Sequence record: PX441839.1
Reading direction: 5' to 3' (one strand)
DNA from: a phage
Length of the DNA stretch: 64,000 nucleotides
Notes under the pieces: model-generated
The model's input: only the letters and a program-made list of their open reading frames with translations
The model's database searches: none
Told to the model about the DNA's origin: nothing
Shown here: positions 1-64,000 of the stretch, piece after piece
Numbering within the stretch: position 1 is the stretch's first letter
Layout of the letters: each line of letters opens with the position of its first letter
Program-made: the position numbers and the translations under genes

Positions 1-2769
1 ACACTGGAAATTCGGCAAGGTGCTCTGTATGTGCGCCCACAAGAGACCCAGATCTCTCAAGATCCTGCAAACAAGATTGAACTGAAACCTGACGGTATCT
101 TTGTAGAAACCGTAAAAGGTGATAAGGGAGATACAGGTGAGCAAGGACCAGCAGGTCCAGAAGGTCCTCAGGGTCCAGCAGGTAAAGACGGCGCACCTGG
201 TGTAGAAGGTCCTCGTGGACCAGAAGGTGAAAGAGGTCCGGCTGGAATCGGCATCAATGTTATTGCTCAGTTGGCAACTGTTGATCAGCTTCCTCCTGTA
301 GAGAACTACGAAGATGGTGACACCTTCGTTATTGATGGTCACTTCTGGACTAAAACTACAGTAGGTGATACATCCCAGTGGACTGATGTCGGATCTTTCA
401 TTGGACCAGAAGGTCTGGATGCCTATGAGGTTGCTGTACAAGATGGTTTCGAAGGTACAGTTGATGAATGGTTGGCAAGCCTTCGTGGTGCTGACGGTAT
501 CGGTCTGCAACTCTTAGGTTCATTCAGAAGCGTTGATGACCTCCCAATGGAAGATAACAAGGCAGGTGATGCCTATATCGTCCAAGAGCAGATGTGGGTT
601 TGGGACACTGTTCAGTGGGCACCTGTTGGACAGGTTGGCCCAGAAGGTAAGTCAGCGTATCAAGTTTGGTTGGCTAATGGTAACACTGGTTCGCAGAATG
701 ACTTCTTGGCATCCTTAAAAGGAGAGAAAGGAGACAAGGGCGATAAAGGTGATAAAGGAGACAAGGGTGAAGACGGTAAGAACGCCAACGCCGTAAACAT
801 TCTTGGATCTGTTGAAACCGAGGCTGACCTTCCTGACGGTGCTGATGCCGGGGACGCATACCTGATCGGAGAGAACGTATGGGTATCCGATGGCGCAGGT
901 AAATGGACAGACCTTGGCTCTTTCCGTGGTCCAGAAGGTCCTCGTGGAGTACCTGGTGAAAAGGGTGACAAGGGCGATACTGGTGCTCAAGGTGGTACAG
1001 GTAAGAGCAACTATGACCTCGCTGTAGAGGAAGGATTCACTGGAACTGTTGCCGAATATTTGGAATCCATCAAGGGTGAAAAAGGAGACCAAGGTCCACA
1101 AGGTCCTCGTGGACTGACCGGACCTAAAGGCGACAAAGGTGACACTGGAACAGGACTTACAGTTAAAGGATCTGTTGCATCTGTAGAAGACCTACCTGCT
1201 GCTGGAAATGCAGAAGGTGATGCCTATTTCGTTGGTACTCATATGTATGTTTTCCTGTCTGGTGCATGGGAAGATGTCGGTGAGTTGAAAGGTGAAAAAG
1301 GCGATAAGGGTGACACAGGACCTAAGGGAGATACAGGCCCACAGGGTCCAGCGGGTGAGCGTGGTCCTCAGGGTGTTCAAGGTCTTAAAGGCGACACTGG
1401 CCCAGTGGGTCCTCAAGGACCAGCAGGTAGGGACGGTGTAGACGGTACAAACGGAACCGATGGTAAAGACGGAACAGGTCTGATGCCAAAAGGCACCGTT
1501 GCAACTCAGGCGGATCTCCCTGCAACTGGTAATTCTATCGGTGATTTTTATACGGTAGAAGAGGAAGGAAGGGGTTACGCTTGGAACGGAACAGAGTGGA
1601 TCTACTCCGGTGTGGCTCAGGGTCCTCAAGGACCAGCGGGTGAAAACGGTGCTGATGGTGCTACAGGTCCTCAAGGCCCACAGGGTCCTAAGGGTGACAA
1701 AGGAGACATGGGGCAAGGTATTCTGCCGAAGGGAACTGTCCCGACTCAGGCTGACCTTCCTACCGAAAACAATGAAATTGGTGACTTCTATGTTGCTGAT
1801 GACACTGGAATCGGTTACGCTTGGAATGGCACAACCTTCATTAACTCTGGGATTTCTCGTGGTAAAGACGGGGAACAAGGTCCACAGGGTGAACAGGGTA
1901 TTCAAGGTGAGCAGGGTCCTGCTGGTCCTAAGGGAGATACGGGGGATACTGGTCCTCAAGGCCCACAGGGGGATATTGGCCCAGGTGTAGAAATCATCGG
2001 TAAGCTGAATGATCCTTCTGAACTTCCGGCAACCGGAGAACTTGGTCAAGGATACCTGATCGAGGGTGACTTCTGGGGTTGGACAGGTCAAGCTTACGAG
2101 AACTTGGGACAGATTCGCGGACCTGCGGGTCCGGTTGGTCCACAAGGGAACCCAGGTCCTGTAGGTGAGCAGGGTGTTCGTGGTGAGAAGGGTGATCAAG
2201 GCTCCTTATGGATCGTCTTTGGTAGAGAACCTACTCCTGCTGATGGTCGCGTAGGTGACTACTTCATGAACTCTTCCACTCTGGAGTTCTTCCGTAAGAC
2301 TTCTGCAACCAACTGGGCATCTCTTGGTTACATGGGTGGCGGTAACGTCTACGATGCACCTAAAGATGGGAAGCAGTACACCCGTTTAGATGGTGATTGG
2401 GAAGTTCTTTCTGTTACTGAGGCACCTGAGGACGGTGGGTACTACATCCGTACCAATGGTCAATGGCAAAAATTAGATCGTTACGACCTCCGTGTTGTTG
2501 AAACTACAGGTGCTATGGACGTATCTGTGAGTAACTGCTTCAAGGTTGACGGGACGGCTAATAAAACCATGTCTCTCACAGGACTCCCTCCTGACAGGGC
2601 GATGACTATTGTTATTCGCTTCTTGGGTAAAGGGGCGCAGTTGACTTGGCCTTCAAACCTTGCTTGGTCAAATGGTACACCTCCTGCTCTTGGCACAACC
2701 CGTACAGTGGTAACTCTGTTCTGGGACGGTGAATTCCTGACTGGGACTCAGGCGATGACTGTTGACTAA
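1..2769 (+). CDS. collagen-like repeat fiber protein (5-prime partial)
   Basis: ORF 31..2769 has no in-frame stop back to the window edge. Long Gly-X-Y tracts ([25 protein letters not shown]...) are interrupted by at least 6 copies of a ~50-aa module (DLP...GD.Y...W.W.G). TAA stop is followed by a terminator. Confidence 0.8.
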   Translation, partial: TLEIRQGALYVRPQETQISQDPANKIELKPDGIFVETVKGDKGDTGEQGPAGPEGPQGPAGKDGAPGVEGPRGPEGERGPAGIGINVIAQLATVDQLPPVENYEDGDTFVIDGHFWTKTTVGDTSQWTDVGSFIGPEGLDAYEVAVQDGFEGTVDEWLASLRGADGIGLQLLGSFRSVDDLPMEDNKAGDAYIVQEQMWVWDTVQWAPVGQVGPEGKSAYQVWLANGNTGSQNDFLASLKGEKGDKGDKGDKGDKGEDGKNANAVNILGSVETEADLPDGADAGDAYLIGENVWVSDGAGKWTDLGSFRGPEGPRGVPGEKGDKGDTGAQGGTGKSNYDLAVEEGFTGTVAEYLESIKGEKGDQGPQGPRGLTGPKGDKGDTGTGLTVKGSVASVEDLPAAGNAEGDAYFVGTHMYVFLSGAWEDVGELKGEKGDKGDTGPKGDTGPQGPAGERGPQGVQGLKGDTGPVGPQGPAGRDGVDGTNGTDGKDGTGLMPKGTVATQADLPATGNSIGDFYTVEEEGRGYAWNGTEWIYSGVAQGPQGPAGENGADGATGPQGPQGPKGDKGDMGQGILPKGTVPTQADLPTENNEIGDFYVADDTGIGYAWNGTTFINSGISRGKDGEQGPQGEQGIQGEQGPAGPKGDTGDTGPQGPQGDIGPGVEIIGKLNDPSELPATGELGQGYLIEGDFWGWTGQAYENLGQIRGPAGPVGPQGNPGPVGEQGVRGEKGDQGSLWIVFGREPTPADGRVGDYFMNSSTLEFFRKTSATNWASLGYMGGGNVYDAPKDGKQYTRLDGDWEVLSVTEAPEDGGYYIRTNGQWQKLDRYDLRVVETTGAMDVSVSNCFKVDGTANKTMSLTGLPPDRAMTIVIRFLGKGAQLTWPSNLAWSNGTPPALGTTRTVVTLFWDGEFLTGTQAMTVD

Positions 2770-2775
2770 TAAGCT

Positions 2776-2796
2776 GGGGGCTTCGGCCCCCTTTTT
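2776..2796 (+). terminator. rho-independent terminator
   Basis: GGGGGC-TTCG-GCCCCC hairpin followed by TTTTT, directly after the stop at 2769. Confidence 0.7.
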
Positions 2797-2810
2797 AAAA
2801 GGAGATTTAA

Positions 2811-3461
2811 ATGGCAGTAGATCCAAACAGCAAGATTGAAGCTTGGACACCCATGATCAGAATTTCTGACATGAAATATCCAGTTTACCTGCGTGACTAT
2901 CTTGAGGAGTACAAAAACGTCAGTATCGGGTCTTTCGTGTGGGAAAGCGGGATGCGTGAGGTTGGATACTTTAAAGTCCACGATGTAGAAATCCCTATTG
3001 GGGATGTAGTCGTAGAAGGTGAACCAGCCTATAACGAGGAAGATGAACTTTGGTATAAGACTTGGATTGTCAGGGATTTCACCGAAGAGGAGATTGCTCA
3101 CAATCTCTATATGGCAAAAGAGGACGCTAAGTCTCAAGCTTATCGAATTTTTACCAATGATCAATCTTCCGGTGTTCTGGTAGATGGAGATCAGTTTAAT
3201 GTTGAGCCTCGTGAGATTACCAACTTAAGAGGTACACTCGAACTTGCCAATTTAGCAGGTGATGAGGAGAAGTTTCTTGTTCGCAAGGCAGACTTTTCAA
3301 TTCTGGAGCTTACTGCAAAAGAGACTGTTGAAAAGGTCACAAAAATAATTCTAGAGCAAGGAAAGTTACACCAAGCCCTTCTGAGCCATGTAAAAGAAAT
3401 CATGGATGCGGAAGACAGTGATTTAATCCCACCAACCCCACACACTTTCTTAGGAGAATAA
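2811..3461 (+). CDS. hypothetical protein (structural module)
   Basis: 216-aa ORF, AAAGGAG RBS about 7 nt upstream of ATG, co-oriented with structural genes. Confidence 0.6.
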   Translation: MAVDPNSKIEAWTPMIRISDMKYPVYLRDYLEEYKNVSIGSFVWESGMREVGYFKVHDVEIPIGDVVVEGEPAYNEEDELWYKTWIVRDFTEEEIAHNLYMAKEDAKSQAYRIFTNDQSSGVLVDGDQFNVEPREITNLRGTLELANLAGDEEKFLVRKADFSILELTAKETVEKVTKIILEQGKLHQALLSHVKEIMDAEDSDLIPPTPHTFLGE

Positions 3462-3462
3462 T

Positions 3463-3813
3463 ATGTCTGCAATCGGCGGAACATCTTTAGGTCTGATTAC
3501 TGGCTATGCGATCATGGATCAGTCAACTGGTGAAACAAAAACCATCTCCGAGTTACTCAGTGGTGCTGGGGGCGGCACACCGGGTCCTGTTGGACCTAAG
3601 GGAGATCAGGGTGAAGTTGGACCTCAAGGACCTAAGGGCGACACAGGCCCTGCTGGACCGCAGGGTCCTCAAGGGGAGCAGGGTGTAGGTATTGCACATG
3701 CCAATACAAAAATTGATGGACGTAATGTAACCATTATGTTTACGATGACGGATAACACAGTGAAAGAAGTTGTTTTCACAATTCCTGAACCAACCCCGAC
3801 CCCCTCTGCCTGA
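3463..3813 (+). CDS. small collagen-like repeat protein
   Basis: 116 aa; Gly-X-Y tract [37 protein letters not shown]; AGGAG RBS; start overlaps previous stop (TAATATG). Confidence 0.65.
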   Translation: MSAIGGTSLGLITGYAIMDQSTGETKTISELLSGAGGGTPGPVGPKGDQGEVGPQGPKGDTGPAGPQGPQGEQGVGIAHANTKIDGRNVTIMFTMTDNTVKEVVFTIPEPTPTPSA

Positions 3814-3825
3814 TATATTTACACC

Positions 3826-3848
3826 ACCGCCCTTCGGGGCGGTTTTCT
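3826..3848 (+). terminator. rho-independent terminator
   Basis: ACCGCCC-TTCG-GGGCGGT hairpin followed by a T-run. Confidence 0.6.
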
Positions 3849-3870
3849 TGTATCTGCTTAAGGAGAAATT

Positions 3871-4545
3871 ATGGCAAAGCTTAAGGGTATTACTGGAAAT
3901 CAAAATGGGGTATTCTATGGTTATGCCCTCTATGATTTAAAATCTGAGAAGCTTATTCCTTTTAATGAGATTGGGGTAGGAGGCGGAGAAGCAGAGCAAG
4001 GTCCGGTAGGTCCTGTTGGACCACAAGGACCTAAAGGTGACAAAGGTGATCCTGGACCTCAAGGTTTGAGAGGTCCTCAAGGTCCTCAGGGACCTAAAGG
4101 TGATCCTGGCGCAAAGGGTGATGAAGGGATCGATGGTGCTGTTGGACCACAAGGTCCAAAAGGGGATAGGGGAGAACCAGGACCAGAAGGACCACAAGGT
4201 CCAATCGGACCCCGTGGACCAGTGGGACCTGCGGGAGCGACGGGTCTTAACTGGAAGGGACAGTATTCTGACTCTGTTACTTATCTTCTTGACGACGCTG
4301 TCGCGTTTAATGGTGCAACCTACTTTTCTGTCAAGGAGTCAACAGGGATAAGCCCAGCGGAAGATACAGTTCAAGAATACTGGGCTGTAATGGCAGCTTC
4401 TGGGGTAAAGGGAGACCAAGGTCCACAAGGTCCCGTGGGACCAGTGGGTCCTCAAGGTGAAAGAGGTGAACAGGGTATTCAAGGACCGAGAGGTCCAGTT
4501 GGAGAGACAGGACCTGCTGGACCTCGCGGACCGGAAGGGATTTAG
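3871..4545 (+). CDS. collagen-like repeat protein (ends at in-frame TAG)
   Basis: 224 aa with several Gly-X-Y tracts and a globular insert ([24 protein letters not shown]...). The stop is TAG at 4543-4545 and the same frame continues as collagen-like sequence. Confidence 0.6.
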
Positions 4546-4860
4546 GGACCACAGGGACCTCAAGGTATTCAGGGTCCTCAAGGTAAAAAGGGAGTTAATT
4601 GGAGGGGGAACTGGTTTAGAAACACCACATACACGAAAGATGACGCTGTTTATTTTGAAGGTACGAGTTGGATTTGCGATATAGACCATTCCTCGTCAGA
4701 TGACAATAAACCGGGAAGCCCTCAAAGATTTAAGTGGGCAGTTTTCGCCAAGAAAGGGGAAGACGGTCCTCAAGGACCTGCGGGAGAGCCAAAGAAAATC
4801 AACCATGTACTTCGGAATTGCTCCTGGAAATGGGGTGACATCATTCCTTGGACTTCCTAA
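4546..4860 (+). other. collagen-like reading frame continuing after the TAG, no start codon of its own
   Basis: Same frame as 3871..4545 encodes GPQGPQGIQGPQGKKG, a second copy of the NW.G....TY..DDAV.F.G module, and GEDGPQGPAGEP, then a TAA stop at 4858-4860. Confidence 0.4.
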
Positions 4861-5203
4861 TTCACCTACCCTTATGTTGGCGATACGGGGATTGGCGGAT
4901 AAGAATATTTCCGTAGGGCTTGTCTCTGGCGGTGCAGACAAGAGAGTTTCTTACAGATTTAGCTCTTTGTATGGTGGAGGTGGTGTTGATGGTCAATTTA
5001 ACCAATCTTACAACTTAACAAATGGTCTTCCTTTTATGGTTGACACACTCTATTACATGGACTCTCAAGAGAACCAAGTGATACTTATAAGTGATCTTGA
5101 AACTGGACAGGTATGGAGAGCGGATATGTGGGGAATAAACAGAAGATATTTTGTCGAGGTCTTTGAATTGACCGATGGCCCACAAGAGTACAAAATATAT
5201 TGA
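4805..5203 (+). CDS. hypothetical protein (possibly a C-terminal domain joined to the collagen-like gene by a frame change)
   Basis: +1-frame ORF from ATG 4805 (MYFGIAPGNG...); no convincing RBS; overlaps the end of the collagen-like frame. Confidence 0.35.
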   Translation: MYFGIAPGNGVTSFLGLPNSPTLMLAIRGLADKNISVGLVSGGADKRVSYRFSSLYGGGGVDGQFNQSYNLTNGLPFMVDTLYYMDSQENQVILISDLETGQVWRADMWGINRRYFVEVFELTDGPQEYKIY

Positions 5204-5208
5204 TAACT

Positions 5209-5236
5209 AGCCACCTTCGGGTGGCTTTATTTTTTA
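5209..5236 (+). terminator. rho-independent terminator
   Basis: AGCCACC-TTCG-GGTGGCT hairpin followed by TTTATTTTTT. Confidence 0.6.
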
Positions 5237-5264
5237 TGACTTTCGTAACGATATGTGGTAATAT
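5236..5264 (+). promoter_or_regulatory. putative sigma70/sigmaA-type promoter with extended -10 (TGgTAATAT)
   Basis: TGnTAATAT about 25 nt upstream of the RBS of the 5290 gene; weak -35 (ATGACT). Confidence 0.4.
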
Positions 5265-5289
5265 GTAATCTAACAATAATGGAGGTTAT

Positions 5290-5820
5290 ATGACCAACGA
5301 AGAACTGATTGAACTGGTCAGGGCTTTCCTCGGCAACGCTGATTCAGAAACCCTGCCTGATAACATAATCCTTCTGTTTTACAATAAGTGGGGGTTGTCT
5401 ATGGATCTAGACAATCACCCAGAAAGATTTCCAAACGTGCTATACAATACGGTTGTAGACTGCGTAAGATGGTTAATTGCTCAAGAGGTTTCAAGTGGTG
5501 CATCCTCAATAACTGAGCGATTTGAAAAGATAGGTGATGAAACTATCTCTGTGAAGGGAGGTTCATCCTGGAAATCGTGGCAAGACTTCCTTGAATGGCT
5601 TCTTCTGAACCCTGATTACATAGATCCCTCATTGGCTATGAACTCCTCGCTGGTGATCATAGGTGGTGTAAGAAAGGACAGATTCATGTCTGTTAAGAAC
5701 AACCCCAATTCTTATAATGGGTTTATGGAACAGGGGGTTTTCCCTACTCCAGCGATACCGAAGAAGGCTAAATGGCCCGGAGGCGGTGGAGGTTATCGCA
5801 GTAGCCCGTGGCTTCGATAA
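5290..5820 (+). CDS. hypothetical virion protein (possible head-tail adaptor)
   Basis: 176 aa; GGAGG RBS; N-terminus (EELIELVRAFLG...) loosely resembles gp6-like connector proteins; sits between fiber genes and the tail genes. Confidence 0.5.
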   Translation: MTNEELIELVRAFLGNADSETLPDNIILLFYNKWGLSMDLDNHPERFPNVLYNTVVDCVRWLIAQEVSSGASSITERFEKIGDETISVKGGSSWKSWQDFLEWLLLNPDYIDPSLAMNSSLVIIGGVRKDRFMSVKNNPNSYNGFMEQGVFPTPAIPKKAKWPGGGGGYRSSPWLR

Positions 5821-5833
5821 ATAATTGACTTTG

Positions 5834-5862
5834 TTGATTTTGCAAAGCTATTGTGGTAAAAT
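5834..5862 (+). promoter_or_regulatory. putative promoter TTGATT-17-TGgTAAAAT
   Basis: Near-consensus -35 TTGATT, 17-nt spacer, TG-extended -10 TAAAAT about 20 nt upstream of the GTG start at 5883. Confidence 0.5.
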
Positions 5863-5882
5863 AACTTTCATGAGGTAATTCT

Positions 5883-6344
5883 GTGGGTTATAAGTCCAAA
5901 CAAGACCTTTCTGAAATGGAAAGATACTTCGGGCAACTCACTGATTTGGCGGACAAAGAGGTTGAGTATGGCTTTTATGATGAGCAACATTACTCGGGCC
6001 TGAATATGGCAACTCTTGCCGCCATCCATGAGTATGGGTGGAATAAGCTTCCCGAACGTAACTTTATATATTCAACATCTATCCATTACAAGCAAGGATT
6101 GCAGAAGCATATAAGGAATATGCACACTGCAATTATCCAAGGGAAGTCTTTTGACAGTCACCTGAACAAGATTGGAAAGGATGGTGCCGACAGCATCAGA
6201 ATGACTATCCAACAAGGAGGATTTTCCAATCCTAAGGTATCAAAAGACTGGGCGCGTGTAAAAGGATTCGATGACGCAATGATTCACTATGGAGATTTGG
6301 CTTCCGCAGCAACTTACAAGGTTGTCAAATACCAAGGTAAATAA
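5883..6344 (+). CDS. hypothetical protein (connector/neck region)
   Basis: 153 aa; GTG start with GAGG 8 nt upstream. Confidence 0.55.
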   Translation: MGYKSKQDLSEMERYFGQLTDLADKEVEYGFYDEQHYSGLNMATLAAIHEYGWNKLPERNFIYSTSIHYKQGLQKHIRNMHTAIIQGKSFDSHLNKIGKDGADSIRMTIQQGGFSNPKVSKDWARVKGFDDAMIHYGDLASAATYKVVKYQGK

Positions 6345-6357
6345 ATAAGGGGTGAGT

Positions 6358-6798
6358 ATGGCTAGGCGATACCTCTTGTTGAGCAACAGGAACCGACTAA
6401 TCCCCCGTATTGAAGTGACGTGCCGCAGAAGATCTGCGGTAAAGACTGATCCAGACAACCCATTTGAAAATGGCTCCTTGGTAATGCAGTATGAGGAGTT
6501 CACCGCAGTGGAGTGTACTGTTCAGCCAATGCGTGGTAAGGCGGCTCGTGATCAGAACAACCAGTTACAGGTGGAAGGTGAAGTTGATTATGATTCCTAC
6601 ACCGTATACTCGGAAACCATTCTGCATCGTGCTCAAGAAGGTACGAACGAGTATTCTGACCAAATGTTACTTCCTGACTCTGTTGGGAAAGATACTTGGT
6701 TCACAGTCATGAAGGCAGATAGGTTTATAAGTTCAGGCGTTTCACGATACAGATACTATCTTATCGCTGTTCCTGAGGGAACAGAGGGAGGAATGTGA
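6358..6798 (+). CDS. hypothetical protein (connector/neck region)
   Basis: ATG at 6358 preceded by AGGGG; the track ORF begins at GTG 6352. Confidence 0.55.
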   Translation: MARRYLLLSNRNRLIPRIEVTCRRRSAVKTDPDNPFENGSLVMQYEEFTAVECTVQPMRGKAARDQNNQLQVEGEVDYDSYTVYSETILHRAQEGTNEYSDQMLLPDSVGKDTWFTVMKADRFISSGVSRYRYYLIAVPEGTEGGM

Positions 6799-7376
6799 TG
6801 AGTGATGTACCTATCACAGGACTTCCCTTTACAAATTCCGACGAGGTTATGGACTCGCTTACCAAAACCATTGGTAGGTTATGTGCCCAAGTGACAAACT
6901 ACAAAGTTGTTGAGGCAGATGATACACTACCTAAGGTGGATGGTCCATTCATTCTTGTAGATCTTTCATCTTTAGATCCCCTCGACTGGAAATCCGCAGA
7001 ATTGGTAGATGAGCAGGGTAGATATCATGCTGTTCATAACTACCAAGCGACATACACACTTACAGCTTATCGTGGAAAACCACATTGGGCCTTGTCAAGG
7101 GTTATGCAATCTTTCGGCTTGCAATTCATCTATGATAAGTTTTTCCCTTACGGGTCCCCTTATGCATATTCATCGTCTTCAACTATTGCACGGTTGCGTA
7201 TTCCGTTGAATGCCCAATATTTTGAAAATAGGGCACGAGTTCAGATTACCTTCAACGTAGCATTTGTGGAAGGCGATTTTGGTCTGTTTGAGGATCTGGA
7301 AGGAATTAGCATTGACATGGGTGTTGAATACCCAGGCGGGAAGTTGGAAGTTCCTGTAGAGGTGGAGACGGAGTAA
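6798..7376 (+). CDS. hypothetical protein (possible tail completion)
   Basis: ATG 6798 overlaps the previous stop (ATGTGATG); GAGGGAGG RBS. Confidence 0.55.
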   Translation: MSDVPITGLPFTNSDEVMDSLTKTIGRLCAQVTNYKVVEADDTLPKVDGPFILVDLSSLDPLDWKSAELVDEQGRYHAVHNYQATYTLTAYRGKPHWALSRVMQSFGLQFIYDKFFPYGSPYAYSSSSTIARLRIPLNAQYFENRARVQITFNVAFVEGDFGLFEDLEGISIDMGVEYPGGKLEVPVEVETE

Positions 7377-7381
7377 TCCGG

Positions 7382-7430
7382 TTATTGATAGGCATTGCTT
7401 ATCAGTGACAAATCAAGGGGCTTCGGCCCC
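7382..7430 (+). promoter_or_regulatory. inverted repeat plus GC hairpin upstream of the sheath gene
   Basis: TTGATAGGcattgCTTATCAg imperfect palindrome, then GGGGC-TTCG-GCCCC hairpin with no following T-tract. Confidence 0.3.
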
Positions 7431-7479
7431 ATATTGGCACAGAAGTGCTTAGTCAATAATCGTTCAAGTAGAGGACAAC

Positions 7480-8895
7480 ATGGCTTATAATGATAAGGTA
7501 GTTGAAGTTGAGGTCAACCTCGGCACCCAGCCTATTAGCACGGCAGGGTTTGAAACTCCGATGTTCCTTGCAATTCACAACGTATTCCCAGAGCGTGTGA
7601 GATTCTATATCTCCACGGAATCTATGGTGGAAGATGGTTTTGCAGTTGGATCTCCGGCACACCAGTTTGCAACAAACGCATTCATGGGTAACTTCAAGCC
7701 AAGCATGATTGCTATTGGTAGAATGGCTCAGTCTGCTGTCAAGGTAGATTTCACTGGCACAACCAACACTGATCGGGTTGTTGTTAACCTGACTGTAAAC
7801 AGGGTTGTAAAAGCTGTTCAGTTAACTCCGGCACCTGGTTCAACACCAGCGGCAATTGCAACTGCATTGGCAACTGCAATTACAGAAGACCAAGACCTCC
7901 CAACCATTACCGCAGTTGCTAACGGAACTTCTGTTACCATCACCGCAGGTGAAGGTGATGTGATGAGTGTTGGTAAGGGAGAGGGAAATTACAAGGTAGT
8001 TTCTGAATCACCGGAGACTGTGGCAACTGCACTTCCTCAAGTAATGGCAGAAAACCACGACTGGTATTTCCTGTCAACAGAGGCACGATCTGATGCAGAT
8101 ATTGTTGCAGCGGCGGAGTTCGCACAGGCAAACTACAAGCTACATGTTTTCAACAGTTCAGACCCCGATGCCTATGCACCGATGAATGTCAGTGCTTCTG
8201 TTTTTGACACCCTGAAAGCTCTGAGCTACACTTCTTTAGGAACAACTGATGCTGATGCGGATGTTGAGTTCACAGAAGGTTCAGTTGTTGGTGCGATGGC
8301 AGGTAATGACCCATCATATGGTGATTCTCTGCACCTGAAAACCATGCCTGGTATGAAGCCTTTCCAAGGTTCAGAAACCCAGCGTATGAATGCTTGGAAT
8401 AGGAACGCAAACACGTATCGTGCCATGTATGGCGGTAACAGCTACATCGAGGGTCGTGTTTCAAACTCTCAGTATGTTGACGTTATTCGCTTCTCACACT
8501 GGGTTAAATTCCGTATGGAAGAGTCCCTGTTTGCGTACATGAAGCGTCGTTCCGATATGGGTCTGTCAATGAAGATGTCAGACGCAGATCTTCCAGTAAT
8601 TAAATCTGTTCTGATGAACAACCCGATCAACATCGGTATCCGTAATGGCGGGATCTTGACTGGCTATGACTCTGTGAATAAGGTCATGTATGACCCGATT
8701 ATCACTGTGCCACGTCGAGCAGAGATCCCAACCAACGATCTTGCTAACCGTATCCTGCGTGATGTTAAAGTTGACTTAGTTTACAACAACTCACTGCATT
8801 ACGTCAAGATTCGTGCTTCTGTGGTTCTCGACCGTCCAGCAGGTCAAGGCACTAATGCCCAGACCCCTATGACCTCTTCCGCTGTAGGAGTGTAA
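7480..8895 (+). CDS. putative tail sheath protein
   Basis: 471 aa; assigned from gene order only (large protein, then 160-aa protein, then frameshifted chaperone, then tape measure); no sheath motif recognised. Confidence 0.6.
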   Translation: MAYNDKVVEVEVNLGTQPISTAGFETPMFLAIHNVFPERVRFYISTESMVEDGFAVGSPAHQFATNAFMGNFKPSMIAIGRMAQSAVKVDFTGTTNTDRVVVNLTVNRVVKAVQLTPAPGSTPAAIATALATAITEDQDLPTITAVANGTSVTITAGEGDVMSVGKGEGNYKVVSESPETVATALPQVMAENHDWYFLSTEARSDADIVAAAEFAQANYKLHVFNSSDPDAYAPMNVSASVFDTLKALSYTSLGTTDADADVEFTEGSVVGAMAGNDPSYGDSLHLKTMPGMKPFQGSETQRMNAWNRNANTYRAMYGGNSYIEGRVSNSQYVDVIRFSHWVKFRMEESLFAYMKRRSDMGLSMKMSDADLPVIKSVLMNNPINIGIRNGGILTGYDSVNKVMYDPIITVPRRAEIPTNDLANRILRDVKVDLVYNNSLHYVKIRASVVLDRPAGQGTNAQTPMTSSAVGV

Positions 8896-8898
8896 TGA

Positions 8899-9381
8899 AT
8901 GAGCACGAACGCATCTAAGATTATTACGTTTAATGCGTATGACCCAGAGAAAACTTTTCTCTACATGTTCGGTCAGAGAGTCAGCGGCTTCGCTGCTGAC
9001 ACCAAGATCGTCATCACCCGTAACAATGATAACATCATCCCCCATGTTGGTGTAGACGGAGAGATCAGTAACGCACTGGTACGTGACCGTTCTGGTGTGC
9101 TTACTGTTTCCTTACAGAACACTGCGCCGTGGAATGGTTATTTTGCACAATGGCAGAAACAGGCTGATGTGACAGGTCAGATTTATTTCCCTGTCCAGGT
9201 GGAAGGTTCACAGGGCCTGTCGATGAACACAATTGGGTGGATTCAGCGCCAACCTGACTTAACTTATGGTCAGGAAGTTGGGCAGATGGATTGGGAGATT
9301 GGTGTTCTTGACGCATGGCTGGCACCGGACAATATCCAAGGTGCTGCATTCGGACTCGCAGGTCTGATGGGCGTTATGTAA
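8899..9381 (+). CDS. putative tail tube protein
   Basis: 160 aa, directly downstream of the putative sheath and upstream of the chaperone; AGGAG RBS. Confidence 0.6.
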   Translation: MSTNASKIITFNAYDPEKTFLYMFGQRVSGFAADTKIVITRNNDNIIPHVGVDGEISNALVRDRSGVLTVSLQNTAPWNGYFAQWQKQADVTGQIYFPVQVEGSQGLSMNTIGWIQRQPDLTYGQEVGQMDWEIGVLDAWLAPDNIQGAAFGLAGLMGVM

Positions 9382-9457
9382 TAACTCGTGAGCCACAAGG
9401 ATGTGGCCTTTATTCACAGAAGGATTTAGCTACTTATCTGACACAGGAGTGTACACG

Positions 9458-9931
9458 ATGATTAAGTTTAAGAAGTCCACAGAGATTACTCTGTGTGGTG
9501 GAAAGAGATTTACAATTTATCACTGGTCGCCTAGCCAGGTTATCAGAAACATGCCGAAGATTGGGCGATTGGTTGCTGTACCTATGGGGACCATGGCAGG
9601 TTCTGCCCTCACTGGTGGGGAAAACTTCCAAGATGCTGTTCCAACAGCTATCCTCTACATCCTCGACCAAATTGAAGACGGCGGTGATGAGATTATTAAG
9701 CTGATGCTTGAAGGTGTCGAGGTTGACGGAATGGGCGGTCAAATCGATATTGACGAAGTGTTTGATGGTCATGTTAACGATCTGTTTACCCTGTTGCAGA
9801 AAGTCATTGAAGTGAACTACGGCTGTTTTTTCGGCCAGGGCGGTTTCGGGGCACTGACAGGACTGTTCCAAAAAATGGGACTGGTGAAGGCAGTGGAAGA
9901 ACTGGATCAGACTCTGGAAACGGAAGCCTGA
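9458..9931 (+). CDS. tail assembly chaperone (G-like)
   Basis: ATG 9458 with AGGAG 8 nt upstream (track ORF begins at 9401); immediately upstream of the tape measure gene; contains a slippery heptamer. Confidence 0.7.
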   Translation: MIKFKKSTEITLCGGKRFTIYHWSPSQVIRNMPKIGRLVAVPMGTMAGSALTGGENFQDAVPTAILYILDQIEDGGDEIIKLMLEGVEVDGMGGQIDIDEVFDGHVNDLFTLLQKVIEVNYGCFFGQGGFGALTGLFQKMGLVKAVEELDQTLETEA

Positions 9932-10197
9932 GACCGCTGAGTACGGTAGAGAAAGCAATAGAGTTCACGAGAAAGAACTCATCTCTTAAGTGGTTCGACT
10001 ACCTGTACCTTAGAGTTATGGAACGCTTCAACGTTGATGAGTTGTCAATAGAGTCTGGAGACATGGAGGACCTTCTCAAGAAGAATGAATATCTTGATAT
10101 GAAGGACTACATAGAGGAAGCGAACCATAAGGAGCAGGAAGAACAGCGGAAACGCGCTCAGGCCGAAGCCGACGCCCGTAGGCGAAGAGGCTGGTAA
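9458..10197 (+). CDS. tail assembly chaperone -1 frameshift fusion product (GT-like)
   Basis: The -1 frame is open from 9811 to a TAA at about 10195-10197; joined to the 0 frame at T_TTT_TTC 9826-9832; the extension is basic/acidic-rich and ends ...RKRAQAEADARRRRGW. Confidence 0.6.
9826..9832 (+). promoter_or_regulatory. -1 programmed ribosomal frameshift slippery site T_TTT_TTC
   Basis: X_XXY_YYZ heptamer in the 0 frame (codons TTT TTC) inside the window where the -1 frame is open. Confidence 0.6.
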
Positions 10198-10203
10198 AAC
10201 ATA

Positions 10204-10236
10204 GGCCACGGTCGAAAGACCCTGGCCTTTTTCTTT
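10204..10236 (+). terminator. terminator-like hairpin between chaperone and tape measure genes
   Basis: GGCCAcGGTC-GAAA-GACCcTGGCC imperfect hairpin followed by TTTTTCTTTTT. Confidence 0.4.
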
Positions 10237-10248
10237 TTGGAGGGTATA

Positions 10249-12726
10249 ATGGCTTCGAGCAACCAGATCGTAACTAAAACGGTCAACAGGACTACGTTTG
10301 AAGTTGATAAGGCTTCATATAATAGTACGATCAAGAAAATACGCAGCGTCAAGAAGGAATGGGAAAAGGCAGGTGAGCCTATCTCAAAACCTAAGAATGA
10401 CCCTGCAAAGCAGTACAGTAGATCTGCCGAACAGATCAAACTTGTGAATAAGCGTCTCATGGAGACCCGCAAGAGAGAAGAAGAACGTGCAGTTGCTCAT
10501 AGCCTTGCCCTCGCTAAGAAAGAGGCTCGTGCCAAAGAGCAGATTCAGAAGCAGTCTGCGGCTCGTATCCGTCAAACTATGAATCAGATGACTGCAAAGA
10601 ACCCGCAAGCCGCTGAAATGAGGAAGTTTTATCAGCAGCAGGAGAGGGAGGCCAAGAAAGCCAGTCGTCGTATGCAGAATACCTCTCCAACTCCACTTGG
10701 ACCAATGAATATTCAGCGTATGAACTCTGTTCAGCTTCCTCCTAGGGGTGGTGCTGGAACAGGTATGATTGGGAATCCTAACAAGCCATATTCTCCAGAG
10801 ACGATAGCCAGGCAGAACGCAGAAATGGCAAGAGCTATTCGTCAGCAATCCAAACAAAAAGATAAAGCTACAGCAGAGCAGACAAGAAAGGCAAGGATCG
10901 AAGCAAACAGGCAAGCACGTATTCAGGACGTGATGGCACAGCAAAGGATCAGACTGTCTAGCAAGTACGGAAGCACATACAACTCAACACTTGGAAGGGA
11001 TAGCGCTGGAAGAGGTATCCAAGACCTTAACAGACAGTTTAAATCCGGCGCTCTGTCGGCTGGACAGTATAGACAAAGCATACAAGCACTTGAACGCCAG
11101 TTTAGGGCATCTCAAGGTGCAGCAATGTCTTTCGGTAGTGTCTTGGAGAACGTCAGAACAGGACTTGTTAGTGTTGGTGCCGCATATGGGGTATTCAACT
11201 CTGGTGCCGCTGTTCTTCAACAAGGTCAGTTCTTCCAGGGGCTTGAGGCATCCATGCTTATGGTGTCTAACTCCTCAGAAGAGGCTGCGGGAAGAATACA
11301 GTTTGTCCGTGATGAGTCCTACAGATTAGGTCTTTCTCTTAAAGAAGCTTCTCAGGGATATACCCAGATGGCTATCGCGGGTAAAGAACTGATGAGCGGA
11401 GATCAGTTGAACAGTTTGTTCTCTGCGTACTCTGAATACTCAACAGCCTTGCAAGTTGACCCTGTAAGATTCCAGCGCGGTATCATGGCTATCCAGCAGA
11501 TGATGGGTAAAGGCCAGGTAATGGCGGAAGAATTGAAGGGGCAGTTGTCAGAAGCAATACCTGGTTCACTGGACATCTTTGTTAAGGCGGCACAGGAGGC
11601 ATTTAACGATACCTCTATAGATACTGCCAAATTCATGAAGATGATGGAAAAAGGTGAAATCACGGCTAAAAAGCTTATGCCTCTGATCGGCAAGTATTTC
11701 AGCGAAGCAGCTAACCGTGGTGGTGCTCTGGAGAAAGCCTTGCAGGGGAACCGTGTTGCTATGCAGCGTATGCAGCAGTCATGGGTTAACATGCAGAACG
11801 CTATCTTCATGGGTGGATTCGGCGATGCAATGACTAAGATATTCAACGACCTCTCTCGTCTCATGGAAACAAACATGGACACTGCAAAGAGTTTCGGTGA
11901 AATACTCGGTCAATTAATCACTGGTGCCTGGGATGCCGCAACCGCAGTATACAACGCATTCGTGTTCATGGGCAGGGCAATTGAATACTTTGCGGAGAAG
12001 CTGGGTTACGAGGGCGACATACTCTCTGAAATGTTCGACTGGGCAGCGTATGTTGCAGGTGTCGGTCTGTTTATCATGGCCCTTAAGAAGGTGTACGGGA
12101 TTGTCTCATCAATCGCGGGACTGAGAGGAGCATTAGGCGGAGTCCGAGACGCATTGGGCGGAGACTTGGCGTCGGGAGGCAGAGCAGGAGGTCCAAATAC
12201 CGGAGGAAGAGGAGGAAGTCCTTGGGGAAGACCTTCTGGAGGCAGCGGAGGAGGCTGGCTTGGTAAGATCGGGGGAGGTCTAAAAGGACTTGGTGGATTT
12301 GCTCTGAGAAGAAACCCATATGTTACCGCAGCGATGATCGTCGGTGGTGAACAGCTTCTCAGTGAGGAGGGCCAGGCCAGAGGAAAGGCAATAGCTGATG
12401 CTATGGCACCGTCAAGGGATCTTCAAAACCCACTTGCGGCTGCAACTGGCGGTGACATGTCAACTCTTATGGCCCTAGCGTGGAACAGCTTGTCAGGTGG
12501 AGGATCTAAACCATCTCCTAACATAGACCCAGACAGGTTAGCGCAGAACGCTGTAGTTCAGACTAACCCGTTCCCATACCCACTCCCGCTTGCGGCACAG
12601 CAACAGCAAGAAGGTAAGATTACGGTTGAAATCAAGGCTGGTGATCTTAAGCAGTATATTCGTGCGGTTGTTGATGAGAATAACATGATGAACTTTAACT
12701 TGTTAACTCAAGGTGGTCAAGGATAA
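10249..12726 (+). CDS. tail tape measure protein
   Basis: About 825 aa from ATG 10249 (GGAGGG RBS; track begins at TTG 10237); N-terminal K/E/R/Q-rich helical region, Gly-rich segment; directly after the frameshifted chaperone. Confidence 0.85.
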   Translation: MASSNQIVTKTVNRTTFEVDKASYNSTIKKIRSVKKEWEKAGEPISKPKNDPAKQYSRSAEQIKLVNKRLMETRKREEERAVAHSLALAKKEARAKEQIQKQSAARIRQTMNQMTAKNPQAAEMRKFYQQQEREAKKASRRMQNTSPTPLGPMNIQRMNSVQLPPRGGAGTGMIGNPNKPYSPETIARQNAEMARAIRQQSKQKDKATAEQTRKARIEANRQARIQDVMAQQRIRLSSKYGSTYNSTLGRDSAGRGIQDLNRQFKSGALSAGQYRQSIQALERQFRASQGAAMSFGSVLENVRTGLVSVGAAYGVFNSGAAVLQQGQFFQGLEASMLMVSNSSEEAAGRIQFVRDESYRLGLSLKEASQGYTQMAIAGKELMSGDQLNSLFSAYSEYSTALQVDPVRFQRGIMAIQQMMGKGQVMAEELKGQLSEAIPGSLDIFVKAAQEAFNDTSIDTAKFMKMMEKGEITAKKLMPLIGKYFSEAANRGGALEKALQGNRVAMQRMQQSWVNMQNAIFMGGFGDAMTKIFNDLSRLMETNMDTAKSFGEILGQLITGAWDAATAVYNAFVFMGRAIEYFAEKLGYEGDILSEMFDWAAYVAGVGLFIMALKKVYGIVSSIAGLRGALGGVRDALGGDLASGGRAGGPNTGGRGGSPWGRPSGGSGGGWLGKIGGGLKGLGGFALRRNPYVTAAMIVGGEQLLSEEGQARGKAIADAMAPSRDLQNPLAAATGGDMSTLMALAWNSLSGGGSKPSPNIDPDRLAQNAVVQTNPFPYPLPLAAQQQQEGKITVEIKAGDLKQYIRAVVDENNMMNFNLLTQGGQG

Positions 12727-12729
12727 CAA

Positions 12730-12751
12730 GGGGGCTTCGGCCCCCTTTTTT
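12730..12751 (+). terminator. rho-independent terminator
   Basis: GGGGGC-TTCG-GCCCCC hairpin followed by TTTTTT. Confidence 0.7.
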
Positions 12752-12759
12752 ATTGGTCG

Positions 12760-12776
12760 GCTTCATGGTAAAATAC
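12760..12776 (+). promoter_or_regulatory. putative extended -10 promoter element (TGgTAAAAT)
   Basis: Same TGnTAAAAT motif as at 5854-5862, about 20 nt upstream of the 12794 gene. Confidence 0.35.
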
Positions 12777-12793
12777 CACAATAGGAGGGTATT

Positions 12794-13675
12794 ATGCAAC
12801 CAGGAACTTACAAGATGGGGACTTATTCTCCAGAGCAGATTGCTGCTATTGACAAGGCTTACAAAGAGGGTCAGGCAGAGGAAGCAAGAAAGAAGCAAGC
12901 TGTTGACGTACAGAAATCCAAAGAGGGTGTCAGGTACACAATATTTGCATCGGGATTAAGGAATGGACGGTTCAGTGAGCTAGAGGGGAAGAACTCTACC
13001 ACAGATATCGCAATTATTTTCGACGCTGTTGAAAACCACACCTACGGAAAGTCTTACAATAAGACAAGTTATGCAGTAGAATCCAGAGTAAAGGCTTCTG
13101 ATCATGTGGTAACTCAGGATGGGACTTTCTCTTTTACGGGAAGGATAACTTCCAGCCCATATTTCATTGATAACCGTAATATAATTGATGTGGATACGGA
13201 TTGGGAACACCCAATGGAGGCCAAGAGGCCAGAAAAGGCCCTTGAAATACTTCAAAGGGTTGCCGACTCTCATCAACTTATTTCCTTGGTCACTGAGGAT
13301 AATATTTTATCTGGCTATGTGATAACAAGGTTCACAGTAACAAGAACAACAAGCGAAGGTGCAGCCATTGTTGTCAGTGTGGAACTTGAAGAGTTTAGAT
13401 TTAAGCAGGTTGGGAGAACTGTTCTTGCCAGAACCGCAGATCCTAAGAAGGCAGGAAATAAAAACTCAGGATCTAAACAGACAGCCGCAGGTGGTGCTGC
13501 TGACGATGCAGCAAAAGGAAAAAGGCAATCACCTTACTTAGGTGGTTCAAGGGAAGCCTATGAGTACATGGAGAATAAGGGATTTGGCACAACAGACTTC
13601 TCGGGCAAAGCTGGGGCACAAATAAAACCAACCGTTAAGTTTGACCCAGCTTCCCTTCAAAGACCGGGGGCATAA
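12794..13675 (+). CDS. hypothetical tail/baseplate protein
   Basis: 293 aa, first gene after the tape measure; AGGAGGG RBS. Confidence 0.55.
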   Translation: MQPGTYKMGTYSPEQIAAIDKAYKEGQAEEARKKQAVDVQKSKEGVRYTIFASGLRNGRFSELEGKNSTTDIAIIFDAVENHTYGKSYNKTSYAVESRVKASDHVVTQDGTFSFTGRITSSPYFIDNRNIIDVDTDWEHPMEAKRPEKALEILQRVADSHQLISLVTEDNILSGYVITRFTVTRTTSEGAAIVVSVELEEFRFKQVGRTVLARTADPKKAGNKNSGSKQTAAGGAADDAAKGKRQSPYLGGSREAYEYMENKGFGTTDFSGKAGAQIKPTVKFDPASLQRPGA

Positions 13676-14031
13676 TGGCAGATTTTACTCGCACATACGA
13701 TTTCGAACTTGATGGCTACCCTGATCAGAGTTTCAGGGTTGTTTTAGACTCCGCAACCTACGAAGTTAGATTTATCTGGAACGAGAGGGACGAGTCTTGG
13801 CTTTTTGCGATGGGTGACGTTGGGGCTGCGCCAACATTCACCTGTAAGTTAACCTGTTTTGTTGATCTGCTTGCACCATACAGGTACAAGGATAACGTCC
13901 CTAGGGGAAACCTTTACCTATTCCCTTCCCGAGATGTTAGGGAAAGAGCAGGGAGATATAATATTGGTCCTATTTCTGGCGTAGAGATGGCATATGCTTC
14001 AAGAAATGAGGATATTGAGGAGATTGAATAA
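13675..14031 (+). CDS. hypothetical tail/baseplate protein
   Basis: 118 aa; start overlaps the previous stop (TAATG). Confidence 0.5.
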   Translation: MADFTRTYDFELDGYPDQSFRVVLDSATYEVRFIWNERDESWLFAMGDVGAAPTFTCKLTCFVDLLAPYRYKDNVPRGNLYLFPSRDVRERAGRYNIGPISGVEMAYASRNEDIEEIE

Positions 14032-15000
14032 ATGAGAGCGATGGAGAGGACATATACACTGGTTGTTGGTAGGCCAGTATATATCGGAGAGAAGCCTGTC
14101 AACATTGAAAAATATGTCAATACAAATACAGGCGATGCCTATAAGATTACAGACCTCCATATTGAATTTGAGGTTAAGAAGGACAACTCCAAGGAACCAA
14201 ACAAGGGGTATATTACTGTTTACAACTTGTCAGATGAGATGGTAAACTACCTAGATCAGAACCAAAGGGAATCCCTTGCAGTGATGCTCCATGCAGGATA
14301 CAATGGAGATGAGAAGTTAATATTCTCAGGGACTGTTGAGTATGTTCAGGACAGATTTGATGATGAGACAAGAGAGACCAAAATGATACTTGGTGACGCA
14401 ACCCTTAATCTCATGACGGCTCAAACTGCAAGGTCTTACCGTAAAGGGACTAACCTGAATGTTGTTCTTAATGACCTTATTTCTGATCTTAAGTTGCCGA
14501 AGGGGAGGGTTGTAAATTTCTCCGGTCAAACACTTCAACACTCTATGGCATTCTCTGGCACCGCATCACAAAACCTAGAAAATCTGGCGAGAAACACAGG
14601 ATCTACCTTCTCTGTACAAGATGGGGCGGTATACTGGACAAGAGAGGGTTCCAGATTTGAAAGCACGATGTTTGAGATATCCGAAGATGGCGGGATGGTT
14701 GGATCGCCAACACCAAAAAACCCCAAAACGGGCAAAAGAAGATTGGCACAAAGATCTGGAAAAGAGACCGTTGCCGATGCAAGTGAGAAGAAAAAGGCAG
14801 AGGTTAAGGAAGATGCTGGCCTATCTGTGACCACGCTCCTAAACGGAGCTATTCTCCCTGAGTCAACAATATACCTCAAGAGTAGAAGGTACACAGGGTT
14901 TTATAAGGTGGTGTCTTTGAGACATAGGGGTGGTTTTGAGTCAGGAGATTGGATCACTGAAATGGATCTTTCAGAAACCCGTGGGGAATTAATTAAGTAA
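14032..15000 (+). CDS. hypothetical tail/baseplate protein
   Basis: 322 aa; ATG immediately after the previous TAA; position in the baseplate module. Confidence 0.55.
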   Translation: MRAMERTYTLVVGRPVYIGEKPVNIEKYVNTNTGDAYKITDLHIEFEVKKDNSKEPNKGYITVYNLSDEMVNYLDQNQRESLAVMLHAGYNGDEKLIFSGTVEYVQDRFDDETRETKMILGDATLNLMTAQTARSYRKGTNLNVVLNDLISDLKLPKGRVVNFSGQTLQHSMAFSGTASQNLENLARNTGSTFSVQDGAVYWTREGSRFESTMFEISEDGGMVGSPTPKNPKTGKRRLAQRSGKETVADASEKKKAEVKEDAGLSVTTLLNGAILPESTIYLKSRRYTGFYKVVSLRHRGGFESGDWITEMDLSETRGELIK

Positions 15001-15009
15001 GGTTACTTT

Positions 15010-15657
15010 ATGGCTTCCGTAGATCGTTATGATGCTGCATATAATGTGTTTATCAGCAGGTATGTTAGAAACAACCTTCATACAAACATACGTGGAAAGG
15101 TTGTTGGGGTAGATTACAGTGGACCATCAGTAGATGTTCAACCAATGACCTATACCCAATTCCCATCAGGGACAAAAGATTCCTATCCTGTTATTTATGA
15201 TGTCCCCATTCTCCTTCCTTCTGGGGCAAATGGAAAGGCCAGGTTGACAATGCCTATCAAAGTTGGGGATATAGTTGGCCTGTCGTTTTCAGAGAGAAAC
15301 GAGAGCGATGTCATGGATATGAACACCCACCAGCTATTCCCAGGTTGGGCAGTGACTCAAATATTCACAGACGGGAACAGGAAACCAATAGACCCTGATA
15401 ACGTTGTCCTTGAGAACGATAAGTCGATTATGACCTATAAGCCAGATGGGACTATGACATTCAAAAACCCTTCTGTCAACATCGAGGCAAAACCAAACGG
15501 CCAGGTCTTTGTGAATGGCTGTGAGATAACCCCTGACGGAAACGTGATAACCAGGGCTGGTGTGAACCTTAATGAATTTTGGCAGAAATATGTATCTCAC
15601 GTCCACCCAGGTGTCCAATCAGGCGGGTCTTCAACTCAGCCAACAACACAAGTTTAA
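15010..15657 (+). CDS. putative baseplate protein
   Basis: 215 aa; assigned by position only. Confidence 0.5.
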   Translation: MASVDRYDAAYNVFISRYVRNNLHTNIRGKVVGVDYSGPSVDVQPMTYTQFPSGTKDSYPVIYDVPILLPSGANGKARLTMPIKVGDIVGLSFSERNESDVMDMNTHQLFPGWAVTQIFTDGNRKPIDPDNVVLENDKSIMTYKPDGTMTFKNPSVNIEAKPNGQVFVNGCEITPDGNVITRAGVNLNEFWQKYVSHVHPGVQSGGSSTQPTTQV

Positions 15658-15666
15658 GGAGATTAT

Positions 15667-16191
15667 GTGGCTACAAATTTCGTCGATTTTGCTCTGGACC
15701 CTTTGACAGGGGATCTTGATTTCTCAGGACAGGCTATCAACCTAATTGAGTCCAATCAGTTGTCCCTGAGGCAGAGGCTGTACCTCAGGTTTGCGGTATG
15801 GGCAGGAGATTGGTGGTTTGATGAAACTTTCGGATTTCCATATAGAGCCTTTATTTCGAAAAAGACCATCAAATCAGTTCTTGACGGCAGAATAAAATCT
15901 GAGGTGAGAATGGAACCTGATGTCATGGAGATATCTGAGTTCCGGTCTGAGATGGACGTTGTCAACAGGACATATCAATGTTTCTTCACTGTCGTTACCC
16001 AAGAAGGTATTGAGGTGAATATGGCCTTTATGGGCCAAGACAACTTCGAATACCCAACACCTCCAGAAAGTAACGTATCTCTGTGTGGTGATGAGGGAGT
16101 TGTAATCCAGTTCAAGAATAAACTGTACTACTTAATAAACTTCCGTTTACCATCCTATGGTGATGCCACTTGGGTAAATACTTGGAAATAA
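15667..16191 (+). CDS. putative baseplate protein (gpW/gp25-like)
   Basis: 174 aa; GTG start with AAGGAG 6 nt upstream; N-terminal FALD...GDLDFSGQ resembles small baseplate wedge proteins (from memory). Confidence 0.5.
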   Translation: MATNFVDFALDPLTGDLDFSGQAINLIESNQLSLRQRLYLRFAVWAGDWWFDETFGFPYRAFISKKTIKSVLDGRIKSEVRMEPDVMEISEFRSEMDVVNRTYQCFFTVVTQEGIEVNMAFMGQDNFEYPTPPESNVSLCGDEGVVIQFKNKLYYLINFRLPSYGDATWVNTWK

Positions 16192-16198
16192 TAATAAA

Positions 16199-16224
16199 GG
16201 GAGCTTCGGCTCCCTTTTCTTTTA
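16199..16224 (+). terminator. rho-independent terminator
   Basis: GGGAGC-TTCG-GCTCCC hairpin followed by TTTTCTTTT. Confidence 0.7.
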
Positions 16225-16225
16225 A

Positions 16226-16250
16226 TTCGTATCTGAATATGATAAAATAC
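16226..16250 (+). promoter_or_regulatory. putative extended -10 promoter element (TGaTAAAAT)
   Basis: TGnTAAAAT motif between the terminator and the 16286 gene. Confidence 0.4.
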
Positions 16251-16285
16251 GACTATCGCCTAATTTAGGAGCACAGGAGGAGACT

Positions 16286-17773
16286 ATGGCTTCCAATTAC
16301 GGCTTGACAAGCAGCGGATTCAACCTCCCGGCTCTTGATGACCTGACGGAGGAAACCAAGAAGGCTTTCCGCCAGGCTTTCGGAGAAAACTTCAATACCG
16401 GAAGTAACTCAGTTGCTGACAAGCTGATCTACATTCTCAACGAGAGAGAATATCAACTTTATCTTTTAATGGCCTCTGTTTATTCTGCTCAAACAATGCA
16501 GGGTGCCGAGGGAATCTATCTTGACGATTTGCTGGGTAAAAGAGGTATTTACCGCTTAGGCAAAACAAGAAGTACCGGGACAGCAGTTCTTACTGTTGAC
16601 GCTTCCGTTCCCTACAATATGATCTATAACGCTTCCAGTTACAGCATTGACGGTGGAAACTACGAACTGGCAACTGATGTTCAAGTAGCAGGGAACATCA
16701 TAGCACAGGTGATCAGAGGAACTGATCTGGTTGTTGGTAATTATAGATTAACAATTCAAAACGTCAATGATCAATCTCAAAGGACAGTGACCCACAACCT
16801 CACCGCAACGAGCGGTGCCCCTCTGACAGTTTTCTTTAACGTCATAAAAGATTTCATTGTCACAAACACCATTTTGTCCAACCAAGACCGAATTGTCATT
16901 GATTCGGTAGAGGGTGCCATCTACATTGGATACAACACCAGCAAGGAGATGATTGGACTTTCAAGCCGTGTTGATTTCAGAACATCACCGCTGGCAGGGA
17001 ATAAGACAATCCTTATTGATGTAAGATCGGTAGAGCCAGGTGCAATATCACGAGAGGCACACAGTATTAGGTCGATCTCTCCAACCCCTAGTGGTTTTGT
17101 TGCTATAGATAACCTGAGTGCATTTACCGATGGTTCAGACGTAGAGTCAGATAACGAGTACAAGCTTCGTGGGGCCATGTCCGTTAACTCAGGGAAGGCA
17201 ACCCGACCTGCTATCCTCTCTGCCCTTTTGAACGGAGTGGAAGGGATAGAGAAGGTTCGCATATTCAACAACAATACGGATAAGACTAACGCACTAGGTA
17301 TCCCACCTTATCGCTTTCAGGTTGTTGTTTATGGTGGCACAACAGAACAGATCAGTCAAGTCCTTTATGATACGATAGCGGCATCTAATAATACCTTTGG
17401 TACAACTTTCCACGACATCACTACAGAGGATGACCAGGTGGAAAGAATATGGCACACAAAGGCATCAGAAAGAAGGTTAGCTATTCGAGTACGCTACAGA
17501 GGACGACCGTTGTCTATGACTGAGGAGACAGCCATTGCAAACGGGTTGGTCACGATAGTTAACGGATCTAATATCGCAGACACGATCTACAACGTTCAGT
17601 TGGTAGGTACAGTAATGAGTTCCACAACACCGGGTAGATTCACCCAAGTGTTTGTAGATATTAAGAATAAAGGGGCACCTGATTCGGAATTTGTAAACTC
17701 TGACATAACAGCAGGTGTTACCGAGGTATTCAACCTTGAACCGGAAGATGTCCAGTTCAGCCAAGTTGTGTAA
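16286..17773 (+). CDS. putative baseplate J-like protein
   Basis: 495 aa; GGAGGAG RBS; size and position after the gpW-like gene match the P2/PBSX-type order. Confidence 0.6.
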   Translation: MASNYGLTSSGFNLPALDDLTEETKKAFRQAFGENFNTGSNSVADKLIYILNEREYQLYLLMASVYSAQTMQGAEGIYLDDLLGKRGIYRLGKTRSTGTAVLTVDASVPYNMIYNASSYSIDGGNYELATDVQVAGNIIAQVIRGTDLVVGNYRLTIQNVNDQSQRTVTHNLTATSGAPLTVFFNVIKDFIVTNTILSNQDRIVIDSVEGAIYIGYNTSKEMIGLSSRVDFRTSPLAGNKTILIDVRSVEPGAISREAHSIRSISPTPSGFVAIDNLSAFTDGSDVESDNEYKLRGAMSVNSGKATRPAILSALLNGVEGIEKVRIFNNNTDKTNALGIPPYRFQVVVYGGTTEQISQVLYDTIAASNNTFGTTFHDITTEDDQVERIWHTKASERRLAIRVRYRGRPLSMTEETAIANGLVTIVNGSNIADTIYNVQLVGTVMSSTTPGRFTQVFVDIKNKGAPDSEFVNSDITAGVTEVFNLEPEDVQFSQVV

Positions 17774-17781
17774 GGTGAATT

Positions 17782-18432
17782 ATGGCAGAAGAAGTAGATA
17801 ACGTCACGGTGAAAGACGTTAACCACATCCACCCTCTGCCCAATTTCGTCCAAGAGGGTATAGATTACATACCCTCTAATCTTTTCGAAGGAAAAGAAAA
17901 CTTCCTTAAAACATTGACCATCTTTCTTGAAAGGCTGGAGAGCATAGATAAGAAGATGGTTGAGATGGCAGAAATGAGGACGATCCTCAATGCCGAAGGG
18001 GAGAACCTGGATGAGATAGGCAGACAACTGGGGATCTTTAGAAACGGCCTCAACGACCCTGAGTACAGGGCAGTTATCATGATTCTTACAGGTAACAACT
18101 CTAAGAGTGGGACCAGAGCCGATATTATTGCAACTTTGAAGCAACTATTCGGTGATGAGGGCGTTACAACATACAAGGGTCATAATTACAGGCTGGATAT
18201 AAATATATTCAACACCTGTATGGAAGTCACTGACATACTTCCGCAAATATTGGATATGTTGCCCCTTGTCACCCACCTCCGAGTTGTAGAAAACAACGGA
18301 TATCCTTTTGGGTTTGAGGGCGACAACCAATCTTTTGGTTGGTCGTCAGTTTGGGATGAAAGGCCAACAGGCGCGGGTGGAATGGCATCACTGATCTATG
18401 TGTCCGATGATGAAGACCCTTTCTTTTCTTGA
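17782..18432 (+). CDS. putative baseplate/tail protein (gpI-like position)
   Basis: 216 aa, between the J-like gene and the tail fiber gene. Confidence 0.5.
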   Translation: MAEEVDNVTVKDVNHIHPLPNFVQEGIDYIPSNLFEGKENFLKTLTIFLERLESIDKKMVEMAEMRTILNAEGENLDEIGRQLGIFRNGLNDPEYRAVIMILTGNNSKSGTRADIIATLKQLFGDEGVTTYKGHNYRLDINIFNTCMEVTDILPQILDMLPLVTHLRVVENNGYPFGFEGDNQSFGWSSVWDERPTGAGGMASLIYVSDDEDPFFS

Positions 18433-18445
18433 GGAGATTTTATAA

Positions 18446-19936
18446 ATGGCTAAACCACGCAGCCAGCTTGTCGTTTGGGCAAGACAAGATGTTGCTTTGC
18501 CAAACACTGGCAGGATCAACAAAGTAAAACCTATTGATGACCTGTTGAATAAGGGTTATGATAAAGGTCAGAAGCCAGCGGCAGAAGAATTCAACTACAT
18601 CTTGAACATGTGTACCGATTGGGTACGATACATGCACGATGAGAAATTTCCAGAGTTTGAGAGGCAGATAGAAGAGAAGCTTGAAGCCTTCAAAGACGAG
18701 ATGGAAAAGGAGATGGACAAGGTCCGTGGGGAAATGGACCAATTGGAAGCCTCTGTTAATAATAAACTGGCGGCTTTTGAATCTTACCTTGTTCCAGTAG
18801 GGGCGGTTATTGCTTGGCCCTCTACAACAATACCGAAGGGTTGGTTAGAGTGTAACGGACAAGGTTTCAATATTGGTCAGAACCCCCGTCTGTATGCGGC
18901 ACTCGGAAGAGGTAACGTACCGGATTACCGTGGATTGTTCTTGCGAGGATGGGCACACGGTTCTGGTGAATATGATCCTGATGCAGGAAGGACTCTTGGC
19001 TCCATTCAGGGTGATGCCATTAGGAACATCACAGGTCGATTCGCTGCTGACCACGGTGAAACATGGATCATTGGTGCCTACAACGAGGGGGCCTTTTATG
19101 ATGCAGGTGTTGCTGGGTCTGGTGACAAGGGCGGGAAGGCAAACGAAACCCGTCAGATCCGATTTGATGCCAGTCGTGTTGTACCAACTGCGCCGGAAAA
19201 CCGACCTAAGAACATCGCAGTAATGTACATCATAAAGGCAGATGCTGCAACGGCAACTGGTGGTAATGTCCCAACAGGACTGGAAGTGACACCTGAAACA
19301 TTTGAGGGCCTTGTAGGTTCTACTTTCAGAGCCTCTGCTCAAGTTCTTCCAACGAACATGGCTCCTCAGTATCCTGTATCGTGGACCAGTCAAAACCCAG
19401 CAGTGGCAACTGTGGACGCCCAAGGTAATGTAAGAATTGTTGGTCAGGGGACAACAAGCATTATCGCATCAATATCTTCTGGGATGAACTCTAGGATCTC
19501 CATTGTGGGTCACAAACCTCTTACTGGCCTCTCTATCGCCCAGTTTGAAAATTTAGAGGTCGGTGGGAGCATAAGGACGACTGTAGCAAGAATACCATCT
19601 GATTCAACAGAACCCTTAATCTTCTCCACTGGCAACACAGGGATCGCCAACGTAACTCAAGATGGGGATGTTGTTGGGGTTGCAGAGGGAACAACTACCA
19701 TTTCTGCAAGGGGTCGGTTCACAGGGATAACTGCCAGAGCAAGCATAACCGTTGTTCCAGAAGAGGTTGTGACAACTGTTGAAGACATTATGCTGGGTAT
19801 TGAACAGCAAGCTCCAAACGCTGCACCAAAAGGATGTGTAATAACATACGTCGATGGTGGTGAAAACATGGAGTATGTCAGATATAAGCCCATCCAGAAG
19901 AAGGTAAATGGGGTGTGGGTAACTATTGAGGGTTAA
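18446..19936 (+). CDS. tail fiber protein with tail-collar domain and Ig-like repeats
   Basis: Coiled-coil N-terminus; collar-domain-like motif GWLECNGQGFNIGQNPRLYAALGRGNVPDYRGLFLRG; two or three Ig-like (Big_2-type) repeats (VLPTNMAPQYPVSWTSQNPAVATVDAQGNVRIVGQGTT...). Confidence 0.75.
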   Translation: MAKPRSQLVVWARQDVALPNTGRINKVKPIDDLLNKGYDKGQKPAAEEFNYILNMCTDWVRYMHDEKFPEFERQIEEKLEAFKDEMEKEMDKVRGEMDQLEASVNNKLAAFESYLVPVGAVIAWPSTTIPKGWLECNGQGFNIGQNPRLYAALGRGNVPDYRGLFLRGWAHGSGEYDPDAGRTLGSIQGDAIRNITGRFAADHGETWIIGAYNEGAFYDAGVAGSGDKGGKANETRQIRFDASRVVPTAPENRPKNIAVMYIIKADAATATGGNVPTGLEVTPETFEGLVGSTFRASAQVLPTNMAPQYPVSWTSQNPAVATVDAQGNVRIVGQGTTSIIASISSGMNSRISIVGHKPLTGLSIAQFENLEVGGSIRTTVARIPSDSTEPLIFSTGNTGIANVTQDGDVVGVAEGTTTISARGRFTGITARASITVVPEEVVTTVEDIMLGIEQQAPNAAPKGCVITYVDGGENMEYVRYKPIQKKVNGVWVTIEG

Positions 19937-19938
19937 TT

Positions 19939-20454
19939 ATGAAGATGGAAAACTTTGAAGTTTACTCTCCAGAATTTAAAAGGTTTGGAGAGGGCGTCCA
20001 ATATTTTAGGGATGCAGAAGGAAGAGACTTCTATGAGAGTCGTGATCTTTTCACCAAGAAGTATTGCGTGTTCTACGACGAGCATGGGGTTGTAAGGGGT
20101 ATCTGCAAATCAGTGGAGGTTACGAGGGGGAACCCTAACGGTCTATCTATTGCAGATCTCAACTCCTTGCCCAGAGGGTTTGAGATGTTCAAGGGTATCT
20201 GGAAATTCGACGGAAAGAGGATAATTCCTTGTGATTTTGACCCTGCCATAACAACCAAGATGCGGAAGGATAAGTTATTCAAAGCTCTTGCCTCACGACT
20301 TGCCCCTCTTCAAGATGCTGTTGAATTGGAGGAAGCCACAGAGGAAGAGACCTTGGAATATAAAAGGCTCCGTTCATTAAGGGTTAAGCTTCTCCGAGTC
20401 CCAGATGACGAGTCCCCTAGTAATGTAGCTTGGGAAGATTTCTCGGGTATTTAA
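19939..20454 (+). CDS. hypothetical protein (possible tail fiber assembly/chaperone)
   Basis: 171 aa directly after the tail fiber gene; GAGGG RBS. Confidence 0.45.
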   Translation: MKMENFEVYSPEFKRFGEGVQYFRDAEGRDFYESRDLFTKKYCVFYDEHGVVRGICKSVEVTRGNPNGLSIADLNSLPRGFEMFKGIWKFDGKRIIPCDFDPAITTKMRKDKLFKALASRLAPLQDAVELEEATEEETLEYKRLRSLRVKLLRVPDDESPSNVAWEDFSGI

Positions 20455-20463
20455 TAGCTGCCA

Positions 20464-20482
20464 GTGCCGACCCTGTCGGCAC
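20464..20482 (+). terminator. stem-loop (possible terminator or RNA structure)
   Basis: GTGCCGAC-cct-GTCGGCAC perfect 8-bp hairpin, no clear T-tract. Confidence 0.35.
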
Positions 20483-20494
20483 ATAGGAGATAAA

Positions 20495-20833
20495 ATGATT
20501 CTTGATATAATGGCAGTTCTTAAAGCACTCTGGGGATTTGCCACTTTTATTTTGTTGGGGATTCTCAAAATTACGTATTCTGACTTCAAAAAGATGCAGG
20601 AACGTCAGGACACTCTTGAGAAAGATATTATCCGACTCAGGAGTGAGATGGTTACTAAGGACAGTCTTGATGATATTTTTGATCGGAAGATGAAACATAT
20701 TCAAGACACTATCCAGGATATACGTGGGGATCTCGCAGACATGCGAGGAGAAACAAAGGACGAGGTTACTGCCTTACGTAATGAAATCAGGACTGTTTTG
20801 AATGTAGTTTTGGAGAGAAGCAACAGACAATGA
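20495..20833 (+). CDS. small membrane protein with coiled-coil
   Basis: 112 aa; N-terminal hydrophobic helix (LKALWGFATFILLGILKI) then charged helical region. Confidence 0.5.
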   Translation: MILDIMAVLKALWGFATFILLGILKITYSDFKKMQERQDTLEKDIIRLRSEMVTKDSLDDIFDRKMKHIQDTIQDIRGDLADMRGETKDEVTALRNEIRTVLNVVLERSNRQ

Positions 20834-21291
20834 TATCTTCCCTGTTCTACGGGATGTGCTTCCTGATTGTCCTTATGAACCCTTGCGTTCGTACAAAAAT
20901 AATGGCGGGGCTATGCCTCGCCTATATTGTAATAGAGAATATGATGCTTTGGTACACAATAACCAATGTTATCCATTTCGATATTACCCTTTATCATACC
21001 CTCGGGTGGATATTGGATTCAACTCTTTTGTTTGCAGTGGGTTGTGTTTTAAGAGGAAAGAGGCAGATCCTCATCATAGCTTCCGCAATACCCCTTATGG
21101 TGTCTCAAGTGTTAGCAATCCAATATCCTTCTATGTTCCCACCTGATGTATACCAGTGGGTAATTAAAGATGCTCACATGTATTTTATTGAGATGTTTAT
21201 CTTCGCTCATTCTTGGAAAGACAACACAGTAAAAGAGTGGTTAAAGACAGGAACAGTGTTGGGCCTTGTTGTTGCTGCACATTTAGTTTGA
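20830..21291 (+). CDS. multi-pass membrane protein
   Basis: 153 aa, about 4 hydrophobic segments; ATGA overlap with the previous gene. Confidence 0.5.
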   Translation: MISSLFYGMCFLIVLMNPCVRTKIMAGLCLAYIVIENMMLWYTITNVIHFDITLYHTLGWILDSTLLFAVGCVLRGKRQILIIASAIPLMVSQVLAIQYPSMFPPDVYQWVIKDAHMYFIEMFIFAHSWKDNTVKEWLKTGTVLGLVVAAHLV

Positions 21292-21310
21292 TTGATATTA
21301 CAGGTGGTAT

Positions 21311-21583
21311 ATGTTAAAATTCCTAAAGGACTTGATCCGGTCCACAACCGACCCTGCCAAGGCTTCACATACAAAGCTTTGGTCGAATATCGGTATGGCT
21401 TCAATGACTGCGGTGTTTCTCTGGTATGGTTTCAAAGGAACCCTCCCTGAGTGGTATTTGTGGGTTTATGCCCCTTCCGTTGCTGCACCACAGTTATTTA
21501 GCAAACTGATCGCCCTTCGTTGGGGAATAAACCCCAACCAGAAGAATACAGAAGATGAATTAAAAGGAGATCCTCGTGGCTGA
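21311..21583 (+). CDS. small membrane protein
   Basis: 90 aa with a hydrophobic segment (IGMASMTAVFLWYGF); AGGTGG RBS. Confidence 0.45.
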   Translation: MLKFLKDLIRSTTDPAKASHTKLWSNIGMASMTAVFLWYGFKGTLPEWYLWVYAPSVAAPQLFSKLIALRWGINPNQKNTEDELKGDPRG

Positions 21584-24500
21584 TGATATTATTCAACTGA
21601 TCAGTGCAGAAGCTGACGCCGCTGTTGACCAAATCATTGAAGACTCTGTAAGGCTTCATAAAGTTGTAAATGGAACTGGAGTTGAGACAGTTGTAACAGA
21701 AGATGGTAGCATAATCCCTTCTGTTCGAAAAGCCCTGATTGACAACTTGTATTTTAAGACCCCTCCAATTCCTTGGAGACAAGGAACACAGGTAAGAGAG
21801 TTTAACCAACTTTATTCCTTTACCGATGTAAACGGAAAAGCCACTTGGTGGTATGCACCAGGAGCTACAAACAGTTCACCAGTGACGCAAGGTGATCAGC
21901 CAGCTACGGATACAAGATGGAGAGTGTTCTTAGATGCTGGGAATATGGATGGGATCTATGCTCCGATCCTGTCTCCAGATTTCAAGGGAAATCCGAGAGT
22001 ACCCACCCCTGCGGAAGGTGATGAGAGCACCTCAATTGCAAACACACTGTGGACAAAAAATGCGATAGCAAAAGCTATTGACATTGCACTTCCTAACTGG
22101 GATGATGCAATTTTTAACAACATCACTGTTAAAAATAATTCGGTGCTCAATAATCTCAGAGCAGACGGGCAGGTAACTTTTACTGGTCCGAAGGTCGATG
22201 CTGTTGATTCAGAGTTCAACCTTAAAAAGATCAATCTCGTCGGGGAAGATGCAGAAATAAATTTCCTTTGGTCTGATGGATCAGGTTACAGAACAAACCT
22301 GACACCCAACAAGATCTTCACTGCGGAAATGACGGCAAACAGGGTCAAAGGTTCGTATGTTGAATCAGGAGAACCTCGTGCTGTTGGAACAACTATGCGT
22401 GGGCATGGAGAGGCAATCTTTGATACTGTGCATATCTCAAAAAACGAAAGACAGCCAGTGGATGCAGACACATTATCTGTCACTGGGATAACCCGTGTTC
22501 AAAACCTCATTGTAGAGGGAGAGGCAGTAGGGATCAAGTCTAACGTAGATGGAACAACCATCGCACCGAGCAACATAAACAATGATGGGCATATTAATAC
22601 CAAATCCCTGTATGTCTCCGAAGAGACTCAATTGGATGGTATTACAAGGATCGGTGATGTAGAATTCTTAGGGACTGTCAAGGGACTTGATATGAATATC
22701 GAGTTCGACGAGATGAACCTTAAGAGTTTAAATGTCGCAGAATCCCTTGTTGTTGGTGGACAAACAACAATGTCTGCCGCTGTTATCGGAGATGTTGTTT
22801 TCACTGGATCTGTGGCGGGTATCGTATTGCCACCTGCCAATGTCGATGGACAGGAAATAAAACCTGCCTCTGTTGAGACAGAAACTCTCGATGTGTTGGG
22901 AGAGACCGTTCTTGAGAACCTGACAGTAAATGGAACGGTGACTGGCATTGACATGTCTGTAGATGGAACAGACATATCCCCATCAAATGTTACGACAGGA
23001 AACTTAACCGTTAATGGACAGCTTACCATGAACGGGGCTATCCAAATTAACAATATTGATGGTGACTCTGTCAAGACGAAAACGTTAGAGGTCTCCAACT
23101 TAGCAACTGTTCAGAATCTGACTGTTCCAGAGGAAGGGACTATAACGGGTTTTGGAAAGGTTGTCAATGAGCAAGATATCCTTCCAAACTCTGTCTCTGT
23201 AAAAGAGGGGTTGTCTGTAGGAGGAACTACTAACCTGAGAGATGTGAACATCTCTGGGAAAGTAACTGGACTCAATCCCGATTTCGGGCCTGGTTCAACG
23301 ATTACCTCTGACACGGTAAATGCTAAAACGGTAAATGCTGATACTGTCAATGCAACTACTTCCAGGACTGGGAACATAACGGTTACTGGAAGGATCTTAG
23401 ATGCAGAAGGAAATGATTTTGCTCTCCGTGTAAGTCCAGAACAGATTGGTGAAGCTATCAAGGTTCTTGATATCCAGCCAAAAACCATTGTTACTAAAGT
23501 CAGTGATGAGGATAAAGGATCTGTAACCACAGGTACAATCACGGCTGATAATGGAAACATTGGAACTTTAGGGACCAGCAACCTCACCATGCAAAATGGT
23601 ACGGTAAACGGATCTTTGAAGGTGATGGGAGAGATCCTGGACAAGGATGGAAACCCTGTTGCAATTATGGACATTCCGAGCATGATTGCTGGGAAGGACA
23701 TCGCACCGAAGGACGTTAGATCCTCTGGCTCTGTAACTGCCGCTGTGGACCTTACCGTCAATGGAAAGGCCAAGGTAGGTGGAACCTTAGAAACAGGCTC
23801 TGTGACCGTTACAGGAGGTCTCAGCACAACAGGCAGTGTCACTGTAACTGAGCAGCTATCTGTTCTTGGCAACGCTGTTGTTTCTGGAAGTCTACAGTCA
23901 ACAGGTGCGGACATTGGAGGAACGACCTCTGTTGACAATCTGATTGTAGCTGGAACCCTTACAGATGCACAAGGGAACCCAATTGGATCTGTCGAGTCAA
24001 TCACAGGGAAGGATATCAATCCTCGTGCTGTAACTGCAACTGGTAATATTTCCACAACAGGGACTATTACCGGACAGTCTGGTAGAGTAGATGAATCATT
24101 CACTGTAGGAACTGACCTTGGGGTTTCAGGTAAGTTGTCAGCAGGAGAGACAACACTTGGAGTCACAAAAACATCTTCTCTGGAAACAGGTCCAATAAAG
24201 ACATCTGGAATATCTGTCCTTGAGGGTAGTATTTCGACAGGCAAAGCTGTGACTGTAGGAACTGACCTTACTGTAACAGACAATGCCGTCATCGGTCATG
24301 TAGATATGGATTTTGACGGTGATCGGTTGAAGGTTGTGGGGAACCAACGGGTAGAGGGGAACCTGTATGTAACTGGAAACATCAACGGGAACGTAGATAT
24401 TTCTGGGCAGGATATTAACCCGAGATCTGTAACTGCCTCTGGTAATATTTCGGTTGCAGGTACAATTAGCTCCGACATTGGAGATTTCAACTCTGTCGAG

Positions 24501-25064
24501 ATTGGTGTTTCTGGAACTGCGGTTGGCCTCAGGGTCCTCAATAATGCAACTTTTGCTGGAGATCTCACTGTCTCAGGAAAGGTCAATGCAACTATTGACC
24601 AATCCGAGCAAGATGTAGTGACAAAGAACCTGCAAACTGGTAATATAACTGCAACGGCTATAACTGCTGGAAGTTTAAATGTTACTGGTGCTCTTAAGGC
24701 CCCGACTTCGGATGTTGAGGCAAACAGTGTCACTGCAAACAAGTTCATGGTCACACCTCAAGAAAGAACGCTAGATACTGGGGCATTTATCCCTGATGGA
24801 ACAACCAATATCTACAATATTGTATTGACACAGAATACAAGAATTGAGGCCCCTAGTCAACTTATTCAAGGTGGCAAGGGTGGTTCTATCATTATCTACT
24901 TGAACCAGGATGCAACTGGTGGTAGGGAGGTAACATTCTCCACAGAGTATCAAGCTCTTAATGATGGTGAAATAAATATGAACCCTAGTGGTGTTACTGT
25001 GGTCCAGTTGATGTATTCTGGACATGGAAGCATCATTGATACACTTATCCTTCCTAGAGTGTAA
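21576..25064 (+). CDS. large repeat-rich tail fiber/tailspike-like protein
   Basis: 1162 aa; GTG start with AAAGGAG RBS; T/G/V/N-rich with many degenerate repeats of DI.P..V...GN..V.G type (for example DINPRSVTASGNISVAGTISS, DINPRAVTATGNISTTGTITG). Confidence 0.7.
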   Translation: MADDIIQLISAEADAAVDQIIEDSVRLHKVVNGTGVETVVTEDGSIIPSVRKALIDNLYFKTPPIPWRQGTQVREFNQLYSFTDVNGKATWWYAPGATNSSPVTQGDQPATDTRWRVFLDAGNMDGIYAPILSPDFKGNPRVPTPAEGDESTSIANTLWTKNAIAKAIDIALPNWDDAIFNNITVKNNSVLNNLRADGQVTFTGPKVDAVDSEFNLKKINLVGEDAEINFLWSDGSGYRTNLTPNKIFTAEMTANRVKGSYVESGEPRAVGTTMRGHGEAIFDTVHISKNERQPVDADTLSVTGITRVQNLIVEGEAVGIKSNVDGTTIAPSNINNDGHINTKSLYVSEETQLDGITRIGDVEFLGTVKGLDMNIEFDEMNLKSLNVAESLVVGGQTTMSAAVIGDVVFTGSVAGIVLPPANVDGQEIKPASVETETLDVLGETVLENLTVNGTVTGIDMSVDGTDISPSNVTTGNLTVNGQLTMNGAIQINNIDGDSVKTKTLEVSNLATVQNLTVPEEGTITGFGKVVNEQDILPNSVSVKEGLSVGGTTNLRDVNISGKVTGLNPDFGPGSTITSDTVNAKTVNADTVNATTSRTGNITVTGRILDAEGNDFALRVSPEQIGEAIKVLDIQPKTIVTKVSDEDKGSVTTGTITADNGNIGTLGTSNLTMQNGTVNGSLKVMGEILDKDGNPVAIMDIPSMIAGKDIAPKDVRSSGSVTAAVDLTVNGKAKVGGTLETGSVTVTGGLSTTGSVTVTEQLSVLGNAVVSGSLQSTGADIGGTTSVDNLIVAGTLTDAQGNPIGSVESITGKDINPRAVTATGNISTTGTITGQSGRVDESFTVGTDLGVSGKLSAGETTLGVTKTSSLETGPIKTSGISVLEGSISTGKAVTVGTDLTVTDNAVIGHVDMDFDGDRLKVVGNQRVEGNLYVTGNINGNVDISGQDINPRSVTASGNISVAGTISSDIGDFNSVEIGVSGTAVGLRVLNNATFAGDLTVSGKVNATIDQSEQDVVTKNLQTGNITATAITAGSLNVTGALKAPTSDVEANSVTANKFMVTPQERTLDTGAFIPDGTTNIYNIVLTQNTRIEAPSQLIQGGKGGSIIIYLNQDATGGREVTFSTEYQALNDGEINMNPSGVTVVQLMYSGHGSIIDTLILPRV

Positions 25065-25071
25065 TGTAAAC

Positions 25072-25101
25072 AATAGCCCCTACTAAGGGGCTATTTTACT
25101 T
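25072..25101 (+). terminator. rho-independent terminator
   Basis: TAGCCCCT-acta-AGGGGCTA hairpin followed by TTTTACTTTT. Confidence 0.65.
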
Positions 25102-25114
25102 TTGAGGAGACAAA

Positions 25115-27613
25115 ATGATACCTTTCCCATTATTAGGTGGAAAATCACCAACTCCACCACCGCCACTTCCAAAGGGCGTTTCTGGGTACTCAGGAACTAC
25201 CTACATAGGTGAAGATGGTGAAACTTGGTCTTGGAACAGGCAACTGGAGAGATGGATTAAAAAAGATCCGTTTCCAGTTGACGAAGGGCATCCTGAACAC
25301 TTCATGGTGGGGCCTGCAAAGATAGGCACAGATGGTTCTTTCCGATACTTCAATACTGTAACCAACGCTTGGGAAGATGTTCCTAACGGGAGCACCTTGG
25401 GGATGGTCCCTCTGACCCTGACAGATGAAGGCGTAAACATAGGGACATCGGTATTTGTAGAGTATCCCATTTATCAATCCGCTGGGTATGCCGTAGGTCT
25501 TGGAGGGTTCGCAAGACTGCTTGGGACGGAGGTACTGGGAAGACCAGATCTTATGGACCTGTACCTTATAGGAAGAAGAGGGGATTTCTTTTCACCTTCT
25601 CCTGCAAACCCTGACTCCACCAACGCAATTCTCGTAATTCGAAATGTTAAAAGGGATAGGGTGTGGAATACTTACCTGAACATGGTTGTGGAAACAAGTG
25701 ATGGGGAGATGTGGGCTTGGGGAATGAACTTCTATAATCAGTACGGCCCTTGGATAAGAAGCGGAGTAACAAGTTCCAGTCAACCACACATGAAGATAAA
25801 CCCATTCTCTAAAATATCTGATTTTCCAGTACCACCTGAGAAAATAAAAGATATCTTCCCCGGTGTAACAATGGTCATAGTTGCAGACACTGACGGGAAA
25901 TTCTGGTCCAAAGGGATTAACATTGGTCAGTTTAACGATATTGATGACCAAATTAGGACAGCCTGGGTAGAGATACCCGCAGATAGGTTCCCAGGGTTTA
26001 AAAAGTTTTATCGGAGTCTTAACGGAACAGGTGCCGCCAATGATCTTGCTTACACCAACTGCGTTTGGTATTTGACAGATACAGGGATAAGACATTTTGG
26101 AAATGTGTATGGAGTGATGGACGGTTCCCCACTTGTATCTGCAACAACTAGGGATCTCCCTGACAGTAAAGTTCACTCAGCCCCTGTAGGATTGCCTGAA
26201 AGGAATGATGAGCCTAAAATAGTGAGTTTTTCACTGGCCAGATCTTCTGACTATATCCTTATTGCTGTTTGGTATGATGACCCCGAAGAGATGTATGTTG
26301 CCTATCCTACTTCTGGACTTATTTGGGACCACGCAGATGGAGTAACGTATGGGAGGAGATTCAATAAATCCTCAGCCCCTGTAGGGAAGCATAGGAACCC
26401 CATACTGGACTTCAATAAAGAGGCCACCCTTATAACGGGGTTTGATGGAAAATTCTATGCTTCTGGGACCCCAAGTGTAAATAACGGGCTATACTCAAGA
26501 ACCAGCCCAACCACTTTTATCGACCAGAAGATGCCATCCTCTCTCGTTTATCAGGTTGAGCTATCCGACTCTGTAAACGGAAAAACTCAACTGTTGAGAA
26601 ATGATAGGCGTTCTTTAATGATAGCCGACCTTTCGGGAGGAAGCAACTACTTTGGAAATGGAACTTTCTGGAAACCAACTGCAACGATTAAGTGGCCTGA
26701 CTATCCAGACGCAATTCCAATAGTGTTCAAGAATGATGGTGTCACTATCTCGGGATCTGCTGAAAGGGTAGATACGTTTTGGGGGTGGAATGTTAGCAAC
26801 TACAACACTGTCAGCAGTACAGCCGGAGACCAGTACGGTGCTCCCAGTGGGGATGCTGTGCATGTCTCAGGGGAAGGGCACCTTACAATCTGGAAAGATG
26901 ATAGCAGTATCCTTGTTGGTGGTTACAACATAGGTGGAGTGTTTGGTGCTTTTAACCAGTGGAAGCAACCACAAGGTGCTGGAAGGTGGGTAGGCACAGT
27001 AAGAGAGTCTTTTACTGGCACATCGACAGTAAGCTGCGGAACCACTATTGCTTGGGATGGAAAAGATCATTACATATTTGGCAAAAACTACTGGGATGTT
27101 GCAAACGGACAACCAGTAATAAAGTTCAGTTCCTCTGCACCTGTAAAATGGAACAGTAAACAGGGATACCCGAACCTCCCTAATTTTATAAAATGGATTC
27201 CTGCAATTATGGGATATTCTGATGACGAGGGTTCTTTGCAACAACCCTTCTTTATGTATCGGGGTACTGACGGTCTGTTTTATGCTGCGGGTAGCAATAC
27301 AACAGGTGCCTTGGCGACAGGGACCCCACCTGAGACAAGGGATGAGCAAAGATGGACTTTTGAGGTAATGAAGGGATCTGAGGTGTTTGTTGGTAAAAAT
27401 GTTAAGGTTTACCACGGACACGGAAATACCTCTTGTTTGTTGTTCGCTTGCGAGGGAAAGGTGTACGGTGTTGGATTACCTAACAGTATGAAATGGAATG
27501 ACACCGGAACCATCCCTGACCCGTTCTTCCCTGGTTTCAACAGAAGGCTTAATGAAATCACCTACCTGATGGATTTGCCGGATGTTATCTATACCCGACC
27601 AATAGAAGAATAA
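25115..27613 (+). CDS. RCC1-like beta-propeller repeat protein (candidate distal fiber/receptor-binding protein)
   Basis: 832 aa; GAGGAG RBS; at least 5 repeats of [DG].G..[WYF]..G.N..G type (EMWAWGMNFYNQYG, KFWSKGINIGQFND, KFYASGTPSVNNGLY, LFYAAGSNTTGALATG, KVYGVGLPNSMKWND); last gene of the plus-strand operon. Confidence 0.6.
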   Translation: MIPFPLLGGKSPTPPPPLPKGVSGYSGTTYIGEDGETWSWNRQLERWIKKDPFPVDEGHPEHFMVGPAKIGTDGSFRYFNTVTNAWEDVPNGSTLGMVPLTLTDEGVNIGTSVFVEYPIYQSAGYAVGLGGFARLLGTEVLGRPDLMDLYLIGRRGDFFSPSPANPDSTNAILVIRNVKRDRVWNTYLNMVVETSDGEMWAWGMNFYNQYGPWIRSGVTSSSQPHMKINPFSKISDFPVPPEKIKDIFPGVTMVIVADTDGKFWSKGINIGQFNDIDDQIRTAWVEIPADRFPGFKKFYRSLNGTGAANDLAYTNCVWYLTDTGIRHFGNVYGVMDGSPLVSATTRDLPDSKVHSAPVGLPERNDEPKIVSFSLARSSDYILIAVWYDDPEEMYVAYPTSGLIWDHADGVTYGRRFNKSSAPVGKHRNPILDFNKEATLITGFDGKFYASGTPSVNNGLYSRTSPTTFIDQKMPSSLVYQVELSDSVNGKTQLLRNDRRSLMIADLSGGSNYFGNGTFWKPTATIKWPDYPDAIPIVFKNDGVTISGSAERVDTFWGWNVSNYNTVSSTAGDQYGAPSGDAVHVSGEGHLTIWKDDSSILVGGYNIGGVFGAFNQWKQPQGAGRWVGTVRESFTGTSTVSCGTTIAWDGKDHYIFGKNYWDVANGQPVIKFSSSAPVKWNSKQGYPNLPNFIKWIPAIMGYSDDEGSLQQPFFMYRGTDGLFYAAGSNTTGALATGTPPETRDEQRWTFEVMKGSEVFVGKNVKVYHGHGNTSCLLFACEGKVYGVGLPNSMKWNDTGTIPDPFFPGFNRRLNEITYLMDLPDVIYTRPIEE

Positions 27614-27621
27614 CAACCAAT

Positions 27622-27653
27622 AAAAAGGCTCCCGAATGGGAGCCTTTTCTTTT
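27622..27653. terminator. bidirectional rho-independent terminator between convergent operons
   Basis: AAAAAGGCTCCC-gaat-GGGAGCCTTTTCTTTT, A-run on one side and T-run on the other, between the + gene ending 27613 and the - gene ending 27659. Confidence 0.7.
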
Positions 27654-27658
27654 ATGTA

Positions 27659-28858
27659 TTACAGGACATAAATCACGTGGTTAGGATATTGAAGCCCTAC
27701 CGGAGCGAAGGGGATGTCATCATCGAAATCCATAACATCTGGGGTGTAGTCCAGATGACCATCATCGCTTACCGGAACTTGAGGATTAGTATCCTGAGGT
27801 TTTTGTTCCAGTTGAGGTTCAGGGGCTTTTTCTGGAGACGCGTCTTTCCGAACAAGGTCTTCTGTCGCATTGATGAATCGGAAGGTTGTTTCCACATTCT
27901 CAATAAACTGATCAATACCTTCTTGACTGTGTCGAGCAGCCAAGATACCGGATTGGCCCAGACGAGCACCAAACGCATAATCATCCATACCTTTGAACTC
28001 TTCCCGCAGCTTGGCCTTGATGGTATCCATAGCTTTCAGAACCTGCACCACAATAATTTGCTGATCGACGATAGCTGCATTTGGGAACATTGCATCTGTG
28101 ATAGTCAGTGCGTTGCCTAAACGAATCGGCAAGTCATCCTTTCCACCTTTACGGGAACCACCTGCACCACCTGCACCTTTTGGACCATAAGCCTTGAAAG
28201 CACTGATTGAACCATCAGCCGCCCGCTGACCAGCCAAACGACCACCCTCTTGGATCTGGGAGAGTTGCTCGTCTGACAGCTTAACGGTAACATCGCCATT
28301 ATCTGTCTTCACTACAACGTCTGAGCCGCTCACAGAGACGATTTCTCCGTAAACCTTAGTGGTTGCACCACCTGCACCTTGAGAGCCTCCCTGAGGTGTC
28401 TGAGAGCCTTGCGGAGCTACATCTCGAGCACCAGATGCATCGGTAATTTTAATTTTGTTCTTTTTACCCTCGGTGGAGGTTCGTTCATTACCCTCTCGGT
28501 CTTTGTAATATTTAACCTGCACTGGTAGACGAATCTTCATGCCTGGTTTAAGGCTTACATATTTGTCACCTTCTTTGATCTGGAACTGATCTTCGTATTT
28601 CAAGTTCTTAACTTCACCTTCTCCAAAAGAGATCCAAGCTGAATCTTCACCTTCTTTCAACAGGATAGAATAGCGATGGGTAGACTTGATAGTCTTACCT
28701 GCATTTGGACCCTTGTTGATGTGGGTGATTTTAGGACTACCGTCCTCATTGATACGTTTGATATTGATACGTTCAATTGTTCCAGCGGCGACGTGTACAG
28801 TCACATCATTAACAGCATCATAAACAGAGTTAACAACTTGAATTTTAACTTCGGACAT
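27659..28858 (-). CDS. hypothetical protein (Gly-rich linkers; internal DDDIPF motif)
   Basis: 399 aa; contains DFDDDIPF, which resembles the SSB acidic tail motif but is not at the C-terminus; function unassigned. Confidence 0.55.
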   Translation of the reverse strand: MSEVKIQVVNSVYDAVNDVTVHVAAGTIERINIKRINEDGSPKITHINKGPNAGKTIKSTHRYSILLKEGEDSAWISFGEGEVKNLKYEDQFQIKEGDKYVSLKPGMKIRLPVQVKYYKDREGNERTSTEGKKNKIKITDASGARDVAPQGSQTPQGGSQGAGGATTKVYGEIVSVSGSDVVVKTDNGDVTVKLSDEQLSQIQEGGRLAGQRAADGSISAFKAYGPKGAGGAGGSRKGGKDDLPIRLGNALTITDAMFPNAAIVDQQIIVVQVLKAMDTIKAKLREEFKGMDDYAFGARLGQSGILAARHSQEGIDQFIENVETTFRFINATEDLVRKDASPEKAPEPQLEQKPQDTNPQVPVSDDGHLDYTPDVMDFDDDIPFAPVGLQYPNHVIYVL

Positions 28859-28889
28859 TTATTTCTCCTTCGGAATTAAGCCTCGTTTG

Positions 28890-28925
28890 AGGCCGGAACA
28901 ACATATTATCACAAATACTTAGATT
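28890..28925 (-). promoter_or_regulatory. putative promoter (TTGCAA ... TGaTAATAT) for the 27659..28858 gene
   Basis: Minus-strand TTGCAA, about 16-nt spacer, TG-extended TAATAT upstream of the AAGGAG RBS. Confidence 0.35.
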
Positions 28926-28931
28926 TGCAAC

Positions 28932-29306
28932 TTACAAGTAGACACGTTGGACTTCTTTGTCTGCCTTTTCGAACATCATGTTTGCCATGTTAATATCCTT
29001 GATCACCACCTCTGTAATCTCGTCCGGACGAAAAGCCTTAAGTGACCGTTTAAAGATGATAGTCGGATCTTCACATGGATCACCTGATGTGTCAAACAAT
29101 TTCACCAGCATCTTAACAGGAACTTGACAAGACACCTTTCCCCCATAGTTGATTGCATACGCTGCGCCGACCTCTGCCTGACGGTCTCCCAGTTCATACA
29201 CCAAATTCAGGTTTACATATTTACAACCTTGACCTGCCGTTATGTTCTTTGTTGCAGAGATGCAGTTCCAACCTGGTTCAATAAAGGTGTTGTCAAAAAT
29301 GCTCAT
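28932..29306 (-). CDS. hypothetical protein
   Basis: Start moved to the ATG of MSIFDNTF (AAGGAG RBS lies inside the longer track ORF). Confidence 0.5.
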   Translation of the reverse strand: MSIFDNTFIEPGWNCISATKNITAGQGCKYVNLNLVYELGDRQAEVGAAYAINYGGKVSCQVPVKMLVKLFDTSGDPCEDPTIIFKRSLKAFRPDEITEVVIKDINMANMMFEKADKEVQRVYL

Positions 29307-29371
29307 GGTGAAATCTCCTTTCATTAAGTTATGGGTCTATTATATAAGACCCACCTCAATTAAGTCAACAC

Positions 29372-29728
29372 TTAAATACTTTTCTCAAAGCCTTCCGCTT
29401 GGAAGTAGGCTGTTTTCTCAGAGGTCTCAATTGAGAAACTTACCTGGGACAGTTCAGCAGCCAAGTGAGCAGCAATCTGTTTTGCCATGTGGACAATCAT
29501 ACCTTCTTCTTTTGGGAAGCGAGGGTACTGGATAAGTCGCACAGTAAACCCCTTTTCCATCCCTCCCGTATAGATATAGTCAGTTTTAGTAAGCTGAATA
29601 CATCCTCGCTCCGCATGGGTAAGGTACTTCCTAAGAATATGACGAGCAAAGTCAATATCCCCTGCCATGTGGATCGTCACATAGAATGTTTTCTCGGTTG
29701 CCTTTTGAACGAAATTTACATTAGCCAC
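29372..29728 (-). CDS. hypothetical protein
   Basis: 118 aa; GTG start immediately after the upstream TAA. Confidence 0.5.
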   Translation of the reverse strand: MANVNFVQKATEKTFYVTIHMAGDIDFARHILRKYLTHAERGCIQLTKTDYIYTGGMEKGFTVRLIQYPRFPKEEGMIVHMAKQIAAHLAAELSQVSFSIETSEKTAYFQAEGFEKSI

Positions 29729-30112
29729 TTATTTTCTCCCCTTCTTACGGTGATAAACTCCACGTTTGGACAGAGGAATTTCCTCTGCATCTCTTCCATC
29801 AACACCATCTTCACCAGGTTCACCTTGAGGACCCATTGGACCTGCTGGTCCCATTGGCCCCATAGGTCCTACAGGTCCAGTGACAACACGAATGTCTTTA
29901 GGTTTGTACAGAGAATAACCCAAGCATCCAAACCAACCGATAAGTGTAATTACGCTCGGAGGCAAAAGGAAGAAGATAACAGTAAAGACAGAGATCATCC
30001 ACTTATTCCTGTGATCCTTCTTCCATGCGATAATTATTGGGGAAAAACTAATTGCCAATAAAATTAACAGAAAAACAAGACCGAGAGTGATGGCAGCTTC
30101 TGCAATTATCAT
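29729..30112 (-). CDS. membrane protein with C-terminal collagen-like repeat
   Basis: Two hydrophobic helices, then VTGPVGPMGPMGPAGPMGPQGEPGEDGVDG (about 9 Gly-X-Y triplets). Confidence 0.55.
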   Translation of the reverse strand: MIIAEAAITLGLVFLLILLAISFSPIIIAWKKDHRNKWMISVFTVIFFLLPPSVITLIGWFGCLGYSLYKPKDIRVVTGPVGPMGPMGPAGPMGPQGEPGEDGVDGRDAEEIPLSKRGVYHRKKGRK

Positions 30113-30390
30113 TAACGAAGACCCTCTTTGATTTTAAGTTCAATCAACCCTGCATCCAGGGTATACATGTATCCAGTGTTATCCCGAAAGTAACAAAGGA
30201 CTCCCTTGGGTTCGGATTTTCTTACTATGACCCGACCCCTTTGATAACCAGGTTGTGTTTCACAAACCTTGTACAGTTCCTGAATACGGGAAGGCAGAAT
30301 AGTATGAGAATTCTTGTACTTATCCTCACCTTCTTCCAGACACCCTGTCAAAAGTACAGAGCACAGTAGTGCAATAATTAACTTTTTCAT
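30112..30390 (-). CDS. putative lipoprotein
   Basis: Start at MKKLIIALLCSVLLTGC (signal peptide with lipobox LTGC); ATGA overlap with the upstream small ORF. Confidence 0.6.
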   Translation of the reverse strand: MKKLIIALLCSVLLTGCLEEGEDKYKNSHTILPSRIQELYKVCETQPGYQRGRVIVRKSEPKGVLCYFRDNTGYMYTLDAGLIELKIKEGLR

Positions 30391-30563
30391 GCGCAGAATG
30401 CCGCCACAATTAGTGAAAAGGGCCACACGATCCCGAAAATTACAGAGGGTCCTTTGTCAATTCTGCAAAATCGACGATAGAATAGTCGCCCTGCTCCAAC
30501 ACTGATCAGGATATAGAGTAAAGATACAAGTAACTCAAGTGCATATAATGTTAAAAAATTCAT
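30387..30563 (-). CDS. small two-helix membrane protein (not in the ORF track; holin-like topology)
   Basis: 58-aa ORF MNFLTLYALELLVSLLYILISVGAGRLFYRRFCRIDKGPSVIFGIVWPFSLIVAAFCA; AAGGA RBS; stop overlaps the lipoprotein start. Confidence 0.45.
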   Translation of the reverse strand: MNFLTLYALELLVSLLYILISVGAGRLFYRRFCRIDKGPSVIFGIVWPFSLIVAAFCA

Positions 30564-30565
30564 AA

Positions 30566-30943
30566 TCAGATTCCTTTTCTTTCTCTGCGTTTACGGCGGA
30601 TATCCTCTTCAACCTCTACCTCAGCCTTGTCGATAATCTCGTATACGGACGGAACTGATTCAGATGGGGAAAACATCTTGTGCAGGTTCCTGACCATCAT
30701 TACCAACTTCCCCCTTACCTTGAAATCATATCTCCAAGATCTAAAGTGGAAGCAATCATGACGCCATTGGAACATATAGCATATCTCTTTTGCACGGTTA
30801 CGAGTAACACCCAGTAAGTTTGCAAACTCTCCATGAGGATCTCCATTTGGATCTCCAAGAATATATGCTGTTGCCCAATGCTTCTTCGCCAAGTTGTACT
30901 CTTCAACCGTCATGTTTACTTTCGTGTTCATATTGCCCTCCAA
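30566..30943 (-). CDS. hypothetical protein
   Basis: 125-aa ORF, co-oriented and tightly packed. Confidence 0.5.
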   Translation of the reverse strand: MEGNMNTKVNMTVEEYNLAKKHWATAYILGDPNGDPHGEFANLLGVTRNRAKEICYMFQWRHDCFHFRSWRYDFKVRGKLVMMVRNLHKMFSPSESVPSVYEIIDKAEVEVEEDIRRKRRERKGI

Positions 30944-30995
30944 GATACTCTACTCCAAGATTATGGGGAGTATAACGCCCCTTGTCAACAATTAC

Positions 30996-31592
30996 TTAAT
31001 CACAACTGCAAGATGACCCTGAGTCACAGGAAGAATAGCTGTCTGAACCACCGTAGCTGGACGAAGAACTATACGATGAAGTGTAGTTGCAATTGTCATC
31101 ACTGCGGTAAGAACTTGAACCAGACGTCACGATTGCAGTGGAAATACCTGCAACGGTGGCGATATTCAAAATATCATCACTATCCTGGTGAACTGGACGA
31201 GATGGACTTGAAACCGACATTGGACGACCATTTGATCGTGACCGCTTAATGAACTCTTTCTTCGCCTTAGGTGGTAATTTACGACCTTTGGCGTAAGCTG
31301 GGAGTTCAACTTCTTTCAGTTTATCATTCAGAGTCTTACCCTGTTTAATTACAACTTTGGAATCATCCTGTACGATCTCCGCGACCTTGACAGTGTTCTC
31401 TTTGGTATTGACTGCTGTGACCACCTCTTTGTCACCCAGAGGCTTGTCGATAGGTTTGGTTCCCACTTCAACCATTCGAACATTAACATTGGTAGGTTGT
31501 TTACTGATGTATTCATCAACCTTCACTTCGTCAATTTCAACCTTGGAGGAAGAGAACAGACCTTTAAACCAAGATACCAGCTTCTTAAACAT
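30996..31592 (-). CDS. hypothetical protein with Ser-rich C-terminus
   Basis: 198 aa; C-terminal low-complexity S/Y/G/C/D tail. Confidence 0.5.
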   Translation of the reverse strand: MFKKLVSWFKGLFSSSKVEIDEVKVDEYISKQPTNVNVRMVEVGTKPIDKPLGDKEVVTAVNTKENTVKVAEIVQDDSKVVIKQGKTLNDKLKEVELPAYAKGRKLPPKAKKEFIKRSRSNGRPMSVSSPSRPVHQDSDDILNIATVAGISTAIVTSGSSSYRSDDNCNYTSSYSSSSSYGGSDSYSSCDSGSSCSCD

Positions 31593-31602
31593 ATTGTTTC
31601 TC

Positions 31603-31824
31603 CTATTCGCTAATGACTACTAGTTGAGTAATTCCGATCAGACCTGCACTAAACAGATCGTCAATTGCAGCTTGCCCGTCAAGACCTTCTTCATAACATT
31701 CTTTGAGGGTATCATTGTCAAGCAGCCATTTGTTTGCCACGTCCTCTGACGTGAAGACCAAATCTTGCTGACCAATATCCCATTCAGACCAAATAGAGTA
31801 CATTATTTTGCACTCCCGTTCCAC
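31603..31824 (-). CDS. hypothetical protein
   Basis: 73-aa acidic ORF. Confidence 0.4.
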   Translation of the reverse strand: MERECKIMYSIWSEWDIGQQDLVFTSEDVANKWLLDNDTLKECYEEGLDGQAAIDDLFSAGLIGITQLVVISE

Positions 31825-31997
31825 ACTGCGTCCACAACACCCTTGAGTCCAACACTATCTACAGCTTGGATAAGCTCAACAGCGCCCCAAATCATCACAC
31901 CAATACCTACAACGGTCATCGCAAAAACAATACCGATACCGATCTTGATTGCATTTTTTGTCCGGTTAAAGGATTTGTTGAAATCTGAACTAATCAT
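31803..31997 (-). CDS. small membrane protein
   Basis: 64 aa with a hydrophobic helix (IGIGIVFAMTVVGIGVMIWGA). Confidence 0.4.
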   Translation of the reverse strand: MISSDFNKSFNRTKNAIKIGIGIVFAMTVVGIGVMIWGAVELIQAVDSVGLKGVVDAVWNGSAK

Positions 31998-32327
31998 TTA
32001 ATATCTCCCATTATCAAATTCATTTCTTGCCCATTGGACTGCCTTTATGAGCACATCTCCGTGACAAGGTTGCGGTGAGCAGAAGCAGACTAGGTCTTTG
32101 CCCTCCAACTCAAGAAGATCACCAATTGTTATTCTACCTTCTTTTATCTGAGTCCACAACCACTTTCTGTATCTTTCGATTGTGGCCCCTCTCGGCTCAT
32201 CATTTGACAATTTGAAAGGGTTGGCAAATCTCGATTGGAGTAGCCCGAAGTGGGGCATTCTCCTCCCGATATAAACTGCATTCTCTGGTATGACCTTCCC
32301 TAAGTGGTAGAAGTTCAATACCTTCAT
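31998..32327 (-). CDS. DUF4326-like protein
   Basis: Start at internal ATG (MKVLNFYHLGK) with GAAGG RBS; motifs AVYIGRR, FANPF, RYRKWLW, LVCFCSPQPCHGDVL recalled as typical of DUF4326. Confidence 0.5.
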   Translation of the reverse strand: MKVLNFYHLGKVIPENAVYIGRRMPHFGLLQSRFANPFKLSNDEPRGATIERYRKWLWTQIKEGRITIGDLLELEGKDLVCFCSPQPCHGDVLIKAVQWARNEFDNGRY

Positions 32328-32328
32328 A

Positions 32329-32664
32329 TTACTTACCTTCACGGTCCTTGTCAATAATTTTCTGTGCCAGATCGGATAGCTTGTTGCCAATGAATGGCAT
32401 CTTGTCCAGCAATTTTGTGGATTTTCTCTCCAGATCATAAAATAGGTCAGTGGCCTTGTCGAAGATCCATCCTCCAAACTTACCGATATAAACAAAGACA
32501 AGGGCCAGTGTCCTATGGGGATTAATAACCAGCAAGGCAAAGAGTAAACCTGCCATCTTACTGTGGAATTTGACCTCTTTCCAAAAATGTTTTAACTTAG
32601 TCACCATATAGTTGAGTCTCCGGAATAATATCTTCAATAGAGTCGTCCCAAACAACACAGCCAT
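32329..32664 (-). CDS. hypothetical membrane-associated protein
   Basis: ORF with a hydrophobic segment (MAGLLFALLVINP...); exact start uncertain. Confidence 0.4.
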   Translation of the reverse strand: MAVLFGTTLLKILFRRLNYMVTKLKHFWKEVKFHSKMAGLLFALLVINPHRTLALVFVYIGKFGGWIFDKATDLFYDLERKSTKLLDKMPFIGNKLSDLAQKIIDKDREGK

Positions 32665-32998
32665 AATGTCGGTACGGGTTCTCTCCGTAAGTGTTTGGCG
32701 ACACCCAAACTTTGTTTATGTCTGCTGTAACAAGGTTTCCCTTATCTACGTGCATGTAGAAGTGACGGTAAACGGGGATTGGGGTGATTTCCCCTTTCCC
32801 GCTATCACAGCACCAAACTTGATGCTCTTTCAGTTCAACGGGATCTTCATCTTCGTCAATGGACAGTTGTAGGTCAGGGTAGAATCGTAAAATTCGCATT
32901 TCTGCATCTTCTACGGACAACCCATCCAATGAGTTCAGAAACTCCTCGAAATCATCCATTGCTTTTTCATTAATGGATGGACACTGTTCACTCATCAT
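32597..32998 (-). CDS. hypothetical acidic protein
   Basis: Start set at internal Met (MMSEQ) to avoid a 62-nt overlap. Confidence 0.45.
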   Translation of the reverse strand: MMSEQCPSINEKAMDDFEEFLNSLDGLSVEDAEMRILRFYPDLQLSIDEDEDPVELKEHQVWCCDSGKGEITPIPVYRHFYMHVDKGNLVTADINKVWVSPNTYGENPYRHYGCVVWDDSIEDIIPETQLYGD

Positions 32999-33428
32999 CT
33001 TCTTCCTTGCTCCCCTCGACCTTCGTGAATGAATACTCTGTACGTACAACCTCTTTGGAGGTCATGTTTACATAGTAGGCGTACTCCATCCAGTCAATCT
33101 CTTCTGGATTGCCGTGTTTTCCGCCGCCGTACCAATATGTCCAAGATACCCAACCGAACGGTGTTTCACGGGCAACTTGATCACTTTCATAATGGCGACT
33201 CATTTCTGGGAGAAGATTGGTTACAATTCCTGAGCTTCGGAAATCGTATTGAACTTCCCACAGGCTATCTCCATCCACACCCTCAAACTCATTATCTTCA
33301 ACCTTATCCCAGAGTTCGGCAATAGCTTCTTGGTTCATATTACGGATATCTTCCCGTGATACAATACCCTCTAAAACCTCTGCAAGAATTTCTGCACGGA
33401 TTGCGTATTCAGCGGTAACTTTACTCAT
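32988..33428 (-). CDS. hypothetical protein
   Basis: 146-aa ORF. Confidence 0.5.
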   Translation of the reverse strand: MSKVTAEYAIRAEILAEVLEGIVSREDIRNMNQEAIAELWDKVEDNEFEGVDGDSLWEVQYDFRSSGIVTNLLPEMSRHYESDQVARETPFGWVSWTYWYGGGKHGNPEEIDWMEYAYYVNMTSKEVVRTEYSFTKVEGSKEEDDE

Positions 33429-33441
33429 TTTATCTCCTCAA

Positions 33442-33663
33442 TTAAAAGTCAAACTGCTTTGTCAACTTCGCCATAGATTTCTTGTATGAGGGGTGCAGTC
33501 GATAATTACACCCCTTCTCCACACACCAGTCGCTCGCCTTGTTTCTAAGAGCAATTAAGCCGCACCAAGCGCAAACTTGCTTACCTGCATTTTTGTCCAG
33601 ATAGAAGTGGTGACGCTCGTAATGGTATTCTTCCTTCTGGCTCTTGTCAATCTTTTTTACCAT
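33442..33663 (-). CDS. small Cys-rich (zinc-ribbon-like) protein
   Basis: 73 aa with CAWCG ... C..EKGC Cys pairs. Confidence 0.45.
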   Translation of the reverse strand: MVKKIDKSQKEEYHYERHHFYLDKNAGKQVCAWCGLIALRNKASDWCVEKGCNYRLHPSYKKSMAKLTKQFDF

Positions 33664-34325
33664 CCGAATTTCTCCGTTGGAAGGTAAACCTGTTGTTGGT
33701 TACGAAGAACCAAGCGTAGGTCTGTTTGAGGCTCAAGGTAGTCCGTCTCGGTCACACGAATAAGGTATCGCCAACCTGGAGCACGGGCTTGCTGTGCCGT
33801 GTGGATTTCCCACCAATCCCATTCAACAACCTGACCATCAGGTGCGTTGTAAGCGTCAATAAACCCTTGCTGTTCCATCTCTGCGACTTGAGAACTTATA
33901 CCCGCATAAAGGTTTGGAACATCAACGTTAAGGTTCAAGTTACGACTGTGGATAAACTTCGTAGGGCAATCCCCACCCACAACCAAAAGATGATACCTCG
34001 GCGAAGATGCTTGCTCCTGCATGTGGATATTGGGTTCACCTTTTGCAGGGGACATCTTTCCACCACGAGGGACACCATCCGTATGCCAACCAGGGATGGC
34101 GGGAATCATACCCGGCATGAGCATATGGGTCTTTACGTCCACCACAATATGTTTTCGATCACCGTGCAGATTCATGGCTTGTAATGCTGCTCTTGTTAAG
34201 TCCCCTCCGAAACGAAAGGCGTCATCAAAAGATGCATTCCAAAGACCTTGTGTGTTCTTAATATCATCCTGTGAGGGTTTTTCAATTTTGTTTCCGAATT
34301 TTACTACACCACGGTTAAATTTCAT
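33657..34325 (-). CDS. hypothetical protein (possible 2OG-Fe(II)/PhyH-like oxygenase)
   Basis: Contains WHTDG, reminiscent of the HxD iron-binding motif of PhyH-type dioxygenases; weak, motif-only. Confidence 0.4.
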   Translation of the reverse strand: MKFNRGVVKFGNKIEKPSQDDIKNTQGLWNASFDDAFRFGGDLTRAALQAMNLHGDRKHIVVDVKTHMLMPGMIPAIPGWHTDGVPRGGKMSPAKGEPNIHMQEQASSPRYHLLVVGGDCPTKFIHSRNLNLNVDVPNLYAGISSQVAEMEQQGFIDAYNAPDGQVVEWDWWEIHTAQQARAPGWRYLIRVTETDYLEPQTDLRLVLRNQQQVYLPTEKFGW

Positions 34326-34557
34326 CTTTTCCTCCAAATATCGCACAAGCTAGTGATTTATCTATGTGGCCCATTACATTGTGGCCTTCTTTCTTTAAGC
34401 ATTTGCTGCATATTCTGTAGATATTAGACTCTTTTGACGAAGGTGTCAAGTGGGCAGGTGTGTCATGCTCCCTTACAAAATGGACAACTTCGGTTATATG
34501 CCATTGGTGGCTACATACTTTTTTCTTTTGACGTTTAAAGGGCCACATATTAACCAC
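34315..34557 (-). CDS. small Cys/His-rich protein
   Basis: 80 aa with C..W.H ... CSKC motifs. Confidence 0.4.
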   Translation of the reverse strand: MVNMWPFKRQKKKVCSHQWHITEVVHFVREHDTPAHLTPSSKESNIYRICSKCLKKEGHNVMGHIDKSLACAIFGGKDEI

Positions 34558-34735
34558 CTATCAACTTAAAGCTGCCATATACAGACGTTTCGAAGACAAC
34601 CTGAGTTTGAACACCCTCATCGTTGATTACTTCAACCATCTTCTTGTTTGGAGACATGACGAGGATCTTGTATTCCTTACCAGTTGTGAATAATCCCCAA
34701 TCTGCATAGTGGCTGTTGGTGCATAAAAGCTTCAT
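34550..34735 (-). CDS. hypothetical protein
   Basis: 61-aa ORF in the co-oriented array. Confidence 0.4.
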   Translation of the reverse strand: MKLLCTNSHYADWGLFTTGKEYKILVMSPNKKMVEVINDEGVQTQVVFETSVYGSFKLIGG

Positions 34736-34739
34736 ATTC

Positions 34740-34958
34740 TTATACTCCTGGAGGTAAAGTTACGCCGCCTACGCTACGGCAGTTTCCCATACACTGGGTA
34801 TTTGAACGTGCCAGTTGTTCTTCCAGTTCGTCATTCTTGTGCTGTTGGTACGCCATGAATTGTAACATTTCCCACATCTTGTCCATTAGGTGGTCTTTCT
34901 TTAAAGTCTTCCAGTATTTACGGAAGGCCACTTCATCCTCTTTGGTTAATGGTTTCAT
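34740..34958 (-). CDS. hypothetical protein
   Basis: 72-aa ORF. Confidence 0.4.
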   Translation of the reverse strand: MKPLTKEDEVAFRKYWKTLKKDHLMDKMWEMLQFMAYQQHKNDELEEQLARSNTQCMGNCRSVGGVTLPPGV

Positions 34959-35062
34959 TTGTTATCCCTCTTTCGTTTGGTATGGGATCATTATGAGGGT
35001 TCTGAGCAAGGAAGTCAACACCTTTCTGCAAATAAAAAGGCCACCCGAAGGTGGCCTTAATT

Positions 35063-35455
35063 TTATTCCAGTTCTGCCAATTGTTTGCGGATTTCTTCCG
35101 GAGTTAATTTCTGTAACTCACGGGCCTCTGCATCTGCCAATTGCTGCAACAGAGCTTCACGCTTCTGTCGTTTTGCCGTTTCTTCCTGCTGTTTGGCAAT
35201 CTCCTCTTTGCGGACCTTGATCACATGTTTAACAATTTCCATCGCCAGTTCAAGGCGTTCGTCCACAGAAGTCTTGTCATCAACAAAAGATTTTTCCCCT
35301 GCGGCCTTGATTTGCTTGTCAACAGATACTGCGATGGAGTTCAGGCTAACATTGTTACCTTTCAGCGGAAGTTGCCATAAATCTTCAACGGTGATCAGGC
35401 CACGCTGGGTTTCAAAACGCAGTTTTGCACGGGATGCTTTTTCAAAAATAGACAT
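35063..35455 (-). CDS. hypothetical coiled-coil protein
   Basis: 130 aa, K/E/Q/A-rich helical C-terminal half. Confidence 0.5.
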   Translation of the reverse strand: MSIFEKASRAKLRFETQRGLITVEDLWQLPLKGNNVSLNSIAVSVDKQIKAAGEKSFVDDKTSVDERLELAMEIVKHVIKVRKEEIAKQQEETAKRQKREALLQQLADAEARELQKLTPEEIRKQLAELE

Positions 35456-35495
35456 ATTTGTTCTCCTCAGTAATAAGTGATTTCGTGTTAATTAT

Positions 35496-35511
35496 GGGGC
35501 CTTTCGGCCCC
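35496..35511 (-). terminator. GC hairpin without U-tract (possible terminator or processing site)
   Basis: GGGGCC-tttc-GGCCCC between the 35520..37538 gene and the 35063..35455 gene. Confidence 0.35.
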
Positions 35512-35519
35512 GTTGTCAA

Positions 35520-37538
35520 TTAAAATTTAATTTTCAGTGTTCGGGTGAAAGAACCAGACACTTTCACAGTAACTTCGTTTCGCACGGTATCCGAGAAACC
35601 AATACCTGCCAACTGACGATCAGACTTGGCAACCTTCATCTTAGCTGCAAGGTGTTCAAACACCTTACCGTGATCTTTAGCCAAATCGTTACGAAGATAC
35701 TCATTATAGAATCCACGAGTACCCTCTGGATTGGCACAGCCCTCAAGGATGAAGAACATGTGCTTGTTTCCTACTCCTTGACCATCCCAATGGTTAGGAG
35801 AGTTCATCACCATAGAAACTTTCTGGAACTGCTCTGTGGCGATACCCCACACTTCCTTGGACTGCTTGGTGCTGCCAATGGAGTCAAGAACCTTGATCCC
35901 GTGGATTCGAGAATACTCGAACGACAACACCTTGACAGAACCTTTCTCACTTACAGCCTTGTCATAAACAAACTGTGTGGAGTTTCCACGGAAATCCAGT
36001 TCAACAACAAAACCTTCACGGTCACGAAGACGTTTGTTAAAGTTTTGAACCTCTACGCGATACACACCCTCAACCATACGGTTCATGTTAGGCCATGTAA
36101 TGTTCTCAACCGGATTGAAAGCATCAGATTCTCCGTATGCGTTCATATCGACATCCAGTTCAGCACCCGTGTTACCAAAACGGTTGCCAAAGTACACACG
36201 ATTCCCGTTAGGTTCAATCAGGTACAGGTCAAGGTCATCTGGGTTAAACCACGACAGAGATACACGCAGTTCACCAGAAACACTACCACCCGCCGCCTTT
36301 ACACGTTCCTTGATAGAGTCTGTAACTTCACCATTGTATGACCAAGAGAAGTTGTTATCCCATTTCAGCATATTAGGTGCATCTGGGTATACAGGTGCCA
36401 CTAACGTCATCAGATTTGGAACATGACGGTTTTCTACCAGAACTTCCAGAGCCTCTGCTTTAGGCAGGACGTTGGAAATAAAGTCTGCAATGCTGATCTC
36501 TTCTGCCTTGGCAGGTCCAGCCTTGGGCTTCTTAGCCGTGGCTAACAGGTCATCAAATGCATTCATCGCCTTCTTAGCTGAACGATCTGCAAACAGAACG
36601 TTATTGATAGTCAGGTCTTCTGCAACAGCATATCGACGAGGCAGTGAATCCATCATGCCCAACTCTTCAACTTTTTCCTGAGCCTTCTTGATCATGGCTT
36701 CTGTAACCAGCGCTGTCGGACGCTTATAGTTTGCCGGGGCCATTACATTTTCCCAACGCTTAACCGCAGTTTCCAGATCCATGCCGTCAGAAAGATCTTG
36801 CAGCAGTGTACCTACCGCAGTGTTTCGGAACTTACCGAAAGCACCAAGTTCTTTACTCTTGGTCCATAAGAACGCATCACGGGACTCATCATTGTCGATA
36901 TTATCAAACTCACGTTTGATTGCAACAAACTTCTCCAGTGTACCTTTGGCTTCATTGCCACGATACAGGGAGTTCTGAGCAATTAGTTCTAAAGCGGTTT
37001 CAGCAGAATCTGTGGTCAGTTCTTTCAGAGAACGTTCCAGAACTTGCTTGTTTCCACGGCTATCGTTTAACTTGGTCGGGATCTTGTCACCTCGCTCAAC
37101 GTACTGGGACGGGAGAACCGCATGGAAGTGATTGAAGATGATAGTCTTCTCGTCACCAGCGCCTAAAATAACAGACCGCTCAGTACCAACCTTCGCCTGG
37201 AAGTGCAGAAACTCGTCAGTTACCTTTGCAGACTTAATAACATCCGCCATGGTATCAACCACCACCTGGTAGTAGCTTGGTACGGAGATGTCCCAAATAG
37301 TTACCATCTTGCCATCAACGAAAGTTACAACTCGACCAAGGTCACGAATAAACTGCTTGCAGCAGTTGCAATCATATTCACGTCGCTCTTTGTAGATCAG
37401 GTTGGTTCCTTCTGGGAAAGAATCCAGGTAGGTGTTCCAAACAAGATCCTTATCCAAGGCCACCTCAAACAGGCCCGTCTTAGCCATCTTGGAAAGTTGT
37501 TTCTGCATTGCTGTTACAAAACCGTGGAAGTTGCTCAT
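35520..37538 (-). CDS. large hypothetical protein (672 aa)
   Basis: Long uninterrupted ORF with RBS; N-terminal Cys cluster (YDCNCCKQF); no family recognised. Confidence 0.6.
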   Translation of the reverse strand: MSNFHGFVTAMQKQLSKMAKTGLFEVALDKDLVWNTYLDSFPEGTNLIYKERREYDCNCCKQFIRDLGRVVTFVDGKMVTIWDISVPSYYQVVVDTMADVIKSAKVTDEFLHFQAKVGTERSVILGAGDEKTIIFNHFHAVLPSQYVERGDKIPTKLNDSRGNKQVLERSLKELTTDSAETALELIAQNSLYRGNEAKGTLEKFVAIKREFDNIDNDESRDAFLWTKSKELGAFGKFRNTAVGTLLQDLSDGMDLETAVKRWENVMAPANYKRPTALVTEAMIKKAQEKVEELGMMDSLPRRYAVAEDLTINNVLFADRSAKKAMNAFDDLLATAKKPKAGPAKAEEISIADFISNVLPKAEALEVLVENRHVPNLMTLVAPVYPDAPNMLKWDNNFSWSYNGEVTDSIKERVKAAGGSVSGELRVSLSWFNPDDLDLYLIEPNGNRVYFGNRFGNTGAELDVDMNAYGESDAFNPVENITWPNMNRMVEGVYRVEVQNFNKRLRDREGFVVELDFRGNSTQFVYDKAVSEKGSVKVLSFEYSRIHGIKVLDSIGSTKQSKEVWGIATEQFQKVSMVMNSPNHWDGQGVGNKHMFFILEGCANPEGTRGFYNEYLRNDLAKDHGKVFEHLAAKMKVAKSDRQLAGIGFSDTVRNEVTVKVSGSFTRTLKIKF

Positions 37539-37568
37539 GTATATCTCCTTTGTAATTGGTTTCAGGTA

Positions 37569-37883
37569 TTACTTAATTGTGATAAAGTTTACTTTATTTT
37601 CTGCCAGGATGTCAATACGTAATTGACGTTCATTTTCACGATAGTCGTCTATAATCTTATCCAACCTCTCTTTTTCCTCCTCATATTTTTCAGGAGGAAG
37701 TACACGGATTATGCTTTCAGCACGGTAATAGCTGTAATCATTTACCTTTACTGACCCATCCCCTTGAAGAAATCCCTTGCTGACCCTGTATTTTGGAAAA
37801 AGGTCATACTTAACAATCGCCGTAACTGGCATTCCAAGTTCCCCCATCTTACACCACCTTTCTCTCCATATAAGCTTTAGCAA
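37569..37883 (-). CDS. hypothetical protein
   Basis: 104-aa ORF. Confidence 0.45.
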   Translation of the reverse strand: MLKLIWRERWCKMGELGMPVTAIVKYDLFPKYRVSKGFLQGDGSVKVNDYSYYRAESIIRVLPPEKYEEEKERLDKIIDDYRENERQLRIDILAENKVNFITIK

Positions 37884-38088
37884 CTTGAATCCCTAATCGC
37901 TCCTGCGGGGTAGCTTCTTTGAAGCCTTCCCCCATCATTTTACGAAGTTGATACTGAGTCATTGCAGATTTAATGGTCTCTTCGTAACACTCGATTTCAA
38001 CTGTAAACTTGACGATTTTCTTATCAGTCATGTTGGCCCCCTTTGTGCTTCGATGGGTGTATATTACCAGCTTTGATCTTGAAGTCAA
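37849..38088 (-). CDS. hypothetical protein
   Basis: 79-aa ORF. Confidence 0.45.
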   Translation of the reverse strand: MTSRSKLVIYTHRSTKGANMTDKKIVKFTVEIECYEETIKSAMTQYQLRKMMGEGFKEATPQERLGIQVAKAYMERKVV

Positions 38089-38102
38089 CAGTTTTATGCA
38101 AT

Positions 38103-38128
38103 AAAAAACCGCCCCGAAGGGCGGTTTT
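38103..38128 (-). terminator. rho-independent terminator (end of the leader-family cassette)
   Basis: AAAAAACCGCCC-cgaa-GGGCGGTTTT; on the minus strand the hairpin is followed by a T-run directly after the stop of the 38131 gene. Confidence 0.65.
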
Positions 38129-38130
38129 AA

Positions 38131-39258
38131 TTAATCTACACTTGCACTTATTTCAGTCGCAAGTCTAAAGCTCCCTTCGACCAAGCCAGGGATCTCCTCA
38201 ACATTGTTAATTACAACATTTGACACTCTGACAGGAGGAGAACTCGGCAGGTAATCCTCCACCTTGCTTGCCACAACATCACCGTTTGTGTTTTTGACCA
38301 CCAGTTTCGAGGCAGATCTTGATGTAGTGGTTGGAGCCTTTGTGTACGTTGTAACCTGAACAGCTTTTATCTGTTGACCACCTGGTGCTCTCCAGCTTGG
38401 GGACAGGGCTACAATTGGTGCCTTCCCTACAGTTTCAGATGCCAATGAATTCACAGCAGGGGAGTTCATAGCCCTCCCCATTGTATTTGAACCCCCATAG
38501 ACGATATCTGAAATTGTTTGTGTCGTTCCTCCAGAGAAGCTACCTATGTCAGTGACACTTTGTGTTGTTCTTGTTATTTGGGGTTCACCCAAGAACTCAA
38601 AATTCCCTTCTTCATTGTATGCAGTATACATCCTTCCAAACATTAGTGGGTTAACAGTGTCGCCAAAGGCAACTCCATCGTACAAAGCACCAGAGAACCC
38701 TATGAAAAGTCCAGTCCCAACTGGCATACGCTCTGCGAAAGTGTAAGGACCAAGCGGCCCTGCCGGGGCATCTCCGTTGAGTGAGTTCCATGTCTCAAAG
38801 CTATCTTCACTGACCTTTCTTATACACACCTCCATGTAGTTATAACCAGGGGTGTACGATGATCGCATCAGGACTGTAGATGGGTCAACCCCATTGAACT
38901 GGTTTGTAAGTATCCCCGTCCGGAGGAATCCTCTATTAAAGGGGAAGAATACCCGATACCCGAAGGTAAAGGTGGCATTCACTGGAGCTTCAAGAAGTAT
39001 CTTCCTGACATCTATGGTGAACCCACCATAATCTCCAGTGGAGCTTGTAAACCTGATTGCGAACACGGGGGATGATCCTCCACTCTGGGAGGCGGTCATA
39101 AGGGACCCCGGCAAGGTAGGTGATTTTATCATAGATATTGACACACCGAGCTTTTTTGACAGGTACTCCTCAAGACCCTTTTCATAATCGTTGCTGGAAT
39201 TATATGCGAATGGTGTCATATCCAAAAAATCTGTAAATCCGAGTATTGCCATAATCAC
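38131..39258 (-). CDS. paralog family protein, copy 3 (375 aa)
   Basis: Shares N-terminus (MIMAILGF) and internal motifs (YMEVCIRKVS; AYNEEGNFEFLG) with the 39449 and 40752 genes. Confidence 0.6.
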   Translation of the reverse strand: MIMAILGFTDFLDMTPFAYNSSNDYEKGLEEYLSKKLGVSISMIKSPTLPGSLMTASQSGGSSPVFAIRFTSSTGDYGGFTIDVRKILLEAPVNATFTFGYRVFFPFNRGFLRTGILTNQFNGVDPSTVLMRSSYTPGYNYMEVCIRKVSEDSFETWNSLNGDAPAGPLGPYTFAERMPVGTGLFIGFSGALYDGVAFGDTVNPLMFGRMYTAYNEEGNFEFLGEPQITRTTQSVTDIGSFSGGTTQTISDIVYGGSNTMGRAMNSPAVNSLASETVGKAPIVALSPSWRAPGGQQIKAVQVTTYTKAPTTTSRSASKLVVKNTNGDVVASKVEDYLPSSPPVRVSNVVINNVEEIPGLVEGSFRLATEISASVD

Positions 39259-39452
39259 TCCTTAATTGGTGATGTTAAGACTTCTGTTACCACGAGTAGC
39301 GTGTTCTGTGCCAACTCAGGTTGAAGGAGAACCTCTGTGACCACAATGCCGACATTGGCAGAAAATTGTGGTGTAATAAGAACCTCTGTTGTCACTAAAT
39401 AGACGTTGGAAAACATTGCCTGTTCCCCAACGGCGGTCATGATTTCAATCAT
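39255..39452 (-). CDS. leader microprotein with 3 x 17-aa tandem repeats (VVTEVL type)
   Basis: MIEIMTAVG leader, then three 17-aa units with core V(V/T)TEVL; stop overlaps the start of the 38131 gene (ATGA). Confidence 0.55.
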   Translation of the reverse strand: MIEIMTAVGEQAMFSNVYLVTTEVLITPQFSANVGIVVTEVLLQPELAQNTLLVVTEVLTSPIKE

Positions 39453-40525
39453 ACATCCACAACCCTCTCGCTGGAAGCAACGAACGAAAGACCTGCCAAC
39501 TGGTCCCTTCCTGAAAGTGGAATAGTCACCTTGCTAACCCCACGGGCGTAATCTTGACTATCGTTCTTTATGCTTTTCGATTTCAAAAGCTCACCATCAG
39601 AACTTACTATCTGAGATGTGATATCCACAGACTTGCCTTGTACACTTGATCTTCCAACTAGTGTAGAGCTAACCGCAGCAATCTTCACAGAAGGGTCAAG
39701 AGTTGAAAGATTAGCTTTTGCCACTGCTGGGTTTACTAGGGTTGTTGGACCCAGCAATCCTCCCAAGTGATTATAGTTTAATCTGTTGGTAAGTGTTGCC
39801 TCCCCGTTTGGGTTATCACCTCCAGATACCAGTGTGTTTGGTAATGTTCTTACCGAGCAAGTTCCCAAACGCTCCTCAAGACCTTCCTTGTTGAATGCCC
39901 AATATTGGTCCATAAATGTTACCTCCACTTGAGTGGTTGGTAACTTATTGGTGGTAAGAGGGGACCAATTATACCCAGTGCCTATTACCATTTGCTGGGG
40001 AAGAGAGTTTACAGAATCGTTTTGCAAGACAGTGCCGTCAACCCAAGCCCTTAGTCGATATGAGGTTGCAGAAACTTTACTTACTTCAAGCTCCACGTAC
40101 ACTGATCTTTCTGATCCCGAGTACCTCTGCATAGGGTAATCCAAAACTGCTGCCAAAGATCCAGAGGTAAACCCTCCCAACCTTAGGTCTGCGGTCATAT
40201 ATTCTTGGGGGATGATTACTCGGCTTCCGACCGTAAGGGTATCGCCAACATCCACAATCCAAGGCCCAATCGACGTCACAGTTGCTGCGTATGATGTCAT
40301 CGTCGGAAAGAATGACACCTTATTTTGACCAACGGTTCCGTACATGGTGCCGGATGAAATGTAGTAATCGAATCTACCTCCGTTTGAACCCACAGGGGTT
40401 TTTGGAATACAAGCGGCATTTAATGTTTGTAGCAGCAGGAGCGCATCGTTACCTTGTATTTGCCCCTTGTTAGGGAATTCCCTGAGGGAACCGAACCCAT
40501 TGATGTGAAAAATCATACAACTCAC
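39449..40525 (-). CDS. paralog family protein, copy 2 (358 aa)
   Basis: MSCMIFHINGF; DVGDTLTVG; YVELEVSKVS; RAWVDG; FMDQYWAFNKEGLEERLG; homologous to the 40752 gene. Confidence 0.6.
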   Translation of the reverse strand: MSCMIFHINGFGSLREFPNKGQIQGNDALLLLQTLNAACIPKTPVGSNGGRFDYYISSGTMYGTVGQNKVSFFPTMTSYAATVTSIGPWIVDVGDTLTVGSRVIIPQEYMTADLRLGGFTSGSLAAVLDYPMQRYSGSERSVYVELEVSKVSATSYRLRAWVDGTVLQNDSVNSLPQQMVIGTGYNWSPLTTNKLPTTQVEVTFMDQYWAFNKEGLEERLGTCSVRTLPNTLVSGGDNPNGEATLTNRLNYNHLGGLLGPTTLVNPAVAKANLSTLDPSVKIAAVSSTLVGRSSVQGKSVDITSQIVSSDGELLKSKSIKNDSQDYARGVSKVTIPLSGRDQLAGLSFVASSERVVDV

Positions 40526-40713
40526 CCCACAGTATAAAGATATTCTTGAACAAAAGCCGCTGAGTTAATCTCTGACGGGACATAATACAGATATTCTTGA
40601 ACAAAAGCAACAGTATCTGTATTTGTTGGGGAGTAGTACAGGTACTCCTGAACAAAAGTCACAATCTCAGGATTAATGGCTCCACTTCCAGAGGCTGTCA
40701 TCATCTCCAACAT
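40522..40713 (-). CDS. leader microprotein with 3 x 17-aa tandem repeats (FVQEYLY type)
   Basis: MLEMMTASG leader, then (V/A)(T/A)FVQEYLY x3 at 51-nt period; GAGGTAA RBS; stop overlaps the 39449 gene start. Confidence 0.55.
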   Translation of the reverse strand: MLEMMTASGSGAINPEIVTFVQEYLYYSPTNTDTVAFVQEYLYYVPSEINSAAFVQEYLYTVG

Positions 40714-40719
40714 AGCATT

Positions 40720-40745
40720 ACCTCAATAAGACGCCCCGAAGGGCG
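40720..40745 (-). terminator. intra-cassette hairpin (possible attenuator)
   Basis: ACGCCC-cgaa-GGGCGT hairpin between the 40752 gene stop and the 40713 start. Confidence 0.4.
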
Positions 40746-40751
40746 TGTGAC

Positions 40752-41804
40752 TTAAACATTCGGTTCTTTTTCCCTTGAAGATACGAAACTGTAGTTTGTA
40801 AGTTCAGACATTGGTTTATCACTCACATCCAAAACTGTTTCACAGAAACCTCCACGATAATCAGGGGTTACAGATTCCTTTGTGGTTGAGGATACTACCT
40901 TTCCAGTGTGATCCAGAATCTGACTGGTCACCGGAGCAGGAACTCCCGTTACCGACGACTTACCTACAGTTGTCATCTTAAAAGCCTTAATCCTTAGGTT
41001 AGGGTTCGGGCTTGGCATATTCACCTTTTGTACCATAGGGTCGCGAAGGGTTATCGGGTCCTGAGACCCTTTCGAGAGATCCCAATTAACCCTTGCGGTC
41101 CCCCAAGTGGACCCACCAGGGTTTTCACTTCCTGCCGTTAATGTTCTTGGGACTTGGGTCACGGTTGCTCTCCCAATTCTCTCATCCCTTCCCTCAGTAT
41201 TAAATGCAAAATAGATATCTTGGAAATAAAAACTCCCCGCTGGGTTGGTGTTGGATTTCCAAAGAACACTTGTTCCAATAGCACCATAGTTGAACAGTTC
41301 CGACCCTTGACCCGCTTTCCTCAAAAGACCGTTTACCCACATCTCGTAAGTGTATGGGTAATCAGGATGATCTGTTTTTCTAACTACCATCTCCACATAC
41401 GGATTAGCTGTCCTATCTGTGTGGTCACAAACCATGGTTAATGACGACAGATACCCATTTGAAAATCCACCAACCGCAGGTAATGAATTTGCGTGAGTAG
41501 ATGTCATACCCAATCCACAACCAACCGTCAAAGCGTCCCCAACATCAATAATTATGGATGGGAGGTGAATATTCAAACATCCGATCCCTGATGGACCCAA
41601 TACGTTCATTGACAACCTGTTGGTCCCAGGTAAAGATAGATTAGGGCTAGAACTCTGGTATGCATAATTTGCAAAAGTTGCACCTTGCTTTGGGCTTTGT
41701 GGGTGCCCGTACCGCAGAGAAGTTAAAACGGTTTGGATATCGTTAGTGCTTACCAAGTTAGTTAATGGCTCCCACACAGAAAACCCCTGAATTCCGATAA
41801 TCAT
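40752..41804 (-). CDS. paralog family protein, copy 1 (350 aa)
   Basis: MIIGIQGF; DVGDALTVG; YVEMVVRKT; MWVNG; FQDIYFAFNTEGRDERIG. Confidence 0.6.
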   Translation of the reverse strand: MIIGIQGFSVWEPLTNLVSTNDIQTVLTSLRYGHPQSPKQGATFANYAYQSSSPNLSLPGTNRLSMNVLGPSGIGCLNIHLPSIIIDVGDALTVGCGLGMTSTHANSLPAVGGFSNGYLSSLTMVCDHTDRTANPYVEMVVRKTDHPDYPYTYEMWVNGLLRKAGQGSELFNYGAIGTSVLWKSNTNPAGSFYFQDIYFAFNTEGRDERIGRATVTQVPRTLTAGSENPGGSTWGTARVNWDLSKGSQDPITLRDPMVQKVNMPSPNPNLRIKAFKMTTVGKSSVTGVPAPVTSQILDHTGKVVSSTTKESVTPDYRGGFCETVLDVSDKPMSELTNYSFVSSREKEPNV

Positions 41805-42001
41805 ACACTTTCCTCTATAACGTATAAATATTCCGGCATTAAACCTATCGTACTTACATCGGGAATGATGGAGTACAAGTATTCCGGCATAATGCCTATA
41901 AGATTTACCTCTGGGGCCAGAATATAAAGATATTCCGGCATAAGACCTATGACCTCAACTGGGGCCTTTCTTACCCCTGATGCCGTCATCAATTCTATCA
42001 T
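41801..42001 (-). CDS. leader microprotein with 3 x 17-aa tandem repeats (MPEYLY type)
   Basis: MIELMTASG leader, then IG(L/I)MPEYLY x3; stop overlaps the 40752 gene start (ATGA). Confidence 0.55.
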   Translation of the reverse strand: MIELMTASGVRKAPVEVIGLMPEYLYILAPEVNLIGIMPEYLYSIIPDVSTIGLMPEYLYVIEESV

Positions 42002-42013
42002 ACATACCCCCGA

Positions 42014-42850
42014 TTACACTTTTCTTGCATTGCTGGGAAATTCTCGTTTCTCCGTATCACCCCATATGATCCTTACAGCAGATGCACCTGGGGCATTTGA
42101 AGATCCGTGTCCAGACCCACCTCCGAAGTTTCCTCCTCGTCTACCACTCTGGTCTTCGCCTCCAGACCCACCTCTTGCACTTGTGGGGATTTGACCACCC
42201 CTGCCCCCTGCACCATTGACACCTACTCCGTAAATACCCACTCCACCACCGCCACCTGAGTTTTCACCAGATGACCCTGAGAAGTAATATCCTACAGATC
42301 CTCCACCCCCACCACCTTCCCCGCTACCTCCAGCGGAGTAATTTGTAGAAGGGGGGTATGCATTACCTCCGTCCCCTCCCTTTCCTATATACCCTGCTGC
42401 ACCTCCAGCGCCAGCACATCTTTTCCTGTCATTGGCGGAGGAGTTACTCCCTCCAGCACCACCTTTGTTTATTACCGCACCACCCATATCAGGATACGAT
42501 CCTGTGTAAGGTTCCGGTCCAGAACCAAACCCTGCGACAACCAGCGGAGTTCCATCCCGAAAAAGTCCAACAACAGTTGTCCCATCATCGCTGCCTCTTG
42601 TGTGGACCTGTAGAGTCTCCCCAGGTAGCACAGGTATGTGGTTTCTCCATACTAGGTCTCCCCCAGCACCACCTCTACGTGGGAGAGGATCTGTTTGAGG
42701 CATCCCTCCTTGACCGACACACACTACGCTAATATCTTCCACATTGTTTGGAACAACCCACAACTTAGGTGCAGTAGTGAGGGAAGTGTACTCCACATTC
42801 CCTAGTTTAACTGGAGCTTTAGTTTTTACCGTCGCTGTCATTAATTCTAA
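42014..42850 (-). CDS. Gly-rich protein with the shared N-terminal leader
   Basis: Start at internal ATG (MLELMTATVKTKAPV) with AAGAGGAAA RBS; C-terminal 60% is poly-Gly-rich (GGAGGSNSS...GGSGEGGGGGGSVGYYFSGSSGENSGGGGGVGIYG...). Confidence 0.55.
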   Translation of the reverse strand, partial: LELMTATVKTKAPVKLGNVEYTSLTTAPKLWVVPNNVEDISVVCVGQGGMPQTDPLPRRGGAGGDLVWRNHIPVLPGETLQVHTRGSDDGTTVVGLFRDGTPLVVAGFGSGPEPYTGSYPDMGGAVINKGGAGGSNSSANDRKRCAGAGGAAGYIGKGGDGGNAYPPSTNYSAGGSGEGGGGGGSVGYYFSGSSGENSGGGGGVGIYGVGVNGAGGRGGQIPTSARGGSGGEDQSGRRGGNFGGGSGHGSSNAPGASAVRIIWGDTEKREFPSNARKV

Positions 42851-43269
42851 CATAACTTTCCTCTTTAAGATACTAATTCTAGAACGGGTCTCCATCCAAG
42901 ATCGGTATTAGCTGTACCGTTAATCTTCCCACCGAAGATATTCCCAGTAGACTAGGAGATACCTCTGCGTGGAACATGTTATTTTGGTACATTGTGAATT
43001 CAGTCGATAGTGAGTACCTGCCGTAAATTGGAGGGTTAAAGTCCGTAGTTGGCAAAGTCAGAAGTGTCATAAGTACCTCTCTAAAATTCAATGCAATTGG
43101 ATCGCTGTTTATAAAACCATAAAGTCTTCCTTCCAAATTACCACAATTTCAAGCATTATTTACCCTCTGTGTTGCATGGAAGGATCTTTATTGATCCTCG
43201 ACGTACCGCAGGATTCTTATCACTCCTTGCACACTGTTGTCGGGTACTGGTGAGTATAGCCTAGGTATC

Positions 43270-43806
43270 TCAAGTATATATAAACTCCCCTGTAAAGTTT
43301 ACATCCGTGTATATTCCACGAAACGGAGATACAATCTTCATCAACCCGCTTACAGGGTCTAAGTACACAAAATTAGTAACCGTATATCCTAAGTAACTGG
43401 AGTAAGAGTTACTGGTGTGGTTATTCCTTGAAACCGAAATATATTGATTATAAGTAACAGTTACTGTTTTCGTTATAAGGACGGTAGAATTAGTCCGCAG
43501 CAGGGCTTGGTACGTACCATACGAAGGTGAGGCATGTTGCGCTACCAGATACCACCAAGAGTCGTAAGTTACCGAAGTTCCGTATGGGCTTCCCCACATC
43601 CTCCCGTCTGTTGAGTACACTTTCCCGACATCATACGCCATAGTTTGGGCCGGAGCAGTGACCTCGGGTATCCAAGACCCTGCCGCCTGATTGTCAGGGA
43701 TACGGAGTATTCCCCTTTGTTGGTCTAGCCATTTTAGAAACACAGGATAGGTCATGGGGCCCTCGATTGGGGCGGATGCCCCTGATACCGACAGTAACTC
43801 AAGCAT
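43270..43806 (-). CDS. hypothetical protein with the shared N-terminal leader
   Basis: Start at internal ATG (MLELLSVSGASAP) with GGAGAG RBS; the longer track ORF would run through the upstream terminator. Confidence 0.5.
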   Translation of the reverse strand: MLELLSVSGASAPIEGPMTYPVFLKWLDQQRGILRIPDNQAAGSWIPEVTAPAQTMAYDVGKVYSTDGRMWGSPYGTSVTYDSWWYLVAQHASPSYGTYQALLRTNSTVLITKTVTVTYNQYISVSRNNHTSNSYSSYLGYTVTNFVYLDPVSGLMKIVSPFRGIYTDVNFTGEFIYT

Positions 43807-43824
43807 AAATCTCTCCAATATTTG

Positions 43825-43847
43825 AAAGGGGCCGAAGCCCCTTTTTT
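43825..43847. terminator. bidirectional terminator hairpin
   Basis: AAA-GGGGC-cgaa-GCCCC-TTTTTT between the DNA polymerase exon 2 and the leader cassette. Confidence 0.6.
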
Positions 43848-43862
43848 CTTTGTACAGAGGGT

Positions 43863-43895
43863 ATTTTAACACGGACGCTTTGAATTATCCACAAG
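43863..43895 (-). promoter_or_regulatory. putative extended -10 promoter (TGtTAAAAT) for the leader cassette
   Basis: Minus-strand TGTTAAAAT just upstream of the terminator hairpin and the 43806 gene; -35 is weak. Confidence 0.3.
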
Positions 43896-43928
43896 GTATA
43901 AAACCACCCCATAGAACAAGCGCATAAC

Positions 43929-44228
43929 TCAGTGACATTGCCCCCAATTAAGTCCTGTCAGATACTCACCTGTGATATGTACAGGTGCCTTCATCATCTT
44001 AGCTGCTTGTTCAACGCAACGAACAACCATTTCACCGACAGGGCAGTAGATGATAGTGAATATTCCATTCTCATCGGGGTCGCACTTAAACTTACCTTCC
44101 TTGACACAATGACCATCCAGAACCATACGCTTCTTGAGGCAATCCTCAACAAAAGCTTTTGCTTCGACTTCATTGTCAAACTTCCATTCCTTCTTGAACT
44201 TATTTGGAACTTCAAGCTGGTATTCATC
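43929..44228 (-). CDS. DNA polymerase family A, exon 2 (C-terminal end)
   Basis: Begins at DEYQLEVP (second half of the Pol A motif C, HDE...E.P) and ends ...TGLNWGQCH, like the Pol I C-terminus; the leading Met of the track ORF is probably intron-derived. Confidence 0.6.
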   Translation of the reverse strand, partial: DEYQLEVPNKFKKEWKFDNEVEAKAFVEDCLKKRMVLDGHCVKEGKFKCDPDENGIFTIIYCPVGEMVVRCVEQAAKMMKAPVHITGEYLTGLNWGQCH

Positions 44229-44998
44229 CAAAGTTTAGCAGGTTCGTTAATCCTGCCCACACCATTACGTGTTGCCATACGGTTTCCCGTAGGATCGGAC
44301 TATATCACCACCCTTTTCAGGGTGCTCCCCATTTCGACGCCACTTGGTCGCCTACGCCTCTCGGCTAGTCTCTGAACGTTAAGACCACGTATACTTCTCG
44401 GAAATATGCTTCCACTGCCGACGCTGCTTAATGGCTCGTACTGTTGCATAGGGGAATCCCATGTCGCGTACCTCTGCCTGGCTCATTCCGCTTTCAAGAA
44501 GCTGGCAAATGGTCATCACTTCGTCTTCTGTGAGGGCACTATTAGCATTGTTGATACCTTCCGCGCTGCGACAGTTGTGGCGATAGGCGTTCTCTATGTT
44601 TTTGCCTCTCGTAACCCACTGTAGGTTGTCTTTGTGGTTATTCCTTTTATCGGGCCACTTGTGATCAACCTCTGGAAGATTGTTCGGATTGGGAACAAAA
44701 CATTCTGCCACCAAAACATGGACCGCCTTTGTCGTCGCCTTTTTGTTAAGGTAAAGACTGACAATTGCATACCCTCTTCCATTATCAACATGCTTCATAG
44801 GTTTACCTCGACGACCTATAATGGTCCCGTCCTCGTAAACTTTATATCCGAAATAGTCTTTGTACTCCACGTAGTCCTCTTCGCTGCTGATTAACATAGC
44901 TGCACTTTAGTTTATTATTAACCCAGTGTCAACCTTAGCCTTCCAGCAATTAAAGGAGTTTTCGATGTAGGTTGCCCTACAAAGCCACAATGTTACTT
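44229..44998 (-). mobile_element. group I-like intron in the DNA polymerase gene, carrying an HNH homing endonuclease ORF
   Basis: About 770 nt separate the exon 1 end (...VRRIIYYH) from exon 2 (DEYQLEVP), splitting motif C. It contains an HNH ORF and an 80-nt core conserved with the second intron. Boundaries approximate. Confidence 0.55.
44379..44897 (-). CDS. HNH homing endonuclease
   Basis: 172 aa; HVLVAECFVPNPNNLPEVDHKWPDKRNNHKDNLQWVTRGKN is an HNH-type motif; lies between the polymerase fragments. Confidence 0.75.
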   Translation of the reverse strand: MLISSEEDYVEYKDYFGYKVYEDGTIIGRRGKPMKHVDNGRGYAIVSLYLNKKATTKAVHVLVAECFVPNPNNLPEVDHKWPDKRNNHKDNLQWVTRGKNIENAYRHNCRSAEGINNANSALTEDEVMTICQLLESGMSQAEVRDMGFPYATVRAIKQRRQWKHISEKYTWS

Positions 44999-47326
44999 AT
45001 GGTAATAGATAATACGACGAACTCCCTCGTCATACCATCCCTTCTTGACCAGTTGCCAGTGAAGCAAGATTCCAACCAGGTCAAATAGTGCTGCACCACC
45101 ATTCTGCTGAAATGCGTTCAACAGGGAGTGCTTTGAACGAGTCCAAATCTTACGCCCATCCAAACCATAGATGAATCTTTTCCCTGTCGCTTCCCAGAAT
45201 TTCTCCAGCGCTTCTTTACGACCTTTTAATCCGATGTTGCTATCCCAGAATGCGTTGATTACATCCTGTGCCTTATCTACTGTGATTCCAAGCATGGATG
45301 CAATCTTGGGTGCCTGAGCGCCGTACATGATTCCATACGTGATACTCTTTCCCTCGCCACGAGAAACCTTCTTCCCCGCTGCCTTTGTGTATGCCTCTGC
45401 GTTTCGGGTGTGGGCGTCCCCCGACTCCATGATTTCAAGGTAAGCGCCACCATCGAACTCATACGCACCCCAAGCCGCAATCATACCTTCCAGGTTAGAA
45501 CCATCAATACCCACTTGGTACTTACCCTTTGGTGCTCGCCAAAGGGAACGCATCTCATAACCAAACAACACCTTCGGATCAGGCTTAGGCATGTTTGCGC
45601 AGATCGTGTGCTTACGACGCCCAGTGTTGGTAATCCCTGAGAACCTTGCTGGTAATCGACCATCAATCTTCAAGCGTGGGTGGTTAAGAAGTCCAGTATC
45701 AACCTTATCCTCTTTCAGTGGATCAAGGACAGATCGTCGGTTACGTGCAGATAACCACTGAACAATGCCTTTAGCCATCGCACCATCCACCTTTTCCAAG
45801 TTTGGGCACAATCCCTGCTGGTCTTTCAACTGAGGGCTTGTTGGCAATGCACGGGCCTTCTTACGGAAGAATTTGAACATCTTCTCCTTGTCTGCCCACT
45901 GCTTAGGGGTAATGTGCAAGTTCTTAAGGATAAGATCACGATATTCTGTCTGATCTAGTTGCTCAATATACTCCCGCACAATTGCATCAACTTCACCATC
46001 CGGACGTTGCTTTTTAAACTGGTCCTTTGTTGCATCCTTTGTACGCCAAATTGTTGGAATCCAACCCGCATCTCGGATGAGGAACTTCTTAACATCATCC
46101 TGGTTACCGATACGCATCGGAATCATTATATCTGGCATGGTCTTATTCTTCAAGTCCGCCAAAGCCCGTGCCATATCCTCTGGAGGTAGTGGCTCCAGTG
46201 TGGATTGTTTTTCGTTCTGACTACGAATGAACTGAGGCATTTGATCCTCATCTTCCACCCCGTGGTCATTACAGTATTTAATAGCCGCAGCCGTAAGTGA
46301 ACCATCTGCCTTAAATGCTTTAGCCGGAGGCCCCTTGAAATCAAGGGCTTCCCAATTAATATTGTATCCTAACTTCTCCAGCCATTTCCAACCTGTGCCG
46401 GACAATGTCCCGTCACCCTTGAAAGGTTTGGATGGGAAAGTTGGTTGTGCGGATTTAGCCATCTCTTTCTTCGGAAGCTGAGGCTCAACCTCTTCCTCAA
46501 TCTTCTTCATGAAGGCATCAACCGTATCGCGGAGTTTCAGCGCCGCCTCTATGTCAAAATCAACACCTTGGATTTCTTGCTCAATCATCAGGTAATCGGT
46601 AAGCATACCTCGACGAAGAGAGTCTTTCCAGTTGATCATTTTATATTTTGTTGGGACACGCTCATCTTTAAACATGAAGCGTTTATCATCTGGGTACGCA
46701 TCGCAGGTGATTTCCTTCATAAGGGCGTCCCACACCTTTTCGTTGATGATAACGTCCTCAATGATACGGTCACAATACTTCCACAACGGGAGTCCACGCC
46801 AATCATCAATGGCGACTTTCAGGTTGGCTACTCTCATACCCCATGCTTCCAGACCATGAGGGCCAACAGGTTTCATCTTTCCTGTGACAGGGTTTTTAAC
46901 CATTTCTGGGCAACCCTTCGGCAATGGGCGGTCAGGGTAGAGTGTACGAGACATAGACAAGGAGTCAAACAGGTTAACCTGTTTTCCATTGATCGTTCCC
47001 ATGCACTTAGGATCGGCAAACATATCGTATTGTGTACCGAACAGCTTCTTGAACAGACGTAAGTCATATCCAAACAAGTTGTGAATAACAATGCTACTAG
47101 GGACTTCTGTGAACCATCTATTAAGGTCAGAGAAGTTCATTACATGCAGATTGAATCCCTTCGCATTAACGAAGTTCAAAGCCTCTTGATAACCCTCTCG
47201 CGCTGGGTCCATGAAGAGATACCAGTTATCCTTTTTGTACTCCTTGAAGAGGATGCAGTGAGCATGTAAGTTCTCCTCGTCAAGTAAACCAGATGCTTCC
47301 GCATCACCTACCCATAAACCTTTCAT
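44999..47326 (-). CDS. DNA polymerase family A, exon 1 (3-5 exonuclease and polymerase domains through the start of motif C)
   Basis: Motif A-like DGSNLEGM (D.S..E), motif B-like KSITYGIMYGA (K...YG..YG), N-terminal exonuclease-like region; ORF ends abruptly at ...VRRIIYYH-K-stop inside motif C. Confidence 0.8.
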
Positions 47327-47371
47327 CTTGTTCTCCTTTTCTCATACCTTCTGGTAAGATAACCCATTCCC

Positions 47372-47401
47372 CATAAAAGATCAAGCCCAGCTTTCACTGG
47401 G
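47372..47401 (-). terminator. putative terminator after the 47410 gene
   Basis: Minus-strand GCCCAG-tgaaag-CTGGGC hairpin followed by a T-rich run. Confidence 0.4.
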
Positions 47402-47409
47402 CTTCTGTA

Positions 47410-47745
47410 TTAAGGTACAACCTGCATATGGTTAGAATCGCAACCATCGTACCAGTGGTCAAAGAAAATCTTCACTGTGTCATCCCAGGCGAAAACATTC
47501 GCACGTTTTAACTCCTCGTTGAACTCCTTAATAAGTTCATGTGGATTGAAGGATTCAAAAGAGAAATCATAGCTCTCTTCATCACGTTTGATAAAAAGAA
47601 TCATGTTCCCATCGTAGTTCAATTTCAGGTTCGATTCAATTTCTTCCAGCCACTCTTGCAGGTCGATATGCTCAGAATTTTCATAGCCACCTACCGGAAT
47701 AGCCATCTCTGCCATCACGCCGAAAGTTATACGTTGATTACTCAT
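47410..47745 (-). CDS. hypothetical protein
   Basis: 111-aa ORF. Confidence 0.45.
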   Translation of the reverse strand: MSNQRITFGVMAEMAIPVGGYENSEHIDLQEWLEEIESNLKLNYDGNMILFIKRDEESYDFSFESFNPHELIKEFNEELKRANVFAWDDTVKIFFDHWYDGCDSNHMQVVP

Positions 47746-48005
47746 TTCTTATTTCCTCCCCAAATTTCAAAAGATGGTTCCCAGCACAAAGAGATCTTAC
47801 AAGAATAGATCAGTTTGTTGTCCTCATCGTACAGTTCACAATTAACATCACCCTCCTTCCAACTTTCCCAACCATCGTGGTAATCTCGATAATCAGCAGC
47901 GGCCTGTTGAGCAATTGATTCCAGATCCCATTCATCCTCTAAGTCAAAAATGGTCATATCTGGAGCGAAGGTGTACTCGTAACCTTGAATAACATACTTA
48001 ATCAT
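47742..48005 (-). CDS. hypothetical protein
   Basis: 87-aa ORF, ATGA-type overlap. Confidence 0.45.
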   Translation of the reverse strand: MIKYVIQGYEYTFAPDMTIFDLEDEWDLESIAQQAAADYRDYHDGWESWKEGDVNCELYDEDNKLIYSCKISLCWEPSFEIWGGNKK

Positions 48006-48271
48006 TAATACTCTCCTCTCAGAAGGCCATCTTTGTCAGGGAAGGTGGCACCATCACCACCTTCAAACATTCCGTCCAGGTCTGCGATTACAAGAGCACC
48101 CTGCTCACCTGACTGAACAAACCGTAGAGATCCTGAATAAGAACCACCACCAAAAATTTGGATACCTAGGGCCTGAGCTTGTCGCCCGTAACGGGACAGA
48201 CCTTTTGCAATACGCTCAACTTCTTTTGGATCTAAACCTGCTGCTTCACACTCATCAACATTCGCGTACAT
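48005..48271 (-). CDS. hypothetical protein
   Basis: 88-aa ORF. Confidence 0.45.
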   Translation of the reverse strand: MYANVDECEAAGLDPKEVERIAKGLSRYGRQAQALGIQIFGGGSYSGSLRFVQSGEQGALVIADLDGMFEGGDGATFPDKDGLLRGEY

Positions 48272-48639
48272 TATTTCTCCAGATATTCCAAGCGAGGGTA
48301 TTTTTTACCTGCGTAGGTTTCGACATTACCACACTTGTTACAGGTATGTGGGTACTTTATCGGGCTGGACAGAAGTGCATCTCCACGAGACTCCATTTCC
48401 CCACCGCATTCGCAATACATGTGGATAAAGTAAGGTTTTGCCTCTACTCGCCGTTCACCCTTTGTCGGCTTAGGATCTGTGGCCCTCATGTTCCATTGTT
48501 CTTGGAGATAATCAAATCCGTGTTCTGTTCTTTTCTGACAGCCGCAGTTCCCACATTCGGCAACGTACCGATCAGAGTACCTTTTCTCCTCATATGTGTA
48601 TGCTTCACTCCCGCAGAACGGACAAGGTTTAAAGTTCAT
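48271..48639 (-). CDS. Lar-family-like zinc-ribbon protein (possible restriction alleviation)
   Basis: N-terminal KPCPFCGSEA...CGNCGCQ...EQWNMR matches the Lar-family pattern recalled from the E. coli Rac prophage Lar; a second Cys cluster lies C-terminally. Confidence 0.5.
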   Translation of the reverse strand: MNFKPCPFCGSEAYTYEEKRYSDRYVAECGNCGCQKRTEHGFDYLQEQWNMRATDPKPTKGERRVEAKPYFIHMYCECGGEMESRGDALLSSPIKYPHTCNKCGNVETYAGKKYPRLEYLEK

Positions 48640-49081
48640 TATCGACCTCCAGACTTAACTCAACCATAGCTTTCTGCCCTGTTGCGCCATAATAAAAAAC
48701 TTGGAAACTGTCGAAAGTGTAATAAATATCCCACATATCAGGATCTGTAGGCCAGCACTCGATCAATTTACCGCTGTCCCATTCATCCCCTACCCACTCA
48801 TCATAACCCTCAACATTTTTGTAGTGCTTGCTCCCACTTTTCCCATTCGGGTATTCTGCCAAGCAACGTAAGAGGAAATTAACAAAACGTTTAAGGTCCT
48901 TTTCCCCTTCAAATACAAACACTTCATTTTTGTAACCGTCTGCATCACCAATCATCCAGCGAGCTTCAACCGTGTAGACATTGAAGTGTTCCAGAGGGAC
49001 AAGTCCGGTAATGTTAAGATCTTTGACCTTGTAGGTTTTTGTGTCTCGAAACTCTTGAGTTACAAACGTTTTCTTTATCAT
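48629..49081 (-). CDS. hypothetical protein
   Basis: 150-aa ORF. Confidence 0.45.
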   Translation of the reverse strand: MIKKTFVTQEFRDTKTYKVKDLNITGLVPLEHFNVYTVEARWMIGDADGYKNEVFVFEGEKDLKRFVNFLLRCLAEYPNGKSGSKHYKNVEGYDEWVGDEWDSGKLIECWPTDPDMWDIYYTFDSFQVFYYGATGQKAMVELSLEVDNEL

Positions 49082-49090
49082 AGTGTTTCC

Positions 49091-49804
49091 TTATTGGTTG
49101 TGTAGGAAAACTGCCTTTGCCAAACCCCTTGGGGTAAGGGAGCGTATCAGTTTTGTACGTGCCGATTTACCACCTAACTTATTATGCTGCTCAGAATATC
49201 CCTGTGCGACACCGACAGGCGACTTCACTGGCATCTTGAACCCTTTCCCCGTCCAAAGGCATGTCTTCTTAGGATAAGCGTCACGAGCCTTAATGTACTC
49301 AGGGAAAAATGGATTCACATCATCCTCCGGTAAGTAACCACCATACTCATATGGGTGGAACTGGTAGTCAGATTTTCTCCATTTTGTTGCCAAAACACTT
49401 ACAGGGTTTTCTATCATGTAAGGGCAGTCGAAAACAAACTCTGCCAAGTATGCCGGAATTTTTGCAGTACGTACAGCATTTATTTGGAAAAATGGATCTT
49501 TTGCTGCTTTTCTTTTAAAGTGGGCTGCACCGCTCACCGCCATATCTGTGCAGGGAGGGAAGGCAAAGATAATATCTGGGTTTGGGATTCCCAAACTTTC
49601 AACATTCTCTGCCCACTCCATGTCAATCCACGCATCCACATACGTCACGTTCGGGTGATTAACTCTTACATTATCATACAATCCGTGGTCAGCCTCCTTA
49701 GCGTTGAAGCAGAAGCACAGGTGACCAGCTTTTGCCCAATCAAAGACCATTGCCCCAGATCCATCAAACAAAGACCAAACAACCTTTTTAGACATGCTTT
49801 TCAA
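49091..49804 (-). CDS. putative DNA (cytosine-5) methyltransferase-like protein
   Basis: Ordered motifs SLFDGSGA (motif I, F.G.G), FPPCTD (motif IV, PC) and IENPV (motif VI, ENV); short (237 aa) for a complete C5-MTase. Confidence 0.45.
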   Translation of the reverse strand: MKSMSKKVVWSLFDGSGAMVFDWAKAGHLCFCFNAKEADHGLYDNVRVNHPNVTYVDAWIDMEWAENVESLGIPNPDIIFAFPPCTDMAVSGAAHFKRKAAKDPFFQINAVRTAKIPAYLAEFVFDCPYMIENPVSVLATKWRKSDYQFHPYEYGGYLPEDDVNPFFPEYIKARDAYPKKTCLWTGKGFKMPVKSPVGVAQGYSEQHNKLGGKSARTKLIRSLTPRGLAKAVFLHNQ

Positions 49805-50165
49805 ACCCCAAGGTGGTTACCAATTGCTCGTAATCCCAAGTATCCAGGTATGCTTTCTCTCCATGTTTGGCAAAACCTCGCCACTTATTGGTTCGATACA
49901 GGAACCAAAGTTGTTTCGCAACATTCTTATCATCAACATACCCCAGCAGAAATGCCCAACGGTGGGTTGGAATGAGGCCAACAGCAATACGATTAAGTTC
50001 GTCCCATTGGTTTGTTTTCACATTAAAAACCCAAAGTCGTTTCCTGATCACCTCTTTACTTTTCAGGAGGTCACGTAAATGTTCTGCACGTTTAATCATT
50101 GTGTCGTGTACATTCGCGGCACGGATCAGTGTGTTTTTGTTAACTTCGATCAAGGTGTTACTCAT
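49788..50165 (-). CDS. hypothetical protein
   Basis: Start set at internal Met (MSNTLIEV). Confidence 0.45.
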   Translation of the reverse strand: MSNTLIEVNKNTLIRAANVHDTMIKRAEHLRDLLKSKEVIRKRLWVFNVKTNQWDELNRIAVGLIPTHRWAFLLGYVDDKNVAKQLWFLYRTNKWRGFAKHGEKAYLDTWDYEQLVTTLGFEKHV

Positions 50166-50406
50166 GTTCTTCCTCCTCCGCAATCTCACCAATGGCAACA
50201 AACTGATCATGGTCAAGAGATACCCATGCACCAAGGATTCCGTTGTGTACCCAGAAGGTGAACATGTCACCGCTTTCGTCTACGGCGCAGTAATTTACAC
50301 CATCTTCGTCCTCGTATTCATTAATTACTTCAAGGAAGGACCCTACCCGTAAGACATTACTTAACGTTACCTTTATTTTCACCTTTGCCTCCAAAATCAT
50401 GTTCAA
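50158..50406 (-). CDS. hypothetical protein
   Basis: 82-aa acidic ORF. Confidence 0.4.
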   Translation of the reverse strand: MNMILEAKVKIKVTLSNVLRVGSFLEVINEYEDEDGVNYCAVDESGDMFTFWVHNGILGAWVSLDHDQFVAIGEIAEEEEHE

Positions 50407-50415
50407 GTTTAATGA

Positions 50416-50673
50416 TTATACTATCTTGTCACCAATGATGCAAGGAACATACACAGACCCGCCATTACTGTTGGTAATCTTTACTTTTGGGGATGAGGTC
50501 ATCAAAATATCCTCCTCATCCACCCCAAACCAGTCTTCACCATATTCCAGTAAGGCATTCAGTGTGCGAATTACGTAGATAGCTTCCTCTGTACCACAAT
50601 CGTAGAGATCCTCTTCACTCTCTTGTCGTTCAATGGCAGTACGTTTGTCCAGTTTCACAAAATAACGGCTCAT
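50416..50673 (-). CDS. hypothetical protein
   Basis: 85-aa ORF. Confidence 0.4.
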   Translation of the reverse strand: MSRYFVKLDKRTAIERQESEEDLYDCGTEEAIYVIRTLNALLEYGEDWFGVDEEDILMTSSPKVKITNSNGGSVYVPCIIGDKIV

Positions 50674-50876
50674 TTCTTTTTCCTCTTTGATTCAACTTTT
50701 GGTTCCACTAGTCGGGCTTGGTAAGAATGAGGTGTGACGTACCGCCATGTTTTCTTTAAGTGTTCAACAAGTTCTTTCAGGTTTTCTTCGTCGGTGGCCC
50801 AACCCAAGGTTAGGGCAGGATCACCTACCGACATCTGGCACTTGACATACCAACGGGTAACTGTAGGATGTTTCAT
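50670..50876 (-). CDS. hypothetical protein
   Basis: 68-aa ORF, 4-nt overlap with neighbours. Confidence 0.4.
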   Translation of the reverse strand: MKHPTVTRWYVKCQMSVGDPALTLGWATDEENLKELVEHLKKTWRYVTPHSYQARLVEPKVESKRKKK

Positions 50877-51127
50877 TTCATTACCTCCAGAAAGGATTTA
50901 AACTCTTCAACATTCCGTTTGTGTACAATTTGGGGCCAGTTTTTAAGAATATCTCGAAACTTTACATAGCGTTCTCGGAATCCAACCACCCCTCCAATAC
51001 ATAACAGGGTTACCCCTTCAACACCGACAAAAGTTACAACTTCCACAATCTTGGAGTTATCATACCCACGATTAACAACGAGATCCCCGATCTCAAAGTC
51101 AACATTTTCATTTGATGAATAGTTCAT
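50873..51127 (-). CDS. hypothetical protein
   Basis: 84-aa ORF. Confidence 0.4.
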   Translation of the reverse strand: MNYSSNENVDFEIGDLVVNRGYDNSKIVEVVTFVGVEGVTLLCIGGVVGFRERYVKFRDILKNWPQIVHKRNVEEFKSFLEVMK

Positions 51128-51187
51128 TTTGTCCTCTCCTTATTTGATAGGGTAAGTATAAGTGAGATTTTGCCCCATGTCAAATGA

Positions 51188-51214
51188 AAAAAGGCCCCCG
51201 AAGGGACCTTTTAT
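51188..51214 (-). terminator. putative terminator after helicase exon 2
   Basis: AAAAAAGGCCCC-cgaa-GGGACCTTTT, imperfect stem with flanking A and T runs. Confidence 0.4.
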
Positions 51215-51700
51215 TTAGAAAGGTGGTTGGTCATCCCAATCACTGTCGTCTTCCACAACCTCAGGTGTGACTTTAGATTCTTCCGGTTTGGAATCCTCTT
51301 TAATCTCCATCTGCTGTGGTTCAATGTCATCTTCATCATCAGGGATATCGTCTTCCTTGAGATCAGATAGACCTTTCTCCGAGTTCTCTTGTGATAATGG
51401 CTGCATTTTACCAACAGCCTTCTCAACATAATGTTCAGAACTTGGATCATCTTCTGGATGAATCGCATACCACTCTCGAAGAGTTTCATATGGACTGTCC
51501 AAGAAGCCTTCTGGCGGTTCTAAGTAATCACCTGTGTCAATATCATAGAACACAGGGAACTTCCCGCTACGCCCGTGCTTACGGTCATCTAGAATTACAA
51601 ACCAAGAGGTATTTCGCTCTTTCATTGGCAACTCTGGATCTTTGTTACGCTCAATACCCACCATAAAATAAGTGTTCTTTTTGTCCAGTGGGTTCGCTAC
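51215..51700 (-). CDS. primase-helicase, exon 2 (helicase C-terminus with acidic tail)
   Basis: FMVGIERN ... GRSGKFPVFYDIDTGDYLE and acidic C-terminus ending DWDDQPPF resemble the T7 gp4 C-terminal region (from memory); exon start approximate. Confidence 0.55.
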   Translation of the reverse strand, partial: VANPLDKKNTYFMVGIERNKDPELPMKERNTSWFVILDDRKHGRSGKFPVFYDIDTGDYLEPPEGFLDSPYETLREWYAIHPEDDPSSEHYVEKAVGKMQPLSQENSEKGLSDLKEDDIPDDEDDIEPQQMEIKEDSKPEESKVTPEVVEDDSDWDDQPPF

Positions 51701-52532
51701 TCCCACCCGGTGCGATTCCTGGCACCCGCCTACACTTTCGTGCAGGAACAGACTATATCATCACCTTTCGGTGCTCTCCGCTTCGGGACCGCTTGGCCCT
51801 AACGCCTTTCGGCTAGTCGTTGAGGTTTTTGCACGTTCTGGGTACATCTTCCAAGAATACAAGTCCCCGACCTCTTTCCAATCCCTTCGGGAGCGGATAT
51901 TGAGGACTGCTGACCTTGTTACAGGTAATCCACTATTATCGACAATCTTCTGCGCTGACCAACCCTCAGAAAGAAGCCTACAAATTTTGTGAACCTCTGC
52001 CTCTGTGACTTTGGACCTGTAATGATCCTCTCCCCTCTTTGGAAGCTTATTGGCAATAGAGTGCTCAAGATTTTGCCTACCAGTGACCCATTCCAGGTCA
52101 TCTTTGTGGTTAAATTCCTTGCCTCTTTTATGATTAACTTCGGGTAAGTTCAGCGGGTTTGGAATATAAGTCTTAGCTACCAACCTGTGAACATACTCGG
52201 GCGTTCTCTTACCTTTAAGTATCACATTGACAAAATAATACCCTGTACTCTTGTTTCGAATGTTCTTCAAAAATTTATTTGTGAACAAACTAAATACCTT
52301 GCCATCTTCTGTTACAAGATATTTACTACCCTCTTCTATTGGTATCATGTTTCCCCCTTCTTTATTCTAACAAAAGGGTATAATACACAAAAGAATTTGA
52401 ATATGCAACTTACCTGCTGATTACCCAATCCTCTGTCTTTTCAAACATTCACGCCCACCCTTACGGGTCACGTTGTAGTGCCAGAGGCTCTAAGGGCTTC
52501 CCAGCAATTCAAAGAGTTTTACATGCGCTAAA
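51701..52532 (-). mobile_element. group I-like intron in the primase-helicase gene, carrying an HNH homing endonuclease ORF
   Basis: Separates helicase motif H4 (...GSRAMMR) from its continuation; contains an HNH ORF and a core segment homologous to 44300-44380. Confidence 0.55.
51761..52348 (-). CDS. HNH homing endonuclease
   Basis: HRLVAKTYIPNPLNLPEVNHKRGKEFNHKDDLEWVTGRQN, paralogous to the 44379 HNH; the C-terminal tail of the track ORF probably reads through intron RNA core. Confidence 0.65.
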   Translation of the reverse strand: MIPIEEGSKYLVTEDGKVFSLFTNKFLKNIRNKSTGYYFVNVILKGKRTPEYVHRLVAKTYIPNPLNLPEVNHKRGKEFNHKDDLEWVTGRQNLEHSIANKLPKRGEDHYRSKVTEAEVHKICRLLSEGWSAQKIVDNSGLPVTRSAVLNIRSRRDWKEVGDLYSWKMYPERAKTSTTSRKALGPSGPEAESTER

Positions 52533-54071
52533 TCAACGCATCATCGCACGAGAACCTGCAAACTGTGCCGACTGAACCTGACCACCAAATTCATGGGGTT
52601 TTCCAGATTCCGGTTTGTTCAAGTGACAGAAACAATAATATGTGAAACCTAAGTCCTTTGCAAGGATAGAGATCTCATCTGAAAATCGTTCCAGTTCTGT
52701 GTTAGCATCACCTGGTGACATACCTTGCACAAGTCGAGTAATTGGGTCGATAATAATATCTTCACAACCCTCCACCAAGACTGCGTGGCGGATTGCACCC
52801 TTCACCTCGTCCCATACTGCACGACCATAGTTGGAATAATAAATGATCTTATCGCCAACATAATCTGTAGCTTGGATTAGTTCTTCATGCTTGAAGTATC
52901 CACGTTGTCCTTCAAAGATTTCGTTACCCCAAACATCTCGGTAAGTCCCATCTTCCTGAGGGATCATTACCTTTTCTGCGTTAATGAAGTCCTTGTGGTA
53001 AATTTTACCTGCAACCTTCTTACAAGTGATGTCGTTCTCTTCTTCAAACTTAAAGATACCGACTTTCTTCTTGTCTTTTTCAATGATGTGCTCGACAAGT
53101 TGGTTAACAAACTCGGACTTACCGATCTTAACACCTGCACCAAGGAAGTATCCCTCTCCTTTACGACGACCCAGTGTCAACTTGGTCATGGTAGGCCAAG
53201 GCCATGATTTACCAAGTTTTGGAATCTCGTGCGCTTTGTCTCGAAATTGTGCATACGTAGAGAAACCTTCTGGTACATAGTCCTTTGGCTTCATTGCTGC
53301 CCAGAATAATTGGTCAGCCATTCCCTTGATGTACATGTCGCATGGGTCCATGTCCTCTGGGATGTCAACAACCTTCATCTGAGGAATTACTGAGTAAACC
53401 GCTGCAACAGCATCCTTACCTTTCATAATCCCCTTGGCCTTTTCTGCCTCCGTTGCACGATCAGCATCAAAAGCTACAATAATCTCTTCAAACTTGTTCA
53501 GAAGCTTGTAGTTGTTCTTCTGAGCTAGGTTCTGCACGGCATTAGATGTGCCGTTGGAAATTGAGACCACCGTGAAGTTTGGTTTACGTGCATTTCCATC
53601 CTTAGATTTATACTTTTCTCGGAGAACCTGCCACAACACTGCCGCATCGTACTCGCCCTCCGTGATAAAAATCATGCGACGTGAGGATTTATTTGCACCC
53701 TCCAGACCAAACAGGTCACAAGCGACAGATTGGAAACCAATCGTACTAAAGTGGCCCTTCTGTTGCTTAGGAATGGTCAGATCTCGCTTCTTAAAGCCGA
53801 CGATCTTACCCTCCAGTGTGTAGGGAAAATAGTGCGCCTCTGGTGTCATCCCATCCTTGGCAGACAGCTTAGTCCTGATTCCAAAGCGCTCTGCCGTCTT
53901 CTGATCGATACCTCGCTCAGGGATGGCTTTAAATGGGTAAGTTTTTACATCTTCTACTGTTTCTTCAACCTTGTTCATACGACCACCCCCTACTGAACGA
54001 GATACCGATGCCTTCGGGTTCTTGTACCCCGTCTTATAACCACCAAACAGACCTTCACCTAATGTGCTCAC
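52533..54071 (-). CDS. primase-helicase (T7 gp4-like), exon 1
   Basis: GTG start with AAGGAG RBS; TOPRIM-like ITEGEYDA; helicase Walker A GAGVKIGKSEF; DIIIDPITRL; ends within the H4-like region. Confidence 0.75.
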   Translation of the reverse strand: MSTLGEGLFGGYKTGYKNPKASVSRSVGGGRMNKVEETVEDVKTYPFKAIPERGIDQKTAERFGIRTKLSAKDGMTPEAHYFPYTLEGKIVGFKKRDLTIPKQQKGHFSTIGFQSVACDLFGLEGANKSSRRMIFITEGEYDAAVLWQVLREKYKSKDGNARKPNFTVVSISNGTSNAVQNLAQKNNYKLLNKFEEIIVAFDADRATEAEKAKGIMKGKDAVAAVYSVIPQMKVVDIPEDMDPCDMYIKGMADQLFWAAMKPKDYVPEGFSTYAQFRDKAHEIPKLGKSWPWPTMTKLTLGRRKGEGYFLGAGVKIGKSEFVNQLVEHIIEKDKKKVGIFKFEEENDITCKKVAGKIYHKDFINAEKVMIPQEDGTYRDVWGNEIFEGQRGYFKHEELIQATDYVGDKIIYYSNYGRAVWDEVKGAIRHAVLVEGCEDIIIDPITRLVQGMSPGDANTELERFSDEISILAKDLGFTYYCFCHLNKPESGKPHEFGGQVQSAQFAGSRAMMR

Positions 54072-54232
54072 TCACCAATCTCCTTTACCATCGTTGCTAC
54101 AAAAATGGTGTTTCCGTTACCATTTATACCAACAGTGACCGGACCTGCGAGTTTGTAACCGTATCCGTACCACTTCTCGATAGTATCTTCAAGGACCTGC
54201 ATGTTGGTGTAATTTAACAGTTTCACTTCCAT
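54068..54232 (-). CDS. small hypothetical protein (not in the ORF track)
   Basis: 54-aa ORF MEVKLLNYTNMQVLEDTIEKWYGYGYKLAG...; GGAGG RBS; start overlaps the upstream stop and its stop overlaps the helicase GTG. Confidence 0.3.
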   Translation of the reverse strand: MEVKLLNYTNMQVLEDTIEKWYGYGYKLAGPVTVGINGNGNTIFVATMVKEIGE

Positions 54233-54507
54233 CAAAAACCTCCAGTTTCCTCGTTAAATGCACGATTTATTTGTGCATCACGAATTTGGGCCGAGATCTC
54301 AGAATAGATTACCTGCTCTGGAATGTCAACAAGGATCTTCTCTCCTTCGTCGAACACCTCAACAGAGATAATGTCGAGATAATCGCTGGCATCCCAATCC
54401 GATTGAGGATTCTTAATACCCTTGTGGAGCATAAACTCTACTTCAACAATGATCTCTTTAGCCATGTCTACGTTGAAATATGGAAAATCAATAGTTACTG
54501 TACGCAT
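54232..54507 (-). CDS. hypothetical protein
   Basis: 91-aa ORF. Confidence 0.4.
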   Translation of the reverse strand: MRTVTIDFPYFNVDMAKEIIVEVEFMLHKGIKNPQSDWDASDYLDIISVEVFDEGEKILVDIPEQVIYSEISAQIRDAQINRAFNEETGGF

Positions 54508-54528
54508 TGTTTGCTCCTTCTTTTATTA

Positions 54529-54720
54529 TCACTTCTTTCCAGAAATCTGATCTTCTTTTACTTGGGTCTTCACACCATCAGGCATTTCCACGAGGTACGC
54601 ATTGCAGGAGAGGTATTCCTGTTGCATCAAAACCTTCCCGTTTCCACGTAAATCCCACTTCATGGGGCCTTGGTCAAAAACAACCACCTCATTAATTTCG
54701 TACTTGAAAGTATTCTTCAT
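54529..54720 (-). CDS. hypothetical protein
   Basis: 63-aa ORF. Confidence 0.4.
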   Translation of the reverse strand: MKNTFKYEINEVVVFDQGPMKWDLRGNGKVLMQQEYLSCNAYLVEMPDGVKTQVKEDQISGKK

Positions 54721-54913
54721 CTGTAATCACCTCGGTTAGCATTTCAAATCCATCTTTTTCAAGATAGAACTTCATACTGGCCTTATCCACAGGCATTATT
54801 AGCCACATTTCGTCATTTTTGCAACAATACAGGTTTATGCCGTAACCCAGGTCACAAGCCCGATCAAATCCATTCTGTGTTTTTCTTACTTTGCACCGCA
54901 CATTCTTAACCAT
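54692..54913 (-). CDS. hypothetical protein
   Basis: Start set at internal Met (MVKNVRCK) to abut the upstream stop. Confidence 0.4.
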   Translation of the reverse strand: MVKNVRCKVRKTQNGFDRACDLGYGINLYCCKNDEMWLIMPVDKASMKFYLEKDGFEMLTEVITDEEYFQVRN

Positions 54914-55167
54914 TACTCCACCTCCAAATATTTCTTCAATGTTTTGGCAATATGGGTTCTGAGTTGTTGGGTCTTCCCATACGTTACGCAAACTTCCCGA
55001 ATGTCATTCACCATTTGGTTAAAGAGGTGGGGTTTGATCTTAGTACCACCTCTGGAACACTCAAGCTCCTCAAGCGTCTCAATCGCCTTCTGAGCGATAT
55101 CTGTCATTTGCCTAGGGTTATCATGGGCTGCGTCTTCAAAACGCTCCCAGAGGCGGTACGCTTTCAT
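54913..55167 (-). CDS. hypothetical protein
   Basis: 84-aa ORF. Confidence 0.4.
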   Translation of the reverse strand: MKAYRLWERFEDAAHDNPRQMTDIAQKAIETLEELECSRGGTKIKPHLFNQMVNDIREVCVTYGKTQQLRTHIAKTLKKYLEVE

Positions 55168-55344
55168 TTACTCACCTTTCTCCTTGCGTTCTTCGAGAAG
55201 ACTGTGAATTTCGTTCTCGTAGATAATTTGGTGACGGTATTCTTCCGCTAAACGGGCGGTGTTGGCAACCGCCAAGTCACGAAGACTTAGCAGTTGACGC
55301 GTTGTCAGGTTGTTTAGCTCTTTGCTGAAATCAATAACTTCCAT
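55168..55344 (-). CDS. small hypothetical coiled-coil protein (not in the ORF track)
   Basis: 58-aa ORF MEVIDFSKELNNLTTRQLLSLRDLAVANTARLAEEYRHQ...; AGGTAGG RBS; TAATG overlap upstream, TAA-ATG abutment downstream. Confidence 0.3.
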   Translation of the reverse strand: MEVIDFSKELNNLTTRQLLSLRDLAVANTARLAEEYRHQIIYENEIHSLLEERKEKGE

Positions 55345-55583
55345 TATTTACCTACCTTAGTGATCTCTTCTTCCGTAAGAATGTACAGGCGAGAGTACAG
55401 TTTCTCAGAGAACTCCTCCCCCGCAGTGTCATAAATTTCCACGAGGGTTACATCGTAAACAATACCCTCACCATCCTCGGTAACACGTTCACCACGAATA
55501 TACGCAGTGCCATGCCAATAATCGGACCCCCAAGTGGTCTTTTCATTGAAGTGTACGAAATCACCGCTCTTGTACTTACTCAT
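55344..55583 (-). CDS. hypothetical protein
   Basis: 79-aa ORF. Confidence 0.4.
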   Translation of the reverse strand: MSKYKSGDFVHFNEKTTWGSDYWHGTAYIRGERVTEDGEGIVYDVTLVEIYDTAGEEFSEKLYSRLYILTEEEITKVGK

Positions 55584-55585
55584 AA

Positions 55586-56998
55586 TTAACCTCCAAAAAT
55601 TTGTGGGAATGTTCTTTTATAAAAATCAGCCACTTGCTGGTCAACAATAATATCTTTCACCCGCAACGGCTTAGACAAACGCAGACCCTCTACACTTCGG
55701 GCACGAGACAGCATAACATATGTCTGACCTGCTGTAAATGCCCCGTATCCAAGGTCAATATTAACCTTGTCTAAGGTTAACCCTTGACTCTTGTGTCCGG
55801 TAATAGCATAACCCAGTTTGAGTGGAAACTGCAAGAACTTTCCGATCTCCTTATCCACAAGGCGGGTTGCCTCTACCTTCTTCTTGACGGTTTTCTTTGT
55901 CCCGTCAGGCATATCAACTTCCTCTTCCACCTCTTTCCAATAGGTCTCTGGAACCTGAATGTTGTTTTTCCACTCATTTCTTCCCAGCGTCACAGGGACA
56001 CCGTCTACATTAACAACTACGAATGTACGGGCAATACGGGATACAATTCCAACAGTCCCATTAACATATTGTGGCTCACCCTCCCCCTCTTTGGGGTTGT
56101 GGTTTACAGTAATCATTACCTTTAGCCCAACCTTCAAGCTTAAGGTTTCCTGTACCGGACGGTCAGGGAACTCTCCACTAATATGAGCTTGGAACTCATG
56201 AGCCTCTGCCTTAATTTTGGCAAACTCACGAGCATTGATTGCCTCTGCCATCTTGTTTGTTGTGGTCAAGGTAACAGCATCCGCAAGAGGCGCTTTCCCA
56301 AAGCAACAGTTCTTATTGAGGAACTCTACAGCTTCGTTTAAGTTCTTACCAACACGGATGTTGTTCAGATGGTTAGCATACACAGGGTCTGCCTGTCGGT
56401 GAACCTTCGGCAGATAGCAGTTCGTAAAGTTTAAAGAGTTCCATACATCACTTTCGAAAGGGATCTCATCTCCATATAGGCGACGGAATTCCGCAATTTC
56501 GTTACGAACCAGAACAGGCTTAATCTGGAACCCATCCCCAAAAGCGATGACCTGTAGGCCACCAAATGGCTTGTTAACTTTCCGATGGTGTCGGAGTTTC
56601 ATATCCATCTCTTTCAACTTATCTCTCCGCACCATAGAGATCTCATCGATAACAAGAGCTTCTAGGGCATCGGAGGATAACAGCATCGCCGCCTTCCGAG
56701 ATTTCGCCTTGTAGTCCTCGTCTGTCGTGATGCCAAAAGTAAGTCCAAAAGCCTTGTGGCAAGACATCCCCGCAATATTAAGTGCAGCAATCCCCGTTGG
56801 GGCAACGAACAAAAAACTCTCCCCAAAGAACTCCCTGAGAGACGAGATCATCATACTTTTACCAGAACCACCTGGTCCAGTGATGAACACATTCTCCCCT
56901 GCCATAATAGCTTCCATCCCTGCATCATTTCCGATTACTGTTTTACTCACCAATATACTCCTCGATTTCGTCAGGGTAAAGGACGTATGTCTTTCCAT
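55586..56998 (-). CDS. SF1B DNA helicase (Dda/PIF1/RecD-like)
   Basis: Walker A ITGPGGSGKS, Walker B VIDEISMV, AFGDGFQIKPV, ITGHKSQGLT, YVMLSRAR, in canonical order. Confidence 0.8.
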   Translation of the reverse strand: MERHTSFTLTKSRSILVSKTVIGNDAGMEAIMAGENVFITGPGGSGKSMMISSLREFFGESFLFVAPTGIAALNIAGMSCHKAFGLTFGITTDEDYKAKSRKAAMLLSSDALEALVIDEISMVRRDKLKEMDMKLRHHRKVNKPFGGLQVIAFGDGFQIKPVLVRNEIAEFRRLYGDEIPFESDVWNSLNFTNCYLPKVHRQADPVYANHLNNIRVGKNLNEAVEFLNKNCCFGKAPLADAVTLTTTNKMAEAINAREFAKIKAEAHEFQAHISGEFPDRPVQETLSLKVGLKVMITVNHNPKEGEGEPQYVNGTVGIVSRIARTFVVVNVDGVPVTLGRNEWKNNIQVPETYWKEVEEEVDMPDGTKKTVKKKVEATRLVDKEIGKFLQFPLKLGYAITGHKSQGLTLDKVNIDLGYGAFTAGQTYVMLSRARSVEGLRLSKPLRVKDIIVDQQVADFYKRTFPQIFGG

Positions 56999-57125
56999 CC
57001 ACTAAGGATTCACATAAGTAACTTTGAATGAATCCATCGTGAAAATCTAAAACCTTAAATACATGACCCGCCTTTGGGTGGTCGAGTCTGTCACTATAAT
57101 CCGCCGTCAGATACACTTTCTTCAT
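56943..57125 (-). CDS. hypothetical small protein
   Basis: Start set at internal Met (MKKVYLTADY) to avoid overlapping the hydrolase gene. Confidence 0.35.
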   Translation of the reverse strand: MKKVYLTADYSDRLDHPKAGHVFKVLDFHDGFIQSYLCESLVDGKTYVLYPDEIEEYIGE

Positions 57126-57640
57126 TTTACCCTCTCTTTGTAAAATATGTGGTTTCCGATTATTACTGTTCTTACCATACTGGCTATCCAATAGGGCCTG
57201 ATCTTCTTTGTATGGTAATGCGTAGAACCATTCGTGAAATCATAAGATGAGTATACAGCAGGGTACTTGTGCAATGCAAGAATAAATTTGGATAATTTCT
57301 TTGCCTTCTCCCAAGTAGCTTTATCCCTGATCCGGTAATTCTTGCCGGAGTTTGCCCAAGAGAACTGGGAATCTTGATAAACAACACCTTTTACGGAATC
57401 TGGATATCTGTCCTTATCTTTTCTGTTGAGAGTTACAAAACCAACAGCGAGCATACCTCTCTCACCTTCACCAGATGCCTCTTTAAACATGTTACATGCA
57501 AGGGCATTGACTGCATTATCATTCTTCTTGCAGACGTGGACAACGGGTGGGTTTTTCGGTGCGTTCTCTTTAGCCAAAGCCGAGGCGGTGGATAGAGACA
57601 ACGTACAGGCCAAAAGAATGGCGGTTATCCGCTTCTTCAT
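57122..57640 (-). CDS. secreted cell wall hydrolase (SleB/CwlJ-like)
   Basis: Sec-type signal peptide MKKRITAILLACTLSLSTASALA; FKEASGEGERGMLAVGFVTLNR, YQDSQFSW, THYH, IGNHIFYKE match SleB-family motifs (from memory). Confidence 0.7.
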   Translation of the reverse strand: MKKRITAILLACTLSLSTASALAKENAPKNPPVVHVCKKNDNAVNALACNMFKEASGEGERGMLAVGFVTLNRKDKDRYPDSVKGVVYQDSQFSWANSGKNYRIRDKATWEKAKKLSKFILALHKYPAVYSSYDFTNGSTHYHTKKIRPYWIASMVRTVIIGNHIFYKERVK

Positions 57641-57698
57641 GAGGACTCCTAAAATAATAAAGGCCCAGTGTACTTAACTGGGCCAGTGTGTCAATAGC

Positions 57699-59117
57699 TT
57701 ATCGCTTCATTTGTGAAAATAAATATGTTTTAGCTACCTTCGAGATACGGCTACCAACATCCTTCATAGTTAACCCCGAAGTCTCCAGTGTATCGTACTC
57801 CTCCTTGTAGATATCTGAGTTAAGCCACTTTAAAAATTCACCAACTTTAGGCCCAAGTTCAACAGGGTCTTCGCCAAATACCTCAGTAAGGGCTTGGTCT
57901 AGTCGAGATTTGGTTAAAGCATACTCAACAAACTTCTCCACAGACTCCAACTTCTCAGGGTCAACCGTCGCCAGTTTCTTCACCTTTGAAGACGAGTGTT
58001 TTTCACCCTTAACCTTAAACCATGTCCCAGAGTTCTTTGCAAGTTCCTTCTTAAGGGGTTTCCATACAACACCCTCACCAATACCAGTCACCCCAAAGAA
58101 CTTACCGATGGGACAAGCGTCTTCAACCTGGGTGGTGATCTCTACAAGCCGATTTGTTGATTTTTCAGGGTCATTGAAGTCAATAACCTCAGTGAACCAG
58201 CCAAAATCCATAGCATTGTAGACCTTTATATGCGGTGCAGAGAGAGCCATCATTGAAATTGTATTCGTCCACTTCATCCCTTGATTATCTCGACCAAAAG
58301 CCACACCAATAATCATGAATGTTCGCTCAAGCTCAGATACGGCAACGCCCTTTTGAATGCCCTTCCCCATCCACTCACCAGCAATTTCGATAGGGTATTC
58401 TACAGGAATGCCTTTGGATCGTGCAATGAACTTTGCTTGCTCAAAAAGGTGCTCTACTTGGACAATCTTCTTAGCGAAGAATTCAGCAAACCCGTTGTTG
58501 TCTGACACCAAAGGTAACAGTTTACGCTCTTTACTTTGGAAAGCGATCTCTCCATCAGCGTACTGAACGAAACTCCCATTTGTTCCGTGGGCCTTTACCG
58601 TACCAATGTACACCTCTTTTGCATCCGAAGGCATAGGTTTACGAATGACGTTTCCATCCTCATCCACACCTCCAAATGTCAGAGTATTCTGAACATTCTT
58701 AACAACATTTCGGAATTGACCCGTGGAGGGGTATTTAATAGCTGATTTGTCCACAGGTTCAGACTGCATAAGGTCATGTTGACCGGATACGATCCGAGAT
58801 TTTAATTCTTCCCACATTTCAACTAGGTCTTCACCCGTGACAACCTCTTGAACCTTTTCCCCAACCAACTTGTAGGCGCTGTTACGAGTAATTGCGTACA
58901 GTTCACCATCTTTTGCGGCAAATCCGCAAACATAGGATGTTCGGATATCCGAAGAATCTCGGAATCGATTCCCCATATCCTTTTCCAAATTACCAAAAAG
59001 ACAAATTGCCTTACTTCCTTTCAATAGACCTTCCGTGACAATACCGAAGTCAACACTACCTTCAACACGGAGTTCCCCACAATAGCGACGACCTTCAATA
59101 ATCTTATCCAATTTCAC
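57699..59117 (-). CDS. ATP-dependent RNA ligase-like protein (Rnl2-type KxHG motif)
   Basis: Nucleotidyltransferase motif I-like GTVKAHGTNGS (K-x-H-G-x-N as in T4 Rnl2, from memory); 472 aa with an about 170-aa N-terminal extension. Confidence 0.55.
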   Translation of the reverse strand: MKLDKIIEGRRYCGELRVEGSVDFGIVTEGLLKGSKAICLFGNLEKDMGNRFRDSSDIRTSYVCGFAAKDGELYAITRNSAYKLVGEKVQEVVTGEDLVEMWEELKSRIVSGQHDLMQSEPVDKSAIKYPSTGQFRNVVKNVQNTLTFGGVDEDGNVIRKPMPSDAKEVYIGTVKAHGTNGSFVQYADGEIAFQSKERKLLPLVSDNNGFAEFFAKKIVQVEHLFEQAKFIARSKGIPVEYPIEIAGEWMGKGIQKGVAVSELERTFMIIGVAFGRDNQGMKWTNTISMMALSAPHIKVYNAMDFGWFTEVIDFNDPEKSTNRLVEITTQVEDACPIGKFFGVTGIGEGVVWKPLKKELAKNSGTWFKVKGEKHSSSKVKKLATVDPEKLESVEKFVEYALTKSRLDQALTEVFGEDPVELGPKVGEFLKWLNSDIYKEEYDTLETSGLTMKDVGSRISKVAKTYLFSQMKR

Positions 59118-59610
59118 TCTCCTTTAATACATACACGGTAACATCCCAATGAGATAGATTTTTATCAATCATCTTAGAGATAATTTTCCAATCACCTCCG
59201 GCAAGACCTGCACCAAGCTTAGGTAAACCCACCCGAAGTTCATTTTTTGGTACGTCCAATAAACGAACCTTTCCGTGAAGAGATGCGTTCATCATTTTTA
59301 AAGCCTTGTCTAAGGCATCATAATCAAGGTCCATCTTCCCCTGTTTACGTAACCACCAACCAAACTGACCGTAGAGGTTGTACACAAGGGTTGCGGATTC
59401 GAAGCAAAAAGCCTCTGTTATAGTCCCTAGCTTACCTTGATCACCCTTCTTTGTGTTTTGATCAACGTAGTAAGCCTCTGGAAATGATTTTGCAATCAAG
59501 GGAGCAATCCCAGATTTCATAGTGTTGAAACAATTGCAGCAGTGAGCGATAACATCCACCTCTTTGTCTTTAGCTGCCTGGATAAGATCACCAACCTTGT
59601 ATTTTATCAT
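59104..59610 (-). CDS. macro domain protein (ADP-ribose binding/hydrolase-like)
   Basis: GDL...VDVIAHCCNCFNTMKSGIAPLI and GLPKLGAGLAGGDW match the two Gly-rich loops of macro domains; overlaps the RNA ligase gene start. Confidence 0.6.
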   Translation of the reverse strand: MIKYKVGDLIQAAKDKEVDVIAHCCNCFNTMKSGIAPLIAKSFPEAYYVDQNTKKGDQGKLGTITEAFCFESATLVYNLYGQFGWWLRKQGKMDLDYDALDKALKMMNASLHGKVRLLDVPKNELRVGLPKLGAGLAGGDWKIISKMIDKNLSHWDVTVYVLKESEIG

Positions 59611-59816
59611 ACCTTGCCCCGAATTTCCTTAGATGCTTTATCTGCTGCCGAAACAACCTCAGAGAATGATTGCGATACATGAGCAATATCCCCGTCGAGA
59701 TACTCAATAGTCGTGCAAGGTGCATTACCTACCTCATCCGACCAAAAAGATTTAACGAGGTTAACAGGGATGGCAACAGGTGTGTTTGTACGAGCATAAT
59801 TCAGAACCATAAACAT
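59607..59816 (-). CDS. hypothetical protein
   Basis: Start set at internal Met (MFMVLNYA). Confidence 0.4.
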   Translation of the reverse strand: MFMVLNYARTNTPVAIPVNLVKSFWSDEVGNAPCTTIEYLDGDIAHVSQSFSEVVSAADKASKEIRGKV

Positions 59817-59817
59817 A

Positions 59818-60045
59818 TTAAACAACCTCCCCACTGATGTGTTTCTTAGCCTCATTGACAAGTCGGAGTGCAGTATCAAAGTCTTGTTGGATCACAATAG
59901 CCTCGTCATCATAGGTCTCCACGATAACTGCCTTAATCTTATCTCCGTTTGGGCCGTCTACCCAATCCCCCACTAAACGTTTGATGTTACTTGCATCCTC
60001 TGCATAAGGGTTCCCGCCATTCAGGTAGTTAAAAAGTACAAGCAT
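59818..60045 (-). CDS. hypothetical protein
   Basis: 75-aa ORF. Confidence 0.4.
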   Translation of the reverse strand: MLVLFNYLNGGNPYAEDASNIKRLVGDWVDGPNGDKIKAVIVETYDDEAIVIQQDFDTALRLVNEAKKHISGEVV

Positions 60046-60054
60046 ATTATCTCC

Positions 60055-60246
60055 TCAATAGGTCAATGATTTTATTGCTTCGTTGCAAATAGTATAGATG
60101 TCTTTATCGGTTATGCCTGGGAAAATCCTTTTCATTTCATCAAATAAGGGTTTTTTCTTAAAGAACCTTCCAGATCTAGCCAAAGTTACAAATGTGACTA
60201 TGACTTCAAAATCATCAAATTTTAAAGGTACTTCCATATCAGCCAT
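60055..60246 (-). CDS. hypothetical protein
   Basis: 63-aa ORF. Confidence 0.4.
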   Translation of the reverse strand: MADMEVPLKFDDFEVIVTFVTLARSGRFFKKKPLFDEMKRIFPGITDKDIYTICNEAIKSLTY

Positions 60247-60479
60247 TGTGTAGCCTCCTCATATGAGTTAAATACCTTTGACTCTACGGTAATCCATCCG
60301 AGATTATCTATAGCATCTTCCTCATAATCTTCCTCGTCTTCGTCCCAAATTTCTTGGACGTCTACAAAGATCTTCCCTTCAAAATTAACGTCGCTACATA
60401 TCTGAACATCCCCGTGGAGTTTAGCCTCCACTTTGGAGGCAGTTTCATCAAAAATCTCAAATGCTGTATTATCTGTCAT
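60222..60479 (-). CDS. hypothetical acidic protein
   Basis: 85-aa ORF. Confidence 0.4.
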   Translation of the reverse strand: MTDNTAFEIFDETASKVEAKLHGDVQICSDVNFEGKIFVDVQEIWDEDEEDYEEDAIDNLGWITVESKVFNSYEEATQWLIWKYL

Positions 60480-60919
60480 AAATCCCCCAAGCTTAATCTT
60501 CCACCTTTACGCATCTCAAGAAATGCCTTGAGATCCCCGAACTTCCCTGTTTTCACTACTCCACTTGGCGCTTTGTTATAGTCCCAGGCTTCCTTCGCCT
60601 CCTCGATATCACCAACTCGTTTCTCAATCCGCTTTCTTAACTCGTAAGCGGAATATCCTGAACGGATGATTCTGGGCGGTATGTAATTTGAAACAAGATC
60701 ACCGTTTGGAAGATATCTCCCACTTCCAACCTTAGTTGTGTGCATCTTGATACAACGGACAACATACTCCTCGAACTCTTTTTTAAACGCCGGATGAATA
60801 AGAGCCTCTGGTGCAAAGAAATGAACAGTTCGGTACTTACCATCCTCGCCTTTGAAGTATTTAACCTCTGGGCGACCGAACTGGACTGTAACATCAAAAC
60901 CTTCAACTTCAAATCTCAT
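60476..60919 (-). CDS. hypothetical protein
   Basis: 147-aa ORF. Confidence 0.45.
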   Translation of the reverse strand: MRFEVEGFDVTVQFGRPEVKYFKGEDGKYRTVHFFAPEALIHPAFKKEFEEYVVRCIKMHTTKVGSGRYLPNGDLVSNYIPPRIIRSGYSAYELRKRIEKRVGDIEEAKEAWDYNKAPSGVVKTGKFGDLKAFLEMRKGGRLSLGDL

Positions 60920-60975
60920 CTAAAAAGTCCTCACTTGTTACAATGAGGACAGATTACATGATCCTTTTTAAGTTG

Positions 60976-61284
60976 TCAACTCAGGAGTTGAATCTTTGGA
61001 CCTTTTTCTTTATCTTCCTCTCGGATTCGTTGACGAACGTACTTTTCGATATCTGTTGGTCGCCAAAGTTCCACAATAACAACTTCAAATCGCCCAGGGC
61101 ATCCTGATTGAATGTTCATAAAACCCTTCATTTCATTAGCACTTGCCTCATCTGCAAACACCGCCTTGGCCCAAAGAGTGAGTCCTTCTGAGGTCTCACC
61201 GAGAGATAAGGAGGGCACATTGTGACCGTCTTGGGTATCATTGATTGCATACAGCAGCGTAGAACCTAATTCTTTCATGCTCAT
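60976..61284 (-). CDS. hypothetical protein
   Basis: 102-aa ORF. Confidence 0.4.
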   Translation of the reverse strand: MSMKELGSTLLYAINDTQDGHNVPSLSLGETSEGLTLWAKAVFADEASANEMKGFMNIQSGCPGRFEVVIVELWRPTDIEKYVRQRIREEDKEKGPKIQLLS

Positions 61285-61293
61285 AAACTCTCC

Positions 61294-61626
61294 TTATTCG
61301 CCTTTTATTAATTCCAGATCGCTTTCTGGGATGTAGTAGATACCTTTGCGGTAGAACCACTCATAACCTTTATCACCCTCAGTGATCTCTGCTCCGACAA
61401 TGGTGAATGTTTTACCGGAGAATTTATCTTTCACGACATCTCCAATCTTGAACTTCGCCAAACCTACCTCACGTATACCACGAAGACACTCCCGTGTGGA
61501 AATAGCCTCATGCAAGATACCACGAAGGCGACCTATAGGATAATCAATCACATCATCATCGTCAAAACCGGGATACGTTGTCTCGATCTCTTGAAGAATA
61601 TCCTCCATTGACAGTCCATCAATCAT
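61294..61626 (-). CDS. hypothetical protein
   Basis: 110-aa ORF. Confidence 0.4.
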   Translation of the reverse strand: MIDGLSMEDILQEIETTYPGFDDDDVIDYPIGRLRGILHEAISTRECLRGIREVGLAKFKIGDVVKDKFSGKTFTIVGAEITEGDKGYEWFYRKGIYYIPESDLELIKGE

Positions 61627-62341
61627 TCTTAGGACCCTCTAGCATATCCATGTTACCACCAAGTGACTTGATCCCTGTCCGCACAATCATATTATTAATT
61701 GTAGCCTCAACCTCCGCCTGAGCTTTTGTTACAATGATCTCAGAATTCTCCTTGAACGTTGACAAAGCGTGGGCCGTTGTCTCAGGTAGTCGGCTGTGAA
61801 GACGAGACAATTGGCTCAAGACTTTTGTCAATTCTCCTTTGTTGGCCTTACCTTTAGCGACCAAATCACGAAGTTCATCCAAACCTGTGTTGAAATCCTT
61901 TACCAGATCCTTGAGGTTGGCCTCTATGTCGATATTTGCCATCTCTTCACTGGTATTCTGATTTTCAATCAGAGGGATGGCTGGTTCACCTTTCACGTAG
62001 CGTAGCGTACAAGGCACCCCTCTTCCACTGTGACAAGATACCAATGCAGCCCATTGGAAAGATGTCATTTCAATCTCAACGATTGACCCTGTTCTACGTG
62101 GCGCTGTGCGATACTCAGGGATTCCGTATGCTGTTTCCTCGTAACCGACATCAACCCGAAGACTGATTCGCTCATTGTGCTTAATATCTGACCCAAACAT
62201 CTCCACATTGCCACCAGAAGGGTGGCTTACACTAACAATACCATATGCAGGGTGCTCTTGAATAACCCGTGGTGTGGGAAAATCCTCAAATCGAACAGTG
62301 GGTCGAGTTCGAGGGTATCTTGCCTGTTTTTCTTTAGTCAT
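61619..62341 (-). CDS. hypothetical protein
   Basis: 240-aa ORF. Confidence 0.5.
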   Translation of the reverse strand: MTKEKQARYPRTRPTVRFEDFPTPRVIQEHPAYGIVSVSHPSGGNVEMFGSDIKHNERISLRVDVGYEETAYGIPEYRTAPRRTGSIVEIEMTSFQWAALVSCHSGRGVPCTLRYVKGEPAIPLIENQNTSEEMANIDIEANLKDLVKDFNTGLDELRDLVAKGKANKGELTKVLSQLSRLHSRLPETTAHALSTFKENSEIIVTKAQAEVEATINNMIVRTGIKSLGGNMDMLEGPKND

Positions 62342-62342
62342 A

Positions 62343-62570
62343 TCATTTGCTCCCTAGTCCATAAAATTTATCGAACTGAATGCTCCAAAGGTTTACATAC
62401 GCCTTTCCACGAGGTCGTAGCTCGTTGACATGAGTATCGTAAATCTTACCTTTGAGGCGCATCTCATTGCCATATTTATTAACACAGTAGTGGTTAAAAA
62501 TGTTCTTGCTGATACTGTTATCCATGCCAACCTTATCATTTTCACTGAAAAGAATTTGTACTTTAGGCAT
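62343..62570 (-). CDS. hypothetical protein
   Basis: 75-aa ORF. Confidence 0.4.
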   Translation of the reverse strand: MPKVQILFSENDKVGMDNSISKNIFNHYCVNKYGNEMRLKGKIYDTHVNELRPRGKAYVNLWSIQFDKFYGLGSK

Positions 62571-62779
62571 TAAATATCCTCCACTCGTGCGACATAGTCG
62601 CCAGATTTGTTTATTCGTTTAGGTTTCTCAGAGTTACTTACTCTATACTCAATCGTTACCATAGTCAAACTTTTATTGTATCCAACAACCCTGCCAACTC
62701 CCAAACCGTGTCGTTGGAATTCAGAAAATACTACCTTGTCTCCGACAAACAACTCAAGACCATTGACATCCTGGATCAT
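62570..62779 (-). CDS. hypothetical protein
   Basis: 69-aa ORF. Confidence 0.4.
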   Translation of the reverse strand: MIQDVNGLELFVGDKVVFSEFQRHGLGVGRVVGYNKSLTMVTIEYRVSNSEKPKRINKSGDYVARVEDI

Positions 62780-63786
62780 TTCTTTCCTCGCTTCTTAAGT
62801 TTGTTGTGTCCATTACCACGGCGAATCTTCACCTGTTTCCAATCTTTTACTGGCTTTTCCACCTCGGCAATAGCGGAAAATTCATCAATGATATTTTTGC
62901 CAATTGGTTTACCAGCCTCCAGCAGTGCAACTTTATTGTATTTGGACATAAGGGTTTTTACCTTCTCAGAATCTAAAATTTCAACATTAGACAGATCCAT
63001 GTCCTCTTTCCTCGCACCATACATTGTTTGGTACATTGCCGTCTTTAATGCAGTTTTTGTCCCAAAGTAAATTTCAACCTTGTACTCAGAAGCCAGCCTA
63101 ATCAACCTCTTCATTACAGAGTCTATATTGTTAATTGAGGATGCACAACCCGGTACTGACTCTACAAAAATAGGTGTCATGGGCCAACCTGTGTACTCAA
63201 CAGTTGCTTTTGTTCTTTCCAGCATACACTCTAACCTTGTAAATTCATCTGGGTCTTCGACAAGGTCCGTAATTTTGAAAATAACAGGATGCTTGGTGGG
63301 AATATCCTGCATACATAGCTTCTCCAGTTCTTCCCAATCAACGCCGCTCTCCATGTCTAAATACAAATCACCATCCTTTGGGATCGACAATGTCTTTCCA
63401 GATGGGGATGTATTAGGGAGATAATTATAGTTAAGCCGACCAGTTGGTCTACCGTCCCGTTTTTTAATGAAGTCAGCGTAGAGTTTATCACCATCCTCTA
63501 ACACCTCATCAAACCAGACAAAACTGTTTACACCCAACTGATCGGTATCAGAAGTGAACTCAGATCCGGGGGTAGCGATAGCCCTTACATTTTTCAAATG
63601 ATCACGAAAGAAAGGATCTGGAATAAAGAATTCCCTGCTTAGAAACATTCTTGATTTATTCTCATCTTCGTGGGTTGAGATGAGGGATTCTTCAAAATCA
63701 TGACCTTTGGATTTGTAATTCATAAGTTTTAATTCCTTGTTTTGTTTTGATAAGGGGATATTACTCCCCTTTCTGACTCGTGTCAA
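62776..63786 (-). CDS. hypothetical protein
   Basis: 336-aa ORF; no family recognised. Confidence 0.5.
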   Translation of the reverse strand: MTRVRKGSNIPLSKQNKELKLMNYKSKGHDFEESLISTHEDENKSRMFLSREFFIPDPFFRDHLKNVRAIATPGSEFTSDTDQLGVNSFVWFDEVLEDGDKLYADFIKKRDGRPTGRLNYNYLPNTSPSGKTLSIPKDGDLYLDMESGVDWEELEKLCMQDIPTKHPVIFKITDLVEDPDEFTRLECMLERTKATVEYTGWPMTPIFVESVPGCASSINNIDSVMKRLIRLASEYKVEIYFGTKTALKTAMYQTMYGARKEDMDLSNVEILDSEKVKTLMSKYNKVALLEAGKPIGKNIIDEFSAIAEVEKPVKDWKQVKIRRGNGHNKLKKRGKK

Positions 63787-63789
63787 CAG

Positions 63790-63996
63790 CTATTTCATGA
63801 ATATTTCTACGTGGAGCCAGGCATGAATCAAAGTGTCCGCAATTAAATACATCACAAAGGCCATCAAAGGAATGATCAGGATGTCAGCTTTCTTAACTGA
63901 GCTTCGTGTTTCCTTTTTGCACAAACCCCAAGTTGTTTTCAGAATGTGAAATGCATCATAAGCAAACAAAGCAATAGCTGAGATAATGCCCCACAT
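63790..63996 (-). CDS. small membrane protein
   Basis: 68 aa with two hydrophobic segments. Confidence 0.35.
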   Translation of the reverse strand: MWGIISAIALFAYDAFHILKTTWGLCKKETRSSVKKADILIIPLMAFVMYLIADTLIHAWLHVEIFMK

Positions 63997-64000
63997 AACC

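Follow-up and report, generated by a model that had tools for sequence, protein, structure and literature searches.

The gene for a T7 gp4-like primase-helicase in a phage (sequence record PX441839.1) is very probably interrupted by a spliced group I intron that carries an HNH endonuclease gene. Splicing of this intron is predicted from the sequence, and endonuclease activity and homing are proposed by analogy. The region consists of three ORFs on the minus strand of the window, the whole stretch of 64,000 nucleotides that was analysed. An earlier note on this DNA had described all three, and all are present in the ORF list (54071–52533, 52348–51761 and 51706–51215). The first encodes 512 aa and ends in …GSRAMMR before its stop codon; the third contains …NTYFMVGIERN… and ends in …DWDDQPPF, so that the resumption at FMVGIERN and the acidic tail terminating in F can both be read as the note had them. 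The ORFs, the match to T7 gp4 and the match between the two HNH ORFs of the window cannot be attributed to chance. Coordinates are given in Table 1.

Table 1. Features of the split primase-helicase gene and of the second intron in the window
Feature	Coordinates	Strand	Details
Exon 1	52536–54071	−	512 codons; from ORF list; colinear with SSBI34 residues 1–512
Exon 2	51215–51676	−	153 codons and stop; colinear with SSBI34 residues 513–665
Group I intron, IA2-like	51677–52535	−	859 nt; missing from SSBI34 at the exact point; Rfam RF00028; covariation
P1 helix	52523–52541	−	exon AUGCGU (52541–52536) with internal guide GCGCAU (52528–52523)
5' core	52399–52516	−	P3 5' strand, P4, P5, P5a, P5b, P6 5' strand
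3' core	51688–51838	−	P6', P7, P7.1, P7.2, P3', P8, P9, P9.1, P9.2
HNH ORF, I-HmuI-type homing endonuclease (putative)	51761–52348	−	195 aa; phrog_59; PDB 1U3E
Terminator-like hairpin and T run	51189–51212	−	directly 3' of the primase-helicase stop codon; consensus scan only
DNA polymerase intron with HNH ORF	44998–44229	−	passes Rfam threshold, 54 bits; missing from SSBI34

The closest phage, Salmonella phage SSBI34 (ca. 90% DNA identity), has the same gene uninterrupted, encoding 665 aa. Alignment with intact homologs had been proposed as a check in the earlier note, and DNA alignment with the SSBI34 gene, which is colinear, defined the insert exactly to the base. The last base of exon 1 is 52536 rather than 52533, as the stop codon (52535–52533) is the opening three bases of the insert, and exon 2 opens at 51676 rather than near 51700. 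With the insert removed there is one colinear frame of 665 aa (…GSRAMMR/NTYFMVGIERN…), the same length as the SSBI34 protein. Exon 1 starts with GTG, overlapping the stop codon of the upstream gene (GTGA), and its 3' end is …AUGAUGCGU. Within it lie the TOPRIM primase domain and the helicase motifs up to the middle of H4 (Walker A, Walker B, H3 and half of H4). Exon 2 opens with AACACUUAU (NTY…), completes motif H4 (…FMVGIERN), and also carries what we take, from T7 numbering, to be the arginine-finger region. Exon 1 matched the DNA primase/helicase family phrog_239 (E = 2e-136) and exon 2 matched positions 548–653 of the same family. Relative to SSBI34, exon 2 has 5 synonymous and 0 non-synonymous differences. 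Codon differences over both exons were 185 synonymous versus 8 non-synonymous; by these counts purifying selection on both exons is strong.

The description of the protein as T7 gp4-like held for its core and tail, and failed for the N-terminal zinc ribbon. In a phmmer search of PDB sequences T7 gp4 was matched at E = 1e-21 over residues 47–529, and the gp4 structures 5IKN, 6N7I and 1Q57 align over residues 46–529. As in gp4, a TOPRIM primase is fused to an SF4 (DnaB-like) helicase, and TOPRIM, Walker A, Walker B, H3 and H4 all aligned; the break inside H4 that the earlier note reported lies within the RecA-like core of the helicase. The Pfam DnaB_C and Toprim_2 scores were slightly under their cut-offs. 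The N-terminal Cys4 zinc-binding domain of gp4 was not found (residues 1–60 contain no Cys), and the alignment begins at gp4 residue 77, so the protein is a gp4-like core and not a full architectural equivalent. The C-terminal tail is acidic and ends in an aromatic residue (…EVVEDDSDWDDQPPF), a Phe as in gp4, but it is much longer than the T7 tail. In T7, the acidic C-terminal tail of gp4 has a role in polymerase binding. Unlike the gene described here, T7 gene 4 is intron-free.

The predicted structure of the insert shows the hallmarks of a group I intron, subgroup IA2 type. It opens with UGA, an in-frame stop, and closes with …ACAAAAAG, the terminal G at 51677 being followed by AAC. P1 has 6 bp; the U at −1, next to the 5' splice site, forms a U·G wobble. 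The related polymerase intron of Klebsiella phage KP2025 has a compensatory change in P1 (pair 7/27): its guide is GCGAAU and the exon sequence opposite is AUUCGU. There is no P2. Helices P3 to P9.2 are present, including the P3/P7 pseudoknot: the P3 5' strand is at 52516–52510 and P3' at 51780–51774, P4 is formed by 52506–52501 with 52420–52415, the P6 5' strand is at 52408–52399 and P6' at 51838–51829, and P7 and P9.2 are formed by 51818–51814 with 51755–51751 and by 51706–51702 with 51692–51688. The minimum-energy fold recovers the 5' core helices (z = −2.9). Rfam aligns P3, P4, J6/7-P7, P3', P8, J8/7 and P9 to the group I consensus, and the core sequences CAACGACUA…GAUGAUAUAGUC with their flanking helices match its group I alignment (J6/7, P7, J8/7). 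P10 pairing with exon 2, judged by eye, is 2–3 bp at most. Subgroup IA2 is recognized by two helices, P7.1 and P7.2, that lie between P7 and P3' with a G-U-A linker (as cited in PMC3428280). Both helices are found here (GCCGAAAGGC-GUUA-GGGCCAAGCGGUCC), with a linker one U longer than GUA; it is exactly GUA in Escherichia phage W70 and in the polymerase intron of the window.

Covariation supports this structure. In an alignment of the window, W70 and KP2025 introns – three sequences only, with the structure derived from one of them – 98.3% of 231 cells were paired, versus 31–42% with slid partners, and 23 of the 78 pairs had changes on both sides, versus 0–5 with slid partners. None of 500 shuffles reached the observed values. 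Three of the four unpaired cells were in P5a and one was an A·C mismatch of the window in P6 (column pair 154/169); most of them arose because, in the alignment as computed, MAFFT put part of the KP2025 P5a out of register.

The covariance-model check suggested in the earlier note also returned a group I match. The native intron scored 23.8 bits against RF00028 (E = 0.0013, local 1.2-kb scan), below the gathering threshold of 50 bits, which is an operational cut-off set by the curators and not a biological property. The threshold was probably missed because the 560-nt loop in P6 that holds the ORF misplaces the P5/P6 alignment. Two ORF-less relatives pass – the KP2025 polymerase-gene intron at 61.6 bits and W70 intron 1 at 70.4 bits – while the ORF-bearing inserts at site 1 in A5-4, A7_1 and UPEC06 are likewise under the threshold. 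Over the whole window, Rfam at the gathering threshold found the polymerase intron only, and a sensitive scan of the whole window missed the primase-helicase intron, as E-values grow with the size of the search space.

Another kind of element is a vanishingly improbable explanation, although the interruption of the gene, taken alone, would suit one. Three such elements were rejected on sequence. An intein is incompatible with the stop at the first codon of the insert and with an HNH ORF that is not fused in frame to the exons. Against a group II intron, no reverse transcriptase is encoded and the sole RNA family match is group I. For translational bypass 859 nt is too long, and we know of no bypass near that length.

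It is very unlikely that the gene is split but unspliced, with its two polypeptides reassembling into an active primase-helicase, as the separately translated polypeptides of the split gene nrdA/mobE in Aeromonas phage Aeh1 reportedly do. Exon 1 does end in a stop codon, and there is an in-frame GUG (51706) 10 codons 5' of exon 2, with AGGAA ca. 10 nt before it. However, this GUG lies within P9.2 and is not kept in W70, where the only upstream in-frame AUG is within P9; the window and W70 have no exon 2 start codon in common. The complete covarying core with its canonical U(−1) and terminal G, the break in mid-motif H4, and boundaries that are base-exact relative to an intron-less allele also argue against two separate proteins. 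In the related phage CB7, HNH-carrying introns splice by RT-PCR, and one HNH-associated interruption is without splicing (PMC7344957). The claim that the gene is split by an intron is thus upheld by the SSBI34 ortholog without the insert, the exact addition of 859 nt, and the group I splice sites, core and covariation.

The uninterrupted genes of SSBI34 and phiTE read through the site as …SRAMMRNTYFMVGIERN…, and the intron-less SSBI34 allele around the insertion site is …GCAATGATGCGAAATACTTAT…. The intron-bearing alleles (window and W70) have CGT, with T at −1, whereas intron-less alleles have CGA or AGA, with A at −1. The exon flanks from −130 to +460 are 97–100% SSBI34-like, with divergence of ca. 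12–15% further upstream. A co-conversion tract of W70-like exon sequence adjoining the intron was looked for in these flanks and not found, and only three differences (−10, −1 and +3) cluster at the junction. The pattern looks like ordinary mosaicism.

Among the best 60 of the 366 records that contain a homologous gene, W70 (OP778610) alone had an intron at the same site, and it was the only phage record to match most of the intron. Its intron is 72% identical over 94% of the window intron, sharing the insertion site R512/N513, the guide GCGCAU, the terminal G (…CAUAAAG/AAU) and an HNH ORF that is 67% identical. W70 differs in having an additional, ORF-less group I intron at G313/V314, giving two insertion sites in primase-helicase genes, the P-loop and motif H4. 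In the W70 record the pieces appear as separate genes, with no intron annotated, and the W70 paper takes the primase-helicase fragments for extra helicases (PMC11370258). No relatives turned up in IMG/VR, whether it was scanned with a DNA pattern specific to the intron or with the HNH protein. The distribution of the intron is sporadic, and this is the sole, indirect support for homing.

The 195-aa ORF claimed in the earlier note is borne out and, judged by homology, is an I-HmuI-type HNH homing endonuclease of predicted activity. It matched phrog_59 (HNH endonuclease, E = 3e-27) and the I-HmuI structure (PDB 1U3E, E = 3e-6, residues 9–99), and had no Pfam match at E ≤ 0.01; its HNH motif is NPLNLPEVNHKRGKEFNHKDDLEWVT. 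The start codon sits in the P6 loop after a purine-rich, Shine-Dalgarno-like GAAGGGGGAAACAUG, and the last ca. 26 codons (from 51838) overlap P6', P7, P7.1, P7.2, P3' and P8. I-HmuI, a nicking HNH enzyme, is likewise encoded by an intron in a phage replication gene (DNA polymerase of phage SPO1), and its catalytic His75 and metal-binding Asn96 have their equivalents in the window ORF; the target gene is different, and nicking by the window protein is putative. H73 (catalytic) and N93 (metal-binding) are invariant in 4 sequences. By positions counted from the alignment to 1U3E, the equivalent of I-HmuI Asp74 is Asn in the window and W70, and that of Asn87 is Asp in the window only. We take these I-HmuI residues to be metal/structural residues, Asp74 being a metal ligand. 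An Asn in that position could still bind metal, and the two substitutions make endonuclease activity uncertain.

These substitutions could also be signs of decay. A defective intron, poorly spliced or with an inactive endonuclease, would be a fixed relic and no longer mobile; the A·C mismatch in P6 fits this, as does the reading of the ORF into the ribozyme core with a tail 13 aa longer than that of W70. Such decay is nevertheless unlikely. The phage presumably cannot do without its primase-helicase, and selection on the two exons is purifying, which would mean that splicing must work. On the side of the endonuclease, the catalytic His and metal-binding Asn do not vary, and the ORF is intact, similar to that of W70 and preceded there too by the Shine-Dalgarno-like sequence. 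A loss confined to the endonuclease activity is nevertheless conceivable.

In the favoured reading, a spliced and potentially mobile group I intron, the gene would be transcribed as a single pre-mRNA containing the 859-nt phage IA2-type intron. In the folded intron, an external guanosine would attack the bond after the U of the exon 1 end, this U being held in P1 by GCGCAU, and exon 1 would then be joined to exon 2 after the terminal G of the intron (junction …GCGAUGAUGCGU-AACACUUAUUUU…). The spliced mRNA would encode a single 665-aa gp4-like primase-helicase, with motif H4 completed across the junction, and the in-frame UGA at the start of the intron would halt ribosomes on unspliced RNA. The endonuclease in the P6 loop would be translated separately. 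By analogy with I-HmuI, I-BasI, I-TwoI and I-PfoP3I, it may in a mixed infection nick alleles that lack the intron, close to the insertion site, and recombinational repair after nicking would copy the intron into the intron-less allele (homing).

One contig from the single metagenome scan carries an intron that is related but not orthologous. Its guide is identical (GCGCAU), its 5' core is identical to that of W70 over 32 nt, and it has an I-HmuI-like ORF. The host is a gene for a divergent DnaB-like ATPase, interrupted at the matching Pfam DnaB_C position (ca. 206–209) in another codon phase. It is conceivable, though rather unlikely, that a lineage of introns with the GCGCAU guide and AUGCGU exon moved between distant DnaB-family helicase genes, keeping its target in motif H4. 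This would be ectopic transposition between non-orthologous genes, targeted by the RNA guide (reverse splicing) or by an endonuclease recognizing the DNA of a conserved motif.

An intron with its own endonuclease gene is an ordinary, well-known kind of phage selfish element, and the finding leaves the understanding of introns or helicases unchanged. The insertion site in motif H4 of a primase-helicase seems not to have been described before. The annotation would be corrected from three genes to one spliced 665-aa replication protein and an intron endonuclease (ORFs of 512, 195 and 163 aa), and the primase-helicase would be added to the Vequintavirinae replication genes already known as hosts of mobile introns. 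This phage and SSBI34 would provide a natural, near-identical pair with and without the intron for work on homing or marker exclusion.

The earlier note had called the HNH ORF paralogous to that of the DNA polymerase intron in the same window; this intron is real and without a counterpart in SSBI34, and over 159 residues the two ORFs share 40% identity (E = 2e-31). Both introns hold the ORF in the P6 region, and their 3' cores are 67% identical from P7 to P9.2, including the P9.2 loop (UAGCGAA/UAACGAA). The polymerase intron differs in having a P2 hairpin and a shorter P5 region, in an ORF that overlaps the core at the 5' end (P5'/P4') and not the 3' end, and in a score above the Rfam threshold.

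The 5' core resembles Staphylococcus phage Twort nrdE and many other phage introns. According to its GenBank record title and annotation, Twort nrdE intron 2 (I-TwoI; Twort-type IA2) has an HNH endonuclease ORF that starts ca. 150 nt into the intron, as here, and the two are 77% identical from P3 to P6 over ca. 110 nt, a comparison of the 5' core; the host gene, however, is a ribonucleotide reductase, and the host phylum is another. Cyanophage Pf-WMP3 has an IA2 intron (I-PfoP3I) in a phage replication gene, with no P2, with P7.1/P7.2 and a GUA-type linker, and with an HNH ORF that runs from the P6 region through P7, P7.1 and P7.2 (PMC3428280). Its host gene is the DNA polymerase, and the ORF of the window intron goes further, via P3' into P8. 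The Pf-WMP3 intron self-splices experimentally (PMC3428280).

The primase-helicase gene of this phage (subfamily Vequintavirinae) is very probably interrupted by a group I intron containing an HNH homing endonuclease gene, with splicing and homing predicted, and would yield one 665-aa protein. The three minus-strand ORFs listed in the earlier note at 54071-51215 were found exactly as listed, and the adjoining genes are all on the same strand. In Salmonella phage SSBI34, the closest relative in the phage collection searched (DNA identity about 90%), the primase-helicase is a single uninterrupted gene of 665 aa; that of Pectobacterium phage phiTE is also uninterrupted (…SRAMMRNTYFMVGIERN…). DNA alignment gave two colinear blocks, abutting in SSBI34 and 859 nt apart in the window. 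At base level, with slashes for boundaries, the window reads …GCG AUG AUG CGU / UGAUUUAGCGCAU … GGACAAAAAG / AAC ACU UAU UUU…, and SSBI34 reads …GCA AUG AUG CGA AAU ACU UAU UUU… The exon and insert coordinates in the table follow from this comparison. The two-exon layout first proposed stood, but exon 1 ends at 52536, not 52533, and exon 2 starts at 51676, not about 51700. The stop codon of the 512-aa ORF is bases 1-3 of the insert, and codons 1-10 of the 163-aa ORF are insert sequence. Joined, the exons encode 665 aa, as in SSBI34.

Coordinates of ORFs, exons and introns (window positions unless a locus is named; L002 is the W70 locus, OP778610, and L015-L017 are loci listed beside it for the second insertion site)
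Feature	Position	Strand	Details
512-aa ORF	54071..52533	-	ends …FAGSRAMMR, stop
Exon 1	54071..52536	-	base-level alignment to SSBI34
Insert (intron)	52535..51677	-	base-level alignment to SSBI34
195-aa ORF	52348..51761	-	HNH-like motif
163-aa ORF	51706..51215	-	contains …NTYFMVGIERN…; acidic tail …DWDDQPPF, stop
Exon 2	51676..51215	-	base-level alignment to SSBI34
Polymerase intron, 770 nt	44998..44229	-	comparison with intron-less SSBI34 polymerase; …UACCAU / … …AAACUUUG / GAUGAA
W70 insert at G313/V314	L002 4226-4491	-	ORF-less group I intron, 283 nt, Rfam 70.4 bits
A5-4, A7_1 and UPEC06 inserts at G313/V314	L015, L016, L017 around 1237-1990		each about 740 nt

The predicted spliced protein matched T7 gp4 structures 5IKN, 6N7I and 1Q57 (E=1e-21, residues 46-529), in agreement with the earlier note. 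Motifs of the window protein and T7 gp4 aligned across the joined exons: TOPRIM (ITEGEYD with VTEGEID, FDADRA with FDMDEA), Walker A (GVKIGKSEF with GSGMGKSTF), Walker B (IIIDPI with IILDHI), H3 (CHLNKPE with CHLKNPD) and H4 (GSRAMMRNTYFMVGIERN with GSGALRQLSDTIIALERN). The intron is inserted within H4, where exon 1 had been said to stop, and exon 2 has the FMVGIERN segment and F-terminated acidic tail ascribed to it. PHROGs assigns both exons to a single family, phrog_239 (DNA primase/helicase), where exon 1 covers profile positions 96-545 and exon 2 follows on at 548-653. Exon 2 holds the equivalents of T7 Arg504 and the Arg522 finger; without it, exon 1 would form an incomplete ATPase. Residues 1-60 have no cysteine – the protein thus lacks the zinc ribbon present in T7 gp4. 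Relative to SSBI34, 180 of 188 differing codons in exon 1 and 5 of 5 in exon 2 are synonymous. Strong purifying selection acts on both exons, and the gene is therefore in use.

The GTG start (54068-54071) overlaps the stop of an upstream 55-aa ORF (GTGA), which suggests translational coupling. This GTG is a putative start, and a shorter form could arise from an internal Met at residue 32.

The insert boundaries are those of a group I intron: exon 1 ends in U, which forms a U·G pair within a 6-bp P1 (AUGCGU with GCGCAU), and the terminal intron base is G. In the covariance-model check proposed earlier, a local Rfam scan aligned the insert to RF00028 at 23.8 bits (E=0.0013), under the curated 50 bits. 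P3, P4, J6/7-P7 (CAACGACUA), P3', P8, J8/7 (GAUGAUAUAGUC) and P9 were placed convincingly, while P5/P6 were misaligned because of the large loop holding the ORF. The minimum-energy fold computed with GAAA in place of the P6 loop (z=-2.9) recovered P1, P3, P4, P5, P5a, P5b, P6, P7.1, P7.2, P8, P9, P9.1 and P9.2; P7 cannot appear in it because it is pseudoknotted with P3.

Covariation was assessed in three sequences, with the structure drawn on one of them: the window intron, its ortholog in Escherichia phage W70, and a related ORF-less polymerase intron of Klebsiella phage KP2025. Standard pairs filled 98.3% of 231 pair cells (31-42% with partners slid 1-3 columns), and 23 of 78 pairs had changes on both sides (0-5 when slid); none of 500 shuffles reached the observed values. 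Compensatory changes were located in P1, P3, P5a, P5b, P6, P7.1, P7.2, P9, P9.1 and P9.2. The KP2025 guide, GCGAAU rather than GCGCAU, matches its own differing exon, AUUCGU.

Such a complete, covarying ribozyme core argues against the main rival explanation, a split gene translated as two separate polypeptides without splicing, as reportedly occurs in Aeh1 nrdA. The break in mid-motif and the single-base precision of the boundaries also argue against it. The sole upstream start for exon 2 would be a GUG inside P9.2. W70 does not keep this GUG and has a single candidate of its own, an AUG within P9. RT-PCR showed that terL, pol, nrdA and nrdB of the related phage CB7 have HNH introns that splice, but one other interruption in that phage was not spliced (PMC7344957), which counts in favor of a split gene. 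On balance a split gene is highly improbable here, and a spliced intron is preferred.

The 195-aa intron ORF matches phrog_59 (HNH endonuclease, E=3e-27) and the structure of I-HmuI (1U3E, E=3e-6), the nicking endonuclease encoded by the SPO1 polymerase intron. The catalytic His and metal-binding Asn are unchanged across the four relatives compared; the residue matching I-HmuI Asp74 is Asn in both the window and the W70 ORF, and that matching Asn87 is Asp in the window ORF, so that nuclease activity is putative. The ORF starts within the P6 loop after a purine-rich Shine-Dalgarno-like sequence, also kept in W70. Its last ~26 codons (from 51838) overlap P6', P7, P7.1, P7.2, P3' and P8, and the ORF terminates in the P8 3' strand. 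It is paralogous to the polymerase-intron ORF, as the earlier note held (40% identity, E=2e-31).

The polymerase intron was likewise borne out, with an Rfam score of 54 bits. The entire 3' half is common to the two introns (67% identity); their 5' halves differ, with P2 only in the polymerase intron. Rfam assigns J6/7-P7 to a CAAAGACUA in the 5' part of the polymerase-intron ORF. Directly after the ORF stop (about 44375-44290) there is a better candidate, a J6/7-P7-P7.1-P7.2-P3'-P8 block with homology to the primase-helicase intron. The AUG of this ORF sits in the P5'/P4' strands.

Divergence from SSBI34 falls from about 12-15% (52666-54071) to about 1-3% (51215-52665) and stays low through exon 2. 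The drop, ~130 nt upstream of the insertion site, indicates a recombination breakpoint near the intron, not at the intron site. Of the few differences left, three lie close together at -10, -1 and +3 of that site.

Homologs of the protein occur in 366 phage records; among the best 60, only W70 has an insert at R512/N513. At least four Escherichia phages (A5-4, A7_1, UPEC06 and W70) have inserts at a second site, G313/V314, within the Walker A loop (GAG/VKIGKS), where the window phage has none. Those of A5-4 and UPEC06 each carry a 498-nt ORF on the same strand, which only the A5-4 record labels an HNH endonuclease; the A7_1 insert is of similar size, and the one ORF annotated in it runs on the opposite strand. 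The CB7 primase gene is uninterrupted (PMC7344957), and the W70 paper describes extra helicases without mentioning introns (PMC11370258). Full-text literature searches found no account of an intron in the primase-helicase gene of these phages.

A metagenome contig (ERZ772772 NODE-12005, minus strand, intron start about 727) terminates within a group I intron related to this one: guide (GCGCAU) and exon hexamer (AUGCGU) are the same, the 5' core is identical to that of W70 over 32 nt, and there is an I-HmuI-like ORF. The interrupted gene encodes a DnaB-like ATPase of divergent sequence (Pfam divDNAB, E=8e-14); on the DnaB_C profile the insertion falls at roughly the same position (motif H4), but in another codon phase. 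In Salmonella phage Kenya-K44 (Tequintavirus), a ~250-nt unannotated gap (L006 about 686-935) after a short 'DNA helicase' CDS is 74% identical over 131 nt to the 5' core shared by introns of this family. It did not reach the Rfam gathering score, and probably represents a further ORF-less intron, also unannotated, within a helicase gene.

The primase-helicase intron belongs to a very well-known kind of element and is not surprising; its use is in annotation and as a model for homing. Many phage introns resemble it in the 5' core at about 75-80% identity, among them the I-TwoI-encoding intron 2 of Twort nrdE. The P7.1/P7.2 linker (GUUA; GUA in the W70 intron and the window polymerase intron), the absence of P2, and an ORF that begins in P6 and extends through P7.2 are shared with the self-splicing Pf-WMP3 intron, which was assigned to subgroup IA2 on the basis of this layout (PMC3428280).

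Follow-up and report, generated by a model that had tools for sequence, protein, structure and literature searches.

A SleB-like cell wall hydrolase with a predicted Sec signal peptide, encoded in the replication module of a Vequintavirinae phage

A gene for a putative cell wall hydrolase lies among replication genes in phage sequence record PX441839.1, and this raises the question of whether its product is the endolysin of the phage, an exported accessory to lysis or an enzyme that acts on the wall early in infection. The window analysed here is the whole stretch of 64,000 nucleotides, in which the open reading frame (ORF) occupies positions 57122-57640 of the minus strand, begins with ATG and encodes 172 amino acids. 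The original prediction had assigned the product to the SleB/CwlJ family, had proposed a cleavable Sec signal peptide with an AxA site and, by implication, holin-independent export, and had called the position of the gene in an early-region block atypical for an endolysin, with a secreted endolysin or an early-acting wall-remodelling enzyme as the suggested roles.

A Pfam scan of the ORF revealed a match to Hydrolase_2 (PF07486) at residues 57-167 (57140-57472, minus strand), covering the full profile from 1 to 100 with E = 4.8e-23 and 82.1 bits at a cut-off of 27. The ORF also matched PHROG 938, labelled 'endolysin' (E = 1.5e-26), and phmmer against the PDB returned SleB only (4FET, 4F55), with KEASGE of the query aligned with the catalytic motif GESRGE of SleB. 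The AlphaFold2 model of the protein had a mean pLDDT of 88.2, with residues 31-172 mostly at or above 95 and the folded domain comprising residues ~35-170. Foldseek of this model against the PDB returned only the catalytic domains of SleB (4F55/4FET; probability 1.00, target-normalised TM-score 0.75-0.80). With Pfam, PHROG 938, phmmer and Foldseek all in agreement, the SleB/CwlJ assignment was borne out, and the ORF is a real gene of this family, far above chance. The predicted catalytic glutamate, Glu54 (codon at 57479-57481, minus strand), was aligned to the first Glu of GESRGE and was found to be invariant in all 39 homologues and in 10/10 sequences of a smaller comparison.

Bacillus SleB (4FET, 4F55) shares the catalytic fold and the Glu motif with the phage protein at 24% identity, and it, too, is synthesised with a signal sequence. 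The phage protein differs from it in having neither an N-terminal PG_binding_1 domain nor a YpeB-type partner; Hydrolase_2 was the sole domain detected at E ≤ 1 in the Pfam scan, and where the two-domain Bacillus enzyme has its peptidoglycan-binding part ahead of the catalytic one, residues 1-34 of the phage protein consist of predicted signal peptide and linker. Bacillus SleB requires muramic-δ-lactam, which Gram-negative peptidoglycan does not contain, and Enterobacterales make no cortex peptidoglycan. Because the host is without muramic-δ-lactam, substrate recognition must differ from that of Bacillus SleB.

The window was found to be collinear with positions 52.5-114.4 kb of Salmonella phage SSBI34 at 84.8% nucleotide identity and is, by this similarity, Vequintavirinae phage DNA. 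The SleB-like protein was 90.7% identical to that of SSBI34 and at most 59% identical to all others, and therefore represents a distinct lineage; identity to Seunavirus, Certrevirus and Vequintavirus proteins was 50-54% across residues 24-170. Similarity extended over the whole mature protein, the genome was of the Vequintavirinae type and the neighbourhood was that of the orthologue group, with RNA ligase on the upstream side and helicase or rIIA on the downstream side. On sequence comparison, the gene is an orthologue of CB7_83, PVP-SE1 gp243 and rV5 SleB. The RefSeq and PHROGs label for these orthologues is 'endolysin', and the hosts of the relatives are Salmonella and other Enterobacterales. 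A signal peptide, a K[ED]NAPKK linker and a single Hydrolase_2 domain are common to the protein and to CB7_83, CR3_087 (Cronobacter), PVP-SE1 gp243 and the rV5/FV3 SleB, and the Vequintavirinae SleB-like orthologues have the same Cys pair, catalytic Glu and place in the replication module. CB7_83 has been described as carrying a signal peptide and as having homologues in all Vequintavirinae genera (PMC7344957). Gene, signal peptide and position have thus all been described before for the subfamily, and, as a member of a known group, the present gene is unexceptional. Beyond the subfamily, Hydrolase_2 phage homologues were present in 1,263 phage records, including rV5-like, phi92-like, T5-like and PaP1-like phages.

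Codons 1-23 (57572-57640, minus strand) encode a predicted Sec type-I signal peptide, MKKRITAILLACTLSLSTASALA, in which n-, h- and c-regions can be laid out as MKKR / ITAILLACTLSL / STASALA, followed by KE, with an h-region of 12 residues and a KD value of 1.84 across residues 5-23. The Ala-x-Ala motif occurs twice, at residues 19-21 and 21-23; cleavage is predicted after Ala23 (ALA|KE), with an alternative site after Ala21 (ASA|LA), and the predicted mature protein has 149 amino acids, a mass of 17.1 kDa and a pI of 9.8. Position -1 was Ala in 34 of the 39 homologues, position -3 was small (A/S/V/G) in 35, and a Pro/Gly helix breaker at -8 to -4 was likewise present in 35/39. The hydrophobic core drifted among these 39 homologues, and the Ala-x-Ala site was kept across genera. 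In the AlphaFold2 model, the signal segment had a pLDDT below 65 and did not pack against the fold. Hydrophobic N-termini were found in 48 of 53 distinct viral homologues and in 37 of 39 database homologues, which suggests that export is a trait of the family. The n-h-c layout, together with the conserved -1/-3 positions and helix breaker, supports a typical cleavable Sec type-I signal with an AxA site, as had been proposed at the sequence level, and holin-independent export would be implied by it; holin-free export does not equal holin-free lysis.

Following the signal, a basic, Lys/Pro-rich linker, KENAPKNPPVV (codons 24-34; 57539-57571, minus strand), was modelled with low confidence, and its motif K[ED]NAPKKK was conserved in the homologue alignment. 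Next to it lie Cys37 (57530-57532) and Cys49 (57494-57496), spaced as Cys-x11-Cys (57494-57532, minus strand). The two cysteines co-varied perfectly, with both present in 30 sequences, neither in nine and a single one in none, and the pair was present in every Vequintavirinae and phi92-like homologue examined. Because of this perfect co-variation, a periplasmic disulfide between Cys37 and Cys49 is suggested, and the pair lends indirect support to signal cleavage and a periplasmic location. The pair is phage-specific and distinguishes the protein from Bacillus SleB.

The gene is flanked by RNA ligase and PIF1-like helicase genes, which are not the neighbours expected in a canonical lysis cassette; at a greater distance are genes for a DnaB-like helicase and a family-A DNA polymerase. 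The same arrangement, RNA ligase - SleB - small ORF - PIF1 helicase, occurs in SSBI34, L093, L096, CR9 and DU_PP_I. Among the Vequintavirinae, SleB-like genes adjoin either RNA ligase and helicase or rIIA, being directly upstream of rIIA in rV5-like and Seunavirus phages and overlapping it in FV3. Outside this subfamily, the gene is also located among early or DNA-metabolism genes in the phi92-like phage PHB05, beside the tRNA region in the T5-like phage S126 and beside DNA ligase in the Pakpunavirus C11. Location in the early-region block was therefore confirmed, with the gene inside the replication (early/middle) module; its description as atypical did not hold, since early or DNA-metabolism neighbours were found in every lineage examined and the position is the family norm. 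For the Vequintavirinae, the replication-module location has already been reported in published work.

Upstream of the gene, an AGGAG ribosome-binding site (57646-57650, minus strand) is located 5 nt before the ATG and is kept in SSBI34 and L093. It is preceded by a sigma70-like promoter candidate, TTGACA-16 nt-TACACT (57667-57694, minus strand; 10/12 matches), which was the top sigma70-like match in the region of 54.5-61 kb. Counterparts are TTGACA-N16-TATACT in SSBI34 and L093 and TTGACT-N17-TAAACT in L096. In the minus-strand block, the coding strand was enriched in strong sigma70-like sites, of which 15, this candidate included, were counted there. A terminator-like hairpin with an 8-bp stem (GGCCCAGT/ACTGGGCC) and a 7-nt loop, followed by TTTATTATTT (57652-57684, minus strand), is situated directly past the stop codon of the RNA ligase gene and overlaps the -10 box of the promoter candidate. 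Its stem is retained in SSBI34 and L093 with differing loops. In L096 the design recurs with a different stem, and other GC hairpins are present in L094 and L095. Sigma70-like promoters were assigned to early/middle genes in the CB7 paper (PMC7344957), and a literature search for time-course transcriptome data on a Vequintavirinae phage returned nothing usable. From gene position and the promoter-like motif only, we infer early or middle expression of the SleB-like gene.

On the downstream side, the ATG of a 60-amino-acid soluble ORF (MKKVYLTADY...; 56943-57125, minus strand) overlaps the TGA of the SleB-like gene as ATGA. This ORF matched phrog_14198 (E = 2.1e-12), and no TM segment was found in it; next comes the PIF1-like helicase, which starts with GTG at 56950. 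In CB7, SSBI34, L093 and L096, unlike in the present phage, the 3' end of the SleB-like gene is overlapped by an ORF of phrog_10205 encoding a protein with two TM segments (2-TM). A deletion junction was located at 57118-57132 (minus strand), where ~190-208 nt of SSBI34 (record 107151-107338) are missing, and the missing stretch encodes, in SSBI34, this 2-TM membrane protein, a holin candidate of the CB7_82 type. No phrog_10205 member was found anywhere in the 64-kb window. The 2-TM holin candidate is thus cleanly lost in this phage, a feature specific to the window, and, as the neighbouring 2-TM protein is absent here, this phage and SSBI34 form a natural with/without pair for its function.

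The SleB-like ORF was the only dedicated muralytic gene recognisable in the 64-kb window. Two groups of ORFs considered as a lysis cassette were rejected: those at 30112-30563 (a 2-TM protein and a lipoprotein, holin/spanin-like) matched only unknown-function PHROGs and, weakly, a Cor-like and an Imm-like family, and had no muralytic neighbour, and the membrane ORFs at 20495-21583 matched unknown-function PHROGs and belong to the tail-fibre module. For ORFs specific to the window, in segments without an SSBI34 alignment, the Pfam scans yielded only a weak match to HNH_3. SSBI34 also encodes a cytoplasmic T5-type M15 peptidase (Peptidase_M15_4, E = 6.7e-10) and an Rz/Rz1-like pair, the latter upstream of the large terminase and ~60 kb from the SleB-like gene; these M15 peptidase and spanin genes were seen in SSBI34, and the corresponding region of the present phage is outside the 64-kb window. 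In tblastn searches of the window with the SSBI34 2-TM protein, M15 peptidase and Rz/Rz1-like pair, nothing better than E = 0.3 was obtained. Because SSBI34 carries the M15 peptidase, there is evidence against the SleB-like gene being a sole endolysin.

The reading that we favour, at a rough probability of 0.5, is that the gene encodes an exported Vequintavirinae SleB-like muralytic enzyme that is accessory to lysis and not the only lysin. Host RNA polymerase would transcribe the gene from its own promoter, alongside early/middle and not virion genes. The precursor would cross the inner membrane via Sec, signal peptidase I would cut after Ala23, and the basic 17-kDa mature enzyme would fold in the periplasm with a Cys37-Cys49 disulfide. 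Cleavage of the glycan strands of peptidoglycan would depend on Glu54, as in SleB-type lytic transglycosylases. A muralytic enzyme would in this way be placed in the periplasm ahead of time, with its action restricted for as long as the envelope remained intact and energised, and would speed wall breakdown after the holin and a second endolysin have acted; in this phage, it would work without the adjacent 2-TM partner of most close relatives. As an active lysin exported early would be expected to cause premature lysis, the proposed restraint is an assumption.

Among known systems, Lys44 of Oenococcus phage fOg44 resembles the SleB-like enzyme in its cleavable Sec signal, predicted for the enzyme described here, by which the wall is reached without a holin. 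In the Lys44 model, the enzyme is restrained until the membrane is de-energised, and the SleB-like enzyme is presumed to be restrained likewise. It differs from Lys44 in its catalytic family, its Gram-negative host, the location of its gene outside a lysis cassette or late operon and the second endolysin of its relatives. Related in sequence are PaP1 g029, PAK_P3 gp151, C11_031 and the T5-like SleB-like proteins, which share Hydrolase_2 at 31-38% identity and a predicted exported N-terminus and are encoded among DNA-metabolism/early genes, separate from the true endolysin. The Pakpunavirus proteins differ in an N-terminal TM segment that looks uncleaved, the T5-like proteins have a shorter signal, and in both the Cys positions are different.

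The gene can be annotated confidently as a Vequintavirinae SleB-like cell wall hydrolase, with export predicted. It belongs to an under-studied family: phages with a canonical endolysin encode, outside lysis cassettes, a further muralytic enzyme that is exported. Explaining how the cell withstands an exported wall-cleaving enzyme until lysis would extend the holin/endolysin/spanin picture, and it would be relevant to enzybiotic design, since the enzyme is small, basic and, as predicted, naturally active from the periplasmic side.

A possible, if tentative, alternative to the accessory muralytic enzyme is an early wall-remodelling or auxiliary metabolic enzyme that is exported soon after infection and has no direct role in lysis; possible purposes include precursor release, cell enlargement, a superinfection-related envelope change and room for a trans-envelope structure. 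It would fit with the location of the gene in the replication/early block of four unrelated phage groups, its own sigma70-like promoter candidate, the adjacency to rIIA in rV5-like and Seunavirus phages (with overlap in FV3), the presence of another endolysin in phages with the SleB-like gene and the persistence of the gene here without its 2-TM neighbour. For PAK_P3, the cell wall hydrolase gp151 was put forward by the authors as an auxiliary gene behind the accumulation of cell-wall precursors in infected cells (PMC4933390), which points in the same direction but is a proposal only. Expression of CB7_83 alone was toxic in E. coli (a 'data not shown' statement in PMC7344957), which suits a lysin rather than a remodelling enzyme and is the sole indirect sign of muralytic activity. 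Translational coupling of the gene to the 2-TM holin-like ORF in most close relatives also argues against a role apart from lysis.

Rather unlikely, in our estimate, is a latent periplasmic cleaver of glycan strands, produced from early or middle times and no lysin by itself, that acts only on peptidoglycan pre-altered by another activity, or else an enzyme with a non-lytic early role in wall turnover or envelope remodelling. Such an enzyme might, for example, need stems trimmed by the phage M15 L-Ala-D-Glu peptidase, which would echo the need of Bacillus SleB for stem-less muramic-δ-lactam. This reading would explain why more than 1,200 phage genomes from several unrelated groups keep an exported Hydrolase_2 in early/replication modules, why a canonical endolysin co-occurs, why early export does not bring about premature host death and why loss of the neighbouring 2-TM protein is tolerated here.

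That the SleB-like protein is the principal endolysin of the phage, secreted in the manner of Lys44 of fOg44 and unleashed in the periplasm when a holin collapses the membrane potential, appears improbable. The 'endolysin' labels of its orthologues in RefSeq and PHROGs, the predicted signal peptide, the overlap of the gene, in relatives, with a class-II-holin-like 2-TM ORF and the fact that no other dedicated muralytic gene is recognisable in the 64-kb window would be in its favour. Set against it are the T5-type M15 peptidase of SSBI34, the closest relative, and the loss of the candidate holin partner in this phage. A second, canonical endolysin is moreover present in CB7, Septuagintavirus, BME3, PVP-SE1, phi92-like phages and PaP1, and in two of these phages the enzyme shown to be active is the canonical one: PVP-SE1gp146, the canonical PVP-SE1 endolysin, has reportedly been shown to be active, and in PaP1 the active endolysin g072 and the cell wall hydrolase g029 are different genes. 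BME3 and PVP-SE1 have been described in the literature as having 'two endolysins'.

A signal-anchor-release (SAR) domain would anchor the enzyme in the inner membrane in an inactive state until the membrane is depolarised, and Cys12 might then rearrange a Cys37-Cys49 cage beside Glu54, as in P1 Lyz. The protein has a 19-residue uncharged hydrophobic stretch (58% Ala/Ser/Thr) that contains Cys12, with two further cysteines shortly before the catalytic Glu, and some distant homologues (Pakpunavirus C11) have an N-terminal TM segment without an AxA site. As for SAR endolysins with pinholins (phage 21 R/S, P1 Lyz), Sec export via an N-terminal hydrophobic segment is predicted, and in relatives the SleB-like gene is paired, like phage 21 R/S, with a small, pinholin-sized 2-TM protein. 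Known SAR domains are Gly-rich and SAR endolysins have a T4-lysozyme-like fold, whereas this segment contains 0 Gly and the fold is different. Most homologues keep both the AxA signal-peptidase site and the Pro/Gly helix breaker, the N-terminus is unpacked from the domain in the AlphaFold2 model, and the 2-TM partner is absent here. Among the 39 sequences, 14 have Ser at position 12, 12 have Cys and the remaining 13 have some other residue; Cys12 is therefore not a conserved thiol. The SAR reading was judged highly unlikely. A lipoprotein anchored by a lipid at Cys12, with LLAC12 as the lipobox after the MKKR n-region (L-L-A-C being found also in SSBI34), was rejected because Cys12 alternates with Ser in homologues and a type-I cleavage site 11 residues past it is conserved, and there are only seven hydrophobic residues ahead of Cys12 and the residues preceding it often break the lipobox rule in homologues.

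A literature search for a phage member of the SleB-like family with a biochemical characterisation or a genetic test of its role returned none. By tblastn, the protein was 31% identical to the Atu_ph03 'cell wall hydrolyse', and from this match the Agrobacterium phage peptidoglycan hydrolase tested by Attai et al. 2017 may belong to the same family. The labels given by annotators to members of the SleB-like family vary between amidase, muramidase and transglycosylase.

The ORF at 57122..57640 (minus strand) encodes 172 aa from an ATG start codon, 5 nt downstream of the Shine-Dalgarno sequence AGGAG. Its product matched Pfam PF07486 (Hydrolase_2) over the entire profile with 82.1 bits (E=4.8e-23; curated cut-off, 27 bits) and PHROG 938, 'endolysin', with E=1.5e-26. 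Bacillus SleB (4FET, 4F55) was the sole match in a PDB sequence search, in which KEASGE of the query was aligned with the GESRGE motif of that enzyme. The AlphaFold2 model, computed with 39 sequences as input, was confident (mean pLDDT 88.2; mostly at least 95 over residues 31-172), and Foldseek retrieved only SleB catalytic domains from the PDB at E<=0.001, with a probability of 1.00 and target-normalised TM-scores of 0.75-0.80. Glu54 was invariant in both homologue sets (10/10 and 39/39). The Hydrolase_2 (SleB/CwlJ) assignment, as made in the original prediction, is far beyond chance.

The window was found to be collinear with positions 52.5 to 114.4 kb of Salmonella phage SSBI34 (MZ520832.1; Vequintavirinae), with 54.1 of the 64 kb aligned at 84.8% mean identity. 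The SSBI34 orthologue of the SleB-like protein is 90.7% identical, and all others are at most 59% identical. A tblastn search revealed relatives in 1,263 phage records, with homologues in every Vequintavirinae genus sampled, including PVP-SE1 (gp243), CR9, GAP31, 4MG, KB57, FV3 (rV5-like) and Mydo. The gene has a published and widely annotated orthologue: CB7_83 of phage CB7 resembles SleB, has homologues in all Vequintavirinae genera, carries a reported signal peptide and was described as toxic to E. coli upon expression, data not shown (PMC7344957, section 2.8). In the window, the upstream neighbour is an RNA ligase gene; on the other side, a 60-aa ORF (phrog_14198) adjoins with an ATGA stop/start overlap, followed by genes for a PIF1-like helicase, a DnaB-like helicase and a family-A DNA polymerase. 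This gene order is common to SSBI34, CR9, DU_PP_I and two further relatives (loci L093 and L096), and in Seunavirus and rV5-like phages rIIA lies directly downstream of the SleB-like gene. Thus, the facts of the original prediction were right, including the early-region location; the position it had called atypical is the rule for the family and already in print.

The 58-nt spacer 3' of the RNA ligase gene contains the region's best sigma70-like match (TTGACA-16 nt-TACACT, 10/12). Overlapping the -10 box of this promoter candidate is a terminator-like hairpin followed by a T-run. The design (57652-57694, minus strand) comprises the -35 box, a hairpin whose loop and 3' arm carry the -10 box, and the T-run, and recurs upstream of the gene in SSBI34 (L001 11945-12000), L093 (2445-2500) and L096 (2445-2500). 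The -10 box reads TATACT in SSBI34 and L093; L096 has another stem sequence but the same layout, and other GC hairpins are found there in the relatives L094 and L095. The window has 29 sigma70-like sites scoring at least 10/12, whereas mononucleotide shuffles gave about 12.5. Of those between 27.6 and 64 kb, 15 were on the coding (minus) strand, the majority with an exact TTGACA, and 4 on the opposite one. The CB7 authors attributed sigma70-like promoters to genes of the early/middle class and noted that such phages lack their own RNA polymerase (PMC7344957). No usable temporal transcriptome of a Vequintavirinae phage was found in the literature. The promoter candidates support early/middle transcription of the SleB-like gene, short of proof.

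At the N-terminus, MKKR is followed by ITAILLACTLSL, STASALA and then KENAPK, an n-h-c arrangement as in Sec type-I signals; Ala-x-Ala occurs at residues 19-21 and again at 21-23. The signal peptide was judged by residue conservation among homologues. The cleavage motif (A/V)-L-A | K-(E/D)-N-A is kept across Vequintavirinae genera while the hydrophobic core varies; position -1 is Ala in 34 of 39 homologues, position -3 is a small residue in 35/39, and a Pro/Gly helix breaker is present at -8..-4 in 35/39. A strongly hydrophobic N-terminus was seen in 48 of 53 distinct IMG/VR viral homologues and 37 of 39 database homologues; in some, such as that of Pakpunavirus C11, it is a TM segment without AxA. 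Export looks like a trait of the family, in line with the Sec signal and AxA site originally predicted, with cleavage itself a prediction. The mature protein would have 149 aa, a pI of 9.8 and a mass of 17.1 kDa. Cys37 and Cys49, which lie shortly before Glu54, co-vary perfectly (both in 30 sequences, neither in 9, a single one in 0); this is indirect evidence for a disulfide and, hence, suggests a periplasmic location.

With family, fold, catalytic residue, signal-type N-terminus with conserved cleavage motif and gene context established, we propose, with a probability of about 0.5, that the protein is a pre-positioned periplasmic lysin whose action is limited until the envelope is compromised. 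The gene would be transcribed from its own promoter before the late genes, the precursor exported via Sec, cut after Ala23 and closed by the Cys37-Cys49 disulfide, and Glu54 would cleave glycan strands as in SleB-type lytic transglycosylases, with the enzyme being accessory to a cytoplasmic M15 endolysin. An early remodelling or auxiliary function without a part in lysis, as proposed for the wall-degrading gene gp151 of PAK_P3 (PMC4933390), is possible at clearly lower odds. That the enzyme is the main, secreted endolysin appears doubtful. A second hydrolase is reported to be encoded elsewhere in CB7 and its relatives, resembling a T5 peptidase in the case of CB7 and phiTE and a lysozyme in the others, and the spanins adjoin the terminase (PMC7344957); Septuagintaviruses encode both an M15C peptidase and a SleB-like protein (PMC11370258), phi92-like phages have PF00959 and PF07486, and among Pseudomonas phages of the PaP1 type, endolysin activity was shown experimentally for g072, which is distinct from the cell wall hydrolase g029 (PMC3652863). 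Beyond the syntenic region, SSBI34 was found to encode a 136-aa Peptidase_M15_4 protein of the CB7_190 type (E=6.7e-10) and, directly upstream of the large terminase, an Rz/Rz1-like pair with one N-terminal TM segment and one lipobox. Neither has a counterpart in the window, as expected if they are encoded in the part of the genome outside it; within the 64 kb, no further dedicated muralytic enzyme, holin or spanin was found, and no lysis gene is named in the annotation of the corresponding part of SSBI34.

A tethered enzyme with the N-terminus as SAR domain is unlikely, because the hydrophobic segment contains zero Gly, is followed by the conserved cleavage site and is not packed on the domain in the AlphaFold2 model. 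A lipoprotein formed at Cys12 of the lipobox-like LLAC is more improbable still, since position 12 alternates between Ser (14) and Cys (12) among the 39 homologues.

CB7_82, a class II holin candidate of 65 aa with two TM segments, overlaps CB7_83 (PMC7344957). In SSBI34, a 76-aa ORF with two TM segments (L001 12519-12749), is unannotated in MZ520832.1, where a 200-nt 'gap' separates the SleB-like gene from the CDS that follows; it begins in an ATGA overlap with the SleB-like stop codon. This ORF belongs to phrog_10205 'membrane protein' and is the counterpart of the CB7_82-type holin candidate. Homologues, all of that PHROG, are present in L093 and L096, likewise overlapping the stop codon, and 3' of the gene in DU_PP_I, where a 216-aa ORF, which may be a mobile endonuclease, is inserted in between (L086 1952-2602). 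In SalP219 and L095 the place is taken by other small hydrophobic ORFs, FV3 has none, and those of CR9 and PVP-SE1 appear frameshifted: the CR9 ORF is split over two frames (L085 1962-2160), and PVP-SE1 gp244 (L084 1967-2131) has only its first four residues (MKNF) in common with the intact SalP219 ORF. These breaks may be frameshifts or sequencing errors, and could be the reason that the CB7 paper refers to CR9 as 'an exception' (PMC7344957). In the window, the ORF is cleanly deleted at 57118-57132, leaving SSBI34 107151-107338 without counterpart; the junction reads as if the 3' end of the SleB-like gene had been joined to the final codons of the missing ORF, and an ATGA overlap with the next ORF is kept. 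No phrog_10205 member was found elsewhere in the 64 kb. Given the distribution among relatives, the simpler history is that the lineage leading to this phage lost the ORF. The enzyme therefore does not strictly depend on this membrane protein, or at least not on a neighbouring copy. The loss is a minor feature peculiar to the window and could be of use in testing what the family does.

Three small membrane proteins at 20495-21583 (plus strand; phrog_5345, phrog_7451 and phrog_1322, 'membrane protein'), are flanked by a tail-fibre assembly gene and a large tail-fibre gene; the actual holin of these phages may be among them. On the minus strand, 29729-30563 holds a cluster of small envelope proteins. 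One ORF of 127 aa has a collagen-like repeat and weakly matches superinfection immunity (Imm); the second product is a lipoprotein of phrog_15849 with an LLTGC lipobox and a weak Cor-like match, and the third ORF, of 58 aa, has two TM segments. The two-TM and lipoprotein ORFs (30112-30563) were considered as a lysis pair and rejected, since they and their neighbours had only unknown, Cor-like or Imm-like family matches; the cluster looks like one for superinfection exclusion rather than a lysis cassette.

Three further segments set the window apart from SSBI34. The 3.6 kb at 38404-42026 are not alignable and overlap three ORFs of 350-375 aa (38131-39258, 39449-40525 and 40752-41804) without Pfam match. 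An 860-nt segment (51677-52536) inside the DnaB-like primase/helicase gene, whose product has 512 aa in the window versus 665 aa as annotated in SSBI34, holds most of a 195-aa ORF (51761-52348; no Pfam match) and may be an intron or mobile insertion. The segment at 44229-44998, adjoining the family-A DNA polymerase gene, contains a 172-aa ORF (44379-44897), probably a homing endonuclease, whose match to HNH_3 is weak and falls short of the Pfam cut-off.

Follow-up and report, generated by a model that had tools for sequence, protein, structure and literature searches.

The RNA ligase established as a phage counter-measure against anticodon nucleases is Rnl1 acting with Pnkp, and not Rnl2. Rnl2 requires substrate ends that are already 3'-OH and 5'-P, and T4 Rnl2 can seal nicks having a 3'-OH RNA strand on a DNA template. 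To our knowledge, what the Rnl2-type phage ligases do biologically has been an open question since 2002, and nothing relevant to a role for Rnl2/RnlB turned up in a literature search. Some other RNA ligases need an accessory domain, which is an N-terminal domain in cis in Naegleria NgrRnl and Deinococcus DraRnl (Rnl5) and an OB fold provided in trans by KREPA2 in the case of trypanosome REL1.

Among phage macrodomain proteins, T4 Tk.4 (AdfM) is required against DarTG2 (preprint, bioRxiv 10.1101/2025.11.20.689424), with PhiKZ AdfM a more distant analogue (PMC13309987). Adpp of Vibrio phage Gary is an ADPR-1''-phosphate phosphatase that converts ADPR-1P to ADPR, feeding NARP1 (preprint, bioRxiv 10.64898/2026.01.28.702374). 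SCO6735 reverses the thymidine ADP-ribosylation made by DarT on DNA (PMC9411070). In Deinococcus radiodurans, an operon encodes a ligase (DRB0100), a PARG macrodomain protein (DRB0099), and an HD-Pnk protein (DRB0098) (PMC11833690).

We analyzed a 64,000-nt stretch of DNA (the window) from a phage of the Vequintavirinae, the nearest relative of which is Salmonella phage SSBI34. An initial annotation had paired a macro-domain gene with an overlapping RNA ligase gene and read their tight coupling as a sign of a combined function. Both ORFs are real, far beyond chance, since they are long and have hundreds of homologues. On balance, we consider the locus to be probably composed of a macro-domain counter-defense hydrolase and, separately, an Rnl2-type ligase with an absorbed N-terminal domain, the two being neighbors by chance. 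The features of the locus are as follows.

59104..59610, minus strand: macro-domain gene, 168 aa (phrog_335; ALC1/TARG1-like class, SCO6735/BT1257 subtype)
57699..59111, minus strand: gene for the fused N-domain and Rnl2-type RNA ligase, likely TTG start at 59111
57699..59117, minus strand: longest ligase ORF, GTG start at 59117, 472 aa (470 aa from the TTG)
58782..59111, minus strand: N-terminal accessory domain, residues ∼3-112
58740..58781, minus strand: acidic, low-confidence linker from the N-domain to the ligase core, residues 113-126
57993..58739, minus strand: nucleotidyltransferase domain, residues ∼127-375
58578..58595, minus strand: ligase motif I, KAHGTN, aligned to T4 Rnl2 K35-N40
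57702..57992, minus strand: Rnl2-type C-terminal domain, all-helical, residues ∼376-472
59119..59124, minus strand: AAGGAG Shine-Dalgarno sequence within the 3' end of the macro gene
57662..57684, minus strand: terminator-like GC-rich hairpin and T-run directly past the ligase stop codon (pattern scan only)
60927..60950, minus strand: upstream terminator-like hairpin (pattern scan only)

The two hairpins, which come from a pattern scan only, bound what looks like a ∼3.2-kb unit, in which five small ORFs precede the macro gene and then the ligase gene. We infer that macro and ligase are cotranscribed, and the position of the Shine-Dalgarno sequence inside the macro gene suggests that their translation may be coupled. 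In the preferred reading, the two would nevertheless carry out separate functions, as the last genes of a single compact transcription unit on the minus strand. No tRNA genes were found in the 64,000-nt window, and nothing informative came from the SSBI34 annotation between 118 and 141 kb.

The macrodomain protein

The macro-domain ORF and both of the Gly-rich loops previously ascribed to it are present on the minus strand at 59104..59610. Loop 1 is N26-x7-G34 (NCFNTMKSGIAP) and loop 2 is P130-KLGAGLAGGDW-141, and both are invariant or nearly so in an alignment of 26 homologues, where N26, G34, Q82, G133, and G139 are invariant and G135 nearly so (≥90%). The Pfam Macro model PF01661 gave the protein 16.4 bits, under the cut-off of 22. 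A single-sequence search of the PDB returned 2afc (4e-9) and 5e3b (5e-7), and the family profile matched BT1257 (1e-19), SCO6735 (6e-15), and TARG1 (8e-13), with weaker matches to Poa1p (3e-11) and DarG (5e-7), all of its PDB matches being ALC1-like macrodomains. Judged by this profile comparison, membership in the macro family can be regarded as secure despite the sub-cut-off Pfam score. The family (phrog_335) is widespread in phages and is found in 2511 phage records.

SCO6735 (5e3b) and Bacteroides BT1257 (2fg1/2afc), both cellular proteins unlike the phage one, are the best matches of solved structure. SCO6735 is the best-characterized relative and ranks third among the PDB matches after the uncharacterized BT1257. 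N26 and Q82 align with N27 and Q85 of SCO6735 and the Gly-rich loop 2 aligns with its G128, and mutating N27 or Q85 abolished or nearly abolished the activity of SCO6735 (PMC9411070). SCO6735 and BT1257 share with the phage protein the equivalents of N27, Q85, and G128 and a long basic mobile loop, which in the window protein is GQFGWWLRKQGKMD and aligns with GQHGMKTGSKG. The differences from SCO6735 include Lys34, replaced by Ser33, and Val25, replaced by Cys24. Q82 stands at the position of the catalytic lysine of TARG1 (K84) and DarG (K80).

The window protein belongs to one phage macro family with T4 Tk.4/AdfM and Gary Adpp and is about equally distant from both, aligning with RB3 Tk.4 along its full length at 33% identity (E = 1e-24) and with the Achelous orthologue of Adpp at 37% (E = 5e-29), Gary being 95% identical to Achelous at the nucleotide level across the Adpp operon. 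It has in common with T4 Tk.4 the N-x7-G and G-x-G-x-A-G-G-D-W loops and also the glutamine at the DarG/TARG1 catalytic lysine position, where PhiKZ AdfM, in contrast, retains a lysine (K78). The mobile loop of Tk.4 is 6 residues shorter and its neighborhood (tk-vs) is different, while the long form of the loop is also present in the Achelous Adpp orthologue. Gary Adpp is encoded between Adps and Namat in one operon, whereas the macro gene of SSBI34 (109.3 kb) sits ∼70 kb from the homologues of that pair (37.2-40.0 kb); neither of these NARP1 genes was found in the window by phmmer or tblastn.

The catalytic residues and the T4 and Vibrio homologues bear out the earlier placement of the protein in an ADP-ribose-processing, counter-defense family. 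We propose that, as a member of the phage AdfM/Adpp family, it would hydrolyze the 1'' bond of ADP-ribose, most likely in counter-defense. It could strip DarT2-type thymidine-linked ADP-ribose from phage single-stranded DNA, or it could convert ADPR-1''-phosphate, produced by RES-type NAD+ phosphorylases, to ADPR, which would then feed the NAD+ reconstitution by Adps and Namat that SSBI34 encodes ∼70 kb away. Both AdfM-like and Adpp-like activities may apply, and sequence alone does not separate them.

The Rnl2-type ligase and its N-terminal domain

The KxHG motif reported for the ligase-like ORF at 57699..59117 was confirmed as K175-A-H-G-T-N180 of an Rnl2-type ligase. The protein matched PF09414 with an E value of 2.6e-8, its profile aligned to residues 33-326 of T4 Rnl2 (1.4e-9), and the Rnl2 model TIGR02307 matched it at model positions 27-320 of 326, with 41 bits against an equivalog cut-off of 197. 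Going by these scores, the clade (phrog_548), which is found in 154 phage records, is a distant one and not orthologous to T4 RnlB. The best Foldseek matches were 2hvq, 2hvr, and 1s68. Motif I is K175xHGxN180, motif III comprises E248 (with Q255), motif IV E348-G349, and motif V K368/K370, and the motif residues align with K35, E99, E204, K225, and K227 of T4 Rnl2. Residues K175, H177, G178, N180, E248, E348, G349, K368, and K370 are invariant in 34 ligase sequences, as are R405 and D435 in the C-terminal part, which align with R266 and D292 of T4 Rnl2; helices span residues 387-471 in the predicted structure. At the positions of the T4 motif IIIa residues F119/D120, where the alignment is possibly offset, we find a hydrophobic residue (Phe in most relatives, Ile here) followed by Gly. 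K175 is the predicted nucleophile for adenylylation, and we propose that the enzyme is an ATP-dependent ligase that would seal 3'-OH/5'-PO4 RNA nicks.

T4 Rnl2 (gp24.1, 2hvq) is the top structural neighbor, having in common with the window ligase motifs I, III, IV, and V, Q106, and the C-terminal domain, but the identity in structural alignments is just 16 to 18%, and the window ligase carries an extra N-terminal domain of ∼112 aa plus a linker. The macro stop and ligase start do overlap, by 8 nt (TTGGATAA) with the TTG at 59111 instead of the 14 nt implied by the GTG at 59117. The TTG is the likely start because AAGGAG lies 7 nt before it and only 1 nt before the GTG, and because SSBI34 and other homologues begin there.

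The initial annotation had also described an unexplained N-terminal extension of about 170 aa. An extension exists, but it measures ∼125 aa, since the ligase core itself holds ∼48 residues before motif I; the usual relatives have 340 to 350 aa and align from residue ∼127 of the window ligase. It arose by gene fusion, with the domain encoded as a separate small gene in sister phages. It is a stand-alone ORF that abuts the ligase gene, just upstream, in 4MG, Av-05, PVP-SE1, and Hena1, and at least 10 protein clusters have it fused to the ligase. In a neighbor-joining tree of the ligase core, the fused forms occupy two adjacent clades, with identity to the window ligase down to 38 to 42%, which argues that the fusion is old and maintained. 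The same observations led us to reject an annotation or frameshift artifact as the source of the extension. In the lineage of the window, the ligase has incorporated its small upstream neighbor as an accessory domain at the N terminus.

The N-domain is predicted to be β-rich, with five long β-strands followed by two helices, and is joined to the core by a linker (residues 113-126, pI 4.5) where both models drop in pLDDT to ∼60 or lower. A word-indexed homologue search with the N-domain alone gave no match, while an exhaustive profile search gave 74 representatives, none of which paired the N-domain with a macro domain in one protein. Matches in multi-GAF sensor kinases were judged spurious, being summed weak repeats of profile positions 66-106. 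Searches of Pfam and NCBIfam gave nothing credible, and Foldseek against the PDB gave nothing significant, the best match being the DNMT1 RFTS domain (E = 0.098, TM 0.3 to 0.4). We therefore do not accept the "methyltransferase" label attached to this domain (phrog_16099, and RefSeq PVP-SE1 gp237); the resemblance to DNMT1 RFTS may be where the label came from. A tentative suggestion, at low confidence, is that the N-domain could target or bind the ligase substrate.

Are the two genes linked?

The idea that tight coupling points to a combined function found no support, as overlaps of 1 to 8 nt between neighboring genes are the rule in this region. In other Vequintavirinae (4MG, Av-05, Mydo, and KB57-like phages), 1 to 5 small ORFs stand between the macro and ligase genes. 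A gene of this macro family lies within 6 kb in 14 of the 82 ligase loci. In phage records, the family outnumbers the ligase ∼16-fold (2511 versus 154), and Certrevirus, T4-likes, and about 2300 further records have it with no ligase. Several genera of Vequintavirinae keep the order macro, (N-domain), Rnl2, and in Thalassavirus the macro gene lies ∼4 kb upstream of a ligase of the same clade; these arrangements leave room for some functional linkage.

In other phages, the ligase clade clusters with genes for Rnl1, Pnkp, metallophosphoesterase, and cREC, and a role in RNA repair is plausible for the ligase itself. This recurrence lends the earlier reading partial support; the ligase established against anticodon nucleases, however, is Rnl1. 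The ligase loci with a macro gene and those with RNA-repair partners are disjoint sets. Rnl1 (PF09511), Pnkp, kinase, cREC, and phosphoesterase genes were not found in the window or in the SSBI34 loci L001, L088, and L089 at E ≤ 1e-4, and there is no kinase or phosphatase in the macro-ligase unit. Neither Tpt1/KptA, sirtuin, Pnkp, and Rnl1 nor NARP1 genes were found in the window (Pfam on 29 ORFs; phmmer and tblastn), and single-sequence searches of SSBI34 beyond the part that matches the window gave no Tpt1/KptA or sirtuin. The possibility that cREC and phosphoesterase genes replace macro in the same slot (L008/L010) was rejected, because only the ligase is common to those loci and the window.

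It has to be considered whether macro and ligase serve one RNA-repair or counter-defense pathway, with the ligase resealing RNA after a macro step that removes ADP-ribose from RNA ends (e.g., 5'-phosphate-ADPr) or clears the ADPR-1''P/Appr>p by-products of NAD-dependent end-healing. In its favor, the two genes may plausibly be cotranscribed and translationally coupled, Vequintavirinae keep their order, and the ligase clade is found in RNA-repair cassettes elsewhere. TARG1-class macrodomains can clear ADP-ribose from RNA phosphate ends, and D. radiodurans has its ligase-PARG-HD/Pnk operon (PMC11833690), while Iyer et al. placed Macro, 2H, and KptA in an NAD-dependent RNA-repair network (PMC9503650). 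We nevertheless find this reading unlikely, given that macro loci and loci with RNA-repair partners are disjoint, that macro is so often present without the ligase, and that Tpt1/KptA, sirtuin, Pnkp, Rnl1, and kinase went undetected in the window ORFs scanned and in SSBI34 outside the matching stretch. Rnl2 would also require ready-made 3'-OH/5'-P ends. For the characterized phage homologues of macro, the substrate is DNA or a soluble metabolite, and SCO6735 was inactive on both 5'-phospho-ADPr RNA and 2'-OH ADPr RNA (PMC11833690). An extended version, which we hold to be distinctly improbable, is a three-part reversal of ADP-ribose-linked RNA damage inflicted by host defense, where macro would strip ADP-ribose from blocked RNA ends or bases, Rnl2 would reseal the strand, and the N-domain, which is free-standing in some phages and fused in others but always between macro and ligase, would recognize damaged RNA or recruit the enzymes.

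The N-domain could instead be the partner of macro, or an adaptor between macro and ligase, with macro plus N-domain as the ancestral unit and the ligase core a later addition. This would fit Certrevirus CR3, where macro (gp089) overlaps a free-standing N-domain gene (gp088) by 8 nt, as at the window junction, and no ligase follows; the N-domain is present in about 25 Certrevirus-type records, and no Pectobacterium phage is among the ligase matches. Where N-domain and ligase both exist, however, they always abut, while macro can be up to four ORFs away (4MG, L006, Av-05). The many ligase fusions, the lack of any macro pairing among the profile-search matches, and a fused ligase without a macro gene (L083) also make this reading improbable. 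A different role for the ligase, in DNA replication or RNA-primer metabolism, would have it sealing RNA-terminated nicks on DNA templates, a type of substrate that T4 Rnl2 accepts, and the gene does lie between early ORFs and genes for a PIF1-like helicase, a DnaB-like helicase, and PolA. We consider this very improbable since SSBI34 has a separate dedicated DNA ligase, the clade adjoins Rnl1 and Pnkp in other phages, and closely related Certrevirus phages have the same replication module without the ligase, which is thus dispensable for replication.

Independently of these readings, the ADPR-1''P phosphatase activity shown in the macro family is also that of Poa1p, in the eukaryotic pathway for tRNA-splicing by-products, an observation that speaks against independence of the two genes.

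Significance and comparison with known systems

In the preferred reading of two separate functions, both genes are ordinary; the sole, modest novelty is the accessory-domain fusion. The macro protein is a further member of a phage family by now known to act against DarTG2 and against NAD+ depletion of the RES type, and it shows that Vequintavirinae carry an Adpp/AdfM homologue unlinked from their own NARP1 genes, which bears on the defenses that Vequintavirinae phages considered as therapeutic candidates could evade. Of the two, the ligase offers the better lead. Its accessory module is found either as a gene of its own, translationally coupled, or fused at the N terminus, making it a concrete ligase partner, and the three-part pathway, if true, would give the Rnl2-type phage ligases their first biological role. 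The locus also cautions against inferring functional coupling from overlapping genes where a phage operon is densely packed.

Compared with T4 Rnl1 and Pnkp acting against PrrC, where a phage RNA ligase serves as counter-defense, the Rnl2-like clade adjoins Rnl1 and Pnkp in other phages, but the window ligase is of the Rnl2 type, and neither Pnkp nor Rnl1 was detected in the window or in SSBI34 beyond the matching part. The D. radiodurans DRB0098-DRB0100 operon resembles the window in placing a ligase gene beside a gene for a macro-fold ADP-ribosylhydrolase. DRB0099, however, is a PARG with another catalytic mechanism, whereas the window protein is of the TARG1/SCO6735 type, and the end-healing kinase/phosphatase DRB0098 is without a counterpart in the window unit. 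NgrRnl, which is the second-best structural match of the window ligase, DraRnl, and REL1 likewise combine a nucleotidyltransferase core with an accessory domain, fused or on a separate polypeptide. The window ligase differs from all three in an N-domain without significant similarity to a solved fold and in having kept the Rnl2 C-terminal domain.

Organization of the macro-ligase region

The window derives from a member of the Vequintavirinae in which the macro and ligase genes lie between two terminator-like hairpins:

60950..60927, minus strand: terminator-like hairpin, upstream end of the unit
59104..59610, minus strand: macro ORF, 168 aa
59124..59119, minus strand: AAGGAG (Shine-Dalgarno) at the junction
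57699..59117, minus strand: longest ligase ORF, 472 aa
57684..57662, minus strand: terminator-like hairpin after the ligase

Because of these hairpins, the two genes are probably co-transcribed, and from the junction they also appear to be translationally coupled. The only close public relative, Salmonella phage SSBI34, shows 83% nucleotide identity across the region; there the macro gene is annotated as "putative phosphatase" and the ligase gene as "RNA ligase", with an 8-nt overlap between them. The initial annotation was right that the macro stop overlaps the ligase start, which it had placed at 59117. AAGGAG lies 7 nt before a TTG at 59111 versus 1 nt before the GTG at 59117, and the TTG position is also where ligase homologues start in the alignment, so the true start is probably 59111 and the resulting overlap TTGGATAA.

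Directly past the ligase terminator, within the replication/early block, lies a gene for a SleB-type cell-wall hydrolase (PF07486; 57122..57640, minus strand) with a signal-peptide-like N-terminus (MKKRITAILLACTLSLSTASALA), annotated as endolysin in relatives. The minus-strand block also holds DUF4326 (31998..32540) and DUF7325 (28932..29324) ORFs and a weakly C5-cytosine-methylase-like ORF (49091..49804), all on the minus strand, and strand and GC skew switch at ∼27.6 kb. An HNH endonuclease ORF (44379..44897, minus strand) immediately downstream of a family-A DNA polymerase gene (44993..47326, minus strand; weak Pfam match) could be a homing endonuclease insertion.

The Rnl2-type ligase and its fused N-terminal domain

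The ligase had been described as Rnl2-like, and this holds. It matches PF09414 (2.6e-8) and, over residues 127-466, phrog_548 (6e-61), and its family profile aligned with T4 Rnl2 over residues 33-326 (E 1.4e-9). Residues K175, H177, G178, N180, E248, Q255, E348, G349, K368, K370, R405, and D435 are invariant in 34 aligned homologues, and the invariant residues fall on T4 Rnl2 K35, H37, N40, E99, Q106, E204, K225, K227, R266, and D292. The position aligned to T4 Rnl2 D120 is Gly, in a segment where the alignment may be shifted. The confident AF2 model (pLDDT 88) has T4 Rnl2 structures as its closest neighbours, followed by Naegleria NgrRnl. The TIGR02307 match spans the whole model length with a score far under the equivalog cut-off, and identity as a T4 RnlB orthologue was rejected on that score; the protein belongs to a distant Rnl2-family clade. 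A separate DNA ligase is present in SSBI34. The window ligase is best read as an Rnl2-type enzyme sealing RNA nicks, here with a fused accessory domain.

An N-terminal extension had been noted correctly, but its length of about 170 aa was too great: most relatives are 340-350 aa long and align from window residue ∼127, so the extension is ∼125 aa, comprising a domain (residues 3-112) and an acidic, low-confidence linker. The domain is confidently predicted to contain five long β-strands and two helices (pLDDT 85). Against PDB structures it gave no significant match, and in BFVD it matched only uncharacterised small phage proteins (4MG V5KSG9, 1e-7; PVP-SE1 gp237; Hena1). An exhaustive profile search returned just 74 representatives, mainly stand-alone proteins of 58-190 aa.

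In 4MG, Av-05, PVP-SE1, and a further ligase locus (L006), the domain is encoded by an ORF of its own that abuts or overlaps the start of the ligase gene. Fused forms occur in SSBI34, Acinetobacter ABPH49, Serratia Kashira, and several metagenomic lineages, and they occupy two neighbouring clades in the ligase tree. Certrevirus CR3 has no ligase; its macro gene gp089 overlaps a free N-domain gene, gp088, and the endolysin gene comes directly after gp088. Since the domain is separate in sister phages and ligase-free in CR3, the extension is a gene fusion and the domain is not strictly ligase-dependent. The "methyltransferase" label that PHROGs and RefSeq give to free-standing N-domain proteins (phrog_16099; RefSeq PVP-SE1 gp237; small proteins of 4MG and Av-05) found no profile or fold support and looks like a propagated mis-annotation.

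The macro protein and its pairing with the ligase

The macro protein scores under the Pfam Macro threshold, belongs to phrog_335 "phosphatase" (7e-57), and has antitoxin DarG as its sole NCBIfam match, below threshold. A phmmer search of the PDB matched BT1257, SCO6735, yeast Poa1p, human TARG1/OARD1, and DarG macrodomains, and a 26-sequence family profile gave 1e-19, 6e-15, 3e-11, 8e-13 (TARG1), and 5e-7 (DarG), respectively. Because of these matches we assign it, by sequence, to the ALC1/TARG1 class, in keeping with the macro-domain identity first proposed. N26, Q82, and the Gly-rich loop align with SCO6735 N27, Q85, and G128; across the 26 sequences N26, Q82, G133, and G139 are invariant and G135 nearly so. 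SCO6735 Q85 occupies the position where TARG1 and DarG have their catalytic Lys, and the reversal of DarT thymidine-ADP-ribosylation depends on it (PMC9411070). The family is present in 2511 phage records (tblastn). For neither protein did profile searches lead to unrelated families, nor were catalytic residues absent.

The initial annotation had read a combined function from the tight coupling. The probable co-transcription and apparent translational coupling do favour a link, but several observations speak against a specific pairing. Genes throughout the surrounding array typically overlap their neighbours by 1-8 nt, and a macro gene of the same family lies ≤6 kb from the ligase in only 14 of 82 ligase-relative loci: Vequintavirinae-like phages (0-5 ORFs between), Thalassavirus (∼4 kb, inside NARP1-AP), and one jumbo phage. 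One fused-ligase locus (L083) has no macro gene. A functional macro-ligase pairing is thus not supported; the immediate adjacency reflects loss of intervening small ORFs and fusion in the window lineage. A macro-N-domain-Rnl2 pathway against ADP-ribose-linked RNA damage is improbable, at roughly one chance in ten. PMC11833690 contradicts itself on a point that matters for any action of SCO6735-type macrodomains on RNA ends: SCO6735 is inactive on 5'-phosphate-ADPr RNA and DNA in its Results and active on RNA phosphate ends in its Discussion.

In 15 other loci, disjoint from the macro-bearing ones, the ligase clade stands beside Rnl1, Pnkp or kinase, metallophosphoesterase, and cREC. Such groupings are classic for RNA repair, and full cassettes occur in unrelated phages (L091:3998-7077; L090:5263-9224; L008:4721-8584; L010:4722-8584). 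A search for these partners in the window and in the SSBI34 loci L001, L088, and L089, which together make up that genome outside the stretch matching the window, detected none of them. The clade's context in other phages suggests an RNA-repair role for the window ligase. Arrangements include Rnl1-Pnkp-Rnl2like and cREC-metallophosphoesterase-Rnl2like-Rnl1-kinase, and one protein (P0040, 524 aa) is a phosphoesterase-ligase fusion. The ligase gene also attracts selfish elements: in Raoultella phage Ro1 (L019:5446-7034) the ORF is split in two with an HNH-endonuclease-like ORF just upstream, and in Pseudaeromonas phage KLEP7 (P0076) it contains an intein.

Comparison with AdfM, Adpp, and NARP1

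Among phage members of the macro family, two are characterised. T4 Tk.4/AdfM is required for growth on DarTG2 hosts (bioRxiv 10.1101/2025.11.20.689424); the window macro protein shares 33% identity over the full length with the product of RB3 tk.4. Adpp of Vibrio phage Gary is a Poa1p-like ADPR-1''-phosphate phosphatase located between Adps and Namat that enables NARP1, their NAD+ reconstitution pathway, to overcome aRES defence (bioRxiv 10.64898/2026.01.28.702374); its orthologue in Vibrio phage Achelous is 37% identical to the window protein. We confirmed the Adps-macro-Namat order in Thalassavirus (Achelous, L011:969-3975), Gary being 95% identical in nucleotides over the operon. There the NARP1-AP operon lies only ∼2 kb upstream of the ligase-clade copy, with ThyX or small ORFs between.

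No NARP1 genes were found in the window. Adps and Namat homologues occur in SSBI34 at 37.2-40.0 kb, as a two-gene NARP1-like cassette (L089:37233-39995; 43% and 35% identity to Thalassavirus, respectively) with no adjoining macro gene; the sole macro homologue in the searched SSBI34 sequence is ∼70 kb away. An "unlinked" NARP1-AP may operate in Vequintavirinae.

Since Tk.4 and Adpp share 39% identity with each other, the window macro protein is, on sequence identity, equidistant from both. AdfM-type and Adpp-type activities are both plausible for it, and it is best read as a putative counter-defence hydrolase of the AdfM/Adpp type.
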